A stretch of DNA of 64,000 nt from Methanocaldococcus sp. 28A (GTDB lineage Archaea; AGJL01; Methanococci; Methanococcales; Methanocaldococcaceae), in assembly GCA_049852185.1 (NCBI GenBank), contig CP187540.1; one strand, 5' to 3'. The position numbers were made by a program, and so were the translations under genes. Shown one piece after another: positions 1 through 64,000 of this stretch. The notes below the pieces were generated by a model. It saw only the letters and a program-made list of their open reading frames with translations, was not told the DNA's origin and made no database searches. Numbering within the stretch: the first letter of the stretch is position 1; every line of letters starts with the position of its first letter.

Positions 1-134
1 CTCTTTGTGTATCTTCCTGCTGTATGTGGAACATAAATTGGTGTTAAGTTTATATAGTTTCTTAAACCCGGGTCTTTAACAACAACATCCTTTGTACTCC
101 ATCTTCCAAATATCTTAATTTCATCGAGTTCCAA
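1..134 (-). CDS. rps7: 30S ribosomal protein S7, 5' part (runs off window)
   Basis: Hand translation from TTG at 134: [42 protein letters not shown]; GGTGG RBS; follows rps12. Confidence 0.93.
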
Positions 135-199
135 ATTACCACCTCATTCTTAACTCTTTTAAAATTTCAAAAATTTTAATAAATATTGATATGGGTAAT

Positions 200-655
200 T
201 TATCTTTTGATTTTCTCCTGTCTACCTCTAACTAATTCTCTTAATGAGTTTCTACCAACCATTATAACTTTATACTTAACTCCTGGAATGTCTCCCTTAG
301 CTCTTGGACCTTTAGGCCCTCCAATACCTTCAATAATAACTTCATCGTGCTCATCAATGAAGTTTATAGCGTGGTTTCCTGGACAGAAAGCTGTAACTAC
401 TCTACCGTTTTTAATTAACTGAACTCTAACACACTTTCTGATAGCTGAGTTTGGCTGTTTTGCCTCTAAACCTACTTTTTCAATAACTATACCTCTTGCC
501 ATAGGAGCTCCTTCTAATGGGTCATACTTCTCTTTTAATTTCAAAACTCTTCTAACATAGTTGTAATCGTGCCATCTACACCATTTTCTTTTTAACCTTA
601 ACTTTCTTCCAGCAAATTCTCCTCTTGGTGATTTACTTCCACTCATAATCTTCAC
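200..655 (-). CDS. rps12: 30S ribosomal protein S12 (uS12)
   Basis: [15 protein letters not shown] and GDIPGV motifs. Confidence 0.98.
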
Positions 656-742
656 CTTCTATATTCTTAATTATTATTATGAGTTAGGATTAATTTGCAT
701 TAATTGCCATAATAATTTCAAACAGCATATACATAAATATTT

Positions 743-1294
743 TTACTCATTAGTGGTTTCTTTTACATCTTCCTGAGCAACTTTTGATTTATTTTTAGCT
801 TGGTCTTGTTTCTGTTCTTTAGTTACTGGCATTCTCCTACTTTTTTTTCTTTTAAATTTTTGATTTTCTACAATAACTTTTATTTTTGTAATTTTTGTGT
901 GTCTTTTTAAAATCTCTAAAGCTCTTTCTAAGTTTTTACCTTTTTCCCCAAAAACCGCGCTTCTGACTTTTGGATTTATTTTGATAAAAGCAACCACATC
1001 TTTTCCAACTCTCTTAACCCATACATCCTCTAACTGTATTGGTGCGAATATATTCCTTATAAACTTTCTCCAATCGTTTGAGTATTCAATAATATCAACT
1101 TTCTTTCCAAATTTCTCTTCTGCTGTTTTAACATTCTCTCCTCCTTTCCCAATTGCCGCTCCAATATCACCCTCCTTTACAATAAAAGCAACTCTTTCAT
1201 CATTTAATACACAGTCGATTATGGGAACATTAGCAATTTTTTCAAAAAATCCAATTTTCATAATTTCTTCTGTTGTTAATCTTACCTTAGCCAT
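743..1294 (-). CDS. nusA: Archaeal NusA transcription factor
   Basis: KH motif AIGKGGEN; conserved position between L30e and S12. Confidence 0.95.
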   Translation of the reverse strand: MAKVRLTTEEIMKIGFFEKIANVPIIDCVLNDERVAFIVKEGDIGAAIGKGGENVKTAEEKFGKKVDIIEYSNDWRKFIRNIFAPIQLEDVWVKRVGKDVVAFIKINPKVRSAVFGEKGKNLERALEILKRHTKITKIKVIVENQKFKRKKSRRMPVTKEQKQDQAKNKSKVAQEDVKETTNE

Positions 1295-1608
1295 TATTCA
1301 CCACCTTCCTTCTTCTCTACAAGCTCCATAATGTTTGAAAGCCCTTCATCTAAAATCAAAAGAGCAGCAACTGGGAAAGGTTTCCCACAAACCGCTCCCA
1401 GTTCCAATGATGTAATTTTGTGTTGGTAAACTGGGATGTTTGATAATTTAGCGTAGTACTTAACATCTTCTTCTAAATCCTTTGGAATGTTTCCTGCCAT
1501 TACTACCAACTTACCTTCTCCGTGTTTAACGAATTTTATTGTTCTTTTTGAACCTAAAATTACTTTACCTGTATCTACTGCAGTCCTAATAGCTTTATTC
1601 ACATCCAT
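1294..1608 (-). CDS. rpl30e: 50S ribosomal protein L30e
   Basis: [23 protein letters not shown]; likely start MDVNK at 1608 behind AGGAGG (ORF track extends to 1626). Confidence 0.96.
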
Positions 1609-1647
1609 ATTTTCCCTCCTTCTCATTTTTTACTCCGGAGGGATTTC

Positions 1648-1746
1648 TTAGGACTTTCGCAGGTAGATATATTTTAACCTCAAAACTTAAATCTTTAGAA
1701 GTTGTCAATATTTGTTATAAGACATTTACTCCTGCGAAAGTCCTAA
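1648..1746. mobile_element. Palindromic MITE-like repeat, family 1 (best-preserved copy)
   Basis: Perfect 16-bp terminal inverted repeats TTAGGACTTTCGCAGG / CCTGCGAAAGTCCTAA; recurs about 10 times in window. Confidence 0.85.
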
Positions 1747-1789
1747 CTCCCTACCGGTAAGAATATTGGTTTTCGATAATAGTTTTTCT

Positions 1790-1808
1790 ATATTTATATA
1801 CTTTTTGG
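1790..1808 (-). promoter_or_regulatory. BRE/TATA promoter for rpl30e-nusA-rps12-rps7
   Basis: Minus strand CCAAAAAGTATATAAATA upstream of rpl30e. Confidence 0.55.
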
Positions 1809-1864
1809 ATATAACAAAATATTAAAAAATTAAATCAATTTTTGTTTTTGTTTAAATTTTTTAA

Positions 1865-1920
1865 TGGTCAGAGAAGGGCGCGCTCATCATTATTTCAGTA
1901 CATCGATGTATCATCATCCC
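1865..1920 (-). ncRNA. C/D box sRNA (2'-O-methylation guide)
   Basis: Minus strand: box C ATGATGA, 12-nt guide TACATCGATGTA, D' CTGA, C' ATGATGA, 12-nt guide GCGCGCCCTTCT, D CTGA. Confidence 0.9.
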
Positions 1921-1953
1921 TAATATAAAATAGTAGTTGTTATAGTAGTTAGT

Positions 1954-2067
1954 TATACTTGTTTGCAAAACTATCTTAAATAAAATAAGGTATTAATGAA
2001 TGCCTTCCTTATGGAAGGCATTCAAATCGTCCTTATAAAAGTTTATTTTATTTTGCACACAACTATA
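1954..2067. mobile_element. Palindromic MITE-like repeat, family 2
   Basis: TIRs TATACTTGTTTGCAAAA / TTTTGCACACAACTATA and central hairpin TGAATGCCTTCC-ttat-GGAAGGCATTCA; related copies at 47584 and 53895. Confidence 0.85.
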
Positions 2068-2108
2068 TTTATGATGTTAATGTAAAAGTGAATTTTGATA
2101 TAAAAACT

Positions 2109-4667
2109 TTACTCTTTCTCATTTTTACCTTCCTCATACTCCCTATCTATTATTAATTCAACACATCCAGTTCCAAGATATATTGGTTTTCCAACAATAA
2201 CATTTTCTATAACTCCTTTTAATTTATCAATATCCCCTCTCTCTGCAGCAGCATATAAATGCTTAACAGTTTCTTCGAAAGCTGCTCTTGCTAAGACAGA
2301 ACCTTTCTCTCCAGCAACCCCATGCCTACCTATTGGCTTAACTTCTCCATCAGCAGTCATCATATCCGCTACTAACATCAAATGCCTTATATCAACTTCT
2401 AACCCCTGTTGTTCTAAAGTATTTCTCATCTCATTAATTATAGCGTTTCTTGCCGCTTCAATACCCAAAACTTCCTGTATTTCAATAATGTTATTTGTTG
2501 TAGTTCTTGTTGTGTCAACTCCTTCAATCTTAAATACTTCCCTTAAGTTTGAACCCTGAGTATATAAAACGTATTCATCCCCTTCTTTTTTAACCAAAAC
2601 CCTTTCAATTCCTGGAATTCCTTTTAACTGGATATTTTTAATTTTTGGAATTCTCTTTCTAAGAGCCTTTATTGATGGTGTCTTTATTTTTAAATACAAT
2701 ACACTTCCTTCAACATCAATCTTTACCTTTAATTTTTTCTTAATTGCCTCAACAACATCATCTATTGTTAATCCTCTATCAGCTAATCTATTTTCATCTA
2801 ACTCAACTTTTATAGATTGAGTCCATAAATCAATACTAATACTCTCAGCTATACTTCCCAAGGTTAAGCTTTCTATCTCTTTTGCTATCTCTTCAGCTTT
2901 TTCTCTGTTATCTTTATATCCTTCTTTCAAATAGATAGTCATGATAGGTGTTGAAGGCTCTTTTCTTGCATCTACTATTTCAATCATCCTTGGTAAACCT
3001 AAGGTAACGTTAATCTCCGCAACCCCTGCATAGTGGAATGTTCTCATAGTGTTGTGGGTTAAAACCCCATCAAATGTCGTAAATGTTTCTAACCCCTCAA
3101 CACTTATATCATAAACATATTCTTTATCATAATTTATCTCTTCAATTTCTACAATTTCATCCCAAACTATATCGCTTTCAACTGCCTTTTTCAATAACCA
3201 ATACTCTTCTAATGTTAGAACATTTATTCCTTTCTTAACTGCTAATTCTTCTATTCTTCTTAAGTGTCTTTGTAATGTAGCTCTTCTTATTTTTTGCTTT
3301 CTTTCATATTTCTTTAAAATTATCTTTGGATAATTAATTTTTTCTCCTAACTTAGTTAATGCATCTCCAATTGAAGGTATTATGTCAAATGAGTCGTAAG
3401 TTTTATTATCGTTTATATTATTTATAAGCTTATCTAATTCAACTTTTTTCTTTTCAACTGAGAAGTTAATTTCTTCATAGAATATCTTTATCTGTGTTTG
3501 TGGAATTATTAATGCGTATTGCTCTTTTATTTTTGTTTTTATAGTAAAAATATTGAATCTTGCCAACAATAAAGCTATTCCATCAATTAACTCTTTTGAA
3601 TTTGAGCTAATAGTTATAATTTTTCTCTTTGCATTTACCTTTCCATTTCCATCAAAGTATCCTCTAAGCAATCCTCTAACGAACTCTTTATTTGCTCCAA
3701 ATACAAACTCAGCAACTTTTTTTGTTTTTGATGATAGTCCAAAGTTTGATAAGAATTCAGTCAAAGTTGATGAATAAATCTTTATATCATAATTATCTGA
3801 AAATCCATTATTATTCCTGTATTCTTTATATTTTAAGCCAAACTTATCTAAAAATGTCCTAATTTTATTTAAAACATTTTCGTCAACATTTGAGATTGAA
3901 ACAAAGTCTTTAGTTAATGAACCTTCTGCCAAATAAATTCCAATGAAATATCCAAAGTCATAATCTAACTTTATGTTGTTTGGAATTGATGTTTTGTTTT
4001 TGTTAATCTCAGTTATTGTATTGCTAACAACATAATCAGAGATATTTATTGCCTCAACACAGTTTGCTGGAATATGCTTTACTACTGGAATTCTATCCCC
4101 TATTTTTAAGTCTGAACCTTTAACTGGAATTATTTTATTATCTTTTCTTATAACAAATGAATGGTAAGGGGTAGCTGTAATCTCTCTACCAGATTTTGTT
4201 TTTATTTTAATCAATTTTCCATTGTGTTTATGTCTAATACAACTTAGTATTCTCTTCCAATGAACTTTTTCATCTTGGTCTAAGCTTAGAGCATAGATAT
4301 CAATAGGCAAATCACAAACATCACTTTCTCCAACTTTTTCAAATCCATATTTTTCAATCATCTCATCAACTAATTTTCCAATCTCAATAGATTTTATAAA
4401 CTCTCCTTCTTTGATTATAATCTTCTCTTCATAAGGTAGAGACATCTGAGTACCTGGCTCTCCAATAGATTGTGCTGCAACAATTCCAACAGCTTCATAA
4501 GGTTCAACTAAAGCCTTTTCATAAGCTTTAACAACCTCATCAATAATCTCCTCAATCATTTCATCTGTTAAATCTTTCTCCTTAGATAATTTTTCAAATA
4601 ACTCATCCTTTAATGATTGTGGTAAATTCAAACCTTCAATTTTTTGTTTTAATACTTCCATATCCAT
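2109..4667 (-). CDS. rpoA2: RNA polymerase subunit A'' (Rpo1C) with intein
   Basis: AQSIGEPGTQM...TMRTFHYAG extein motifs; ARAAFEET. Confidence 0.97.
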   Translation of the reverse strand: MDMEVLKQKIEGLNLPQSLKDELFEKLSKEKDLTDEMIEEIIDEVVKAYEKALVEPYEAVGIVAAQSIGEPGTQMSLPYEEKIIIKEGEFIKSIEIGKLVDEMIEKYGFEKVGESDVCDLPIDIYALSLDQDEKVHWKRILSCIRHKHNGKLIKIKTKSGREITATPYHSFVIRKDNKIIPVKGSDLKIGDRIPVVKHIPANCVEAINISDYVVSNTITEINKNKTSIPNNIKLDYDFGYFIGIYLAEGSLTKDFVSISNVDENVLNKIRTFLDKFGLKYKEYRNNNGFSDNYDIKIYSSTLTEFLSNFGLSSKTKKVAEFVFGANKEFVRGLLRGYFDGNGKVNAKRKIITISSNSKELIDGIALLLARFNIFTIKTKIKEQYALIIPQTQIKIFYEEINFSVEKKKVELDKLINNINDNKTYDSFDIIPSIGDALTKLGEKINYPKIILKKYERKQKIRRATLQRHLRRIEELAVKKGINVLTLEEYWLLKKAVESDIVWDEIVEIEEINYDKEYVYDISVEGLETFTTFDGVLTHNTMRTFHYAGVAEINVTLGLPRMIEIVDARKEPSTPIMTIYLKEGYKDNREKAEEIAKEIESLTLGSIAESISIDLWTQSIKVELDENRLADRGLTIDDVVEAIKKKLKVKIDVEGSVLYLKIKTPSIKALRKRIPKIKNIQLKGIPGIERVLVKKEGDEYVLYTQGSNLREVFKIEGVDTTRTTTNNIIEIQEVLGIEAARNAIINEMRNTLEQQGLEVDIRHLMLVADMMTADGEVKPIGRHGVAGEKGSVLARAAFEETVKHLYAAAERGDIDKLKGVIENVIVGKPIYLGTGCVELIIDREYEEGKNEKE
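3051..4442 (-). mobile_element. Intein with LAGLIDADG domain in RpoA'' (464 aa)
   Basis: GTQM|SLPYEE...VLTHN|TMRTF; TPYH block B; GIYLAEG and RGYFDGNG endonuclease blocks. Confidence 0.93.
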
Positions 4668-4727
4668 ATACTCTCACCTTAAAAATGAAAATTTATATTG
4701 TGCAAAGCTATATTTATAAAGCAGAAA

Positions 4728-7409
4728 TTATTTGTTATATTTCATCTTAACCTTGTCAATTATTCTATCAATATTTACTGCCTTTCCTCTATCAGCAAGC
4801 ATTGGGTCTACTCCATCTTCTCCATACCTAAACTGAATCATAATTCCTCTTGAATCTCTAACTGTTCCATCAAATTCTGTTTTTAAATCTTGTAAAGCGT
4901 TAATCAATCTTCTCTGCATGTAACCAGACTGAGCAGTTCTAACTGCCTGGTCAACTAAACCTTCCCTACCTCCCATAGCGTGGAAGAAGAATTCTGTTGG
5001 ACTCAAACCTCTCTTATAACTACTTCTAACGAACCCGTGAGATTTTGCATCTAAGCTTCCCTTTTCAAAGTGAGGTAATACTCTACCTCTATAACCTCTA
5101 AAGATTCTTCTACCTCTAACAGACTGTTGCCCTAAACATGCTGCCATCTGTGTTAAGTTTAATATATTACCTCTTGCACCAGTAACTGCCATGATAACTG
5201 CATGGTTATCTAAACCTAAGTATTTCTCAGCAATTGCCCCAGCCTTATCTCTGGCCTCTCTCAAAATATTGTTTATATATGCCTCCCTTGACTCCTCCAA
5301 GTCTAAACCTGGAAGCAATTCGAGTTCGCCTCTTTCATATTTTTCAATAATTTCTTTAACCTTCTCTTCTGCTTCATCTAAAACTTTTTCTATCTCTTTT
5401 AATGCTTCTTCTGGTAAATCTTCATCGTCAATACCTGTTGTAAATCCTCTTAACATCACTGCCCTTATTGCCATTTTAGTAGCTGAGTCAAGGAATTTTC
5501 TACCTGCTTCAGGACCAAACTCCTTAACTATTGTGTGTAAGATTAAACCTGCCTCTGCCCCATAACCGTTTTTATCAATAACTCCCTTAATCAACTCTCC
5601 ATCTTTTATTACAACATATGCATCGTATTCACAATTCTCTTTCTTACACTCATCACACTTTCTACAAATCTTTGCTTTATATCTCAAATTCAATCCTTTT
5701 GGTAAAGCTTTACTGAATATCTTCTTACCAGAATATAATGGAATACCATTCTCTACTTTATCTGGCTCCCATAATTCATCCTTAATTCCTCCACTTCTTA
5801 AAATTAAAGTAGCTTCATCTTTTGTGAAGTAGTTTGATGTTAAAAGATAAGCTCCTGAGATAAAGTCATGTATAGCCCCAATAATAGGACCTCCAAATCT
5901 TGGAGAGAGGATATGTTTCTCTACAAGCATTAAAGCCTCTGCCTCTGCTCTTGCCTCTTCTGATTGTGGGGCATGTAAGTTCATTTCATCTCCATCGAAG
6001 TCAGCGTTATATGGAGGACAAACGCACAAATTGTGTCTAAATGTTCTATATGGAAGGACTCTAACTCTATGTGCCATAATAGACATTCTGTGTAATGATG
6101 GCTGTCTGTTGTATAAAACAATATCCCCATCCATTAAGTGTCTCTCAACTATATCTCCTTCTCTTATATTTTCTACCCAAAAATCCTTATTACTTTCAGT
6201 TATCTTAACCTTATATTCTTGCTCAGTTCCATCCTTACCAATCATCTTTCTTATAACGTAATTAACTCCTGGATGCTTATTAGAACCATTCTTTAATAAC
6301 TTCCTAATTCTATCAATATTGTATTTTGTTACTTTTTCTGGAACAGTTAGCTCTTTAGCTACAATCTCAGGAACTCCAACCTCATTAATACTTAAACATG
6401 GGTCCGGAGAAATTACTGTTCTTGATGAGAAGTTAACTCTCTTACCAGCTAAGTTGTATCTAAATCTCCCCTCTTTACCTTTCAACCTCTGAGCCAGTGT
6501 TTTTAATGGTCTTCCACTTCTATGCTTAGCTGGAGGAATTCCTGGAGCTTCGTTATCGAAGTATGTATTAACATGGTATTGTAAAAGATTCCATAAATCT
6601 TCAATAATTAAATTTGGTGCTCCTCCTTCTATATTCTCCTCTAATCTATTATTAATTCTAATTATATCAACTAATTTATGAGTTAAGTCATCTTCACTTC
6701 TTTCTCCTGTCTCTAAGGTAATTGATGGTCTTACAGTTACTGGTGGCACTGGCAGGACAGTAAGAACCATCCATTCAGGTCTCGCAACTTCTGGGTTTAA
6801 TCCTAACAAGATACAATCTTCATCAGGAATCTTCTCTAAAATCTCTCTAACATCTGATGGTGTTAGTGTTTTTTCTTCATTTCCATCTACTCTATAGTAT
6901 GTTGTTGGTTTTTCATATTTTATATCATACTTTATCTCTCCACAATGTGGGCAGATTGTAACTTTTGAAGCTTCTTTATAAACTTCCTCACAAACTTCCC
7001 ACTTATTTCCACCATCTCTCTCTAATTTTTCCATCTTTTCTAAAATCTCCCTTCTTTTAGTCTCACTTATTGCTACTCTTCCACAGTGTGGACAAACAGC
7101 TTTCAATATTTTATATATTGTTTTGGCAAATCCTATATGAATTACTGGCTTAGCCAACTCTATATGCCCAAAATGCCCTGGACATTCTCCAATTCTTCCA
7201 CCACATGTTTTACAAACTAAACCTGGGTCTATAACTCCCAACCTTGTATCCATTAAACCTCCATCTATTGGATAACCATCTTCATCATAGGTATCTGGTG
7301 TAACTATTTTAGCAACTGACATCTGCCTTATGTAATCTGGAGACAACAAACCAAACATTATTTCTCCAATCTCCTTAGGAATTTCGTATCTCTCCATCAA
7401 TATCACCAA
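4728..7409 (-). CDS. rpoA1: RNA polymerase subunit A' (Rpo1N), intein-free
   Basis: NADFDGDEMN catalytic motif; CPGHFGHIEL. Confidence 0.98.
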   Translation of the reverse strand: MVILMERYEIPKEIGEIMFGLLSPDYIRQMSVAKIVTPDTYDEDGYPIDGGLMDTRLGVIDPGLVCKTCGGRIGECPGHFGHIELAKPVIHIGFAKTIYKILKAVCPHCGRVAISETKRREILEKMEKLERDGGNKWEVCEEVYKEASKVTICPHCGEIKYDIKYEKPTTYYRVDGNEEKTLTPSDVREILEKIPDEDCILLGLNPEVARPEWMVLTVLPVPPVTVRPSITLETGERSEDDLTHKLVDIIRINNRLEENIEGGAPNLIIEDLWNLLQYHVNTYFDNEAPGIPPAKHRSGRPLKTLAQRLKGKEGRFRYNLAGKRVNFSSRTVISPDPCLSINEVGVPEIVAKELTVPEKVTKYNIDRIRKLLKNGSNKHPGVNYVIRKMIGKDGTEQEYKVKITESNKDFWVENIREGDIVERHLMDGDIVLYNRQPSLHRMSIMAHRVRVLPYRTFRHNLCVCPPYNADFDGDEMNLHAPQSEEARAEAEALMLVEKHILSPRFGGPIIGAIHDFISGAYLLTSNYFTKDEATLILRSGGIKDELWEPDKVENGIPLYSGKKIFSKALPKGLNLRYKAKICRKCDECKKENCEYDAYVVIKDGELIKGVIDKNGYGAEAGLILHTIVKEFGPEAGRKFLDSATKMAIRAVMLRGFTTGIDDEDLPEEALKEIEKVLDEAEEKVKEIIEKYERGELELLPGLDLEESREAYINNILREARDKAGAIAEKYLGLDNHAVIMAVTGARGNILNLTQMAACLGQQSVRGRRIFRGYRGRVLPHFEKGSLDAKSHGFVRSSYKRGLSPTEFFFHAMGGREGLVDQAVRTAQSGYMQRRLINALQDLKTEFDGTVRDSRGIMIQFRYGEDGVDPMLADRGKAVNIDRIIDKVKMKYNK

Positions 7410-7512
7410 AAGTTAGGGATTTGCTTATTTTTTTCTTTTTTTTGTTTAAATTACTATCATTTAAATTATTGATATCCAATTAGATTGAAAATTTAAATAA
7501 TATGGCAATGGT

Positions 7513-9423
7513 TTATTGTTTTTGCTCAACTTTTTCTTTTTCTAACTTTTCAATAAATTCTTCAAAATCTTCTAATTCTACTTTATCTTTAACTTTAAGT
7601 TTTGGTAAGATACACATACTCTTCAATTCATCTAACAACAGCTTAAATGCATAAGGTATTCTAACAAATGGTATCTTCTTGGAATTGTATATGTTCTCAA
7701 TTTCACCACATATTGGACAGTATTTTATGTTTCTCTTGTAGTCTAATATTGCAAAGTCCCCACATTTTGAACATATACAGATATCATAAGGGTCTGATTC
7801 ATCCATAAGTCTTTCTTTCAATAGCATAGCTGCTCCATGACCAATTAAAACATCCCTCTCCATCTCTCCAAACCTTAAACCTCCTTCTCTAGCTCTACCC
7901 TCTGTTGGTTGTCTTGTTAGCACTTGGACAGGCCCTCTACTTCTTGCGTGTATCTTTCCAGCAACTAAGTGGTGTAATTTTTGATAGTATGCTATTCCAA
8001 TGTAAATCTCTACTTCAAACTTCTTCCCAGTTTTTCCATCATACATAACTTCTTTACCGTGATGTTTAAATCCCAAAGCCTCTAAAGCTTTTCTTAAATC
8101 CCATTCTTTCTCTCCGCTAAATATAGTTCCATCTATTCTTCTTCCCTCCAAAGCTCCTACTTTACCTCCAAGCATCTCCAATAACTGTCCAACGGTCATT
8201 CTTGAAGGAATTGCGTGTGGGTTAATTATGATATCAGGAACTATTCCACTTTCAGTGAAAGGTAAATCCTCTTGTGGAACTGTAAGTCCCATAACCCCTT
8301 TTTGTCCATGTCTTGAAGCAAATTTATCCCCTAATTCTGGAACCCTCAAATCTCTAACTTTGACTTTAACTAATCTGTTTCCTTCTTTTGTTTCAGTTAG
8401 TATAACTTTATCAATATAACCCCCTTCCCCATGTCTTACGACAACTGATGAATCTCTTCTCTGTGGTTTAACTTGGATTGTTATCTCATGCTCCTCTAAG
8501 AATCTTGGAGGAGAAGTTTTACCAACAATTACATCACCACCTTTTACATGAGCTTCTACAGAAGCAATTCCATCCTCTTCTAAGTGAATATATGCATCTT
8601 CCGACCTATATCCCCTAACTCCCTTATCAGGAATCTCAAACCTATCCATTTGTCCTCCAGGATACCTTCTTTCACAAGCATCATAGGTTCTGAAGAAAGT
8701 ACTTCTACCCAAACCTCTATCAATTGCTGATTTATTAAACACTATACCATCTTCCATGTTGTATCCTTCATAGCTCATAATTGCTACAACAAAATTCTGC
8801 CCAGCTGGTCTTTTATCAAAACCTAAAATTTCTTGATGTTTTGTCCTAACAATTGGCACTTGTGGATAGTGAAGATAATGCCCCCTTGTATCTAATCTCC
8901 ATTTTATGTTACTCATTGGAATTCCTAATGACTGCTTTCCCATAGCTGCAGCCATTGTAATTCTTGGAGCAGAGTTGTGCTCTGGATATGGAGCAACACC
9001 AGCACCAATACCTAATATAGTGAGTGGGTTAATCTCTAAGTGTGTGTGTTTTTCAGTTAATTCTTCTTCTGATAGAGCAATATAAGCATTTTCCTCTTCT
9101 TCTGCATCTAAATACTCAATAACTCCTTCTTTAACTAAATCTGAGAATGTAATTTCTCCTTTTTTCAATTTTTCAATATGTTCTTTGGTTAATTTTGGTT
9201 TTCCATTCTCTACTACAATCAGAGGTCTAACAATTCTTCCAGCGTCCGTGTTTATATGTATATCGTTACTCTCTTCATAATATGCAACAGTTGTGTATTT
9301 AGGGAGTTCTCCTTTTCTTCTTGCTTCTCTAATATACTTAACAAGTTCTTCAGGTTTGTCAGTAGTCCCAACTAATTTTCCATTAACATAAATATTTACG
9401 TCCCTTGATGCCAAGTTTTTCAC
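7513..9423 (-). CDS. rpoB1: RNA polymerase subunit B' (Rpo2C)
   Basis: [23 protein letters not shown]. Confidence 0.97.
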
Positions 9424-9505
9424 CTAAGAATGATTTTTTTATTAGTTATGATTTTAAGACATTCAAAAAATCTAAAAATGTAAAATTTAATAATAAAAAT
9501 CATAA

Positions 9506-11008
9506 TTATGATTGATACTCATTAATTCCAAATGATTTTAATAGCTCAATAACTTTACTATCATCTTCTTCTCTTGTAACCTTACACATTATAGCAAAGT
9601 TTTTAACAAGACCACAGTTTGGTCCTTCTGGAGTTTCTGAAGGACAGATTTTACCCCAATGAGTTCCATGCAACTCTCTTGCTTCAAAGTGTGGCTGGGA
9701 CCTTGATAATGGTGAGACTATTCTTCTCAATTGGGAATTTGTTGCTAAGTAACTTGTTCTATCTAAAAGTTGGCTAACCCCAGTTTTTCCTCCAACCCAT
9801 GTTCCTGTTGCCATAGCATGCTTAATTCTTTCAGTTAATATATCGCTTCTTACAGCTGCTTGGATTGATGGTGTTTTATTCCTTAATGTCTGCCTTTCTA
9901 ATTGATATTTAATATCCTTAACAAGTTGGCTGAAAGCATATCTAAACAAATCCTCCATCAAATCTCCAGCTAACTTAGCTCTTTTATATGCGTAATGGTC
10001 TTTATCATCCTCTCCTCTATATCCAAAGTAAAGTTCTAAAGCGTTTCTTGCCATTATTCCCAAGAATCTAATTTTCTTTGGGAAATCTTCTTTTGTAACT
10101 CCTAAATGAGGTAATAGATAGTTACATAAAACTGTTTCTGCTCTCCTTAATCTATATTCTTTTGCCTGACCTGGAGCCACTCTTTTTCCAATAAATTCTA
10201 AAGCTTCTTCAGGAGTGTTTATATTGTGTTCTTCTCTAATCTCTTGGATATTTAAAACAATTTCCATAAAGAATCTTTCATCATTAATTGCCTCAATAAT
10301 GTCTTTATCTGTCTCAGCCCCAAGTGCTTTCATTAATATAACCAATGGAATCTGCCCAGGCATTCCAGGGAATGTAGCATACAATAAACCGTCAGGATGT
10401 CTCTCAACTGTACATAGAGCTCTAAATCCATGTCTTGTTGAAAATACTTTTGCAACATCTACAATCTTTCCACTTCTTTCTGCTTTCTCACACAAAATTC
10501 TATTTGGAATTAAATCTTCTTGAGTAATTAAAACTTTCTCAGTACCATTAATTATAAAATAGCCAAATGGGTCTTCTGGGTCTTCCCCAAGCTCTATAAG
10601 TTCCTCTCTTGATTTCCCATACAAGTGGCAAATCTTAGAGCCAAGCATTACTGGGAGCTCTCCAATATAAACCTCAACTGTATCTCCTTCTCTTTCATTT
10701 TCTCCTTCACCAATAATAGGAGTCATTTCTAAATATAAAGGAACTGAATATGTTAAATCTCTAATTCTTGCCTCCATTGGAGTTATTGGTCTTATTGAAC
10801 CATCAGCTTCTTTAATAACAGGTTTTCCTACTTTAATTTTTCCTAATTTAACTTTATACCCGCCAGAAATCTCTGTCTCAATATAACCAACTTCATCAAT
10901 AATTTTTTGTAATCTATTTTCTACAAAATCGTTATATGACTCTATCTGGTGGTCTATTAAACCATGTTCTTTAAAATAAGCATCTACTAATTCTCTCATA
11001 ATTGCCAC
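9506..11008 (-). CDS. rpoB2: RNA polymerase subunit B'' (Rpo2N)
   Basis: HQIESYNDF, CPSETPEGPNCGL. Confidence 0.97.
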   Translation of the reverse strand: MAIMRELVDAYFKEHGLIDHQIESYNDFVENRLQKIIDEVGYIETEISGGYKVKLGKIKVGKPVIKEADGSIRPITPMEARIRDLTYSVPLYLEMTPIIGEGENEREGDTVEVYIGELPVMLGSKICHLYGKSREELIELGEDPEDPFGYFIINGTEKVLITQEDLIPNRILCEKAERSGKIVDVAKVFSTRHGFRALCTVERHPDGLLYATFPGMPGQIPLVILMKALGAETDKDIIEAINDERFFMEIVLNIQEIREEHNINTPEEALEFIGKRVAPGQAKEYRLRRAETVLCNYLLPHLGVTKEDFPKKIRFLGIMARNALELYFGYRGEDDKDHYAYKRAKLAGDLMEDLFRYAFSQLVKDIKYQLERQTLRNKTPSIQAAVRSDILTERIKHAMATGTWVGGKTGVSQLLDRTSYLATNSQLRRIVSPLSRSQPHFEARELHGTHWGKICPSETPEGPNCGLVKNFAIMCKVTREEDDSKVIELLKSFGINEYQS

Positions 11009-11100
11009 CTATATTTTTTAAGATAATCTAAGAGACATTATTTAAGTTAATGCTTAAATAATGCATCCGTTTTGATGAAACTTTTTCTAAAAGTTTCTTT

Positions 11101-11337
11101 TTAAATAATCCTTTTAATAACTAATCTATAAGCTACACTAACCCCAGCTGTTGGACTTTTTCTAATTATTCTAATAACATCTCCCTCTTTAGCTCCAATC
11201 TCCTGAATAACAGGGTCGTCTTCATAAATTTTTGGTAGTTGCTGAATCTTTATATTATATCTCTTCAAAATCTCTTCAACTTCTTCTTTAGGAACTATTT
11301 CATGCTTTGGCACCAATATATGGTCTGTGACCTTCAA
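11101..11337 (-). CDS. rpoH: RNA polymerase subunit H (Rpo5)
   Basis: HILVPKHEI, LPKIYEDDP, SPTAG. Confidence 0.97.
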   Translation of the reverse strand: MKVTDHILVPKHEIVPKEEVEEILKRYNIKIQQLPKIYEDDPVIQEIGAKEGDVIRIIRKSPTAGVSVAYRLVIKRII

Positions 11338-11508
11338 GGTTACTCCTCCCTTACAGTTTTATTTAAATACTATAAAAACAATAAAATTAAAAAAAAGAAA
11401 CTACGTGAGATAGAGATAACTGTGATGCATCCTTAAAAATATTTCTTTCTCATATTTATTTTTTACTTTTATTACTTTATAAAAATATTTTTATGTTTAA
11501 ATTCCTTG

Positions 11509-12348
11509 TTAATTTTTTATAGCTACCTTAACCTTCTTTTTAGTCCCTTCCTTTAGATTTTTAACAAACTCTTCCAATTCTTTTAGGAATTTCTCTTCAT
11601 CTTTTATTTTGTTATTTTCATCTAAATGTTTCTCAACAATCTTAACAATCGCACTACCTACAATAGCTCCATCTGCTATTTCAGTTATTTCTTCAACATG
11701 CTCTCTCTTTGATATCCCAAATCCTACACAGGCAGGGATTTTTGAAAACTTTTTAACTTTTCTAATCAGCTCTTTTGTCTCTTCAGCTACTTTCTCTCTT
11801 GCTCCGGTAATTCCAGTTACAGACACAACATAAACAAATCCACTACACTTCTCTAAAATTTTTTTAAGCCTATCGTCTGGTGTCGTTGGTGCAACCAAAA
11901 ATATTAAATCAATTCCATACTCTTTACAGTAATTGTATAAGCTATCAGCTTCCTCAATTGGTAAATCAGGAACTATAATCCCTGCAATTCCAACCTCTTT
12001 ACATTTTTTAACAAACTCTTCCTCACCTATTTTAAATATAATATTATAATAAGTTAAAAACACCTTTGGAGTGTTTGGAAACTTATCATTCAATTTTTTA
12101 GCTAATTCAAAAGCTTTTAAAGGGTTCATCCCATTGTTTAAAGCTCTAACATCTGCTTTTTGTATTGTAATTCCATCTGCAACAGGGTCAGAAAATGGAA
12201 TTCCTATCTCAACAATATCTGCATGCTTACATATAACTTCTAACGCCTTTTCTGAAATCTCTAAGTTAGGGTCTCCTCCAACATAAAATGCAATAAATGC
12301 CTTTTCTCCTTTCTTTTTTAACTCTTCAAATTTTTCTGATAATTTCAT
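11509..12348 (-). CDS. trpA: Tryptophan synthase alpha chain
   Basis: EIGIPFSDPVADG, VGFGIS, DGAIVGSA. Confidence 0.97.
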   Translation of the reverse strand: MKLSEKFEELKKKGEKAFIAFYVGGDPNLEISEKALEVICKHADIVEIGIPFSDPVADGITIQKADVRALNNGMNPLKAFELAKKLNDKFPNTPKVFLTYYNIIFKIGEEEFVKKCKEVGIAGIIVPDLPIEEADSLYNYCKEYGIDLIFLVAPTTPDDRLKKILEKCSGFVYVVSVTGITGAREKVAEETKELIRKVKKFSKIPACVGFGISKREHVEEITEIADGAIVGSAIVKIVEKHLDENNKIKDEEKFLKELEEFVKNLKEGTKKKVKVAIKN

Positions 12349-12404
12349 AATCCTCCCTCAAAACTTTTAATAAAATAATTAATAAAATAATACGTATGTA
12401 TTTT

Positions 12405-13619
12405 TTAAATCTCCTTCCCTAAAGCTTTAGCAACTGTTTGAACGTCCTTATCTCCTCTACCAGACAGATTTATAACCATTACATCATCTTTATCCAACTT
12501 ATCAGCCAATTTAACAGCATAAGCTAATGCATGAGAGCTTTCTAATGCTGGCAAGATTCCCTCTAACCTACAAAGTAATTGAAATGCCTCTAAAGCTTCG
12601 TCATCAGTTACATAAACTGCCTTAATTCTTCCTTCATCCTTTAAAAATGAAAGCTCAGGCCCTACTCCAGGATAATCCAATCCTGCTGAGATACTATAAC
12701 TTTCTTCTATCTGCCCAAACTCATCCTCTATAACATAAATCTTAGCCCCATGTAAAACCCCAACTTCTCCAGCACATAATGAAGCTCCATGCATTCCTGT
12801 TTCAATTCCTTTTCCTCCAGCTTCAACAGCATATAATTCAATATCATCATCTAAAAACTCATAAAATGCTCCTATAGCATTACTTCCTCCTCCAACACAT
12901 GCAACAATAACATCTGGCAATTTTCCCTCTTTCTCTAATATTTGCTCTCTAATCTCTTTACCTATAACTCTTTGGAACTCTCTAACCATCATTGGATATG
13001 GATGAGGTCCTAAGGCAGAGCCAAGCAAATAATATGTTGTTCTAACATTTGTTGTCCAATCTCTTAAAGCTTCATTTACAGCATCTTTTAATGTTTGTGA
13101 GCCACCAAATACAGGAATAACTTTAGCTCCCATCAACTCCATTCTGAAAACATTCAACTTTTGCCTTTCAACATCCTTAGCTCCCATATATATTATGCAT
13201 TCCAACCCAAGTTTAGCACATGCTGCTGCAGTAGCAACTCCATGCTGTCCAGCTCCTGTTTCTGCTATGACTCTCTTCTTACCCATTTTTTTAGCTAATA
13301 AAGCTTGTCCTAAAGCGTTATTTATTTTATGAGCACCTAAATGAGCTAAATCCTCTCTCTTTAAATAAACTTTACAGCCAAGCTCTTCACTCAATCTTTT
13401 TGCATAGTATAATGGAGTAGGTCTTCCAACATAATCCCTCAATAAAGCATAATACTCCTCTCTAAAGTTTCCTTCATTGTTTATCCAAAATCTTTTAAAT
13501 GCCTCTTCTAATTCAATTATAGCTGGAACTAATGTTTCTGGAACGAATTTACCTCCATATATACCAAATTTTCCATTTTCATCTGGATACATGTCTTTAT
13601 ATTTCTTCAAGATAGACAC
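12405..13619 (-). CDS. trpB: Tryptophan synthase beta chain
   Basis: [32 protein letters not shown]. Confidence 0.98.
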
Positions 13620-13685
13620 CCCAAAAGATAATTTTAGCTTCAGAAATAGTATTTAGAAATATTACTTATACATTTGTCTTAATAT

Positions 13686-14400
13686 GAGTGTGTCTAAAAT
13701 CGAGTAATATATATTAATATATTAATACAATAACAAAATAAAAAATATTGTAGCGAAAAGATGGAACTCCAAGATATATGATATAAACGAGATATTAGAA
13801 GTTTTTGATTAGATTAGGATATTAAATTACCCAAAGGATTGAAGCCAAGAAAATATTCTATCGAACAATTACTTAAAGTTCTGTTGTTAAGGAGTTTTTG
13901 GGGGTATCGTTAAGAGCTATGGAAAAATTGACAGATATGTTTTTTTGGAGTTAGAATTGACCATTCAGTAACCATTACTGGGAAAAGAATATCGATAGTA
14001 AATCAAATTCTTAGGAGATTATGAAATTTAGATTATGAGAAGACATTTATCGACTCAACAAAGTTTTCGAATAAAGCAGGAGAATTGATAAAAATACATG
14101 CTATAACTCGTTACGATTCAGAAAATAAAACATTATTTCCAATATCTATAGGATTAGATAAATCGGACTTAGAGTTTGCTTATGGAGAGGGATATTTTTA
14201 TAATAATACGATGACAAGGATACTCTAAATAAAATAGTTAAATTCAACTACAAGCCAATAATAAAGAAAACAAAAAGAGGTTAAGGGCTATGGTGCTAAA
14301 ATTAGGGATAAAATCTTCGATAAAAAAGAATATAATAAAAGAGGAATATGCAAGGGTTGTTAGGACGGAAACCACATATAAAATGGGAGTTAGATAGAGA
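13686..14400 (+). pseudogene. Decayed DDE transposase (IS5/IS4-superfamily-like)
   Basis: Fragments across frames: KPRKYSIEQLLKVL, SLRAMEKL, RIDHS, HYWEK, FIDSTKFS; many stops and frameshifts. Confidence 0.55.
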
Positions 14401-14409
14401 TATAGATAA

Positions 14410-14745
14410 TATGCTTTAAGATACACAAATGAGTTGAGTGGTGGAGAACTGCAAAAAGTGATTATAGCAAGAGCTTTAGTACAAGAACCACAAATTTTAT
14501 TAATAGATGAGCCAACAAACAATTTAGATTTAAAAAATCAATAGGAAGTTATGAGAATTATTAGAGGTATATCAAAATCTCAAAATATTGCTTCAATTGT
14601 AGTTATGCATGATTTAAACTTAGCTTTAAGATATTCTGATAAATTTATAATGCTTAAAGATGGAGGTATTTACGCTGAAGGAGATAGAAGCATAATAACT
14701 CCTGAAAATATTAAGGGAATTCCAGTTGTAGTTCCAATAGGATAA
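14410..14745 (+). pseudogene. 3' fragment of Fe3+/cobalamin ABC transporter ATPase
   Basis: [33 protein letters not shown], in-frame TAG, then [12 protein letters not shown]; Walker A half missing. Confidence 0.85.
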
Positions 14746-14822
14746 TCTTTTTTATATTATGAATCTATAATATTATCCACTGCTATTTTGATGTTTATAA
14801 AAGACAATTTAAAAATTTTTAA

Positions 14823-16046
14823 GTGATGATTATGGTTGAGTTATTAGCTCCGGCAAATGATTTGACTTGTCTAAAAACAGCTATTGATTATGGTGCTGAT
14901 GCAGTTTATTGTGGATTGAAAGAGTTAAACATGAGAGCAAATGCAAAAAACTTTACAAGAGAGGAGTTAATAGAAGGAGTTAAATATGCTCACAACAATA
15001 ATAAAAAGGTTTATCTCTGCACAAATACAGTTGTTTATGAAAATGATTTAAAAAAAGTTGAGGAAATTTTGGAGTTTGCAAATTCTGCTGAGGTTGATGC
15101 TGTAATAGTTAGTGACTTAGGAACTATGCAGTTGGCAAATGAGTTAGGGTTGAGGGTTCATGCAAGCGTCCAATGTAATATAACAAACTCTTTAACTGCC
15201 AAATTTTATTCAAAATTTGTTAAGAGGGTTATATTATCAAGAGAATTAACTTTAAATCAAATAAAAAATATTAGAGAAAATTTAAAAAAAGAAAAAATTA
15301 ACTTAGAGTTAGAGGGCTTTATTCATGGTGCTTTGTGTGTAGCTATAAGTGGAAGGTGTTTTTTAAGCTCTTATCTATTTAATAGACATGCTAATTGCGG
15401 AGATTGCTTACAACCTTGTAGAAGAAAATGGAAGTTGATTAATGAGCATTATGATGGAAAATATGAAGTAGTTTGCGAAGGAAAATATTTATTATCTCCA
15501 AAAGATTTATGTATGATTGAATATATTCCTCAATTAATGGAGGTTTTTGATTCATTTAAAATTGAAGGTAGGGCAAAAAATGCAGATTATGTTATGAGAA
15601 CAACAAAAGTTTATAGAGAGGCAATAGATAGCGTTTTAGATGGAACTTATTATGATAAACTTGAATATTTCAAAAAAGAGCTACAAAAAGTATATAATAG
15701 AGAGTATGATACAGGATTTTACTTTAGAGATATCAATAAAAATCATGATTTCCAATATGAAATAGAGGGAAATGCTTCAAAATTTAGAAAGGTTGAGATA
15801 GGGAGAGTTGTTAATTTTTATAAAAAGGTTAGCGTTGCTGAAATTGAATTATGGGATGACTTAAAAATTGGAGATACTATATTAATAATTGGAAAAACTA
15901 CTGGATGTGTTGAAGAGGTAGTTGAATCAATGCAGATAAACCATAAAGATGTCAAAATAGCAAAAAAAGGAGACAGAGTAGGAATTAAGTTGAATCATTT
16001 AGTTAGAGAGGGAGATAGAGTTTATCTATTAAAAGAACTCAAATAA
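14823..16046 (+). CDS. Peptidase U32 family protein (Fe-S dependent hydroxylation family)
   Basis: ELLAPA, HGALCVAISGRC, CLQPCR, KIEGR. Confidence 0.92.
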   Translation: MMIMVELLAPANDLTCLKTAIDYGADAVYCGLKELNMRANAKNFTREELIEGVKYAHNNNKKVYLCTNTVVYENDLKKVEEILEFANSAEVDAVIVSDLGTMQLANELGLRVHASVQCNITNSLTAKFYSKFVKRVILSRELTLNQIKNIRENLKKEKINLELEGFIHGALCVAISGRCFLSSYLFNRHANCGDCLQPCRRKWKLINEHYDGKYEVVCEGKYLLSPKDLCMIEYIPQLMEVFDSFKIEGRAKNADYVMRTTKVYREAIDSVLDGTYYDKLEYFKKELQKVYNREYDTGFYFRDINKNHDFQYEIEGNASKFRKVEIGRVVNFYKKVSVAEIELWDDLKIGDTILIIGKTTGCVEEVVESMQINHKDVKIAKKGDRVGIKLNHLVREGDRVYLLKELK

Positions 16047-16059
16047 TTAGGTAGATATA

Positions 16060-16974
16060 ATGCTGATTTTAGGAGTAGCTTATTTTCTATTGGGGCTTGT
16101 TTTATTATATTTTGGAAGTGACTGGTTTGTTTTGGGGAGTGAAAGGATAGCAAAATATTTTAATGTATCAAACTTTGTCATTGGAGCTACCGTCATGGCT
16201 ATTGGAACTTCTTTACCGGAGATATTAACCTCTGCTTATGCATCATATATGCATGCTCCTGGAATCTCCATAGGAAATGCTATTGGCTCATGTATTTGTA
16301 ATATTGGCTTAGTTCTTGGAATTAGTGCAATTATAAGTCCAATAATAGTTGATAGAAATTTGAAGAAGAATGTTTTTGTCTATTTTTTATTTGTTCTATT
16401 TACATTTATAATTGGCTTTGATGGATTTTCATGGATTGATGGAATAATCTTATTAATACTTTTTGCCATTTATTTAAGATGGATTATAAATAATGGAAAT
16501 GTAGAGAAGACAAATAAAGAAGATGAGAAAAAATACAATCTTTCATTAGCATTTTCCTTAGTTTTATTAATTATTGGTTTATTAGGAGTTTTAGTTGGAG
16601 CGGAGTTGTTTGTCGATGGAGCAAAAAAGATAGCTTCTGCTTTAAATGTGTCTGATAAGGTTATTGGATTTACATTAGTTGCTTTTGGAACGTCTGTTCC
16701 TGAATTAATGGTTTCTTTAGCAGCAGCAAAAAGAAATCTTGGAGGGAGGGTTCTAGGAAATGTTGTTGGAAGTAATATGGCTGATATTGGTGGGGGTTTA
16801 GCTATTGGAAGCTTATTTATATATCTTCCACCAGAAAACGTCCAAATGAGTATTTTATTAATTATGAGCTTTCTGCTTTATTTATTTGCAAGATATTCAA
16901 AAATTGGAAGATGGCAGGGAATTTTATTCATAATTCTTTATATAATTGCTATAGCTTCTTTAGGGTTGGGATAA
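16060..16974 (+). CDS. Na+/Ca2+ exchanger (CaCA family, NCX_Mj-like)
   Basis: Alpha repeats GTSLPE and GTSVPE; about 10 TM segments. Confidence 0.93.
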   Translation: MLILGVAYFLLGLVLLYFGSDWFVLGSERIAKYFNVSNFVIGATVMAIGTSLPEILTSAYASYMHAPGISIGNAIGSCICNIGLVLGISAIISPIIVDRNLKKNVFVYFLFVLFTFIIGFDGFSWIDGIILLILFAIYLRWIINNGNVEKTNKEDEKKYNLSLAFSLVLLIIGLLGVLVGAELFVDGAKKIASALNVSDKVIGFTLVAFGTSVPELMVSLAAAKRNLGGRVLGNVVGSNMADIGGGLAIGSLFIYLPPENVQMSILLIMSFLLYLFARYSKIGRWQGILFIILYIIAIASLGLG

Positions 16975-18443
16975 TGGGAAAAATAAAGATTAAGAGATTT
17001 AATGGAAAGAAAGAGTATTTTGAAAGCTATAATGTTCCAGATAATATAACTGTATTGGAAGCTTTAGAGTATATAAATAAAAATTATAACGCTAATATTT
17101 TATTTAGAGCTTCGTGTAGAAATGGGCAATGTGGCTCTTGCACTTTAACAATAAATGGAGAACCAAAATTAGCATGTGAGACAAAGGTAGAGGATGGAAT
17201 GATAATTGAGCCATTAAAAGGGTTTAAAGTAATTAGAGATTTGATTGTTGATAGAGAATCATATTATAAAAAGTTATTAGGCATAAAAAACTATATTGTA
17301 AGGAAAAACTATCCTGAAGAGCTTGAAATTATTCTTCCAAAATATGTTGAAGAGAGTAGAGAGCTTAGAGGATGTATTGATTGCTTATCCTGCTTATCTA
17401 CATGTCCAGCGAGGGAAATTAGCGATTATCCTGGTCCAACATTTATGAGACAACTTGCAAGATTTGCATTTGATAAGAGAGATGAAGATAACAGAGAGAT
17501 TACTGCATATTTTGAAAATATTTACAACTGCACAACATGTGCAAAGTGTGTAGAAGTTTGTCCAAAAGAGATTGATATTGTCCATAAAGCCATAGAAAGA
17601 TTGAGAGCTTTAGCATTTAGTAAGGGTTATTATATAGAGAATCATTTAAAAGTTAGAGAAAATGTTTTAAAATACAACAGAAGTGTTGTTGAAGAAGAAA
17701 CTCCATTATTAAAGCAAGTAAATAACATTTATGAAGCTGAAAATGAAAAGTTAAGAGTAGCTTTCTTTACGGGATGTTTAGTTGATTTTAGATTACAAAA
17801 TGTAGGGAAAGATGCAATAAAGGTTTTAAACGCTCATGGTGTATCGGTTGTTATTCCTAAAAATCAGGTTTGTTGTGGCTCTCCATTCTTTAGAACTGGG
17901 CAGAGAGATGTAGCTGAAATGCTAAAAAAGAAAAATTTAGAGATATTTAATAAGTTAGATGTTGATTGTGTTGTAACAATATGTGCCGGATGTGGAAGCA
18001 CATTAAAAAATGATTATAAGGAGAGAGAATTTGAAGTTAAAGATATAACAGAAGTTTTAACTGAAGTAGGGCTTTTAAAATATAAACCATTAAAGATGAG
18101 AGTTACTTATCACGACCCATGTCATTTAAGAAGAGGACAGAAAATATATGAGCAACCAAGAGAGATTTTAAAATCTATTCCTGAACTTGAATTTGTTGAT
18201 ATAGAGGCAAGATGTTGTGGAGCTGGAGGAGGAGTGAGAAGCGGAAAACCAGAGATTGCCAATTTAATAGGAAAGAGAAGAGCGAAGATGATATACAATG
18301 CAAATGTAGATGCTGTAATTACAGTTTGTCCATTCTGTGAATACCACATAAAAGATAATTTAAAAAGGTTTAAAGAAGAAAATAAATTAGAAAAAGATAT
18401 CGAAGTCATGAATATTGTCTCTTTATTAAGCAAAGTAATTTAA
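16974..18443 (+). CDS. tfrB: Thiol:fumarate reductase subunit B (Fe-S and CCG domains)
   Basis: 2Fe-2S SCRNGQCGSC, two 4Fe-4S motifs, two CCG domains; probable start ATG 16974 overlapping the upstream stop. Confidence 0.88.
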   Translation: MGKIKIKRFNGKKEYFESYNVPDNITVLEALEYINKNYNANILFRASCRNGQCGSCTLTINGEPKLACETKVEDGMIIEPLKGFKVIRDLIVDRESYYKKLLGIKNYIVRKNYPEELEIILPKYVEESRELRGCIDCLSCLSTCPAREISDYPGPTFMRQLARFAFDKRDEDNREITAYFENIYNCTTCAKCVEVCPKEIDIVHKAIERLRALAFSKGYYIENHLKVRENVLKYNRSVVEEETPLLKQVNNIYEAENEKLRVAFFTGCLVDFRLQNVGKDAIKVLNAHGVSVVIPKNQVCCGSPFFRTGQRDVAEMLKKKNLEIFNKLDVDCVVTICAGCGSTLKNDYKEREFEVKDITEVLTEVGLLKYKPLKMRVTYHDPCHLRRGQKIYEQPREILKSIPELEFVDIEARCCGAGGGVRSGKPEIANLIGKRRAKMIYNANVDAVITVCPFCEYHIKDNLKRFKEENKLEKDIEVMNIVSLLSKVI

Positions 18444-18499
18444 TAAAACTTTTTATATTATCCATTTATTGCATGTGAAAGTTCTATTAACTCTAAAAT

Positions 18500-18928
18500 T
18501 TATATTCCTACATATATTTTTTTACCTAAAATTTCAATAATTTCTTTATCTCCTTCTGGCATTTCTTTAACAACCTCTATATAATCTCTGTTAGCAATAT
18601 CATTGCTTAAAATATCCAAGATATATTTTAAATCTTCATCATCTGTATAAATCTTAGCCTTTACTTTAAATTTCTTTGCTAATCTTGCAATATCTCTTAG
18701 AGCTAATTTTGCTTCTGTAATTAGCTCTAAATATTTTTTAGCTTTCTTTAAATCTTCATCTTTTCCTATTAATACAGGATATTTCACATTATATATCTCA
18801 TTTTCTCTAACATCAAACTTAACATTGCAAATCTCTATTAATCTGGCGATTATTGACTGCGGCAATCCTGGAGGAATTGGAATTTCTTTTTCATCAATAT
18901 CATAGCATTTAAAATTAAAGTTCTCCAT
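18500..18928 (-). CDS. Conserved methanogen hypothetical protein
   Basis: 142-aa ORF with RBS, co-oriented with marker 7 gene. Confidence 0.8.
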   Translation of the reverse strand: MENFNFKCYDIDEKEIPIPPGLPQSIIARLIEICNVKFDVRENEIYNVKYPVLIGKDEDLKKAKKYLELITEAKLALRDIARLAKKFKVKAKIYTDDEDLKYILDILSNDIANRDYIEVVKEMPEGDKEIIEILGKKIYVGI

Positions 18929-18969
18929 ATTTTTCCCTCATAATGTTTTAATAAATAAAAAACTAAAAT

Positions 18970-19890
18970 TTATGCTATATTTTTATGCATTTCAAACTCT
19001 ACTTCTGATTTAGGTTTTATTTTTATTAATATATAGTTTTTCATTACACTTCTTTTAATATCGGCTATATCCTCCAACTTATAGTTTTTAACTTTAACTT
19101 CTCTAATTTTATCAGCATATTTATCATAATCCAATTTAACTCTCAATCCATCTAACTGTGTAACAATAGGCATTGGTGATAATATAGAGAAAACTTCTTC
19201 AACCTGCTTTTCAATTTCATCTTTAACTACTACTGGTGGAACAATTGGAGGGTCGTAAGATAACTCTCTCCTTCTCTCATTTATAAGTTCTGTTATTACC
19301 TCAACCATCTTTCTTAAAGCTCTAATCTCTTCTCCGTGTCTTAACCTATGGCTTCTCCTTCCAAGATTTCCTACATAAGGATAAGGAATATCTATTTTTT
19401 CAGGTCCCCCTGTAACAACAACAGGAATATCTACATCAAATAAATGAGTTTTGTCTTTAATACATGCCTCAAAATTACCCATTACATAAACTGCTAAATC
19501 ATGCTCCTCTATTAATCTTTTTTCTTTCTCTCTTAATTGAGATATATCTTTTCCAACACCTCTTGCCAATCCAATCATGTTTGGTTTAGCTCCAAATCTC
19601 CTTAAATATTCTGAAATATCACACGCTGTGTGTGGAAGATGATGCCTTGACAAACTTGGAGCTACAACCGCAATCTCAGTTCCAGCTAATGGAGTCTCTA
19701 TAATCTTACCTTTGTATTTTTTAGCTTCCTCTTTAATATTTTCAAGTTCACTTTGTGGAATTGCTAAAGTCATATAAACATCCAACTGCATAATGTGCTC
19801 TTGGATAACAAACCCACCAATATCTTCAATCCATTCTTTGAAGATATTATTTTTATAAACTCCTCCTTCATATCTAACTATCTCATACAT
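18970..19890 (-). CDS. Methanogenesis marker protein 7
   Basis: MYEIVRYEGGVYK start behind GGTGA; SLSRHHLPHTACDISEYLRRFG. Confidence 0.88.
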   Translation of the reverse strand: MYEIVRYEGGVYKNNIFKEWIEDIGGFVIQEHIMQLDVYMTLAIPQSELENIKEEAKKYKGKIIETPLAGTEIAVVAPSLSRHHLPHTACDISEYLRRFGAKPNMIGLARGVGKDISQLREKEKRLIEEHDLAVYVMGNFEACIKDKTHLFDVDIPVVVTGGPEKIDIPYPYVGNLGRRSHRLRHGEEIRALRKMVEVITELINERRRELSYDPPIVPPVVVKDEIEKQVEEVFSILSPMPIVTQLDGLRVKLDYDKYADKIREVKVKNYKLEDIADIKRSVMKNYILIKIKPKSEVEFEMHKNIA

Positions 19891-19995
19891 TAAAATCACC
19901 AAACTTTCAGGTTTATTAAAAACATCATTAAAAAATATTTTATTATATTCCAACTTTTTATTTTTTACCAACCAAATTTTAAGGAAAACTAACAC

Positions 19996-20388
19996 CTAAC
20001 TTTTTTTCCTTTCTTCCATAAGAAACTTTCTAACTGAATAAGAAACATGGTGAGCTATGTTTATAGCCTCTAACTCTCCTCTTGTCTTTGGAAATATCAC
20101 ATCTTTATTTAAAATTGCAGATACTATATCTTTGGACATATTAAAAAACTCCCCTCTCTCACATAAAATGTAATCAAAATCATCTCCAATCTTTTCAATC
20201 AGCTCTTTAACCTCTTTAACAATATCTCTCAATTTCTGAGTTTTTTCTTCTTTAACCATAATATCTATTTTTTCTACATGTACAATCCTATCTGCTTTAA
20301 TTTCAACTAAAACCCCAGCATAAACCCTAAAAAACATATCATTTTCATGATGCCTTCCGGATATGTCTATTGCTAATACCTTAATCAT
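19996..20388 (-). CDS. DUF2209-like methanogen protein
   Basis: AIDISGRH, CERGEF, ELEAINIAHH. Confidence 0.75.
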   Translation of the reverse strand: MIKVLAIDISGRHHENDMFFRVYAGVLVEIKADRIVHVEKIDIMVKEEKTQKLRDIVKEVKELIEKIGDDFDYILCERGEFFNMSKDIVSAILNKDVIFPKTRGELEAINIAHHVSYSVRKFLMEERKKS

Positions 20389-20404
20389 ATCACCTCAAAT
20401 CTTA

Positions 20405-20900
20405 GTACAGTATCTCCGAACATCATAAAATGAATAAAAAAGAAAAAAGTTAATATTTCATAATATCGTAGTTATAAAAAAATAGGAGGTGATAGAACAA
20501 TGAACGACATAAGATTGTTGGATATAAAATCATTTAATGAATTTAACGAATTCATAAGCAATGTTCTTCAAATTTGTCTAAGGATTTATCGAGTTGAAGA
20601 TTATACAAGAGGATTTATAAAGGCAATGTCGAACAATACCTATTTAGAGACCATTAGCAAGCTAAATTTCCATTGGCAGACTCTTACTCTCGAATATAAA
20701 TAAGGCAAACGATACTATGTTTAAAGAAGTTTATAAATCTTTCGTTAAAAATCGTATTCAATTAAAAAAAAGCAATGGAAATTTTTGGCTATCGATAGAT
20801 ACGCATTTTGAGGGTTATTATAGTAATAATTTTTAGAATTAATTAACAAATAAAGAGAGAGGCAATCGTGAATAAGACAATCTTAACGGATAATTTAGAT
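20405..20900 (+). pseudogene. Decayed transposase remnant (ISH3/IS4-like)
   Basis: RBS plus ORF 20500-20703, then fragments FLAID...THFEGYY resembling the first DDE aspartate motif; multiple stops. Confidence 0.4.
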
Positions 20901-20934
20901 ATGGCTCGAATATGTTTTGAAAACTTCTCAATTA

Positions 20935-20994
20935 TAGGACTTTCGGAGGTATAAATAATAACAATAAATAAACTTTATTGAATAGAAAGTCCTA
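20935..20994. repeat. Family 1 repeat, shortened copy
   Basis: TAGGACTTTC...GAAAGTCCTA. Confidence 0.65.
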
Positions 20995-21416
20995 CACTGT
21001 TAATCTCATTTTTTTCCACAAATATTTGATTTAGGTGGACATGTATCTAATTAAGTTATTTTAAAATCCAAACGTTGGATTTCAAATATCTTATATATGC
21101 TCTATCTGTAAGATTTAAATATCTTTAATATAATTAATATATAATTTAATATAATTAATACTGCTATTGCTCTTGGATTACAACATAGTCTCCCAGTCTT
21201 ATTGTTCTTTAATCTATATAGAAGCTCTCCATGACTTCGTATTCGTTATAATAGTTCTCTTTCAATTTTTTTGCTTCATATTCATTTATCTCTTCCTTAT
21301 TTTTGTTATTTATCATTTATACACTTCTTGTCCAAACTTCATTATGTTTGTATAGTTTATACCTTTGATGGGAACTATGCTATTAATAAAATTAATAACT
21401 ATCCTTAACATTTATA

Positions 21417-22535
21417 ATGGTGGAGATTATGTTATCAAGAAGACTTTTAAATTTTGAATCTTTTGAGGTTATGGATATTTTGGCTTTAGCTCAAAAACTT
21501 GAAATTGATAAGAAGGTTATACATTTAGAAATTGGGGAGCCAGATTTTAATACTCCAAAGTTAATAGTTGAAGAAGGGATTAAAGCTTTAAAAGAAGGAT
21601 TGACTCATTATACAGACAGTAGAGGGATTTTGGAGTTGAGGGAGAAGATTGAGGAGCTATATAAAGGTAAATATAAAGCAGATATAAATCCAGATAACAT
21701 AATTATTACTGGAGGTAGTTCTTTAGGTTTATTTTTTGCTCTATCTTCAATAATTGATGAGGGTGATGAAGTTTTAATTCAAAATCCCTCATATCCATGT
21801 TATAAAAATTTTATTAGGTTTTTGGGAGCTAAACCAGTATTTTGTGATTTTACAGTTGAAAGTTTAGAAAAAGCATTATCTAATAAAACTAAAGCTATAA
21901 TCATAAATTCCCCATCAAATCCATTAGGGGAGGCTATAGATAAGGAGATTTATGAATTTGCTTATGAAAACATCCCTTACATTATCTCTGATGAAATCTA
22001 CAACGGCTTAGTTTATGAAGGAAAATGCTATTCAGCTATTGAGTTTGATGAAAATTTGGAAAAAACAATATTGGTTAATGGATTCTCTAAGCTGTATGCG
22101 ATGACTGGATGGAGAATTGGTTATGTTCTATCAAATAAAAAAATTATTGAAGCAGTGTTAAAATTACAGCAAAATTTATTCATCTCAGCTCCAACAATGT
22201 CTCAATATGCCGCGTTAAAAGCCTTTGAAAAAGAAACTGAAAAAGAAATAAATAATATGATAAAAGAATTTAATAGAAGGAGGAAATTGGTTTTAAAATA
22301 TGTTAAATATTTTGGATGGAAAGTTAATAACCCAATTGGAGCTTATTATGTCTTTCCAAACATTGGAGAGGATGGGAGAGAATTTGCTTACAAATTATTG
22401 AAAGAGAAGTATGTCGCTGTAACTCCAGGAATAGGTTTTGGTAGTAAAGGAAAGAATTGTGTTAGAATTTCTTACGCAAATTCATATGAAAAAATAAAAG
22501 AAGGGATGGAGAGAATAAAGGAATTTAATGAATAG
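21417..22535 (+). CDS. PLP-dependent class I/II aminotransferase
   Basis: GEPDF, INSPSNPLG, SDEIY, GFSKLYAMTGWRIG. Confidence 0.95.
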   Translation: MVEIMLSRRLLNFESFEVMDILALAQKLEIDKKVIHLEIGEPDFNTPKLIVEEGIKALKEGLTHYTDSRGILELREKIEELYKGKYKADINPDNIIITGGSSLGLFFALSSIIDEGDEVLIQNPSYPCYKNFIRFLGAKPVFCDFTVESLEKALSNKTKAIIINSPSNPLGEAIDKEIYEFAYENIPYIISDEIYNGLVYEGKCYSAIEFDENLEKTILVNGFSKLYAMTGWRIGYVLSNKKIIEAVLKLQQNLFISAPTMSQYAALKAFEKETEKEINNMIKEFNRRRKLVLKYVKYFGWKVNNPIGAYYVFPNIGEDGREFAYKLLKEKYVAVTPGIGFGSKGKNCVRISYANSYEKIKEGMERIKEFNE

Positions 22536-22543
22536 GTGACATT

Positions 22544-22693
22544 ATGCAAGATGGGAAAACTAAATTAAAATATGAAGAGGTTAGAGATTTACTCTCTTTA
22601 TCTAAGCCAAAATTTCCTAAATGTCTATTTTTGTCTATAAATGACCACGTTTGGAGAACTCCAACTCTTACGAAAACATTAAAGAGGGTTTAA
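22544..22693 (+). pseudogene. N-terminal remnant resembling an MjaI-family restriction endonuclease
   Basis: GGTGA RBS then MQDGKTKLKYEEVRDLLSLSKPKFPK, then loss of similarity; family assignment from recall only. Confidence 0.4.
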
Positions 22694-22758
22694 AAAGAAT
22701 TAATTAAAGAATTTATTGAGTAAGATTTTGGATTTTAAATAAATCATTTTTAAATGCT

Positions 22759-24039
22759 TTAATTAAGTTTTAAGACAATTTTTCTTCTTTTTCTATAGAA
22801 ACACTCAAATAAAAATGCTAATAAAAATGTTATAATAATTCCATAGAAAGCCATTTTATTGTTACACCATTGATAATATAAAAGGATTAAAAAAACAATA
22901 AATATTATAGAAAAATTAAACTTAAGAAGCCATTTTTTTCCTCCAACTTCATTTATAAGTTTATAATGGGATAAGATTACAAACAAATATATCATTATAA
23001 AAACAGCACTTGTTATTGAAGCTACTCCCTCCATATTAAAAAGTAATGCAAATAGATAACCTAAGATAGCTGTTATATATAACCCTTCAGAGGAGCCAAA
23101 CCAAACTTTTCTTTCAAAAAATTTTGGTAACTCCCCTTCTTTTGCTAAAGCGTAAGCAATATTTGCCCCACCATAAATTGTGGCGTTCATTGCTGAGGAT
23201 ATAGAAAATAACGCCCCAATAGATATTAATAAAAATCCTAAATTCCCCAAAACAGGTTTAGCTGCTACTGCTAAGGCATTTTCACTATATTTTATTAATT
23301 CATCAATTGGTAAAGAACCTAAAGCTACCACAGAAACTCCAACATATATAAACATCACAATAATAATACTAAGTAGTATTGCTAAAGGAACATTTTTCTT
23401 TGGATTTTCAATATGTTCAGATGCGTTAGTGATTACACCAAAACCCATATAGGATAAGAAAAATATAGCAGATGCTGAAAATAGTCCAAATGTTGTGGAG
23501 TTGGGAGGGTATAAATAAGAAGGATTTAAAACTAAAAATCCAGATAATATAAATAATAGAAGTATAGAAACTTTAATTGAAACAATAAGAAACTCAGCTT
23601 TTCCAACAGCTTTACTACCAAAAAAGTTTAATACTACAAAGAACGCTATTATCATTAATTCAACCAAACCAGTAGTTAATGGAGTTATATCTATATTAAC
23701 TAAAGGTAAAAAATATCCTGCAAATCCTTTAGCAAATAAAGCTATAGAGATAACGTAACTCAGCCACATCAAAATAGCTAAAGCCCCAGTAATTATACTA
23801 TCTCCAAAAGCTTTGTGAATATAAGCTATAGGTCCAGCATCAGAAACGATAACTCTACTTAACTTAATATATGAATAAGCTACTAAAAAAGCATAGATTC
23901 CTGCCAATACAAAAGCTTCGGGTAGTAAATTTCCAGCTATTTTAACTCCAGTCCCAAATATGGAGAAAATACTAGCCCCTATCATTACACCAATGCCCAT
24001 AGAAACAGCTTCATATAAGGAAAGTTTTTTATTTTCCAT
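22759..24039 (-). CDS. APC family amino acid permease (ApcT-like)
   Basis: GVMIGASIFS, FFLSYMGFG; about 12 TM segments. Confidence 0.92.
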   Translation of the reverse strand: MENKKLSLYEAVSMGIGVMIGASIFSIFGTGVKIAGNLLPEAFVLAGIYAFLVAYSYIKLSRVIVSDAGPIAYIHKAFGDSIITGALAILMWLSYVISIALFAKGFAGYFLPLVNIDITPLTTGLVELMIIAFFVVLNFFGSKAVGKAEFLIVSIKVSILLLFILSGFLVLNPSYLYPPNSTTFGLFSASAIFFLSYMGFGVITNASEHIENPKKNVPLAILLSIIIVMFIYVGVSVVALGSLPIDELIKYSENALAVAAKPVLGNLGFLLISIGALFSISSAMNATIYGGANIAYALAKEGELPKFFERKVWFGSSEGLYITAILGYLFALLFNMEGVASITSAVFIMIYLFVILSHYKLINEVGGKKWLLKFNFSIIFIVFLILLYYQWCNNKMAFYGIIITFLLAFLFECFYRKRRKIVLKLN

Positions 24040-24114
24040 ACTACCCCCTAAAATAACATAATAGTTTATTTATAGTTTATTTAATTTATAATAATATATA
24101 AGGTTGATTATTAA

Positions 24115-24173
24115 TAGGTCTTTCACAAAAATAAATAAAATTAAATATATATATATATACTGCGAAAGTCCTA
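24115..24173. repeat. Family 1 repeat
   Basis: TAGGTCTTTCAC...CTGCGAAAGTCCTA. Confidence 0.7.
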
Positions 24174-24201
24174 TTAGAATTAGAATTTAAAATTATTATG
24201 G

Positions 24202-27200
24202 GTGAAAATTATGAAAGATATTTTAAAGAGAGTTTCTGATGTAGTTTGGGAATTACCTAAAGGTTATAAAGAATGTATGAGAGTTCCTGGAAGAATATAT
24301 TTAAATGAGATTCTTTTAGATGAATTAGAGCCAGAGGTTTTAGAACAAATAGCTAATGTAGCTTGTCTTCCAGGAATTTACAAATACTCAATTGCAATGC
24401 CTGATGTGCATTATGGTTATGGGTTCTGCCTTCACCCTGATGCAAAAGTATTAACTGAACATGGTTTCTATTATAAAATAAAAGATTATAAATGTCTAAA
24501 AGATGAAAAAGTTAGAGTTTTCAATACAAAATATAAAAAAATGGAGAGTAGTGATGTTGAAAAGTTCTTCAAATTAAAACCATACTGTAAAGTTTATAGG
24601 GTTAAAACTAAATTAGGATATGAAACAATAGCCACAGAAGACCACCCATTCTATACTCCTTATGGAATGATAGAACTCAAAAACTTAAAAATTGGGGATT
24701 CTATAAGCATATATCCATTTGAAGGTGTTGAGTATGAAGAGCCATCTAATGAAATAATTATTGATAAAAATGATATAATTGAATGTATGGAAAAATTGAA
24801 TTTAAGTGAAAAGAGTAAAGAGGTTATTTTAAGAAAACTAAAAGAGAAAGATTTAATTCCATTAACCTACAATCATAAAAAATTGCCTTACTTATTGAAA
24901 ATTATAGGTTATATCTTTGGAGACGGCTATATGAACTTCATAGGAAAAAGAAAAGATGGAATAATTCAATTTTCTTCAAAAAATCCAAATGACTTAGAGG
25001 AGATTAGAAAAGATATTATAAAATTAGGATACACTCCTTCAAAAGTTTATGAAAAGAATAATTGCTACTTCTTTATAGTAAATTCCACAAGTTTATTAGT
25101 TTATCTCTATACTTTGGGGGTTCCAATAGGAAACAAGACATTAAAAGAATATGAGTTTCCAGAATGGATATTCAAATGTAAATTATGGCAGAAGAGGCTG
25201 TTCTTAGCGTCATTCTTTGGAGCAGAGTTGAGAAAACCATATCCAAGAAAAGATAGAAAAGCCATCTTTACTTCTCCAACATTAGAAATGTCTAAAGATG
25301 TAAAAATTAAAGAAGATGCTCTAAAATTCTTAGGAAATATTATCAAATTGTTAAGTGAATTTGGTATTGAAGCAACAATTAAAAAGAGAAATTCAACACA
25401 TAAAAGAAAAGATGGTGTAGAGACAGTTAGATATATTTTAACAATAAATGGAACATCTAAAAACTTAATAAATCTATGGTCTAAGATTGGCTATGAATAC
25501 AATAGAGAGAGACAAGAACTCGGATGTTATGCAGTGGCATATTTAATGTATAGAGAGTTAGAACTCAATAGAAAAAAGAAACTCGTAGAAAAAGTAAAAG
25601 AGTTATTTGAAAAAGGAAAAAAACCTTCAGAAATTATAAAACTATTAAATGTAGATAAATCTGATAAGAGATTTATTAAGGATATTTGGAATAAATTGAA
25701 AAATGGAAAGGACATTAATGAGATAAGAATTTCCTCAAAATTCCCAAGATTTGAAGAATTTATTAGAGAGAAAAAAGTTGGTGATGGATTAATTTGGGAT
25801 GAGATTGAAAGTATGGAGGAAGTTAATGACATAGAGGAGGTTTATGACTTCACTATAAACCATAAGGACCATAACTTTATAGCAGATAACTTCTTAGTTT
25901 CAAATTGTATTGGAGGAGTGGCGGCTTTTGACCAGAAAGAGGGAGTTATAAGCCCTGGAGGAGTAGGTTTTGATATAAATTGCCTTACTCCAGATACAAA
26001 AATATTAACAGAAGACGGATATTTCATAAAATTGGAAAAACTAAAAGAAAAATTAGATTTGTATGTTAAGATTTATAACACAGAAGAAGGAAAAGAAAAA
26101 TCTTCTAACATATTATTTGTTTCTGAAAGGGTTGCAGAAGAAAAAATAATAAGAATAAAAACAGAATCTGGAAGAATCTTAGAAGGTAGTAAAGACCATC
26201 CAGTTCTGACATTAAATGGCTACGTTCCAGTGGGTATGTTAAAAGAAGGAGATGACATTGTAGTGTATCCATTTGAAGGTGTTGAATATGAGGAGTTATC
26301 AGATGAAGTAATATTGGATGAGGAAGATTTTGCAGATTGTGATAAACAAATTATCAAATACCTAAAAGATAGGGATTTGTTGCCATTTAAAATGAACAAT
26401 AAAAATATTGGGATTATTGCAAGGTTGTTGGGCTTTGCTTATGGAGATGGAAGTATAGTTAAAGAAAATGGAGGTAAATTATATTTAGCATTCTATGGAA
26501 AGAAAGAAACACTTATTAAAATTAAAGAAGATTTAGAGAAATTGAAAGTAAAATCTTCAAAAATATATTCAAGGAAGAGAGAAGTTGAGATAAAAAATGC
26601 TTATGGAGATGAATATACAAGTTTATGTAAAAACAACTATATAAAAATAACTTCAAAGGCATTTGCATTGTTTATGCATAAATTAGGAATGCCAATTGGT
26701 AAAAAGACAGAGCAAAAATATAATATTCCAGAGTGGATAAAGAAAGCACCAAAATGGGTAAAGAGGAATTTCTTGGCTGGTTTGTTTGGAGCAGATGGGA
26801 GTAGAGTAGTGTTTAAAAACTACACACCATTGCCAATAAACCTAACAATGTCAAAGAGTGAAGAGTTAAACGATAACATTTTAGAGTTTTTAAATGAAAT
26901 TAAGCATTTGTTGAAAGAGTTTGAAATTGAAAGTGTAATTTATGAGATAAAATCCTTAGATGGAAGAGTTTCATATAGATTAGCAATTGTTGAAGAAGAG
27001 AGTATAAGAAACTTCTTAGGAAAAATAAACTATGAATATGCAGAAGAAAAGAAAGTTATTGGGTTATTATCTTATGAATACTTAAAGAGAAAAGATGCTA
27101 TAAAAGAGATAAGAAGGAAATGCATTGAAAAAGCAAAAGACCTATATGAAGAAGGATTATCCATTTCAGAAATTTTAAAAATGGATGAATTCAGAAATGA

Positions 27201-28593
27201 GTATATAAACAGGAGGTTAATTGAAAGAGCAATATATGGAATGTTAGATGGAGAGGATGTAAGGGTTTCAACAAAATTCCCAAAGTTTGAAGAATTCATT
27301 AAAAAGTATGGGGTTGGAGGAGGGTTTGTAATAGATAAGATAAAGAAAATTGAAGAGATTCCTTATGATTCAAAATTATATGATGTTGGAATTGTAAGTA
27401 AGGAACACAACTTTATAGCAAATAATATAGTTGTCCATAACTGTGGAGTTAGATTAATAAGAACTAATTTAACAAAAGATGAAGTAGAACCAAAAATAAA
27501 AGAGCTTATAAAAACATTATTTAAAAATGTCCCCTCTGGTTTAGGTAGTAAAGGGATTGTAAGGTTCAGTAAAAGTATTATGGATGATGTTTTAGAAGAG
27601 GGAGTTAGATGGGCTGTCAGAGAAGGTTATGGTTGGAAAGAAGATTTAGAGTTTATTGAAGAACATGGCTGCTTAAAAGATGCAGACGCATCATATGTAT
27701 CAGATAAAGCAAAAGAGAGAGGAAGAGTTCAATTAGGTAGCTTAGGTAGTGGTAATCACTTTTTAGAAGTGCAATATGTTGAGAGAGTATTTGATGAAGA
27801 AGCTGCAGAAATTTATGGAATAGAGGAAAATCAAGTCGTTGTTATGGTGCATACCGGTTCTCGTGGGCTTGGACATCAAATATGTACTGATTATTTAAGA
27901 ATTTTAGAGAAAGCAGCTAAGAACTATGGAATAAAGTTGCCAGATAGACAATTAGCATGTGCTCCATTTGAATCAGAAGAAGGGCAGAGTTACTTTAAGG
28001 CAATGTGTTGTGGAGCTAATTATGCATGGGCAAATAGGCAGATGATTACACACTGGGTTAGAGAGAGCTTTGAGGAAGTATTTAAAATACATGCTGAGGA
28101 TTTAGAGATGAGTATAGTTTATGACGTAGCTCACAACATTGCCAAAAAGGAGGAACACATAATAGATGGAAGAAAAGTTAAAGTTGTAGTTCATAGAAAA
28201 GGAGCTACAAGGGCATTTCCACCAGGGCACGAGGCGATTCCAAAAGAATATAGAGAAGTAGGACAGCCAGTTATTATTCCAGGAGATATGGGAACAGCTT
28301 CATATTTAATGAGAGGAACAGAAATAGCTATGAAAGAAACTTTTGGTTCAACAGCTCATGGTGCAGGAAGAAAGTTGAGCAGAGCTAAAGCTTTAAAGCT
28401 ATGGAAAGGTAAAGAAATACAAAGAAAATTAGCTGAGATGGGAATAATTGCTATGAGTGATTCAAAGGCTGTTATGGCTGAAGAAGCACCAGAGGCATAT
28501 AAGAATATTGATTTAGTTGCAGATACATGCCATAGAGCAGGAATATCTTTAAAAGTAGCAAGAATGAGACCATTAGGAGTTATTAAAGGATAA
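24202..28593 (+). CDS. rtcB: tRNA-splicing ligase RtcB with two inteins
   Basis: [38 protein letters not shown]; 483 aa after removing the inteins. Confidence 0.97.
24427..25905 (+). mobile_element. RtcB intein 1 (493 aa, LAGLIDADG)
   Basis: GYGF|CLHPD...TEDHP...NFLVSN|CIGG. Confidence 0.92.
25981..27441 (+). mobile_element. RtcB intein 2 (487 aa, LAGLIDADG)
   Basis: GFDIN|CLTPD...LAGLFGADG...IVVHN|CGVR. Confidence 0.94.
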
Positions 28594-28747
28594 ATCCTTC
28601 TATTTATTTCTATTTATTTTTAGGTGTAAGTTTTAAATAGGATTAATAATTATTTTAGCATAACATCATTATAGATTTTATGTTTTTACTTTTTTATTAA
28701 TTTATTAACCAAAGATATGATTTTTTAAATCTCAAAAAGGTGAAACT

Positions 28748-29572
28748 ATGGCTAATAACTTAGAAATTAAAGATTTAGAAAAAATAGCAAAAAAAGTTAG
28801 ATATAATATTGTAAAAATGGTTGGCTTAGCAAAGTCGGGGCATCCTGGAGGAAGCTTATCTGCAACTGATATTATAGTGGCTTTATACTTCAAATTAATG
28901 AACTACGACCCAAAAAATCCATATAAAAAAGATAGAGATAGATTTGTTTTAAGTAAGGGACATGCTGCTCCAGCATTATATGCTGTTTTGGCTGAGTTGG
29001 GGATAATAGAAGAAGATGACCTATGGAAATTAAGGAGATTAGAAGGAAAGTTGCAAGGGCACCCTTCAATGGATATACCAGGAGTTGAGATTTGTACAGG
29101 TTCATTAGGACAAGGATTTTCAGCAGCAGTTGGAATGGCTTTGGGATGTAAGTTAGATAAGTTAAATAATTATGTTTATGTTTTGTTAGGAGATGGAGAA
29201 TGTCAAGAGGGCATTGTATGGGAAGCGGCAATGGCAGCAGCCCACTACAAGTTAGATAACTTAATTGCATTTATTGATAGAAATAAATTACAGATTGATG
29301 GATGCACAGAAGATGTTATGAGTTTGGGAGATATAAAAGCTAAGTTTGAAGCATTTGGATGGGATGTTTTTGAGATAGATGGACATAACTTTGAAGAAAT
29401 TATAAATACTGTTGAAAAAGCTAAAAATCTAAAAAATGGAAAGCCAAAGATGATTATTGCTTATACAATTAAAGGTAAGGGAGTTTCATTCATGGAGAAT
29501 AATGTAGCTTTCCATGGAAAAGCTCCAAATGAAGAGCAGTTAAAACAAGCATTAGAAGAGTTGAAATGTTAA
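28748..29572 (+). CDS. Transketolase N-terminal (TPP-binding) subunit
   Basis: [23 protein letters not shown]. Confidence 0.95.
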
Positions 29573-29649
29573 AATATGGAGAGTAATAATAGTTTTAAAT
29601 TAATAATTTAGTTGTTAATTATTTTATTAATTGCTTTTTGGTGGTTTAA

Positions 29650-30363
29650 ATGATTAAAATTGGAGCCTCAATATTATCTGCAGATTTTGGTCATCTAAAG
29701 GAAGAGATTAGGAAAGCTGAAAAAGCTGGAGTAGATTTTTTCCATGTTGATATGATGGATGGGCATTTTGTTCCAAATATAAGTATGGGGATTGGGATTG
29801 CAAAGCATGTTAAAAAATTAACAAACCTCCCTATTGATGTCCATTTAATGGTTGAGAATGTTGATTTATTTATTAATGAATTTGAAGAAATGGATTACAT
29901 AACCTTTCATATAGAGGCTGTAAGATTTCCATTTAGAATTATAAATAAGATTAAAAGCATTGGAGCTAAGCCAATAGTTGCTTTAAATCCAGCAACACCT
30001 TTGGATAGAATTGAGTATATTTTAGATGAAGTTTATGGAGTTTTAGTTATGACTGTTGAACCTGGATTTTCTGGACAGAAGTTTATTCCAGTGATGACAA
30101 AAAAGATTAGGAAATTGAAGAGCATGATTGTTGAAAATGGTTATGATACAAAAATCTTTGTTGATGGAGGGATAAATGTTGAAACAGCCCCATTGGCAGT
30201 AAAAGCTGGAGCAGATGTTTTAGTTGCAGCTTCAGCAATATTTGGAAAAGATGATGTTAAAACAGCAGTTAAAAACTTAAGAGAAGCTGCTCTAAAAGCT
30301 TTAAATATAGAAAATCAGAATTTTTCAACAAAAAGTGTAGATATTAATGAAGAAACACAGTAA
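29650..30363 (+). CDS. rpe: Ribulose-phosphate 3-epimerase
   Basis: HVDMMDGHFVPN, MTVEPGFSGQ, VDGGIN. Confidence 0.96.
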   Translation: MIKIGASILSADFGHLKEEIRKAEKAGVDFFHVDMMDGHFVPNISMGIGIAKHVKKLTNLPIDVHLMVENVDLFINEFEEMDYITFHIEAVRFPFRIINKIKSIGAKPIVALNPATPLDRIEYILDEVYGVLVMTVEPGFSGQKFIPVMTKKIRKLKSMIVENGYDTKIFVDGGINVETAPLAVKAGADVLVAASAIFGKDDVKTAVKNLREAALKALNIENQNFSTKSVDINEETQ

Positions 30364-30397
30364 AAACAAAATAAAAATAATTATTAGGTGAAAAATT

Positions 30398-31348
30398 ATG
30401 GTTAAGTTGAGTGGAGTTTATAAAGGGATGAGAAAAGGTTATGGAGAGACACTGATAGAATTAGGAATGAAATATGAAAATTTAGTGGTTTTGGATGCTG
30501 ATTTATCTGGTTCTACACAAACAGCCATGTTTGCTAAGGAATTCCCAGACAGATTTTTCAATGCAGGAGTTGCTGAACAAAATATGATAGGTATGGCAGC
30601 AGGATTAGCAACAACTGGTAAAATTGTTTTTGCTTCATCATTCTCAATGTTTGCAAGTGGAAGAGCATGGGAAATAATAAGGAATTTAGTGGCATATCCA
30701 AAGTTAAATGTTAAGGTTGTTGCAACACATGCAGGAATTACTGTTGGAGAGGATGGGGCTTCCCACCAAATGTGTGAGGATATAGCTATAATGAGAGCAA
30801 TTCCAAACATGGTTGTTATTGCTCCTACAGATTATTATCACACAAAAAATGTTATTAGAACTATAGCTAATTATAAAGGCCCTGTTTATGTAAGAATGCC
30901 AAGGAGAGACACTGAGATAATTTATGAAAATGAGGAAGAAGCAACATTTGAAATAGGTAAAGGAAAGGTTTTAATTGAAGGAGATGATTTAACTATTATA
31001 GCTACTGGAGAGGAAGTGCCAGAGGCTTTGAGGGCTGCAGAAATTTTAAAAGAAAATGGAATATCAGCTGAGATAGTAGAGATGGCTACAATAAAACCAA
31101 TAGATGAAGTAATAATTAAAAAATCAAAAGATTTTGTTGTTACAGTTGAAGACCACAACATCATTGGCGGTTTAGGAGGGGCTGTTGCTGAGGTAATAGC
31201 TTCAAATGGTTTAAATAAAAGGCTTTTAAGAATAGGAATTAATGATGTATTTGGAAGAAGTGGAAAGGCAGATGAGCTTTTAAAATACTATGGATTAGAT
31301 GGGGAAAGCATAGCTAAGAGAATCTTAAAAGAGATAAAAAAAGATTAG
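30398..31348 (+). CDS. Transketolase C-terminal subunit
   Basis: GVAEQNM, GEDGASHQ, VEDHNIIGGLG. Confidence 0.95.
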   Translation: MVKLSGVYKGMRKGYGETLIELGMKYENLVVLDADLSGSTQTAMFAKEFPDRFFNAGVAEQNMIGMAAGLATTGKIVFASSFSMFASGRAWEIIRNLVAYPKLNVKVVATHAGITVGEDGASHQMCEDIAIMRAIPNMVVIAPTDYYHTKNVIRTIANYKGPVYVRMPRRDTEIIYENEEEATFEIGKGKVLIEGDDLTIIATGEEVPEALRAAEILKENGISAEIVEMATIKPIDEVIIKKSKDFVVTVEDHNIIGGLGGAVAEVIASNGLNKRLLRIGINDVFGRSGKADELLKYYGLDGESIAKRILKEIKKD

Positions 31349-31386
31349 GGCCATTTTAAAAGAGAGCTTTTTATGATTAATTTTTT

Positions 31387-31457
31387 TAAGACTTTTGCAT
31401 ACTATAGATGATATAGGGAAAATATGATGCTTATTATTTATACCTGCGAAAGTCCTA
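31387..31457. repeat. Family 1 repeat
   Basis: TAAGACTTTTGCA...CCTGCGAAAGTCCTA. Confidence 0.7.
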
Positions 31458-31484
31458 TTATATGAAGCATTTAAATCAACCCAA

Positions 31485-32087
31485 TTATAATAATGGCAAA
31501 GTTTTTCTTAAATCTTTTTCAATCTTATTTATTTCCTCAGCATATTTAATTGCTATCTTTCTCATAACCTCATTAACATTGTTTATTTCCAAATCTTCCA
31601 ATCCAATAATTTTAACATGCTCAGCTCCTTTTGATTTTACATTTATCCCCAAATGTATTTTTGCTGAAACAGTTCCTTTACATGCTATACAAACAGATAA
31701 TTTTTTATCCTCAAAGTATAAATCATCCCCATCTCTTTTTAATCTTATATTATAACTTTCAATTACTTCCTTAGCTATAAAAACCAACAATCTCTGCCTT
31801 AAATATATTGTCTTTAAATCAATGGCATCAAAATGCTCTACAACAAAATTTATAGCATCTTCTGATTTTATTGGAATCTTTATATTTTTTTCTCTTTTTA
31901 TGTCTTTCAAATCTTTCATATTATCTATAGAGACATTCATCTTTCCTCTAAAAACAACTATGCTATCTTTTTGGACATCAAAGGTTTTAAATGCCCATAA
32001 CGGCTCTATCTCCCTTCCTGTATAATCTAATTTATCTTTAACAAAAATTATTGTTATATAATCAGTATCAAAAATTTCAAAGTTCAT
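31485..32087 (-). CDS. DUF366 family protein (biotin/lipoate ligase-like fold)
   Basis: YTGREIEPLWA, NFVVEHFD, RDGDDLY, KLSVCIA; start MNFEIF behind GGTGA. Confidence 0.8.
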   Translation of the reverse strand: MNFEIFDTDYITIIFVKDKLDYTGREIEPLWAFKTFDVQKDSIVVFRGKMNVSIDNMKDLKDIKREKNIKIPIKSEDAINFVVEHFDAIDLKTIYLRQRLLVFIAKEVIESYNIRLKRDGDDLYFEDKKLSVCIACKGTVSAKIHLGINVKSKGAEHVKIIGLEDLEINNVNEVMRKIAIKYAEEINKIEKDLRKTLPLL

Positions 32088-32094
32088 TGAATCA

Positions 32095-32260
32095 CCATGG
32101 GGTCTTTCCGATGTAGTCAAATATAGATTATAGACATTTAAAATATTTACCGATGAGATTGACAGTATAGACTACATTGGGATTGGGCGTCATCAGTTTC
32201 AGCTCCCCTCTGAGTTCATCGGGGAGCATATCATCAACCTCCGCCCCAGACACCTCCGCT
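32095..32260 (-). ncRNA. TnpB-associated right-end RNA (omegaRNA-like) and element right end
   Basis: GC-rich structured tract downstream of tnpB: GCTCCCC/GGGGAGC stem flanked by TGATGA and CTGA; ATGTAGTC/GACTACAT stem. Confidence 0.6.
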
Positions 32261-33018
32261 TTTTAATTTTTTAATTAATTTAAGTCCTCTTTTAAAGATG
32301 TTAAAAGAGCCTACTAACTGTCTATTAAAATACTTTTTACAATTAGAGCAATAAACAACCTGCCCTTCTTGAGATCCATTTTACTCCCGCATATAGGACA
32401 GGTTGTTGATGTATAATGTGGATTTACATAAAAAACGATACTCTTATACTCTAACTGTCTAACTATTCTCTTCCAATCTGTTCTATCTAATTCTCTATGA
32501 AATTTCGAATTTTTATCGTACATATTGAATTTATTTAGGTCTTCGAAGATAAAAATAGCATTAGGGAATAAACGAGATAATTGAGTAGTTAATTTATTGA
32601 TAAAATCCTTAACTCGATTTTTTCTCCTATTTAGGTATTTTTCTAATAACTTCCCTATTCGTTTAGGAGATTTTTTATAAATAGATTTCAACTTATCAAT
32701 GATAATGTCATAAACCACTTTAATTCTATGGAGTTTGGATAAATCAACTCTAATCCAACCTTCTGTTAGATGATATATATCGAGAGATTTTAGATTGCTA
32801 TCAACTCCGACAATTATTTCTCTATTCGAATGGTCTATAGATTGTTTGAAAGTTAGATAAGCAGATTTCTCCTTCAAAATGATTTCGCCAATCTCCCAAT
32901 CTTTAACCTTATCAAAAAACCATTTATCTTTAATGTTTAAAACTAAATATTCCTTTCTTGGTTTAATAGTAATTTTAATTTCTCCTTTTTCTTTATTATA
33001 CATATTGGACAGACACAC
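32232..33018 (-). pseudogene. tnpB: tnpB (IS605/IS607 OrfB), 5'-truncated and frameshifted
   Basis: RuvC-I VGVDSN, RuvC-II IFEDLN, YTSTTCPICG; frameshift near 32375, then YCSNCKKYFNRQLVGSFNIFKRG in another frame. Confidence 0.88.
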
Positions 33019-33146
33019 CTGTTTATACCAATTTGATTAAGAAAAACATCTTTTTCTTAAATGTAATAAAAGAAATTTTAAAGCTACAAAGCTTTTTAGT
33101 TATGGAATGCAATAAAAACAATCAAAATTATTATTAAGGTATAAAC

Positions 33147-33926
33147 ATGGAGTTTGAAAAAATTGAATATATGGTAAATAAAAAACTTAAAGAATTGCGA
33201 TTAAAAAATTCATTAGAAATTTTAGAAAGATTAGATATTAGTATAGAGCTTAAAGAAACTCTAAGATGTATGATTATGAAAAGATTGAATGGAGATAAAG
33301 AATTTTATAAGGTTTCTATTGATAAAAAGCCAAGAGCAGTTGTTGCATTTAGTGGTGGAGTTGATAGCTCAGCATCTACAATAATAGCAAAGCAAATTTT
33401 TGAAATTAAGGCAGTTTCTTGTAATTCAGAATATATAATGACAGATGAAATGAGAAAAAATGCTGAAAATGTTGCTAAAAATATAGGAGTGGACTTAGAG
33501 TTTATAGATATTGATTTAAAAGATATTTATGAAGGAGTTATTAAAGGGAGGTTTCATCCTTGTGGTAGATGCCATAAAATTATTGAAAATGCTGTTATGG
33601 ATTATGCTAAAAAAATTAACGCTGAGTTTGTTATATTTGGTGATTTATTAGCTTTTGGATATTTAGCTTTATATAAAAATAACAATTTATTTAGGTTTAA
33701 TTTGCCATCTTTTTTTGCCTTAACAAAGGATGAAGAAAGAGAAATATTAAAAAATAATGGTATTGAAATTAAAGCATCTTATGGTTGCCCATTATTAAAA
33801 TCTTATCATAAACACAATAGGGGATATAAATTTACCATTCAAAGAATTTTAAGAGAGGTTAGAGGGAGAGTTATTAGCTATGAGGAAGGTGTTAAAAATA
33901 TAAAAGATATAGTTAATTTAAAATAA
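33147..33926 (+). CDS. PP-loop ATPase (QueC-like superfamily)
   Basis: VAFSGGVDSS, PCGRC, GCP. Confidence 0.85.
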   Translation: MEFEKIEYMVNKKLKELRLKNSLEILERLDISIELKETLRCMIMKRLNGDKEFYKVSIDKKPRAVVAFSGGVDSSASTIIAKQIFEIKAVSCNSEYIMTDEMRKNAENVAKNIGVDLEFIDIDLKDIYEGVIKGRFHPCGRCHKIIENAVMDYAKKINAEFVIFGDLLAFGYLALYKNNNLFRFNLPSFFALTKDEEREILKNNGIEIKASYGCPLLKSYHKHNRGYKFTIQRILREVRGRVISYEEGVKNIKDIVNLK

Positions 33927-33948
33927 AATTCAATATAAAATTCAATTT

Positions 33949-34920
33949 TTATAATTCAATAAATCCTAAAGACTTTTTAAGGACTTCTGCGTTAATCTTT
34001 CCAGCACTATAAACTTTGCCTCTTGTTATATCATTAATTACAACTACTGCTGGAGCAAACATTCCTTTGTCAATTTTGTAGAAATCGTAATCAGCTGCTT
34101 TGAATACTTCCATGAATGGTTTTCCATAATCTTTTGATGTACATGAAGGTAATGCTTTACATAAAGCTTCAATGTCATCGTTTTCATCGCTCTTAATGTA
34201 GTAGTAGGTTATTCCTCCATATAAAACCATATCATTTGTAGCACCCATCATAGCAAAGTCATCGCCAATTATTGGAGCAATTGGAGCTAAACCAGCTGCA
34301 TATTTAACCTTTGTAACATCAAACTCTAAAACTTCTAACATCTTGTATGTTCCATTCTCTACAACTCTACCACTAATCTGGATTGAACCAACTAATGAAG
34401 CTGTTGGAGCTATTAATAAATAAACATTCTCTACATCAACATTACATTCTTTAGCTATATAATCAGCAACTTCTTCATTTGGCAATTTTGATGCCTCTAA
34501 ACACAAAACAGCAACATCAGCATCATCTTCATATCCAATTTCTTCATAAGTCTTCTTTGGCTTTTTAGCTAAAGCTCTTGCAGGTCCTGAACCCATAGCA
34601 AAATACTTTCCAACTTTAACTGCCCATCCTGCCTTTTGAGCTCCTAATGTAGCTATTGCTGGATGTGATGTTTTTACTTTAACAAAAGGAAGGTTTATTC
34701 CATCAAAACCAGCTGGTGATAATGAGATGCCAACGTGAGCTAAACCTCCCAAACAAACTTTTGTATATAATTTCCCAGCTTCCCAGCTTCCAGGAACATT
34801 TACTCCACAGTCTAAAACAGTAGCTCCATTCTCCAATTTTATAACGTCAATATTTAACTCCTCTTTATTTTCAATCATTTTATTTACAATCTCTAAAGCT
34901 TTTTTATTTACACTCAACAT
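33949..34920 (-). CDS. mch: Methenyltetrahydromethanopterin cyclohydrolase
   Basis: [36 protein letters not shown]. Confidence 0.97.
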
Positions 34921-35059
34921 TCTATCACCAAATAAAACATATAGCTTTATATAGCTTTTTTATTGCTATATCTTATATAAGTTGTAGTCATATCGTTTTT
35001 ATAGTTTATGATTTGAATTTTTGTTTAAATATAGTAACTAAATAACCAAATGTGATAAT

Positions 35060-35776
35060 ATGGATATGAGAGAGTGGGAAATATATTATAACAAAATTAT
35101 AGACGATTTTGGATTTAATAAAAGTAAAGATGTTGAAAGTGCAGTTATTTTAAATGATATTTTAGAAAAAGCCAATAAAGTGTCTATTGAGAAACTTAAA
35201 GATATTATTGAAGGTAGAGAAGTTTTTATTTTTGGTGCAGGACCATCAATAAGAAGACATATTAAAATTATAAAAGACTTAAGAAAAAATTTTCCTGTAA
35301 TAGTTGCTGATGGGGCATGTAAAGCATTTTTAGAAGAAGGCATAATTCCAGATATTATAGTTTCAGATTTGGATGGTGATTTAGGGGCACTAATTGAATG
35401 TAATAAAAATGGGTCTATAATTGTAGTTCATGCACATGGAGATAACATTGAAAGAATTAAAGAGTATGTTCCAAAGCTAAAAAATATAATAGGAAGCTGT
35501 CAAATACCAAATTATAAAGAGCTAAATTTAAAAAATGTAATTAACTTTGGTGGATTTACAGATGGTGATAGATGCTGTTTTTTAGCTTATTATTTTAATG
35601 CTAAGAAGCTAATATTGGGGGGAATGGATTTTGGAATCTATATAACTAAATATTCAAGACCAAATATAAAAAATTATATAGAGAAAGGAGATGAAATAAA
35701 AATTAAAAAGTTAAAATATGCTGAAAAATTAATAAATTATTTAAAAGATAAAATAGAAATAGAGTATTTAAAATAA
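35060..35776 (+). CDS. mptE: 6-hydroxymethyl-7,8-dihydropterin pyrophosphokinase
   Basis: GAGPS, VSDLDG, VHAHGDN, FGGFTDGDR. Confidence 0.9.
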   Translation: MDMREWEIYYNKIIDDFGFNKSKDVESAVILNDILEKANKVSIEKLKDIIEGREVFIFGAGPSIRRHIKIIKDLRKNFPVIVADGACKAFLEEGIIPDIIVSDLDGDLGALIECNKNGSIIVVHAHGDNIERIKEYVPKLKNIIGSCQIPNYKELNLKNVINFGGFTDGDRCCFLAYYFNAKKLILGGMDFGIYITKYSRPNIKNYIEKGDEIKIKKLKYAEKLINYLKDKIEIEYLK

Positions 35777-35866
35777 CTTTAGGCAAGGTTTATATATTAG
35801 ACTAGTGTAGTTTATATAATTACTTTGAAGCTTAGATGCTCATAATATACAATCAAATAAAATTAT

Positions 35867-37327
35867 TTGATTATTTTGATAAAAATATTTTATGTGATGA
35901 ATATGATAACCGTAATAGGTTTTGGTTCATTTGGTAGAAAAGTTGTAAATTTTATTAAAAATAAAGAACCTATCACAATTATTGACAAAAATATTGAGGA
36001 TGCTGATGATTTAGTAAAAGAAGGAATTAAGGTAGTTATTGGTGATGCCACTGAAGATGAGATATTAAAAAAAGCAGAAATTGATAAGGCAGATATTGTA
36101 TTGATATTAACAAACTCTTCAGAGATAAATAGGGCTATAGCTGAAAAGGTTTGTATGCTAAGCCCTAACTCATATAAGATAGCAAGAGCTATTCCAGGAT
36201 ATCCTGAGTTATATAGTGGATTAAATATAGACAAGATAATAAATATCTTAGAAAGTGGAGCTAAAGATATTGCAAAAGAGGTTGAGGATGCAAAATTAAA
36301 AAGAAAGTTGATGCAATTAAAATCTATATTGGTAGAAGGTAAGAAAAAATGTATTGAATTGGAAAAAATTGAAGAGAAAAAAGCTCCACTTTTAATAATA
36401 ACTCATATAAATCCAGACCCGGATGCTATAGCAAGTGCTATGGCTTTGAAAACAATAGCTGAAAAATGGGGAGTTGATGCAGATATAGCTTATGGAGGAA
36501 GTATTGGATATGATGAAAACAAAGCAATGGTTAATTTATTAGGAGTTAATCTTCTAAACGTTGAAAATATAAATTTAAATAATTACTGCGTTATTGCTGT
36601 TGTTGATACATCTACATTAAAACAACTGCCTTTAGAGATACAAGACATTGATATAATTATAGACCACCACAATAACGCTGATTTAACTGCCAAATATATG
36701 GATATTAGGCCAGAAGTTGGAGCAACTGCTTCTATTTTAACACAATATTTAATGGAATTGGAAATAGAGCCGTCAAGAAACTTAGCAACTGCTTTATTTT
36801 ATGGAATACAATCAGATACTGATTACTTTAAAAGAGAAACATCAAAATTAGATTTTGAAGCAGCTGCTTATCTTCAGAGCTATATTGACCCTACTTTGTT
36901 AAATATGATAGAAAATCCTGAAATTTCTACAGAGGTTATGGAAGTTTTAGCAAAGGCGATAATGAATAGAAGAGTTGTTAAAGGAAATATTGCTTTATCT
37001 TATGTTGGAGAAATAAGGAATAGGGATGCTTTACCAAAAGCAGCTGATTTCTTATTAAAGATGGAAGGAATTTCAACAACATTCGTATTTGGTATTGTTG
37101 GAGATGAAATCCACATATCTGCAAGAACTAAAGATTTAAGACTTAACTTAGGAGAGATATTAAATAAGGCATTTGGTGGAGGAGGGCATCAAACAGCTGC
37201 AGCTGCTAAAATTCCTTTAGGAATATTTAAGGCAGTATCTGATAAAGAGGCATTGAGAAAGTTAGTTGAAGAAGCGATTAGAGCTAAGATATTGGAAGTT
37301 ATTGGTATAAGAGAAGATGTAAAGTAA
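35867..37327 (+). CDS. TrkA-N plus DHH/DHHA1 phosphoesterase
   Basis: GFGSFG Rossmann motif; HINPDPDAIAS, IDHH, GGGGH; true start probably about 10 codons downstream. Confidence 0.9.
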   Translation: MIILIKIFYVMNMITVIGFGSFGRKVVNFIKNKEPITIIDKNIEDADDLVKEGIKVVIGDATEDEILKKAEIDKADIVLILTNSSEINRAIAEKVCMLSPNSYKIARAIPGYPELYSGLNIDKIINILESGAKDIAKEVEDAKLKRKLMQLKSILVEGKKKCIELEKIEEKKAPLLIITHINPDPDAIASAMALKTIAEKWGVDADIAYGGSIGYDENKAMVNLLGVNLLNVENINLNNYCVIAVVDTSTLKQLPLEIQDIDIIIDHHNNADLTAKYMDIRPEVGATASILTQYLMELEIEPSRNLATALFYGIQSDTDYFKRETSKLDFEAAAYLQSYIDPTLLNMIENPEISTEVMEVLAKAIMNRRVVKGNIALSYVGEIRNRDALPKAADFLLKMEGISTTFVFGIVGDEIHISARTKDLRLNLGEILNKAFGGGGHQTAAAAKIPLGIFKAVSDKEALRKLVEEAIRAKILEVIGIREDVK

Positions 37328-37401
37328 ATATAATTAAATAATATTTAAAAATATTTTATTAAAATATTTTCTCTTTTGCTTTTATCTCAAAATTCATCAA
37401 C

Positions 37402-38961
37402 TTATTTATAGAGCTTTTCAGCATACTCCTTAGCCATTCTCTCAGCATCAAAGTATTCAACAATATGATTAACGCAATTACAAGCTTTCATCCACCATCT
37501 TTCAGAATCATACATATCTGCAACTTCTTCCAATAAATTGTAAATGCAGTTTGCAACATAGGCATCATCATCTCTAACACCATCACCTATTGTAAAGCTA
37601 TCATCTGGATACATCTTAGCCCATTCTACGTGCCATCCATCTAAAGTGCTCATATGTATGGAAGCGTTCATAGATGCTGTCATTCCAGATGTTCCAGAAG
37701 CTTCATGATTTAGTTTTGGAGTGTTAAGCCAAATATCTGAACCTGTCTTTAGTAATTTACTTAGCTTTAGTTCATAGCCCGTTAGTATGGTAGCTCCTTT
37801 CATATCCCTTGTTTTTGATACAATCCAGTTGAATGTTGCTATCATATTGCTATCATTAGGATGTGGTTTTCCCGCCCATATAACTTGTATTTTTTTCTTT
37901 TTTAATAACTCAAGTAATCTCATTTCATCATGAAGCAATATGTAAGGTCTTTTATAAGCAGTAAATCTTCTTGCCCAAACAACAGTTAATCTATCTTTTT
38001 TAAATATCTTTCCAGTCTGGTCTGCAACTTCTTCAAATAAAATCTCCTTTAACTCCATCTTTCTCTCTCTCAGCATATCGATGTCATATTTTTTTGCAGC
38101 TTCTCTAATAATTGGGTCCTGCCAATAATATTTATCTTGAGCATTTGTTATTGCCACTATCTCACATTTATCTTTAACCCAACTCCACATTCTATCGCAA
38201 ACTTCTTTATGCTTCTTAGATACAGCATTAGCTCTCTTACACGTTCTTAAAGCACATACAGTATAATTAAATGGATTACCCCCTAATTTTTCAGCTAATT
38301 TTATATCAACATTTCCAAAGAATCCCATAGATTTTAATAAATTAATATCTTGAGTTTCATTTCCTTCTGGTAATGGTGTGTGAGTAGTGAAAACAGTATG
38401 TTCCCTTGTATATTCAAGTCCATAATCTTCTATTAATTTAAAAACTAATGGAAGGGGATGAGGCTCATTCATGTGGAAGAGCTTTACATTTTCACACTCT
38501 TTTATAACTTTATATCCTCCAACACCCAAAACAATCTGTTGAGCTATATGAAGTATGTTGTTGGCATCATATAGTTTATGGGTTATAGTTCTTGAGAATT
38601 CATCATTTTCTGGAATATCAGTTGTTAAGAAATAGATAGGACATGTTCCAAAAACATCTTCTTCTAATTTATAAGCTTTAACCCAAACAGTGTTGTTGTT
38701 TATTATAACTGGAACTTTTAAATTAATGTCTTCCAAAAAATCATAGTATTTTCTTATATATTCAATTTTCATCTTTCCCTCACAATCTCTAACTTGGTCA
38801 TAATACCCATAACTCCATAATATAGACACTCCTACAAGTGGTTGATTCAATCTCTTAGCCGCTCTAAAATGTGAGCCAGCTAAGAATCCTAATCCTCCAG
38901 CATAGGTTTTTAGAGGTTGGTGAATTGCAAATTCCATACAAAAATAAGCTGTTGGTTTCAT
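37402..38961 (-). CDS. glgP: Alpha-glucan (glycogen) phosphorylase
   Basis: AYFCMEF, YAGGLGFLAG, EASGTSGM. Confidence 0.93.
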   Translation of the reverse strand: MKPTAYFCMEFAIHQPLKTYAGGLGFLAGSHFRAAKRLNQPLVGVSILWSYGYYDQVRDCEGKMKIEYIRKYYDFLEDINLKVPVIINNNTVWVKAYKLEEDVFGTCPIYFLTTDIPENDEFSRTITHKLYDANNILHIAQQIVLGVGGYKVIKECENVKLFHMNEPHPLPLVFKLIEDYGLEYTREHTVFTTHTPLPEGNETQDINLLKSMGFFGNVDIKLAEKLGGNPFNYTVCALRTCKRANAVSKKHKEVCDRMWSWVKDKCEIVAITNAQDKYYWQDPIIREAAKKYDIDMLRERKMELKEILFEEVADQTGKIFKKDRLTVVWARRFTAYKRPYILLHDEMRLLELLKKKKIQVIWAGKPHPNDSNMIATFNWIVSKTRDMKGATILTGYELKLSKLLKTGSDIWLNTPKLNHEASGTSGMTASMNASIHMSTLDGWHVEWAKMYPDDSFTIGDGVRDDDAYVANCIYNLLEEVADMYDSERWWMKACNCVNHIVEYFDAERMAKEYAEKLYK

Positions 38962-39059
38962 AACTATCCCATTTTATATTATTAGTTGTTATTGTTATAC
39001 TCAATTTATTTATTATCTATTTATATCTTTTCTTTAAATGTTTGATTATACATAGTTAT

Positions 39060-39418
39060 CACGATGTAATATTTTAATTTTTAATTTATAGGTTTTTTAT
39101 AATTTATTTTTTGATTTTAAAGATTTTTAGCTAATTTCTAAGGGTAGCTTATTTTTAATATTTTGCTTATTTAGATGTATTAAATTAGTAAGATTTTTAA
39201 GAGATTTTAGATAATTATTTTTATATTTTAATTTCCCCGATAGATAATTTGATTTTTTAGATTTAAGGGTTTTATTGTTTTGATTAACACAATACCGTAA
39301 AGTATTTATATTAGTTAGGGTATATAAAGAAATCAGGTAATTGGGGGGTCGTAATATAGCCGCTATAAAATAAATATTTAAAAATGCTTAATTTCGTTTA
39401 ATTCAAAAAATGCCTCCT
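39060..39418 (+). promoter_or_regulatory. CRISPR leader with BRE/TATA
   Basis: AT-rich non-coding tract next to the intact first repeat; CCGTAAAGTATTTATATT at about 39295-39312; degenerate repeat lies at the opposite end. Confidence 0.7.
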
Positions 39419-39870
39419 ATTAAAATAAGACCGATCCGGTATGGAAACATTTGTTAAATAAACACTTATCCTTTTTCCCATCTTACATCACCTCATTAAA
39501 ATAAGACCGATCCGGTATGGAAACGAAATTTGATAATATCGTAAATATAAAATTTTGTTCATTAAAATAAGACCGATCCGGTATGGAAACATTTTTTTAA
39601 AGCTATAAGTAAAAAACCTTATTTTAGTTAGCCAAAATAATTAAAATAAGACCGATCCGGTATGGAAACCTCATTTTTACGCTTATGAATGTCTTGGCAG
39701 GAGCATTATTAAAATAAGACCGATCCGGTATGGAAACATAAACAGCCCATTTAAGACCTCATACTGCTCTTTTATTAAAATAAGACCGATCCGGTATGGA
39801 AACCTCTTTTTTGCCATCTCCATCTCCCTGTCCTCAGACTTATTAAAATAAGACCGGTTCGGTATAAAAT
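39419..39870 (+). CRISPR. CRISPR array, 7 repeats (last degenerate), 6 spacers; no cas genes in window
   Basis: 30-bp repeat ATTAAAATAAGACCGATCCGGTATGGAAAC at 39419, 39495, 39561, 39640, 39708, 39774, degenerate at 39842; spacers 46, 36, 49, 38, 36, 38 bp. Confidence 0.98.
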
Positions 39871-40139
39871 AATTATTATTTCTTTTTCTTTTTTATTAAT
39901 TTGAAAAAATTCTTTAACAAAAAATCTTTTTATTAAAATACAGAGTATTAAAATAATTAAATTTATCTATTTTCTGTTGTATTCCAAAAATATTTCACAC
40001 CTATAAGTAATAAAAAAGATAACATAAATAATAACTTCTATATCTGCTTTACAAGATTCCAGAAGTTTCTCTTAGAGCATAATATTGAACACAATAAAAA
40101 CGTCCGTCAGACATCCTCAAACGTGGCAAGACTTTTGCA

Positions 40140-40344
40140 CTAATTATATTTAACATGGTATGACGGCTCTCCACCCTAAAGGGCGGAGTTTCGTGAGAGC
40201 GAGCCTAAGCTCACCCTCTCCGGCCCCGCCAAAGCCACTACCCCTATCCCATTAGGGATTCGGGGCTACGCTTTAACCATTTCCATGTCCCCAGCGGTGG
40301 AGTTTTCGATAACCCCACCAATTAATAACTTGGACTGGGGACAT
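40140..40344 (-). ncRNA. Putative stand-alone omegaRNA/reRNA-like transcript
   Basis: TATA TTTTATATA at 40367-40375, about 25 bp upstream of a 10-bp stem (40335-40344/40285-40294); GC-rich hairpins; ends at right-end hairpin plus flanking guide. Confidence 0.6.
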
Positions 40345-40492
40345 AAGTTTAGTTTATTAATTCGGGTATATAAAAGTTATGTTTGTCCCACCCACCTCCC
40401 CTATCTCCTTGCTTCGCAAGGAGAGTAATGAAATCTGAAAGATTTCATCTGAATTCATCACCGCCCTAAAGGGCGGTGCTTTCTTAGCGACA
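40160..40492 (-). mobile_element. Non-autonomous IS200/IS605-type element (no ORF)
   Basis: Near-identical subterminal hairpins at 40169-40188 and 40459-40478 (CCGCCC-TTTA-GGGCGG type); TTTAT 5' of left end; right end ...GCCGTCAT. Confidence 0.8.
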
Positions 40493-40849
40493 ATAAATGG
40501 TATAAATAATGCCAAAGGTATCAAAAATTCCTTACAATATTTACTTCTATCTTACCATAGGAAAAGTTGAACGGGTAAATAATGATGTTGAATATCGATT
40601 AGATAGATTTATAGATTGATTGAAATCACTAATGTGACTTCAAAGCTCTCCGCTACGCTTCAATTGGCATAACAAAATAAAACTTCATCGTTATTTAGAT
40701 TATAGGATTCCTTATGATGTTTATTATAGAAAATACATTTAATAATATGGATGTGATTTCATGAATTATTACTTGCGAAATAATTTCAAGATACAACACC
40801 TAAAATGCTTAATTTAAATTAATAAATATATATTTTTATAAGACAATAA

Positions 40850-40924
40850 TGCTCCGGCCGGGATTTGAACCCGGGTCGCGGGCTCGAAAGGCCCGCATGA
40901 TTGGCCGGACTACACCACCGGAGC
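40850..40924 (-). tRNA. tRNA-Glu(TTC)
   Basis: GCTCCGGTGGTGTAGTCCGGCC...CT-TTC-GA...GGTTCAAATCC; CCA not encoded. Confidence 0.96.
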
Positions 40925-40950
40925 AAACTACAAAAAAATAGAAAAATTAG

Positions 40951-41025
40951 CGGACCCGAGGGGATTTGAACCCCCGACCCCCGGCTTAGAAGGCCGGTGC
41001 CCTATCCAGGCTAGGCTACGGGTCC
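40951..41025 (-). tRNA. tRNA-Arg(TCT)
   Basis: GGACCCGTAGCCTAG...CCGGC-CT-TCT-AA-GCCGG...GGTTCAAATCC. Confidence 0.96.
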
Positions 41026-41079
41026 TCTTTAACTCAACCTTTTTGTTGTGGCTTTCAAGCACTTTCTACAATGAATTTT

Positions 41080-41099
41080 CTACTATATATACTTTTCGT
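41080..41099 (-). promoter_or_regulatory. BRE/TATA promoter for tRNA-Arg/tRNA-Glu
   Basis: Minus strand CGAAAAGTATATATAG. Confidence 0.7.
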
Positions 41100-41133
41100 T
41101 TCATGATTTATAACGAATCTTAATTAATTTAAA

Positions 41134-41433
41134 TAGGACTTTCTCAGGTATATATAATATTCAATGAACTTTTTTGGTTTCTGGATTTGTAATCATATAT
41201 TTTAATATTTCAATAATAAGGATATTTATCTTCCTTTGTCCACATGCAATGATTCCTTTAATAAAAATGGTTGCAATAGAAGGAATTCCAAAGGGATTGA
41301 TTATTTCATTTTTGATATCTTCACAATCCATTAGTTTGCCTCTATTATTAGTATTGTTGAAAGTGAAATACTCCATAATGAAAGCATTCAAATTATCCTT
41401 TTTAAAGTTTATTTTATTTTGCACACAACTATA
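41134..41433. repeat. Degenerate family 1 left arm (41134) and family 2 right half (about 41350-41433)
   Basis: TAGGACTTTCTCAGGTATA; GCATTCAAAT...AAAGTTTATTTTATTTTGCACACAACTATA. Confidence 0.6.
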
Positions 41434-41596
41434 ACTAATCCCAAATTTATATGGTTAATTATAAATATAAGTTTGTGGCAAGATAATAATTACAATATTT
41501 TTATTGTTTTTTATAGTCTCAATAATATTGATGATTACTCAATATATTCTTTATTCTTTTTTTATTAAATTTAACTAATTCAGAGGTGAATACACT

Positions 41597-42160
41597 ATGT
41601 ATAAAATTTTAGAGATTGCTGATGTTGTTAGAGTACCACCAGAAGAATTTGGAAAAGATTTGAAAGAAACTGTAAAAAAAATTCTCATGGAAAAATATGA
41701 AGGAAGGTTAGATAAAGATGTTGGATTTATTTTATCCATTATAGATGTAAAAGACATTGGAGAAGGTAAGGTAGTACATGGTGATGGTTCAGCATATCAT
41801 CCAGTTGTATTTGAAACTCTTGTCTATATCCCAGAGATGTATGAACTTATTGAGGGAGAGGTTGTTGATATTGTAGAATTTGGAAGCTTTGTAAGGTTAG
41901 GGCCTTTAGATGGGTTAATTCACGTTTCACAAATTATGGATGACTATGTCTCTTACGACCCTAAGAGAGAAGCAATTATCGGAAAAGAAACTGGAAAGGT
42001 TTTAGAAATTGGTGATTATGTTAGGGCAAGAATTGTTGCTATTAGTTTAAAAGCAGATAGAAAGAGAGGTAGTAAAATAGCATTAACTATGAGACAGCCA
42101 TACTTAGGAAAATTAGAGTGGATTGAAGAAGAAAAAGCTAAAAAAGAACAGCAAGAATAA
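41597..42160 (+). CDS. rpoE1: RNA polymerase subunit E' (Rpo7)
   Basis: [10 protein letters not shown]1 domain [21 protein letters not shown]. Confidence 0.97.
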
Positions 42161-42169
42161 GGTGAGCTT

Positions 42170-42349
42170 ATGAAAGCATGTTTAAAATGCAAATACCTAA
42201 CAAATGATGATATATGTCCAATATGCCAATCTCCAACAAGTGAAAATTGGATAGGGCTTTTAATAGTTATAAATCCCGAAAAATCAGAGATAGCAAAAAA
42301 GGCTGGAATTGATATTAAAGGGAAGTATGCATTAAGTGTAAAGGAGTAG
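42170..42349 (+). CDS. spt4: Transcription elongation factor Spt4 (RpoE'')
   Basis: Hand translation [10 protein letters not shown]...CPIC...SENWIG...SEIAKK...GKYALSV (59 aa, below ORF track cutoff). Confidence 0.95.
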
Positions 42350-42350
42350 A

Positions 42351-42833
42351 TTGGTTATGTTAAAGCTTCCAGAAGAGTTGAGGGAAAAATTAAAAAAGCC
42401 CTTTGGAAAAGTATATAAAACACTACCAGATATAGATGGAGATATTGTAACTGTTGGAGATATTGTAACAAAAACTGTAATTGAAAACAACATAATCCCA
42501 AAACTTTCCATTTTTGATTTAAAAACTCAAAGAGATATTCCTGTTGAGATAAACCATATATTCAAAAAAATTATTAAGGTAAAAAATCCTCCTGGATACA
42601 TATCTGATGAAGCAATAGAAAGTATTAAATATCTATCTACAATAAATGATAAAGACATTGCTCTACTGGTTGATGGTGAGGAAGACCTCCTTACTTTAAT
42701 TGTTATCAAATTCTTTCCTATTGGAACTTATGTTTTATATGGACAACCTAATGAAGGTATCGTTATTTTAAAAATAGATAAAAAACTAAAACAAGAAATT
42801 GAAGAAATATTAAAACAATTCACAAAAATTTAA
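42351..42833 (+). CDS. GTP-dependent dephospho-CoA kinase (DUF359)
   Basis: [29 protein letters not shown]. Confidence 0.9.
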
Positions 42834-42844
42834 GAGGGGATAAT

Positions 42845-43150
42845 ATGGAAATAAAAATATTATCAGAAAGATACAATCCATTATTGAAAAGAAAAGAATA
42901 CAGATTCATTGTAGACCACGATGGAGCAACACCGACCTTTAAAGATGTTAAGTTAAAGCTCGCAGCAATATTAAATGCAAATAAAGATTTATTGATTGTT
43001 GAAAAAATTGTTGAAGAAGCTGGAATGCAGAGAGCAAGAGGTTATGCTAAACTTTATGACAATGAGGAAATGTTGAAATTAATTGAAAGAGAACACATTT
43101 TAAGAAAAAATAAAATAGAAGAAGAAACAGCTGCTGAGGAGGGAGAATAA
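42845..43150 (+). CDS. rps24e: 30S ribosomal protein S24e
   Basis: NPLLKRKE, GATP, GYAKLY. Confidence 0.96.
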   Translation: MEIKILSERYNPLLKRKEYRFIVDHDGATPTFKDVKLKLAAILNANKDLLIVEKIVEEAGMQRARGYAKLYDNEEMLKLIEREHILRKNKIEEETAAEEGE

Positions 43151-43332
43151 TGACAAAAGGTAAAAAAACAGCAAAATACAAATATTACAAAATTGAAGGA
43201 GATAAAGTAGTAAGGTTGAAAAAGGTTTGTCCAAAATGTGGGCCTGGAGTTTTCATGGCTGAGCACTTAAACAGATACGCTTGTGGAAAATGTGGTTATA
43301 TGGAATGGAAACAGCCACAAAAGAATGAATAA
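43150..43332 (+). CDS. rps27ae: 30S ribosomal protein S27ae
   Basis: CPKCGPGVFMAEH...CGKCGY. Confidence 0.96.
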   Translation: MTKGKKTAKYKYYKIEGDKVVRLKKVCPKCGPGVFMAEHLNRYACGKCGYMEWKQPQKNE

Positions 43333-43340
43333 AATTTAAT

Positions 43341-44366
43341 TTAATGTTCTAATTCCTCTTTTAATTCCAATATGTTCATAGCTCTCAATATGTCTGTTTT
43401 TGATATTATTCCTTTTAATTTGCCATCTTCCACAACAAACACTCTATCAGTATAGGCCATTTTTCTTAGAATGTCGTTTATATCGGTATCTTCATCAACT
43501 ACTACAGGTTTTTGCATATAATCTCTAACAGTTCCTTCTTTTTTGTGTATGTTATTTATCCCTATACAGCCTACTAATTTTCCATTTTCAACTACTGGGT
43601 ATCCAAAATACTTATGTTTAAGCATAAAATCTAAAAACTCCTCAACACTCATATCTGGAGTTACACATACTGGATTTAATGTCATAATGTCCTTTGCTTT
43701 AATATTCTTAAATATCGTCTCAATTTCTACTATTTTACTTTCTTGTTCAGCTCCAAAATAGACAAATAAGCTAACTAAAATTAATATAATATTCATTGAT
43801 AAAAGTCCTAATATTAACATGATTAAAGCTAAGCTCTTTCCAATATTTGCTGCTATCTTTGTTGATTTTAAATAACCATACTTTTTTGATAAAATAGCTC
43901 TTAAAATTCTACCTCCATCCATTGGAAATGCTGGAATCAAATTAAAACTCCCAAGCATTAAGTTTAATAAGCTTAAGGTGTATAATAAAGGATATCCATT
44001 TATGTTTACATCAAAAAATTGAGATATAATTAATAAAGTTATCCCAATGATAAAGCTAACTAAAGGTCCTGCCAAACCAATTTTCAACTCTCCCTCTTTT
44101 GGAATTTTATCCATCATTGCAACTCCACCAATTGGCAATAGCAAGATTTTCTCTATTTTTACTCCATACTTTTTAGCAACATAACTATGCCCAAGTTCAT
44201 GCAAAACAACAGATACAAACAATAAAATAAATAGAACAGCCCAAAATATGCTGTTATTTATTATAGATAGGGCAATAACTATTACCAAAAATAAAATAAA
44301 GGTTATATGCAGCTCTATTGGAATTCCCATAATTTTGAACAATCTTATTGAATAATTCATACCCAT
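43341..44366 (-). CDS. Site-2 protease (M50) with CBS domains
   Basis: HELGH, NLIPAFPMDGG, C-terminal CBS pair. Confidence 0.94.
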   Translation of the reverse strand: MGMNYSIRLFKIMGIPIELHITFILFLVIVIALSIINNSIFWAVLFILLFVSVVLHELGHSYVAKKYGVKIEKILLLPIGGVAMMDKIPKEGELKIGLAGPLVSFIIGITLLIISQFFDVNINGYPLLYTLSLLNLMLGSFNLIPAFPMDGGRILRAILSKKYGYLKSTKIAANIGKSLALIMLILGLLSMNIILILVSLFVYFGAEQESKIVEIETIFKNIKAKDIMTLNPVCVTPDMSVEEFLDFMLKHKYFGYPVVENGKLVGCIGINNIHKKEGTVRDYMQKPVVVDEDTDINDILRKMAYTDRVFVVEDGKLKGIISKTDILRAMNILELKEELEH

Positions 44367-44449
44367 CTCCTATTTTTATTTTAATTACACTTTTAATATC
44401 TATCACTATATATTACTATTTCATAGCATATTTATGATGGTGAAAATCT

Positions 44450-44992
44450 ATGATTTCAGATGAAGAATTTATAAGAAAAGATAAAGTTCCAATAACAAAA
44501 GAAGAAATTAGGGCTGTAAGTATTGGGAAATTAAATTTAGATAAAGATGATGTTGTTGTAGATATTGGTTGTGGGAGTGGAGGAATGACAGTTGAGATAG
44601 CTAAAAGATGCAAGTTTGTATATGCAATAGATTACGTGGATGAGGCTATTGAATTAACTAAACAAAATTTAGCCAAATTTAATATTAAAAACTGCCAAGT
44701 CATAAAAGGAAGGGCGGAAGATATTCTATATAACTTAGAGTTTAACAAAGCTTTTATAGGTGGAACTAAGAATATTGAAAAAATAATTGAAATTTTAGAT
44801 AAAAAAGGTATAAATCATATTGTTGCAAATACAATTGTTTTAGAGAATGCAGTAAAAATAATGAACAAATTAGAAAATAATGGCTATAATGTTGAAGCTG
44901 TTAATGTTCTTATTTCTTACAGCAAAAAAATCTCTTCTGGACACATGTTTTTGGCAAAGAATCCAATAACCATAATAAAAGCTGTCAGGTAG
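44450..44992 (+). CDS. cbiT: Cobalt-precorrin-6B C15-methyltransferase
   Basis: PITKEEIRA, DIGCGSG, LAKNPI. Confidence 0.93.
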   Translation: MISDEEFIRKDKVPITKEEIRAVSIGKLNLDKDDVVVDIGCGSGGMTVEIAKRCKFVYAIDYVDEAIELTKQNLAKFNIKNCQVIKGRAEDILYNLEFNKAFIGGTKNIEKIIEILDKKGINHIVANTIVLENAVKIMNKLENNGYNVEAVNVLISYSKKISSGHMFLAKNPITIIKAVR

Positions 44993-44999
44993 ATTAAGT

Positions 45000-45125
45000 A
45001 TGGTAGAGAAAATAATGCTCTCAATACAAAATCCAGAAAGCATTTTAATTTCCTATGTTGATATTTATTTAGGAGATAAAAATGTTTCATTGGAAGTTTT
45101 ATCTAAAGACAATGCTAAGATCTAA
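45000..45125 (+). pseudogene. Short, probably truncated ORF after cbiT
   Basis: 41-aa MVEKIMLSIQNPESILISYVDIYLG... stops 7 bp before a family 1 repeat. Confidence 0.45.
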
Positions 45126-45131
45126 CTTAAA

Positions 45132-45223
45132 TAGGACTTTCGTAGGTATAAACATTAAAAGGCATATTTGATGCCAAAGGCATCATATTTTCATTACTCA
45201 ATATCCAAACTGCGGAAGTCTTA
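45132..45223. repeat. Family 1 repeat
   Basis: TAGGACTTTCGTAG...TGATGCC-aaa-GGCATCA...CTGCGGAAGTCTTA. Confidence 0.8.
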
Positions 45224-46153
45224 TTATAGCTTTTTTCTAATTGGCTCTAAAATCTTTATAAGCTCTTCAGCTACAGCATTTTTTAAATCCACTGGATGGA
45301 GTTCTTTATTTTTAAATAACTCCTCCAATTCTTTATAATTATTAACGGTTAAATCCCCACCAAATTTTTCTGGTCTATTTATAGTTAAAGGATATTCAAG
45401 GAAATATTTAGCAATTTCCATTATAGGATTTCCTTCAACAACTCCAGCAGGGCAGTAAGCTTTTCTAATTTTTTCTCTAATCTTTTCTGGAGAGTCATCA
45501 ACCGCTATAAAGTTTCCTTTTGAAGAACTCATCTTTCCTTCTCCATCTAAACCTGTCAATACAGGATTGTGAATGCAAACAACCTTTTTTGGTAAAAGCT
45601 CCCTTGCTAACATGTGTATCTTTCTCTGCTCCATTCCTCCAACTGCAACATCAACATCTAAGTAATAAATATCATTAACTTGCATTATTGGATAGATAAC
45701 TTCAGCAACCTTTGGGTTTTCATCCTCTCTTGCTATAAGCTCCATACTCCTTCTTGCTCTCTTTAAAGTAGTTTTTAAAGCTAATTTATAGACATTTAGT
45801 GTATAATCTTTCTCTAATTGAAACTCACTACCATAAACATATTTTGCCTTTAATCCCATTGCCTCAAAAACTCTTCTGTTATATTCACCAATCTCTCTAA
45901 TCTCATCTAACTCTCCTTTCTGGTTTAAATATGCATGCAAATCAGCTAACAATATGATTATATCAAATCCTGCATTTTGTAAATCAATCATCTTTTTTAT
46001 TTGCAAATAATGCCCTAAATGAATTTTACCACTAGGTTCAAAACCTATGTATGCTTTTTTATCTTTTTTCTTTAAAACCTCTTTTAACTCTTCTTCACTA
46101 ACTATTTCAACAGTGTTTCTCTTTATCATCTCAAATTCATCCATATCCTTCAC
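45224..46153 (-). CDS. tyrS: Tyrosyl-tRNA synthetase
   Basis: [28 protein letters not shown]. Confidence 0.98.
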
Positions 46154-46194
46154 CCTAACGTCTTATTAAAATTATAAGAATAAAGTGAATACTA

Positions 46195-46292
46195 TAAGAC
46201 TTTTGTAAAGATAAATTTTTTATTGGACAATGGACACTTTAAGGTGTCTAAATTCCAAATTAATATTAATATATGACACTGCGAAAGTCCTA
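46195..46292. repeat. Family 1 repeat
   Basis: TAAGACTTTTGTA...GACAC/GTGTC hairpin...CTGCGAAAGTCCTA. Confidence 0.75.
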
Positions 46293-46343
46293 TATATATT
46301 CAGTCATTCATAATTTATAATTTCAGAACTTTTTGGTGGTATC

Positions 46344-46967
46344 ATGAAGAAGATTATTTCATCAAAAGTTAATTGTGATGAAGAACTTTTGGAGCTTTGC
46401 GAGAGATTGTCAAGGTTAAATATTGACTGCACAATAGTATCAAAAGGAAACCGTGTAAGAATATATGTATTTGGATATGATAAAGATTCTTTAAATGAAA
46501 ACTATAGAGCGGTAATGAACTTAATGGATAAAGTTAGGAAAAAGTATAGAAAAGATAAAGAAGGATTATACGAATATTCATTATCAGAACTTAAATATCC
46601 AGTTAATAAAAACTTGGTTATTGATGCATTAAAACATTTAGGGTATAAGATTATATACTTAGAGGATGAGAATGCTATAAAAACAGATGTAGATATTAAT
46701 AAATTTAATGAAATATTGGAAGAGCTTCATGAGCTATATCAAGAGTTAAGATTTTCAAATCTTGGTTCAAAACCTGTCAAAAATTTGGTTGTATTAGTTT
46801 CATACATTACTAAAAAACCAATTGACAATGTTATTGAAGAAGCTTTAGAAAAAGGATTCTTTAGAGAAGAGGAAGGAATAATTGTATTAAACAAAGATAT
46901 AAACTTAGCTAAAAAAGTTCTATTGGAGGGAGAAGATGGAAATAAAGATATTAGAGAGAAAGGATAA
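46344..46967 (+). CDS. Conserved archaeal protein (DUF2067-like)
   Basis: 207-aa ORF with RBS overlapping rpoL. Confidence 0.75.
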   Translation: MKKIISSKVNCDEELLELCERLSRLNIDCTIVSKGNRVRIYVFGYDKDSLNENYRAVMNLMDKVRKKYRKDKEGLYEYSLSELKYPVNKNLVIDALKHLGYKIIYLEDENAIKTDVDINKFNEILEELHELYQELRFSNLGSKPVKNLVVLVSYITKKPIDNVIEEALEKGFFREEEGIIVLNKDINLAKKVLLEGEDGNKDIREKG

Positions 46968-47235
46968 TTTGATTGAAATTGAGCTAATTAACGAAGACCA
47001 CTCACTACCTAATTTATTGAAAGATATTTTATTAACAAAAGAAGGAGTAAAGATGGCTTCTTACTCTATAGACCATCCATTATTACACCCAGAAACTGGG
47101 AGATATATATCAAACCCAAAAATAACTATAATTACTGAAGAAGGTACAGACCCTATAGAGGTTTTAAAAGAAGGATTAAAAGATATTATTGAAATGTGTA
47201 ATACTTTATTGGATGAATTAAAGAAAAACAAATAA
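46936..47235 (+). CDS. rpoL: RNA polymerase subunit L (Rpo11)
   Basis: NEDHSLPNLL, ASYSIDHPL. Confidence 0.94.
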   Translation: MEIKILERKDNLIEIELINEDHSLPNLLKDILLTKEGVKMASYSIDHPLLHPETGRYISNPKITIITEEGTDPIEVLKEGLKDIIEMCNTLLDELKKNK

Positions 47236-47262
47236 AAACCAAACTTTAACTCTTTTATTATA

Positions 47263-47737
47263 TAACTTTTGCAGGAATAAATAAATATAATAATGAACTT
47301 TGATGTCCTTTGAACATCTATACCTGTTAAAAATGCAATAATAATATTTACAACTATTGAATATATGAATCTAATGGGCTTCAAGACTTTCACAATACCT
47401 ACTTAAAGTGCATTCAGACAGTTAATTCCTTAAATAAATGTTAAACTGCGAAGGTCCTATAATCATTAACCGAAAATTTTATATATGGTGTTAGCTATCT
47501 TAGCAATATAAAAATTTTTAATATAATTTTGCATTTACTATTTAAAAAACAGAATACCTTCTCTTTTCAATATATAAAAAAATTATTGTTGTGTGCAAAA
47601 TAAAATAGACTTTAAAAAGGTTAATTTGAATGCCTTCCAAAAGGAAGACATTCATTAATACCTTATTTTAATTAAGATAGTTTTGCACAAAACTATAAAA
47701 TGAAGCCTTTAAAACATTTGTTCCTGCGAAAGTCCTA
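47263..47737. repeat. Cluster of family 1 copies (about 47263, 47382-47459, right arm 47723-47737) and a family 2 copy (47584-47697)
   Basis: Same TIR and hairpin motifs as elsewhere in window. Confidence 0.75.
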
Positions 47738-47821
47738 TTCAATTATTTAAGTGTAAAATATTTATATTAGATGTTATATAATATGGATGCTTTTTACGCA
47801 TAATATAAAAAAGAAAGGAGG

Positions 47822-48487
47822 ATGAGTATGGACAGAGAAGCACTGTTGCAAGCGGTGAAGGAGGCTCGCGAACTCGCGAAGCCGAGAAACTTCACACAGT
47901 CATTTGAATTCATAGCAACCCTCAAAGAGATTGACATGAGGAAGCCAGAGAACAGAATAAAGACTGAAGTAGTGCTTCCTCATGGAAGAGGGAAAGAAGC
48001 TAAAATAGCTGTTATTGGAACTGGTGACTTAGCTAAACAAGCTGAAGAATTAGGTTTAACAGTTATTAGAAAAGAAGAAATTGAAGAGTTAGGTAAGAAT
48101 AAAAGAAAATTAAGAAAAATAGCTAATGCTCATGACTTCTTTATAGCTCAAGCTGATTTAATGCCATTGATTGGTAGATATATGGGGGTTATATTGGGTC
48201 CAAGAGGAAAGATGCCAAAACCAGTTCCTGCTAACGCAAACATAGCTCCATTAGTTGAAAGATTAAAGAAAACAGTTGTCATAAATACAAGAGATAAGCC
48301 ATACTTCCAAGTATTAGTTGGAAACGAAAAAATGACTGATGAGCAAATAGTCGATAACATAGAGGCAGTTTTAAACGTTGTAGCTAAGAAGTATGAAAAA
48401 GGTCTCTACCACTTAAAAGATGCTTATGTTAAGTTAACCATGGGTCCAGCTGTAAAAGTTAAAAAAGAGAAATCTAAGAAAAGATAA
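47822..48487 (+). CDS. rpl1: 50S ribosomal protein L1
   Basis: [20 protein letters not shown]. Confidence 0.97.
47855..47895 (+). promoter_or_regulatory. L1 autoregulatory mRNA binding site inside rpl1
   Basis: GTGAAG-GA-GGCT-CGCGAACTCGCG-AAGCC-GAGAAA-CTTCAC about 30 nt after the start; matches the known Methanococcales L1 operator architecture. Confidence 0.8.
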
Positions 48488-48505
48488 AAACTCTAAATAA
48501 TAAAA

Positions 48506-49537
48506 GTGAAGGGGATAGAAATGGAAACAAAAGTGAAAGCTCATGTAGCCCCATGGAAGATTGAGGAAGTTAAAACACTAAAGGGGCTCATTAAAAGTAA
48601 GCCTGTAGTAGCTATTGTAGATATGATGGATGTTCCTGCCCCTCAATTACAAGAAATTAGAGACAAAATTAGAGATAAAGTAAAATTGAGAATGTCAAGA
48701 AACACCTTAATCATAAGAGCTTTAAAAGAAGCTGCTGAAGAATTAAACAATCCAAAATTAGCTGAGTTAGCAAATTATGTTGAGAGAGGGGCAGCAATAT
48801 TAGTTACTGACATGAACCCATTCAAGTTATACAAAATGTTGGAAGAGAATAAAAGTCCAGCTCCAGTAAGAGGAGGACAAATAGCTCCTTGTGACATTAA
48901 AGTTGAGAAAGGTTCAACTGGAATGCCTCCAGGACCTTTCTTAGGAGAGCTTAAGAGTGTAGGTATTCCAGCAGCAATAGAAAAAGGTAAGATAGCTATT
49001 AAAGAAGATAAAGTTGTTGTTAAAAAAGGAGAAGTAGTTTCACCAAAATTAGCAGCTGTCTTAGATAGATTAGGAATTAAGCCAATAAAAGTCGGTTTAA
49101 ACATTTTGGCAGTTTATGAAGATGGTATCATCTATACTCCAGATGTCTTAAAAGTTGATGAAGAGAAATTATTAGCTGATATACAAGCTGCTTACCAAAA
49201 TGCATTTAACTTGGCATTCAACACAGCATACCCAGCAAAAGAAGTATTGCCTTTCTTAATACAGAAGGCATTCTTAGATGCTAGAGCTTTATCAATAGAG
49301 ACAGCATTCGTAACAAAAGAAACTGCTGGAGATATATTAGCAAAAGCTCAAGCTCAGGCATTAGCCTTAGCTTCAAAATTGCCTGACGAAGCATTAGATG
49401 AAGACATTAAAGCTAAGTTATCCTCAGTAGAAGTTTCAGCTGCTCCAGTAGCTGAAGAGAAGAAAGAAGAAGAGAAAAAAGAGGAAGAGAAGAAAAAAGA
49501 AGACACTGGAGCTATTGGATTAGCTCTATTATTCTAA
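48506..49537 (+). CDS. rpl10: 50S ribosomal protein L10 (P0)
   Basis: [15 protein letters not shown], acidic tail. Confidence 0.97.
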
Positions 49538-49679
49538 CCGAAAAATATAAATAACTAATTATAAATAGTGAATTGCAAATCTATTTCAATTTGTTGTTTG
49601 GATATTAGCAATTATAGTAGTGTACAAAATAAAATAAACACAACATAACTACTAAAATAGAAACTTGGAGGTGTAGATT

Positions 49680-49985
49680 ATGGAATACATATACGCAGCT
49701 TTATTATTGCACAGTGCAGGAAAAGAAATCACAGAAGATGCAATTAAAGCAGTTTTATCAGCTGCAGGTGTTGAGGTAGATGAAGCAAGAGTTAAAGCAT
49801 TAGTTGCTGGATTAGAAGGAATAGATATCGAAGAAGCTATCGCAAATGCTGCAATGCCTGTCGCTGCGGCTCCTGCTACTGCAGCTCCAGCAGCAGCTGA
49901 AGAGAAGAAAGAAGAAGAGAAAAAAGAAGAGAAGAAAGAAGACGAAGGAGCAGCTATTGCGGGATTGGCTGCTTTGTTCGGATAA
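49680..49985 (+). CDS. rpl12: 50S ribosomal protein L12 (P1)
   Basis: [18 protein letters not shown]. Confidence 0.97.
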
Positions 49986-50108
49986 ATTATCTACTATTTT
50001 TTTATTTTTAAATACATCTATTTACTTAAATATATAAATTATATATAATATTTAAAATTATTTATATATAATGGGTTTTTATATAATGTTTAAAGTTATT
50101 TATAAAAT

Positions 50109-50663
50109 ATGGTGAAAATCATGGAACCAGAGATTAAAATTGTTAATGTTGTAGTTTCAACAAAAATTGGTGATAATATTGATTTAGAAGAGGTTGCTAT
50201 GATTTTAGAAAACGCTGAATACGAACCTGAACAATTTCCTGGATTGGTTTGTAGATTATCAGTTCCAAAAGTGGCTTTACTCATATTCAGAAGTGGTAAA
50301 GTAAATTGTACTGGAGCTAAAAGTAAGGAAGAGGCTGAGATAGCTATTAAAAAAATTATAAAAGAGTTAAAAGATGCAGGATTTGATGTTATTGAAAATC
50401 CAGAGATTAAAATTCAAAATATGGTTGCTACAGCTGATTTAGGAATTGAGCCTAATTTAGATGACATTGCATTAATGGTCGAAGGTACTGAGTATGAACC
50501 AGAACAATTCCCAGGTCTTGTTTATAGGTTAGATGACCCAAAGGTTGTTGTTTTAATCTTTGGAAGTGGTAAGGTTGTTATTACTGGTTTAAAAAGTGAA
50601 GAAGATGCTAAAAGAGCTTTAAAAAAGATTTTAGATACAATAAAAGAAGTTCAAGAACTTTAA
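50109..50663 (+). CDS. tbp: TATA-box binding protein
   Basis: Two EYEPEQFPGL repeats. Confidence 0.98.
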   Translation: MVKIMEPEIKIVNVVVSTKIGDNIDLEEVAMILENAEYEPEQFPGLVCRLSVPKVALLIFRSGKVNCTGAKSKEEAEIAIKKIIKELKDAGFDVIENPEIKIQNMVATADLGIEPNLDDIALMVEGTEYEPEQFPGLVYRLDDPKVVVLIFGSGKVVITGLKSEEDAKRALKKILDTIKEVQEL

Positions 50664-50678
50664 ATTTTAGGGATTGAA

Positions 50679-51269
50679 ATGATTGGCATCATAGATTACA
50701 ACGCTGGGAATTTGAGAAGTATTCAAAAAGCTGTAGAGCTTTATGATAAAGCAATAATAACAAACAACAGTGAAGAGCTATTAGCATGTGATAAGGTAAT
50801 TTTGCCAGGTGTAGGGAATTTTGGTAGTGCAATGGAAAACCTATCAAAATTAAAAGAGACAATATACAAAATCATTGATGATAAAGTTCCTTTCTTAGGG
50901 ATATGTTTAGGAATGCAAGTTTTATTTGAAGAAAGTGAAGAGAAAAAAGGAATAGAGGGATTAGGAATTATAAAAGGCAATGTAACTAAATTTAAAAATG
51001 TTGAAAAACTTCCACACATGGGATGGAATAATGTAAAGATAGTTAAAGACTGCCTATTGTTTGAGGGAATAAAAGATAACAGCTACTTTTACTTTGTCCA
51101 TTCATATCATGTAAATCCTTCTGAAGATTGTATTATTGGAGAGACAGAATATAATATATGGTTTCCAAGCGTTATAAATAAAGATAACATCTATGCTACT
51201 CAATTTCACCCAGAAAAAAGTGGAAAAATTGGATTAAAAATTATAGAAAACTTTGTTGAGTTATTATAA
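50679..51269 (+). CDS. hisH: Imidazole glycerol phosphate synthase subunit HisH
   Basis: LPGVG, GICLGMQ, QFHPEKS. Confidence 0.96.
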   Translation: MIGIIDYNAGNLRSIQKAVELYDKAIITNNSEELLACDKVILPGVGNFGSAMENLSKLKETIYKIIDDKVPFLGICLGMQVLFEESEEKKGIEGLGIIKGNVTKFKNVEKLPHMGWNNVKIVKDCLLFEGIKDNSYFYFVHSYHVNPSEDCIIGETEYNIWFPSVINKDNIYATQFHPEKSGKIGLKIIENFVELL

Positions 51270-51273
51270 TAAT

Positions 51274-52023
51274 TTAATTTTTTGATGTTTCATTTAAAAA
51301 TTTATCTAAAAATTCTAAACCTCCACCATAATTTACAGCCTTTGGATGAATGGATAGAAAAAACTGTCGATTTTCTTTTATGCTTAGTTTATAATCAATT
51401 ATTGCAAGACATTCAGCTATTTTTTCTAAATACTTCGGAAGATACCATGTATATTCTCTATTTGTTATTTTAATAGAATATATTTTTCCATTCCTGTCTA
51501 TTATCATTTTGTTTTTTAGAATTATTGTCATATTTTTTTCTAAGAATAATTTTTCAGCGTCTTTTGATAATGCATATCTTGGTGGAATAAAGTATTTTAT
51601 TTCTTTAGGATTAAATCCACATTGTTCTAAAATTTTAAACGATTTATTTAGTTTTTCTTCTGCAACACTTTTATTGCAATTAAATTCATCTCCTATGTGA
51701 TTGTAAGCGTGAAACTCTATATGATAACCTTCTCTCTCCAATTTATGTAAATAAGCAGTAAATTCAGGATAATCCCTCAAATTATATTTATTTGCATGAT
51801 TAACAATTAAAAAAAGATATGTCCTATTTTGGTAATTATGCTTATTAATAATTTTTATAATTTCTTTTAATTCGTCAAAATATACTGGAGAAACATCATG
51901 GATTAATATTATAGGCTTATTTTGCTTATTTTGGCTACTGTCACTAAAAATAAAAGAAAACAAAATAATAAATAATATAAATATAGAAAATAAAAAAAGC
52001 AAAGTTTTATTCATAAGATTCAC
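51274..52023 (-). CDS. Membrane-anchored polysaccharide deacetylase-like protein (DUF2334)
   Basis: N-terminal TM, IHDVSP, HAYNH, FIPPRY, SIHP. Confidence 0.75.
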   Translation of the reverse strand: MNLMNKTLLFLFSIFILFIILFSFIFSDSSQNKQNKPIILIHDVSPVYFDELKEIIKIINKHNYQNRTYLFLIVNHANKYNLRDYPEFTAYLHKLEREGYHIEFHAYNHIGDEFNCNKSVAEEKLNKSFKILEQCGFNPKEIKYFIPPRYALSKDAEKLFLEKNMTIILKNKMIIDRNGKIYSIKITNREYTWYLPKYLEKIAECLAIIDYKLSIKENRQFFLSIHPKAVNYGGGLEFLDKFLNETSKN

Positions 52024-52031
52024 TTAATTTA

Positions 52032-52613
52032 TTATTCTTCTTTTTTCTTTTTAATTCTTGGCATACATAAAATCTCTCTCGCCTCTATGTTAAAGAAAGT
52101 GTTCATATTAGCCGGCTTGATAACCATTGCTGTATCTGCTCCTCTACTTGTCCCTCCAATAGCTATAACTTCTTCTTTTGCCTTTATTAAACCAGCATCA
52201 CATGCCATAATTGTAATTTCATAGCAAACCTTAACCCCCTGCCCAAAAGTTCTTAAAGTTTCGGCTATAACTTGGACAGGTCCATAACCTCCCAACTTAT
52301 TTGAAATTCCTCTTTCAACTCCACTTAAAGCATGACTTCCCCTAAATACCTTAGCCCCTCTTTTCTTTAATTCTTCTTCAACCTCTTTATCCATTGAAAT
52401 TATATCCTCTCCATAGAATCCCTGATGATATGTAACAACAACAACATTTAAATCTAATTTTTCTTTCTCTAACAAGTCAAGTAATTTTTTAGCAGTCTCT
52501 CCTGTTGAAGATGCAACAACAATACTTTTTATATTCCCCTTCTTAGCTCTCTCTACAGCTATTTTTAATGTTTCATCAGTGTTCTGCTTTCCAGGATATT
52601 CAAAGAGTTTCAT
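52032..52613 (-). CDS. Pyruvate kinase alpha/beta-like domain protein (DUF1867)
   Basis: [24 protein letters not shown]. Confidence 0.85.
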
Positions 52614-52637
52614 ATTATCACCTACAACTATCTTATT

Positions 52638-53849
52638 TTAGTTTTTATTTCTCTTCTTTAAAACCTCCTCAACAATCTCTTTAAAGACATCATCAGTTAT
52701 AAATTTACCTTCCTCTCTAACTTCTTTAACTTTTTTAACTATCTCACACAACATCTCTCTATCATAATCAATACCCATAAGCTTTAATTTATAAGCAACA
52801 GCTCTACATCCAGAATGCTTTCCTAACAAAATATTTCTCTTAAGCCCTATTTTCTCTGGAAGGAATGGCTCATAGGTTAATGGATTCTCTATGACAGCAT
52901 CAACATGAATTCCACTTTCATGGGCAAATACAAGCTCTCCAACTATTGGCTTATTCTTTGGAACTTTTATTCCAGAATACTCCTCAACCATCTTACATAA
53001 TTCTGGCAGAACTTCCAAATTTAATCCCAAATCAACATCATATAAAACACTTAAAGCCATAATTAGCTCTTCTAAAGCTGCATTTCCAGCTCTTTCTCCA
53101 ATACCATTAACTGTTGTTGAAACTGCCTTAGCTCCTCCAATTAAACCATATATTGAATTTATAACTGCAAATCCAAAGTCGTTGTGGCAGTGAACTCCTA
53201 TATGAGCCTTTTTTAAGTTTTCTTTTAATGTTCTACAGATAAATTCCATACTTTGTGGTGTAGCACATCCAACAGTATCGGCAATATGAACTCTATCAGC
53301 CCCAGCCTCTTCAGCTGCTCTATGCACTTTAATTAAATCCTCAATTGGTGTTCTTGTAGCATCTTCAGCAGAGAAAGCTACAAATAAGCCATGTTCTTTT
53401 GCATATTCAACTGCTTCAACTCCCATCTCTAAGATATCATCTAAGCTTTTGTTGTTAAATTTATATTTTAAATGTAATGGTGAGGTGGCTATAAAGGTAA
53501 TTATCCCATCTACATCACATTCAATTGCCTTATCAATATCCTTCTTTAAAGCCCTACATAAAGCTAATATATCAGCGTTTAACCCTTCATTTACAATTGT
53601 TTTAACAATATCTGCCTCTCTCTCAGAAACTATTGGGAAACCAGCTTCAATTTGCTTTAATCCAAGCTCATCTAATTTCCTTGCTATCTCTAATTTTTGT
53701 TCTTTGGTGAAGCAGACTCCTGGAGTTTGTTCTCCATCTCTTAAGGTTGTGTCATATATGTATATATCTTTTAAATCCAATTTTGGATTGTATGGACAGA
53801 TAGCTTTCCAGCTATTTTCAAACAAAAAGTCCATAAATATCACCAGCAT
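52638..53849 (-). CDS. aksA: Homocitrate synthase AksA
   Basis: DTTLRDGEQ, HCHNDFG, AHESGIH; lacks regulatory domain. Confidence 0.85.
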   Translation of the reverse strand: MLVIFMDFLFENSWKAICPYNPKLDLKDIYIYDTTLRDGEQTPGVCFTKEQKLEIARKLDELGLKQIEAGFPIVSEREADIVKTIVNEGLNADILALCRALKKDIDKAIECDVDGIITFIATSPLHLKYKFNNKSLDDILEMGVEAVEYAKEHGLFVAFSAEDATRTPIEDLIKVHRAAEEAGADRVHIADTVGCATPQSMEFICRTLKENLKKAHIGVHCHNDFGFAVINSIYGLIGGAKAVSTTVNGIGERAGNAALEELIMALSVLYDVDLGLNLEVLPELCKMVEEYSGIKVPKNKPIVGELVFAHESGIHVDAVIENPLTYEPFLPEKIGLKRNILLGKHSGCRAVAYKLKLMGIDYDREMLCEIVKKVKEVREEGKFITDDVFKEIVEEVLKKRNKN

Positions 53850-53894
53850 TTGCAGTAATGAATTTTTTTATTGTTTTTATATTGTATTGATAAT

Positions 53895-54008
53895 TATAGT
53901 TGTGTGCAAAATAAAATAAACTTTTATAAGGGCAATTTGAATGTCTTCCCTATGGAAGGTATTCTTTAATACCCTATTTTATTTAAGATAGTTTTGCACA
54001 CAACTATA
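53895..54008. mobile_element. Family 2 repeat (114 bp, perfect TIRs)
   Basis: TATAGTTGTGTGCAAAA ... TTTTGCACACAACTATA. Confidence 0.88.
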
Positions 54009-54083
54009 AAGGAGCTAAATATCTTATTAATATTTTAAAGATTTTTATTATTCTATTCTTATTAATTCTTAAATTCTTATTAA

Positions 54084-55367
54084 TTATTTCATCTCTATGT
54101 TAGCTCCTAAACTTTTCATAACATCAACAAAATTTGGGAAAGATATTTTAACAGCCTCTTCTCCCTCAATTACTGTTTCTCCATCTGCTTTTAAACCAGC
54201 TATGGTAAATGCCATAACTAATCTGTGGTCATTATAAGTGTTTAACTTAGCCCCTTTTAATTTTTCAACTCCTCTTATAATCAAACCATCAGGTTTTTCT
54301 TTAATATCTGCTCCCATCTTTTTTAATTCTACAGCACATGCCCTTAGCCTATCACATTCTTTCAATCTAACATGCTCTCCATTGTAAATTTCTGTTTTTC
54401 CTTCTGCAAAGCATCCAAGAACAGCAATAGTTGGCACTAAATCAGGAATATCTTTTACGTCCACATCTATTCCTTCTAAGCTGTATTCTCCTTCAACAAC
54501 AACTTTATCTTTTTTAACTTTAATCTCTGCCCCCATTTCTTTGACAATGTCAATTATTGCTCTATCCCCCTGCTTTGAATTAGCAAATAAATTTTCAATA
54601 ACTAAATTTGAATTTATTAAAACCCCCGCTGCTACTAAATATGAAGCTGATGAGTAATCTCCTTCAACTATGTAATCTATTGCTTTATATTTCTGATTTC
54701 CATAAACTAAAAATCCATTTTCTGTTTTATCAATTTTTATACCAAATCTATTTAAAATATCTAATGTTATATCAATATATGGCTTAGATTTTAATGGAGT
54801 TGTAAGAACAATTTCTGTATCTTCTTTATTAAAAGGAAGAAGCATCATCAAAGAAGTTATAAATTGAGAGCTAATATCTCCTCTAATCTTTACAACATTC
54901 CCTTCTATTTTAGAGCTTTTAACAATTATTGGTGCAGTTCCATCCATTTTTGATGAAAATGCCTCTATATTTATCTGTTTTAGAGCATCCAATAAAGGTT
55001 GCATTGGTCTCCTTCTTATTGAATCATCTCCTGTTAAAATTGTATATCCTTTTGGTATTTGAGAGGATATAGAGGTTAATATCCTTAAGGTTGTTCCACT
55101 ATTTCCAATATCTATAATGTTGTCTGGTGTTTTTAACTCTCCACCTTTAACTAACCACTCATCCTTTTCTTTATCTAAAGTTATCTCAGCTCCAAGCATT
55201 CTACAGCCATGAACTGATGATAAGCAATCAGCTCCCCAGAGAGGGTTTATTATTTTGCTTTCTCCATCAGCTAAGGAAGCCCCAATAACTGCTCTATGAG
55301 TATAGGATTTTGAAGGAGGGGCTTTAACTGTTCCTTCCAATCTATTAGTTTTTCTTACAATTAGCAA
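54084..55367 (-). CDS. aroA: EPSP synthase
   Basis: PPSKSYTHR, GNSGTTLR, ISSQF, KECDR, DHRLVMA. Confidence 0.97.
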   Translation of the reverse strand: MLIVRKTNRLEGTVKAPPSKSYTHRAVIGASLADGESKIINPLWGADCLSSVHGCRMLGAEITLDKEKDEWLVKGGELKTPDNIIDIGNSGTTLRILTSISSQIPKGYTILTGDDSIRRRPMQPLLDALKQINIEAFSSKMDGTAPIIVKSSKIEGNVVKIRGDISSQFITSLMMLLPFNKEDTEIVLTTPLKSKPYIDITLDILNRFGIKIDKTENGFLVYGNQKYKAIDYIVEGDYSSASYLVAAGVLINSNLVIENLFANSKQGDRAIIDIVKEMGAEIKVKKDKVVVEGEYSLEGIDVDVKDIPDLVPTIAVLGCFAEGKTEIYNGEHVRLKECDRLRACAVELKKMGADIKEKPDGLIIRGVEKLKGAKLNTYNDHRLVMAFTIAGLKADGETVIEGEEAVKISFPNFVDVMKSLGANIEMK

Positions 55368-55485
55368 ATTATCACCATTTATAAATATTTGATTAATTCA
55401 TTCAATCAAAATAATAAAATTATAATATAAACTAAAAAGTTATTAGGTATTTATTTGTTAAGGATTTAATAAATTTGGTGAAAGA

Positions 55486-56001
55486 ATGATAATAGAAAAA
55501 ATAAAGGAAAGAGCTTTGAATCTATTAAATGAAAAGGAAGATAAATTTAAAATATTGGATTTTTCTTTTGCTTTACCTTATAGTTATGTGTTAATTGAAA
55601 GCAATGGTAAAAAAGCTTTAGGAGTGGCAATGACATTATTGGAAGAATATAGAGGACATGGAAATAGGAAGGAATTAAATATAAACAAAAGTTTAGAAGA
55701 TTTTATAAACATGGTAGATAGTTTTGATATTGTTGAAAGAACATTAGGATTAGCTGCAATAAATGCAGTATCTCAATATTATTTAAACTTTGAGGTAAAT
55801 TGTAGAGATGCCGCTGAGTTAGTTTTGAATAGGAATGATATAAAAAAAATTGCTTTTATTGGAAATATGATGCCAGTTGTCAATACGCTAAGAAAATCTG
55901 GTAGTTTTGATATATATGTGTTTGAGAGAAGCTCCTAATTATTGATGGATGGAGTTTTGAGTGATAGTTTTGAATATAGGTTATTACCGGAAATGGATGC
56001 C
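55486..56001 (+). pseudogene. DUF364/Rossmann-like protein, interrupted
   Basis: LGLAAINAVSQ, AFIGNM; in-frame TAA at 55936-55938, then LLMDGVLSDSFEYRLLPEMDA before truncation. Confidence 0.7.
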
Positions 56002-56344
56002 CCATATTTATTTATGTTATGAAAGGTATTATATGTATTCATAGATTTATATTTTATAAACAAATATTGATTAATTTGGATTCTCGAAAATCTATTATAT
56101 GAAGAATCATATGAAGTAATTTTATATTATATACTTATATACTCAAGTAAATTTATAATTTTATATTTTGGATTTTTATGAGGAGTAGATTATTATTATA
56201 AATAATTAATAAAGAACAGCACGTATAAATCGGAAAGAGGCTTTAAAAAACTTTAATTTTACTGATGAGGAAATTTAAGTAATAATATTTAGTATGAGAA
56301 AGCTTAAGGATGTGTTATTTTATAAAGACTAATCTGTGATTTGA

Positions 56345-57037
56345 ATGACTACTGCAATAGAGATTATTGAAATGCTTAGAATTATTGATAACAGGGCAAA
56401 ATTTGTGGGTATTAAATTAACTATGATGAAAAACTTATTAGTAAAATATAAAGATAATAAAGAATTATTAAAAGAAGTTTTAAAATTAACTGAAGGAACG
56501 CGGCTCCATGAATTAATATTAGAGGCATATCCTCCTTTAGAAGAGTTAAAAAAAGAACTTAAAAAAGAATCTCAAATTACTATAGCACCTGAAGAAGACG
56601 TAGAGAACAAAGAGGATATCCACGAATTTTGTGTTTTTGAAGGTAATGTTTCTATTATAGCTTATATAAGAGAATATCTAAGGAAATTCTACTTTGGAAG
56701 TAATGTAAAAAGAATTTTTTATGATATTGGTAAAGATTATGCAATTAGATTAGGAATTAATAATTATAAAGATATGATTGAATTTATGAATGAAGAGTTT
56801 GGAGAAACAAGTATTGAAAAATCTGAACCGTTAATAGTTATTATTAAAAATAATAAAGAATGCAAAAATTGTAGAGCATCGGAGCCTGTTTGTTATTTAA
56901 CTGCAGGATTTATAGCAGGATGTTTAGAAAATATGGCAAATAAAAAATATATTGTAGATGTTGTTGAAAAAAAATGTCAAGCAGTTGGTGACCCATATTG
57001 TTTATTTATTTTAAAAAAACTAATAAGATTAAAATAA
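56345..57037 (+). CDS. V4R domain protein
   Basis: EC..C, PVCYLTAGFIAG, EKKCQAVGDPYC. Confidence 0.85.
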   Translation: MTTAIEIIEMLRIIDNRAKFVGIKLTMMKNLLVKYKDNKELLKEVLKLTEGTRLHELILEAYPPLEELKKELKKESQITIAPEEDVENKEDIHEFCVFEGNVSIIAYIREYLRKFYFGSNVKRIFYDIGKDYAIRLGINNYKDMIEFMNEEFGETSIEKSEPLIVIIKNNKECKNCRASEPVCYLTAGFIAGCLENMANKKYIVDVVEKKCQAVGDPYCLFILKKLIRLK

Positions 57038-57047
57038 ATCTTAAACA

Positions 57048-57575
57048 TTAATCTTCTTTCCACATTATTGCAAAGTCCTTTAATGCTTTTTTTACTCTTT
57101 CAATATTTCCTTCAATAATTACTTTATCTCTTTCATCACTATATTCAAATATAACTCCATGCCACTCTCCTAAGTCACTTAATCTCTCAATTTGCATTTC
57201 TTTTTGAAGTTTCACTCTTATTGATTCAACATTTCCTCTTTTTTTAACTTCTTTATTATAGTTGCTTTTACTTAGAGGGAATTTAACATTAAGTTCTCCT
57301 CTAACTGCTTTTATCATCTTATTTAAATACTTTTCAGTCAGTTCAGCATCACACAAACTAAATAATTGAGATTGTATAAAGTTTAATTCTCTTTCAGCGT
57401 TTGATAATATATTTATAGAAGCATGAGGGTCTAAAATGTAATAAGAAAGGAGAGCGTTAGCTAATCTAAGTTTTTCAAAAACAATTTCAGGAACTTTAAT
57501 TCCTTTATTAACCAATTCAGCTGATAACTCAGATAATACAACCCACTGCTTATCTAAGTTCCTTGCATCCTTCAT
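57048..57575 (-). CDS. DUF2096-like methanogen protein
   Basis: KQWVVL, ERLSDLGEWHGVIFE. Confidence 0.75.
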   Translation of the reverse strand: MKDARNLDKQWVVLSELSAELVNKGIKVPEIVFEKLRLANALLSYYILDPHASINILSNAERELNFIQSQLFSLCDAELTEKYLNKMIKAVRGELNVKFPLSKSNYNKEVKKRGNVESIRVKLQKEMQIERLSDLGEWHGVIFEYSDERDKVIIEGNIERVKKALKDFAIMWKED

Positions 57576-57886
57576 TCCTTTAACCTCTCAAGATATCTTT
57601 TTAAAATATTTTCACTATCATAATTTATTCTAACATTCATCTTCTTAAACTCTTCCTTCAATTTTTCTATATCTGTATCTTTATCTATAAAAAATACCTG
57701 ATAACTGGTTGTAGAATTTATATTAAAGATGGCTACCTTATCATCATCTTTTAACTCTCTTTTGTCAATAGCTGCCCTAACTCTAACAAAGTTTTCTATT
57801 TCACTATTTAAAGCTTCTTTAACGGTCAATATTGAAATTAAGGTGGCAACAAACTCCATTTTGTTATGATTCATAATATCCCTCAA
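57572..57886 (-). CDS. DUF749-like methanogen protein
   Basis: FVRVRAAIDKREL, NINSTTSY, NYDS. Confidence 0.75.
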   Translation of the reverse strand: MRDIMNHNKMEFVATLISILTVKEALNSEIENFVRVRAAIDKRELKDDDKVAIFNINSTTSYQVFFIDKDTDIEKLKEEFKKMNVRINYDSENILKRYLERLKE

Positions 57887-57903
57887 ATTAATATAAATTA
57901 CTA

Positions 57904-58383
57904 TTACTCAAATTTAATTTCTTCTTCTGGTAATATGTAGAATACATAGTTTTCTCTCTTTGCTGGAACTTCTTTTAAGAATAATACAATTCCATTAACT
58001 GGGGCATTAACAAACCTTATATCTCCCTTTCTACTCTGCAAAGCAGCTATTCTATGTCCTTCTAAAATTCTACAACCAAAATCTACAATTGGATAAACTT
58101 TGTAACCCTCAGCAGGAATTTCTAATAATCTCATTCCCTTTCTAATATAAGTTAGTTGCTTAATACCTCCAACCTCATATTCAATGAGCATATCTCTTGT
58201 TACTTGCCCCATTAGTACATAGTTATCAAAATCATCATATATAACTTGATATAAAACCTTTCCATTCCCTTTATATTCCTCATCTTTATCTAAAAATTTT
58301 ATAACTTTACCATCATTTTCAATAACAACCTTTCTACCTTCATGTTTTTCTGCATTTTCGACATATAATTTAGGGATTCTCAT
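57904..58383 (-). CDS. DUF2118-like protein
   Basis: MRIPKLYVE, PAEG, SRKGDIRFVNAPVNG. Confidence 0.75.
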   Translation of the reverse strand: MRIPKLYVENAEKHEGRKVVIENDGKVIKFLDKDEEYKGNGKVLYQVIYDDFDNYVLMGQVTRDMLIEYEVGGIKQLTYIRKGMRLLEIPAEGYKVYPIVDFGCRILEGHRIAALQSRKGDIRFVNAPVNGIVLFLKEVPAKRENYVFYILPEEEIKFE

Positions 58384-58387
58384 TTTC

Positions 58388-58460
58388 TCACCATTTAGCT
58401 AAATTTATTGCTACATTCAGCTCACTATCAATTTATAAACCACATTGACTAAGAATACAA
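58388..58460 (-). pseudogene. Possible tnpB C-terminal remnant
   Basis: Minus strand QCGL*IDSELNVAINLAKW resembles the CG..DRD.NAA.NL motif. Confidence 0.35.
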
Positions 58461-58756
58461 TACTCAACAGCTTTCTCTACAATTTTGCTTATCAAATCGA
58501 AATAATTCCATTAATATATAAGTTCCTTTGGTTTCGGTATTTTCCATTTAGTTTCTATAAATTTTATAAATCTCTATTACTATAGTTCCATCTTTTTTAT
58601 ATTATTTTCTTTTCTAATTTTTGCATTCTGTCATTATAAATATTATAAATACTAATATGTCTCTTAAAATATGTGTCTATTTTCCAACTTTGTTTATATT
58701 CTTTATTTCTTTTTCAGGTATTCTAAAGTAAAATTTAAGAATACAAATATAAAACT

Positions 58757-59587
58757 TTATAGTTGATTTAGAAATAATTTTTTATCAACTTTTCCTTCTC
58801 CCTCAAATACATTTTTGAATTTAGTAAGATAAGCTCCTATATCCAAGAGTTTATTAACCTCTATATAGAAAGGAAGTTTTCTAAAATGTTCCCGCCTATT
58901 CAGTTCCAATAAATATCTCAAAATTTCTCCCTCATTCTCTTTGGTATTGTATCTTAATAAATTCTTTTTTATTTTATCAAATTTGTTGAGATTTAGGATA
59001 TTTACATTGCTACCAAAAATTTCTTTGCATCTCTCAAACATTTCATTAAATGTTTTACTGCTGAAAATATATCTTCCAAATTCTTCTCTTTCTTCCCAAT
59101 CAATTCTAAAATTCTCAAATATTTCTGTTTTACTATTATGTTCCATTCCACGTTCTATAATCTCCTCAAATTTATCAAAATAGAGTTCCTTTATTAATTT
59201 TATAGTTTCGTCAATAACTTTTTTATTAATATTTCCTTTTTTAATTCCTTTACAGTAATGTTTTATTATTAAGAGAGGAGTTCCATCCCATTTTACCATG
59301 CAACTGAAAGGGAAAATCATGCACATTAATGGTTTAAATTCATAGCCCTTTTCTAAATGAACTTTGCATAAATTGTTCTCTAATAATATACATCCTTTTT
59401 CATTAATTTTTAATCTATACTTAAACTCCCCTTCACAAGGTTCTATGGCATATTCATAATCTTTAAGTTTTAATTTATCAAAATAATTCAAATATATTCT
59501 CCATCTCTCACATGAACAACAGTATGCACAATTAATACATTTATAAGTTATTCCTTCAAATGTTATTTCCCACTCCATGATAATCAC
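58757..59587 (-). CDS. YkgJ family cysteine-cluster protein
   Basis: CINCAYCC, CILL...CKVH, KPLMCMIFPF. Confidence 0.85.
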   Translation of the reverse strand: MIIMEWEITFEGITYKCINCAYCCSCERWRIYLNYFDKLKLKDYEYAIEPCEGEFKYRLKINEKGCILLENNLCKVHLEKGYEFKPLMCMIFPFSCMVKWDGTPLLIIKHYCKGIKKGNINKKVIDETIKLIKELYFDKFEEIIERGMEHNSKTEIFENFRIDWEEREEFGRYIFSSKTFNEMFERCKEIFGSNVNILNLNKFDKIKKNLLRYNTKENEGEILRYLLELNRREHFRKLPFYIEVNKLLDIGAYLTKFKNVFEGEGKVDKKLFLNQL

Positions 59588-59618
59588 ATGAATAATTTTA
59601 TATACTATACAATAAAAT

Positions 59619-60371
59619 TTGATTATTAAAAATGTGGTGATGTTATTGATAGAACTTATCTATGCATTTATATTTGTTATTGTTGCAGTTCTTATTGCAT
59701 ATAAAGAGAGGTTGGGCATTGAGAAAAAAATACTCTATGTGTCAATTTTAGCTTTAATCCAGCTCTTTATTTTGGGATTTGTTTTATTATATATCTTTTC
59801 ATTTGGAATGATTGGAGCATTTTTAATGATTTCTGTAATGATTATTTTGGCATCATATTTAATTATGAGAGAAATTAACTTAGAAAATAAAACAAAACTC
59901 TTTATTTGCTTATTTATTACATTTTTAACTACTACCATAGTTTCATTAGCAATATTAGTAATTCCTAAAGTTATAAAATTTGAGCCAGTTTATGTAATTC
60001 CATTAATGGGAATGGTTATTGGAAATACTATGAACACTATCCATTTAGCACTAGATAAAATAATAGATTTAGTTAAATCTGAGAGAGATATTCTGTGGGG
60101 ATATTTAGCTTTAGGAGCCACTGAAATAGAAGCCTTAAAACCATTTATAAAAAATGCAGTAAAATCAGCAATAATTCCTCAAATGAATAGAACAAAATCT
60201 GTTGGAGTTATCTTTATTCCAGGAGCTATGGTTGGGATGCTATTGAGTGGGGCAAATCCTTTATACGCTGCAGAAATACAAATTATCATTATGTGGATGA
60301 TTTTAAGCTCTGCAGTGATTTCTGGGGTTTTGATTTGTTATTTAATGTATAAGGAAATTATTATGGCATAA
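59619..60371 (+). CDS. UPF0014/FetB-like ABC permease
   Basis: [31 protein letters not shown]. Confidence 0.87.
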
Positions 60372-60383
60372 AAAAGAAAAAAG

Positions 60384-61721
60384 TTATAATCCTCTTAATT
60401 GTTTCATCTTCTCTATTCTCTTCTTAATTAACTCCTTCTTACCAATATCACTTCTATGATAGACCTCTCCTTTAATATACTTAGTAGCCTCTTCAGCAAT
60501 CTTTTCAGCTTCTTCTATTGTATCAGCAACTCCAACTACAGCAACAGCCCTTGAACCAGTCATATATAGAGTTCCATCTTCTTCATTAACTGATGCATAA
60601 TGCAATATAGCTCCAGTTTTTTTAATAGCTTCTTCATCAACGGTTATTGGTTCTCCCTTAACAGGGTTGTCAGGATATCCTTTTGGAACAACATACTTAC
60701 AAACAGTAGCTTTGTTTTCAAATTCAACCTCTATATTGTTAAGTTTTTTGTTAATTATACCTCTACAAATTTCAACAAAGTCATTCTTTAATATAGCCAA
60801 TAAGTTCATTGCTTCAGGGTCTCCAAATCTTGCATTGTATTCAATAATTTTAGGCCCTTCTTTTGTTAGCATGAACTGCCCATATAAGATTCCTTTATAG
60901 CCACCAACTTCTTTTTTTAATGCTTTAACTGTCTCTTCCATAATTTCTTTTGCTAACTTTACATCCTCTTCAGTCATAAAAGGCAATTTGTGATTAGGAC
61001 AGGAATATGAACCCATTCCTCCTGTTATGCTCCCTTCATCTCCTTCTAATGCATGAGGGTGGTCTTGAACAAACGGTGTGAATTTTATATTGTCAATATC
61101 AACAAATCCGTGTAATGTGAACTCAACTCCTTCTAATTTTTCTTCAATTAAAACCTTCCCTCCACCTAATCCAGTTTCAAAAATCTCTTTAGCATATTTC
61201 TTTGCCTCTTCATTATCTTTTAACTGCTCTCCAACTACTTTAACTCCTTTACCTCCAGTTAATCCAACTGGTTTAACAACTGCTTTTATACCTTTCTCTG
61301 TTAATTCATCAATAAAGCTTTCCAACTCTTCTCCATACTCTTCAAATGCTTTATACATTAAAGAACCTTTTATATTGTATTTTTTGAATAAATTCCTCAT
61401 GAATTCTTTATTTGTTTCTATTTGAGCAGCTGCTTTTTTTGGGCCAACAGCTGGGATGCCCATATCTTCCAATAAATCAACAACTCCTACATCTAAAGGA
61501 GCTTCTGGACCTATAACAGCTAAATCTGGTTTAACTTTTTCAGCAAATTCTTTAACTTTTTCTAAGTCGGTTTCTTTTGCTAACTTTATCTCTTCTGATA
61601 ATCTTGCAATTCCTGGGTTTCTGTTTTTCATCAATGTGTATAACTTTACGTCTTCATTCTTTTTTAAAGCATGAGCTATTGCACTTTCTCTTGCTCCTCC
61701 TCCAATCAATAAGATTTTCAT
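60384..61721 (-). CDS. purD: Phosphoribosylamine-glycine ligase
   Basis: [27 protein letters not shown]. Confidence 0.97.
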
Positions 61722-61798
61722 AATATCACCTTATATTTTTTAGAGATTATGGTAAATAATAAAAAATAAATGAAAAAGTAATTTAAATTTTTTACTAA

Positions 61799-61875
61799 TA
61801 GACCTTTCGCAGTTTATATACCCAATTAAGAAATTTATAAGGGTCTTTAAAACATATATTCTTTTAAGAGTCTTA
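61799..61875. repeat. Family 1 repeat (degenerate); end overlaps the adjacent stop codon
   Basis: TAGACCTTTCGCAG...AGAGTCTTA. Confidence 0.6.
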
Positions 61876-62385
61876 TTCTAATACAATTTCTCTATACTCT
61901 CTCTTTTCAGTATCTAAGATACCTATTGTTGGTATATTTGTAAGATAACCACAACATTCTCCTGGGTTTATAACTAAAACATCATCAACCTCTTCAAAAA
62001 CTCTCTCATGTGTATGACCATAAACAACAACATCATACAAACCAGATTTAATAGCCATTTCTAAAATAGATTGATGATGTCCATGAGTTATAAAAAATCT
62101 TAGTCCATCAATTTCAATTGATATAAAGTCCTCGATTATATTCTCTTCATTTATATTTTTTAACCATTCTCTTAATTTGCATCTCTCCCCATCGTTATTC
62201 CCATAGGTAGCTATGATATTTGCGTTTAAGTTTTCAAATTCCTTTATAACAAATAAACTAACAAAATCCCCACAGTGTATAACTGTCTCAACTTCTTCTT
62301 CATTAAAAATCTCTATAGCTTTTCTAATATTTGGTAAATGGTCGTGAGTATCGCTCATTATTCCAATCTTCATAATCTCCCCCAA
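61873..62385 (-). CDS. Metallophosphoesterase (MJ0936/YfcE family)
   Basis: SDTHD, HCGD, GNND, THG, GHTH, NPG. Confidence 0.94.
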   Translation of the reverse strand: MGEIMKIGIMSDTHDHLPNIRKAIEIFNEEEVETVIHCGDFVSLFVIKEFENLNANIIATYGNNDGERCKLREWLKNINEENIIEDFISIEIDGLRFFITHGHHQSILEMAIKSGLYDVVVYGHTHERVFEEVDDVLVINPGECCGYLTNIPTIGILDTEKREYREIVLE

Positions 62386-62415
62386 AAGAGATTTATGGAT
62401 TTATAATACTTTTTA

Positions 62416-63072
62416 TTAAATCCTTCTATAATAATTTTTTGTTGAATTATTTTTCTTTAAATATTCTATTGCTTCGGCTATTAAGTCAACAACATACTTT
62501 ACATTTTCACTTTTAATTATTACACTGTCTGATGTTGCAACAACCTCCTTATGCTTTAACTCATAATCACAATTTTTAACACAAAAAACCTCTCCTTCAA
62601 TATCAAAAGCTTTCATTTTCTCTCTAATCTTTTTAGCTAATATTCCACTTTTAGATACCTGTGAATCTAAATAAATAACAACTTTTATATTATAAGGCTT
62701 AAGGATTTTTAATAAAATCTCAATTACTTTGTCAATGTATTCATTTATCTTATAATTTCCATAAACATTTTCAAAGTCTCTATAAATGTTATCATCACAC
62801 AAAATAATGTCATTACCTTTAATCAAAGCTTCTAAACCTATAAGAACATTAAAACCATCTATATACAATGTCTCTCTTTTAATATCTTTTAACTTTTTTA
62901 ATTTACTCTTAGTTAATTTTATCTCCTCATCTGTGTGTGTTGTCCTAACAATTTTTAATCTATCTTCTCTACTCAACTTATAATGATTAGCAACAAAATT
63001 TAATGCAATATCTTTTTTATATCCTCTATTTATCAAATATCTAAAATCTTCTATAGCTTTTTCAATACTCAT
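62416..63072 (-). CDS. DUF434 domain protein
   Basis: YLINRGY, IDGFNVLI, ATSDSVI. Confidence 0.85.
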   Translation of the reverse strand: MSIEKAIEDFRYLINRGYKKDIALNFVANHYKLSREDRLKIVRTTHTDEEIKLTKSKLKKLKDIKRETLYIDGFNVLIGLEALIKGNDIILCDDNIYRDFENVYGNYKINEYIDKVIEILLKILKPYNIKVVIYLDSQVSKSGILAKKIREKMKAFDIEGEVFCVKNCDYELKHKEVVATSDSVIIKSENVKYVVDLIAEAIEYLKKNNSTKNYYRRI

Positions 63073-63682
63073 ATTTTCCCCTTATGGGACAGACTTCTTC
63101 ACATTCTCTACAAAATATACAGCTGTCTATATCTACTTTAACAATTAGAGAGTTTATGTATTCATCAGGTGTTAAAATAGCTTGTAATTGGCATTTTTCA
63201 ATACATTTTAAGCAGAGCTTACATTTCTCAGGGTTTATTTCTTTATTTGTTATATCAATAGCTTCACATTCACATAAACCACAACTATTGCATCTATCTT
63301 TTAAGATAACAGGTGTTTTGGGTTTAGGAATTTCTCTTTTTATTGTAGGAATTGGACAAAATAACACGCAGATTCCACATTTTGTGCATTTATTTATATC
63401 TATAGAGAATCTATCCTTTATTATTGCATTGTTTGGGCAAACCTCTAAGCAAGTTCTACAGGTGGAGCATATAATTTCTCTGAACTTAAAAATCTTTATT
63501 GCATTTGTAGGGCATACATCTACACAAAGACCACAACCTATACATTCAATTAATTGTATGGGTTTAGTTTTTGAAGGTTTTGAAAACTTATTCTTATTTG
63601 TTAAAAAAATACTCCTTATTAGGGTTTTTATTAATCCTACCCCTTTAAAAATTTTGTAAAATTCTTCTTCCATAAACCTCAC
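63062..63682 (-). CDS. 4Fe-4S polyferredoxin
   Basis: Multiple CxxCxxCxxxCP motifs. Confidence 0.9.
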   Translation of the reverse strand: MRFMEEEFYKIFKGVGLIKTLIRSIFLTNKNKFSKPSKTKPIQLIECIGCGLCVDVCPTNAIKIFKFREIICSTCRTCLEVCPNNAIIKDRFSIDINKCTKCGICVLFCPIPTIKREIPKPKTPVILKDRCNSCGLCECEAIDITNKEINPEKCKLCLKCIEKCQLQAILTPDEYINSLIVKVDIDSCIFCRECEEVCPIRGKYEY

Positions 63683-63736
63683 TTAAAATATTTTTAAATA
63701 TTTAAATTTATAGATTAATTGTTCTAAAATAAAAAT

Positions 63737-63814
63737 TGGCGCCCTGGCCGGGATTTGAACCCGAGTCACGGGAGTGACAGTCCCGTATGATAGGCCGGGC
63801 TACACCACCAGGGC
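63737..63814 (-). tRNA. tRNA-Asp(GTC)
   Basis: GCCCTGGTGGTGTAG...CGGGA-CT-GTC-AC-TCCCG...; CCA encoded. Confidence 0.97.
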
Positions 63815-63859
63815 ATTGTAATGCCAAGGAAAACCTTGAGAATTTAAAACAATAAAAAA

Positions 63860-63979
63860 TGGCCGGCGGCGTCGCCCCTTTCCCGCCAGATGGCAGTACT
63901 CGGGGCATCGCTGGGGGGCTTAACTTCCGAGTTCGGGATGGGTTCGGGTGTGGCCCCCCCCGCTATGACCGCCGTACCA
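63860..63979 (-). rRNA. rrf: 5S rRNA
   Basis: GGCGGTCATAGCG...CCCATCCCGAACTCGGAAGTTAAGCC. Confidence 0.97.
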
Positions 63980-63986
63980 AGAGATA

Positions 63987-64000
63987 TGGCGGGCCCGAAG
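63987..64000 (-). tRNA. 3' end of a tRNA (probably Lys), cut by window edge
   Basis: Minus strand ...CTTCGGGCCCGCCA; known Methanococcales tRNA-Lys-5S-Asp arrangement. Confidence 0.6.

Follow-up and report, generated by a model that had tools for sequence, protein, structure and literature searches.

A protein-less IS200/IS605 derivative of Methanocaldococcus sp. 28A retaining two tnpB segments under RNA-level constraint

The 64,000-nucleotide stretch of DNA analysed here (Methanocaldococcus sp. 28A, GCA_049852185.1, contig CP187540.1; hereafter the window) carries on its minus strand, at approximately 40501-40160, a protein-less IS200/IS605 derivative of about 340 bases. In order, it comprises a left end, a TATA box, a hairpin module, a short linker, a scaffold corresponding to the 3' part of tnpB, the region of the omegaRNA (guide RNA of TnpB), and a right end (Table 1). 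Judged by homology, the element is a PATE (palindrome-associated transposable element), i.e., a non-autonomous derivative of an IS200/IS605 (IS608-like) insertion sequence produced by internal deletion. It appears to have retained the two hairpin ends read by TnpA, a TATA promoter in the left-end region and two stretches of tnpB that are constrained as RNA. The joint reading that we consider probable is that TnpA would mobilise this PATE in trans and that a TATA-driven RNA, consisting of module, scaffold and flank, would guide the cognate TnpB, also in trans.

Layout of the element

The features named in a preliminary description of the locus were all found on the minus strand by sequence inspection, and the GC content of the element is 0.59-0.60 vs 0.15-0.30 in the flanks. 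The 207-nt RNA predicted from positions 40346-40140 folded at -98.4 kcal/mol, compared with -66.2 +/- 5.1 kcal/mol for shuffled sequences (n = 200; z = -6.3), none of the 200 being as good. Only three open reading frames of at least 40 aa (41, 47 and 55 aa) overlap the element. That tnpA and tnpB are absent from it, as had been proposed, was confirmed by a profile search, in which no Y1_Tnp, tnpA or tnpB/TNB domain match was obtained inside the element. Its designation as a protein-less element of the IS605 type is upheld by its homology to a full-length element and by its multi-copy status.

Table 1. Features of the protein-less element and its borders in the window, listed from left to right end
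Feature	Position	Strand	Sequence and remarks
Left junction	40499..40503	-	Flank ...TTTAT-AC, element begins (C)CATTTATTG; presumed target tetranucleotide here ATAC; border uncertain by ~2 nt
Left end	40459..40498	-	TTGTCGCTAAGAAAG; conserved in all aligned copies; 95% identity over 58 nt to left end of full-length element
Left-end hairpin	40478-40459	-	CACCGCCC-TTTA-GGGCGGTG; AAAG directly 5' at 40482-40479
Twin mini-hairpin cassette (optional)	40405..40449	-	ATGAAATCT/AGATTTCAT and CTCCTTGC/GCAAGGAG
Archaeal TATA box	40374-40367	-	TTTATATA; 3' edge 22 nt before A40344 and stem P1; conserved block GGGAGGTGGGTGGG upstream
Predicted transcription start	40342..40344	-	A40344 or G40342 (first P1 bases), predicted from promoter geometry
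Module, stem P1	40344-40335 with 40294-40285	-	ATGTCCCCAG/CTGGGGACAT; perfect 10-bp stem; module span 40285..40344
Module, internal loop	between P1 and P2	-	AGUCCAAGUU...; 15 nt; conserved
Module, arm P2	40319-40311 with 40304-40296	-	GGTGGGGTT/AACTCCACC; 9 bp
Linker	40270..40284	-	GGAAATGGTTAAAGC; 15 nt; internal-deletion junction GTTAAAG-CGTAG, from comparison with full-length element
Scaffold, omegaRNA type	40160..40269	-	GC-rich, four helices; from homology to tnpB 3' end and right end, and from consensus structure
Right hairpin	40188-40169	-	CTCCGCCC-TTTA-GGGTGGAG; GAAA 5' of hairpin at 40192-40189
Element end	40164-40160	-	GTCAT; right hairpin followed by GCCGTCAT
Right flank, would-be guide	40140..40159	-	ACCATGTTAAATATAATTAG; putative guide role by analogy with omegaRNAs, if transcription crosses the right end

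Copies, parent element and borders

When the genome (1.56 Mb, two contigs) was searched, three full copies and one truncated copy, broken off inside the module, were found with approximately 97% identity and unrelated flanks, bearing out the expected recurrence of the element with differing flanks. The same genome contains a full-length element with tnpA and tnpB (C1 829314-831450, 2137 bp), whose ends are common to the small element. Its tnpA (143 aa; Y1_Tnp, E 6.8e-41, profile positions 2-121 of 121) is intact and represents the only Y1 transposase gene of the genome; the adjoining tnpB encodes 392 aa with OrfB_IS605 and TNB domains. Both genes whose products were supposed to be borrowed in trans are thus present in the same genome. 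The resident tnpB has an internal tandem duplication of 317 bp and has lost ~20 C-terminal residues, and this damage may have left it inactive; an undamaged homolog in a relative has 412 aa.

When the small element was aligned with this parent by BLAST, four stretches matched: the left end (55 of 58 nt identical, 95%), the block TAGGGGAGGTGGGTGGG (identical), the module, which is homologous to tnpB codons ~133-157 (parent tnpB nt 1122-1184, 76% identity), and the scaffold with the right end, in which 93 of 123 aligned positions (76%) are identical to the tnpB 3' end and right end of the parent. On the basis of these matches the small element is a double internal deletion of such a parent and hence a PATE.

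The borders were determined from alignments of four copies in this genome, 13 in the genus and seven in another genus, together with a paralogous empty site. Conservation in these copies sets in with T(T/C)AC, followed by (C)ATT... or GAT.... The left border, formerly placed at 40492, falls at 40499-40501 in the copy alignment, ~9 nt further out, and therefore the TTTAT at 40497-40493, which had been taken for a flanking or target motif, is inside the element. TTAC stands at three of the four copies in the genome and precedes most copies in the relatives, the window copy having ATAC; these alignments make TTAC, and not TTTAT, the most likely target motif, the border being accurate to within 2 nt. 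Because it has ATAC instead of TTAC, the window copy may be a poor substrate or target. The flank ...TTTATAC is followed here by CATTTATTGTCGCTAAGAAAG and then by the left hairpin. The twin mini-hairpin cassette is missing in the full-length element and in four of the 13 aligned small copies, and resembling cassettes occur at other positions in relatives. Its independent dispersal was considered and rejected, the pattern occurring three times in the genome, always within copies of the element.

The element is hosted by another repeat with terminal inverted repeats (window ~39975-40799), of which there are at least 11 copies. An element-free paralog of this host repeat (81% identity) reads TTTAC-ACAATATTAAATAG, vs TTTAT(AC)-(element)-ACCATGTTAAATAT in the window. 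Within the 2-nt uncertainty of the border, this apparent empty site fits an insertion without target duplication, and no target duplication was seen at the aligned copies or at the paralogous empty site.

Promoter and predicted transcript

The promoter consensus of M. jannaschii is given as TWTATATA, with a spacing of 23 +/- 2 nt in 126 of 134 promoters (PMC2699501). Among the 13 aligned copies the TATA box agrees exactly with TWTATATA in seven and with one mismatch in six, and a comparable box with the spacing kept was found in other genera. In line with the proposed self-promotion, a consensus TATA box is placed as expected relative to the module and is kept in related copies. The promoter-bearing block is part of a left-end region common to sibling elements of the HgcC type, in which the TATA box falls into the same alignment column; by analogy, these siblings with the same promoter-bearing left end provide indirect support for transcription of the window element. 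Transcription would start at ~40344, cross the right end and run on into the flank, for an RNA length of 200-270 nt. The first T-run is located ~70 nt downstream (~40090). A search of public RNA runs for the interval 40100-40560 of the window listed none that contains it. An internal promoter upstream of the module in tnpB was also considered and was rejected, as TATA-like letters there were unkept at synonymous sites in the six copies inspected.

The two retained segments of tnpB

The 5' module had been described as a new addition replacing tnpB, but the BLAST comparison with the parent identifies it as a retained internal piece of tnpB. It is nevertheless not an ordinary coding residue, because its structure covaries. 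The same two-stem hairpin was present in all 18 tnpB copies examined, three of them with two mismatches in P1. The outer stem is formed by GCATGGCATCGAG/CTCGATGCCATGC in the tnpB of this genome and by GCATGGTATCAAG/CTTGATACCATGC in that of G036, a genome of another genus, and is paired in both; in protein-less copies it is formed by ATGTCCCCAG/CTGGGGACAT, GCCCCCAG/CTGGGGGC or GCTACCAG/CTGGTAGY, pairing being kept despite complete sequence change. Some of the compensatory changes in the module swap an amino acid (A to T, E to K, M to V).

In 31 sequences (26 distinct), 95.4% of the cells of the module were paired, vs 83.1% after shuffling and 33-45% with slid partners, and 19 of 37 pairs were altered on both sides, a number reached by none of 500 shuffles. 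When the protein-less copies were analysed alone (n = 20), 96.5% were paired vs 90.5% in shuffles, and the covariation score was 0.219 vs 0.131, which none of 500 shuffles reached; eight of 32 pairs were altered on both sides, and 21 of 500 shuffles reach this value. The loop GUCCA.GU is also retained in the non-coding copies, i.e., without coding constraint. Synonymous-codon identity among eight tnpB copies was 0.817 in codons 133-157 (module) and likewise 0.817 in codons 377-392 (scaffold overlap), vs 0.63 in codons 1-132 and 0.58 in codons 158-376. Precisely those two tnpB segments that are under constraint at the RNA level persist in the protein-less lineage.

The 3' part had been proposed as the omegaRNA region, and its homology to the tnpB 3' end and right end of the parent agrees with this; the corresponding region is reported to form the omegaRNA in characterised TnpB systems (PMC10055086). 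A consensus of 25 sequences from protein-less and tnpB-bearing elements contains four shared helices, in which 16 of 29 pairs are altered on both sides. Helix P5 reads GGCU/AGCC in the small element vs UGGG/CCCA in the resident full-length element; this difference, though compensatory, bears on the putative compatibility with the resident TnpB and counts against the preferred reading of a guide RNA for the cognate TnpB. A pseudoknot in which the P5 loop would pair with the 3' tail (GGCGG/CCGUC vs GGCAAC/GUUGUC) was another candidate, and was dropped because an element of G006 mixes loop and tail types.

We infer that the module would be a 5' domain of the guide RNA, serving as a protein handle or as a stabiliser of the end. 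In full-length elements the module and the scaffold are ~670 nt apart, and a closing helix across this stretch was rejected, duplex energies being equal to those of shuffles in 18 copies; at such a distance and with no helix found between the two, the role of the module in a guide RNA is a conjecture. No archaeal bulge-helix-bulge splicing motif joining module and scaffold was seen by eye. Relatives with solved structures align only from residue ~157 on and are uninformative for the protein segment encoded by the module.

The same distance and missing closing helix would allow the module to act alone, and it could be argued that module and scaffold matter in another capacity than as a TnpB guide, for instance as single-stranded DNA structures in TnpA transposition, or as a regulator or decoy RNA that titrates a factor binding the tnpB mRNA hairpin or blocks 5'-3' decay. 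The pairing of the module, tolerant of G-T pairs, is compatible with single-stranded DNA of the top strand as well as with RNA, and a PATE-derived RNA of Halobacterium is reported to have affected growth when over-expressed (PMC4615843). However, no similarity of the module to the end hairpins recognised by TnpA was found by BLAST, the presence of a TATA box at promoter distance in several genera speaks for an RNA product, and the scaffold is that very region from which omegaRNA is formed in characterised systems. We consider this alternative unlikely.

Distribution and partners in trans

The same architecture with its deletion junction occurs in seven genomes of the genus at 65-72% identity; the 13 copies aligned include two of the six copies of G007. 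In the class, the covariance model of the module matched 13 of 40 genomes. The largest number of copies was found in G036, with 38 matches to the module model, 10 inside tnpB genes and 28 elsewhere; seven of these 28 were fetched, and all seven were protein-less elements of the same type. In their ends, among them the right end GGTCAG, the protein-less copies of G036 agree with the full-length elements present there. The same type of deletion junction is present in copies of another genus, and a third genus has three copies with the same architecture. Cognate tnpB (63-93% amino-acid identity) was found in nine of the 40 genomes at E <= 1e-40, and intact Y1 tnpA only in G000, G007 and G038, that of G016 being broken.

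In the reading favoured here, the single TnpA would mobilise the element in trans, and the cognate TnpB would take up the RNA in trans as a guide against the empty site of the element (TTAC plus flank) and so keep the element in place; a homing role of this kind is reported for TnpB of the IS605 family (PMC10055086). Y1 TnpA was undetected in G036, the genome with the most copies (~28), which counts against this reading, and cognate tnpB was missing at E <= 1e-20 in several genomes with the small element, e.g., G002, which is 99% complete. The damage to the resident tnpB and the ATAC flank of the window copy weaken the reading as well. The idea of a trans-dependent, self-promoted guide-RNA gene is plausible, and the concept has already been published for PATEs, which "often encode omegaRNAs" with TnpB acting in trans (Meers et al. 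2023, PMC10055086). To call such elements a dispersed one-spacer system, as in the preliminary description, is overstated; the guide of an omegaRNA corresponds to the empty site of the element itself.

The small element could, on the other hand, be an inert wreck, a decaying deletion product without function of its own, whose tnpB pieces and TATA box escaped the deletions by chance. It amounts to a straightforward loss of two internal stretches, with an AG microhomology at one of the junctions; one of the four copies in the genome is truncated, and some genomes lacking cognate tnpB (e.g., G012 and G002) contain single copies that are partly degraded. Such decay is difficult to reconcile with the persistence of a lineage with the same junction at 65-72% identity in seven genomes of the genus as well as in two other genera, or with small-element ends that track those of the resident full-length elements. 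It would also leave unexplained the covariation of the stems within the protein-less copies alone, the loop kept without coding constraint, the preserved TATA-box spacing and the fact that the two retained segments of tnpB are exactly the two with raised synonymous constraint. The wreck is accordingly regarded as very unlikely.

Relationship to the CRISPR array, HgcC and other known systems

A CRISPR array had been noted ~290 bp from the element. This distance holds (288 bp) when a degenerate seventh repeat at 39842-39871 is counted as the last of the array, and becomes 356 bp when measured from the last repeat scored by Rfam. This proximity of the window copy could suggest that the element serves or exploits the array. 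However, an array with this repeat (10 were found) is close to just one of the four copies, which is located at its trailer end, and the remaining three are separated from arrays by 3.6, 10 and 55 kb, for which reason such a link is scarcely credible. The window copy is moreover transcribed convergently with the array and the element is embedded in a different repeat, which has terminal inverted repeats; no similarity of the element to the CRISPR repeat was found. The neighbourhood looks incidental.

The possible identity of the element with a high-GC RNA was not confirmed for HgcC (Rfam RF00062), which scored 23.4 bits against a cut-off of 50, on the end hairpins only. The best HgcC score in the genome was 24.8 bits, with all scores again on end hairpins, and an Rfam scan of the element (gathering, and E <= 10) gave chance-level matches only. 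In eight of 17 genomes of the genus, however, an HgcC above the cut-off lies directly 3' of a left end and TATA block that match those of the element by 76-96%. In the siblings the HgcC model begins 24 nt downstream of the TATA box and extends over the element end (...GGTCAG) by 13 nt, into flank of variable sequence. The HgcC elements and the window element both close with a hairpin of the CTCCGCCC type, whereas the former have an unrelated RNA body, no module, and the end GGTCAG instead of CGTCAT. Expression of HgcC is reported as verified by northern analysis, and HgcC1-3 of Thermococcus kodakarensis as arising from internal starts in transposase genes (PMC4247193); a tetraloop in HgcC resembling that of the right end, and expressed PATE RNA in Halobacterium, are reported by Gomes-Filho et al. 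(2015, PMC4615843), which was the only paper linking HgcC with TnpB found in a broad literature search. Given the shared left end and TATA box, the geometry of its start and end and its reported expression, HgcC has the appearance of RNA cargo carried by a sister lineage with the same promoter-bearing left end.

As in PATEs, the window lineage has the hairpin ends of a resident IS200/IS605 element, is gene-less and multi-copy, and would depend on TnpA in trans; unlike them, it also contains a second folded piece derived from mid-tnpB, which a consensus TATA box precedes by 22 nt. The original PATE paper is reportedly that of Dyall-Smith in 2011. The likeness to IS608 of Helicobacter pylori includes the order tnpA-tnpB, subterminal hairpins, no target duplication seen, TTAC flanking most copies on the left, AAAG directly 5' of the left hairpin, and a four-base motif at the right end (here TCAT) with GAAA 5' of the right hairpin; it differs in the archaeal host and in the ATAC of the window copy. 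The motifs of IS608 itself are said to be TTAC/AAAG and TCAA/GAAT, as described by Barabas and co-workers in 2008. The scaffold is comparable to the omegaRNA of ISDra2-type TnpB in overlapping the tnpB 3' end and the right end, with the 3' flank as the would-be guide, although there is no sequence or Rfam similarity between that omegaRNA and the window element. In characterised systems the omegaRNA forms one uninterrupted stretch at the tnpB 3' end, whereas here a further conserved RNA element is present ~670 nt upstream in the open reading frame.

Implications

PATEs that encode omegaRNAs for use in trans are already known, and the element as such is thus no surprise. What is new is the occurrence of this family in the class searched (as placed by GTDB), the covarying module in the middle of the tnpB open reading frame across three genera together with its selective retention, and the structural tie to HgcC. 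No description of a mid-ORF module in tnpB was found in a literature search that was broad and not narrowly aimed.

The tie to HgcC offers a working explanation for an expressed archaeal RNA family that is still listed without function. A more far-reaching reading, which we hold to be rather doubtful, is that this archaeal TnpB clade uses a working RNA of two domains, the mid-ORF module and the 3' scaffold ~670 nt apart, that the two have been fused behind their own promoter in the protein-less lineage, and that HgcC is guide-RNA cargo of the sister lineage. If that were true, HgcC, an orphan family for 20 years, would be explained as guide-RNA cargo, and TnpB would require, or gain from, another RNA handle, which would bring it a step closer to Cas12 systems with their two-part RNAs. 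A module acting as a TnpB handle could also aid the design of compact guide RNAs for thermostable TnpB editors. Since the protein-less lineage keeps only the two constrained segments, it represents a natural deletion experiment in which the role of the module is directly testable. The conserved structure in the middle of tnpB suggests that the TnpB transposons of this clade possess a second functional RNA element, undescribed in the literature searched.

Related elements

Matches to the Rfam RNA family HgcC (RF00062) occurred in 8 of the 17 genomes of the genus and were found to be the 3' halves of protein-less elements of about 280 nt, in which the left end and TATA box are the same as those of the window element, the protein-less IS200/IS605 derivative of Methanocaldococcus sp. 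28A. No HgcC match above the cut-off was obtained in the strain's own genome. In one related genome (G011 contig C25, 1452-2833), a left end and an HgcC match were 1.1 kb apart and enclosed, on the opposite strand, an open frame with the TNB domain of TnpB, a layout that is unusual for an IS605-type element.

The tnpB of the resident full-length element was observed to carry an internal 317-bp tandem duplication, through which the TNB domain and the first part of the scaffold are present twice and the reading frame stops about 20 residues early. In a genome of another genus (G036), protein-less members of the window-element family numbered about 28 and its tnpB copies 10, and no Y1 tnpA was detected in that whole genome (98% complete).

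Features referred to in the text
Feature	Location	Strand	Remarks
CRISPR array	window 39419-39871		six good repeats and a degenerate seventh
TNB-domain match	window 32353-32475	minus	30 bits, 240-aa open frame
Host repeat	window 39975-40799		has terminal inverted repeats (GTGTTGTATCTTGAAATTATTTCGCA ... TGTGAAATATTTTTGGAATACAACA)
HgcC-bearing elements	L049, L054, L064, L044, L128, L047		in relatives
Left end	G011 contig C25, 1452-1569	+	
HgcC match	G011 contig C25, 2705-2833	+	
Sole full-length tnpA+tnpB element	own genome C1, 829314-831450		loci L031, L069
Twin mini-hairpin cassette	window 40405-40449		
Twin mini-hairpin cassette	L071		in frame within tnpB of G014
Twin mini-hairpin cassette	L041, L070		in scaffold helix P4
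Twin mini-hairpin cassette	L085, L092, L095		ahead of right hairpin

Surroundings of the window element

The window element was itself inserted within another repeat of about 0.8 kb, of which at least 11 further copies (65-81% identity) exist elsewhere in the own genome; this host repeat may be a MITE or an IS remnant. The end of the nearby CRISPR array that faces the window element is its trailer, because the degenerate repeat (39842-39871) is located there, and the own genome contains 10 arrays built on the repeat of this array. A partial TnpB-type TNB-domain match, 8 kb from the window element, belongs to a different tnpB family from that of the element.

Twin mini-hairpin cassette

A cassette of 45-50 nt, composed of ..CGAAATC-loop-GATTTCG.. 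and a second hairpin, occupied four different positions among elements of the family, and in the own genome it was confined to copies of the window element. One occurrence constitutes a 15-codon in-frame insertion into a tnpB gene. Palindromic repeats with coding potential, the MJRE repeats, are known from Methanocaldococcus jannaschii, and the cassette is reminiscent of them.
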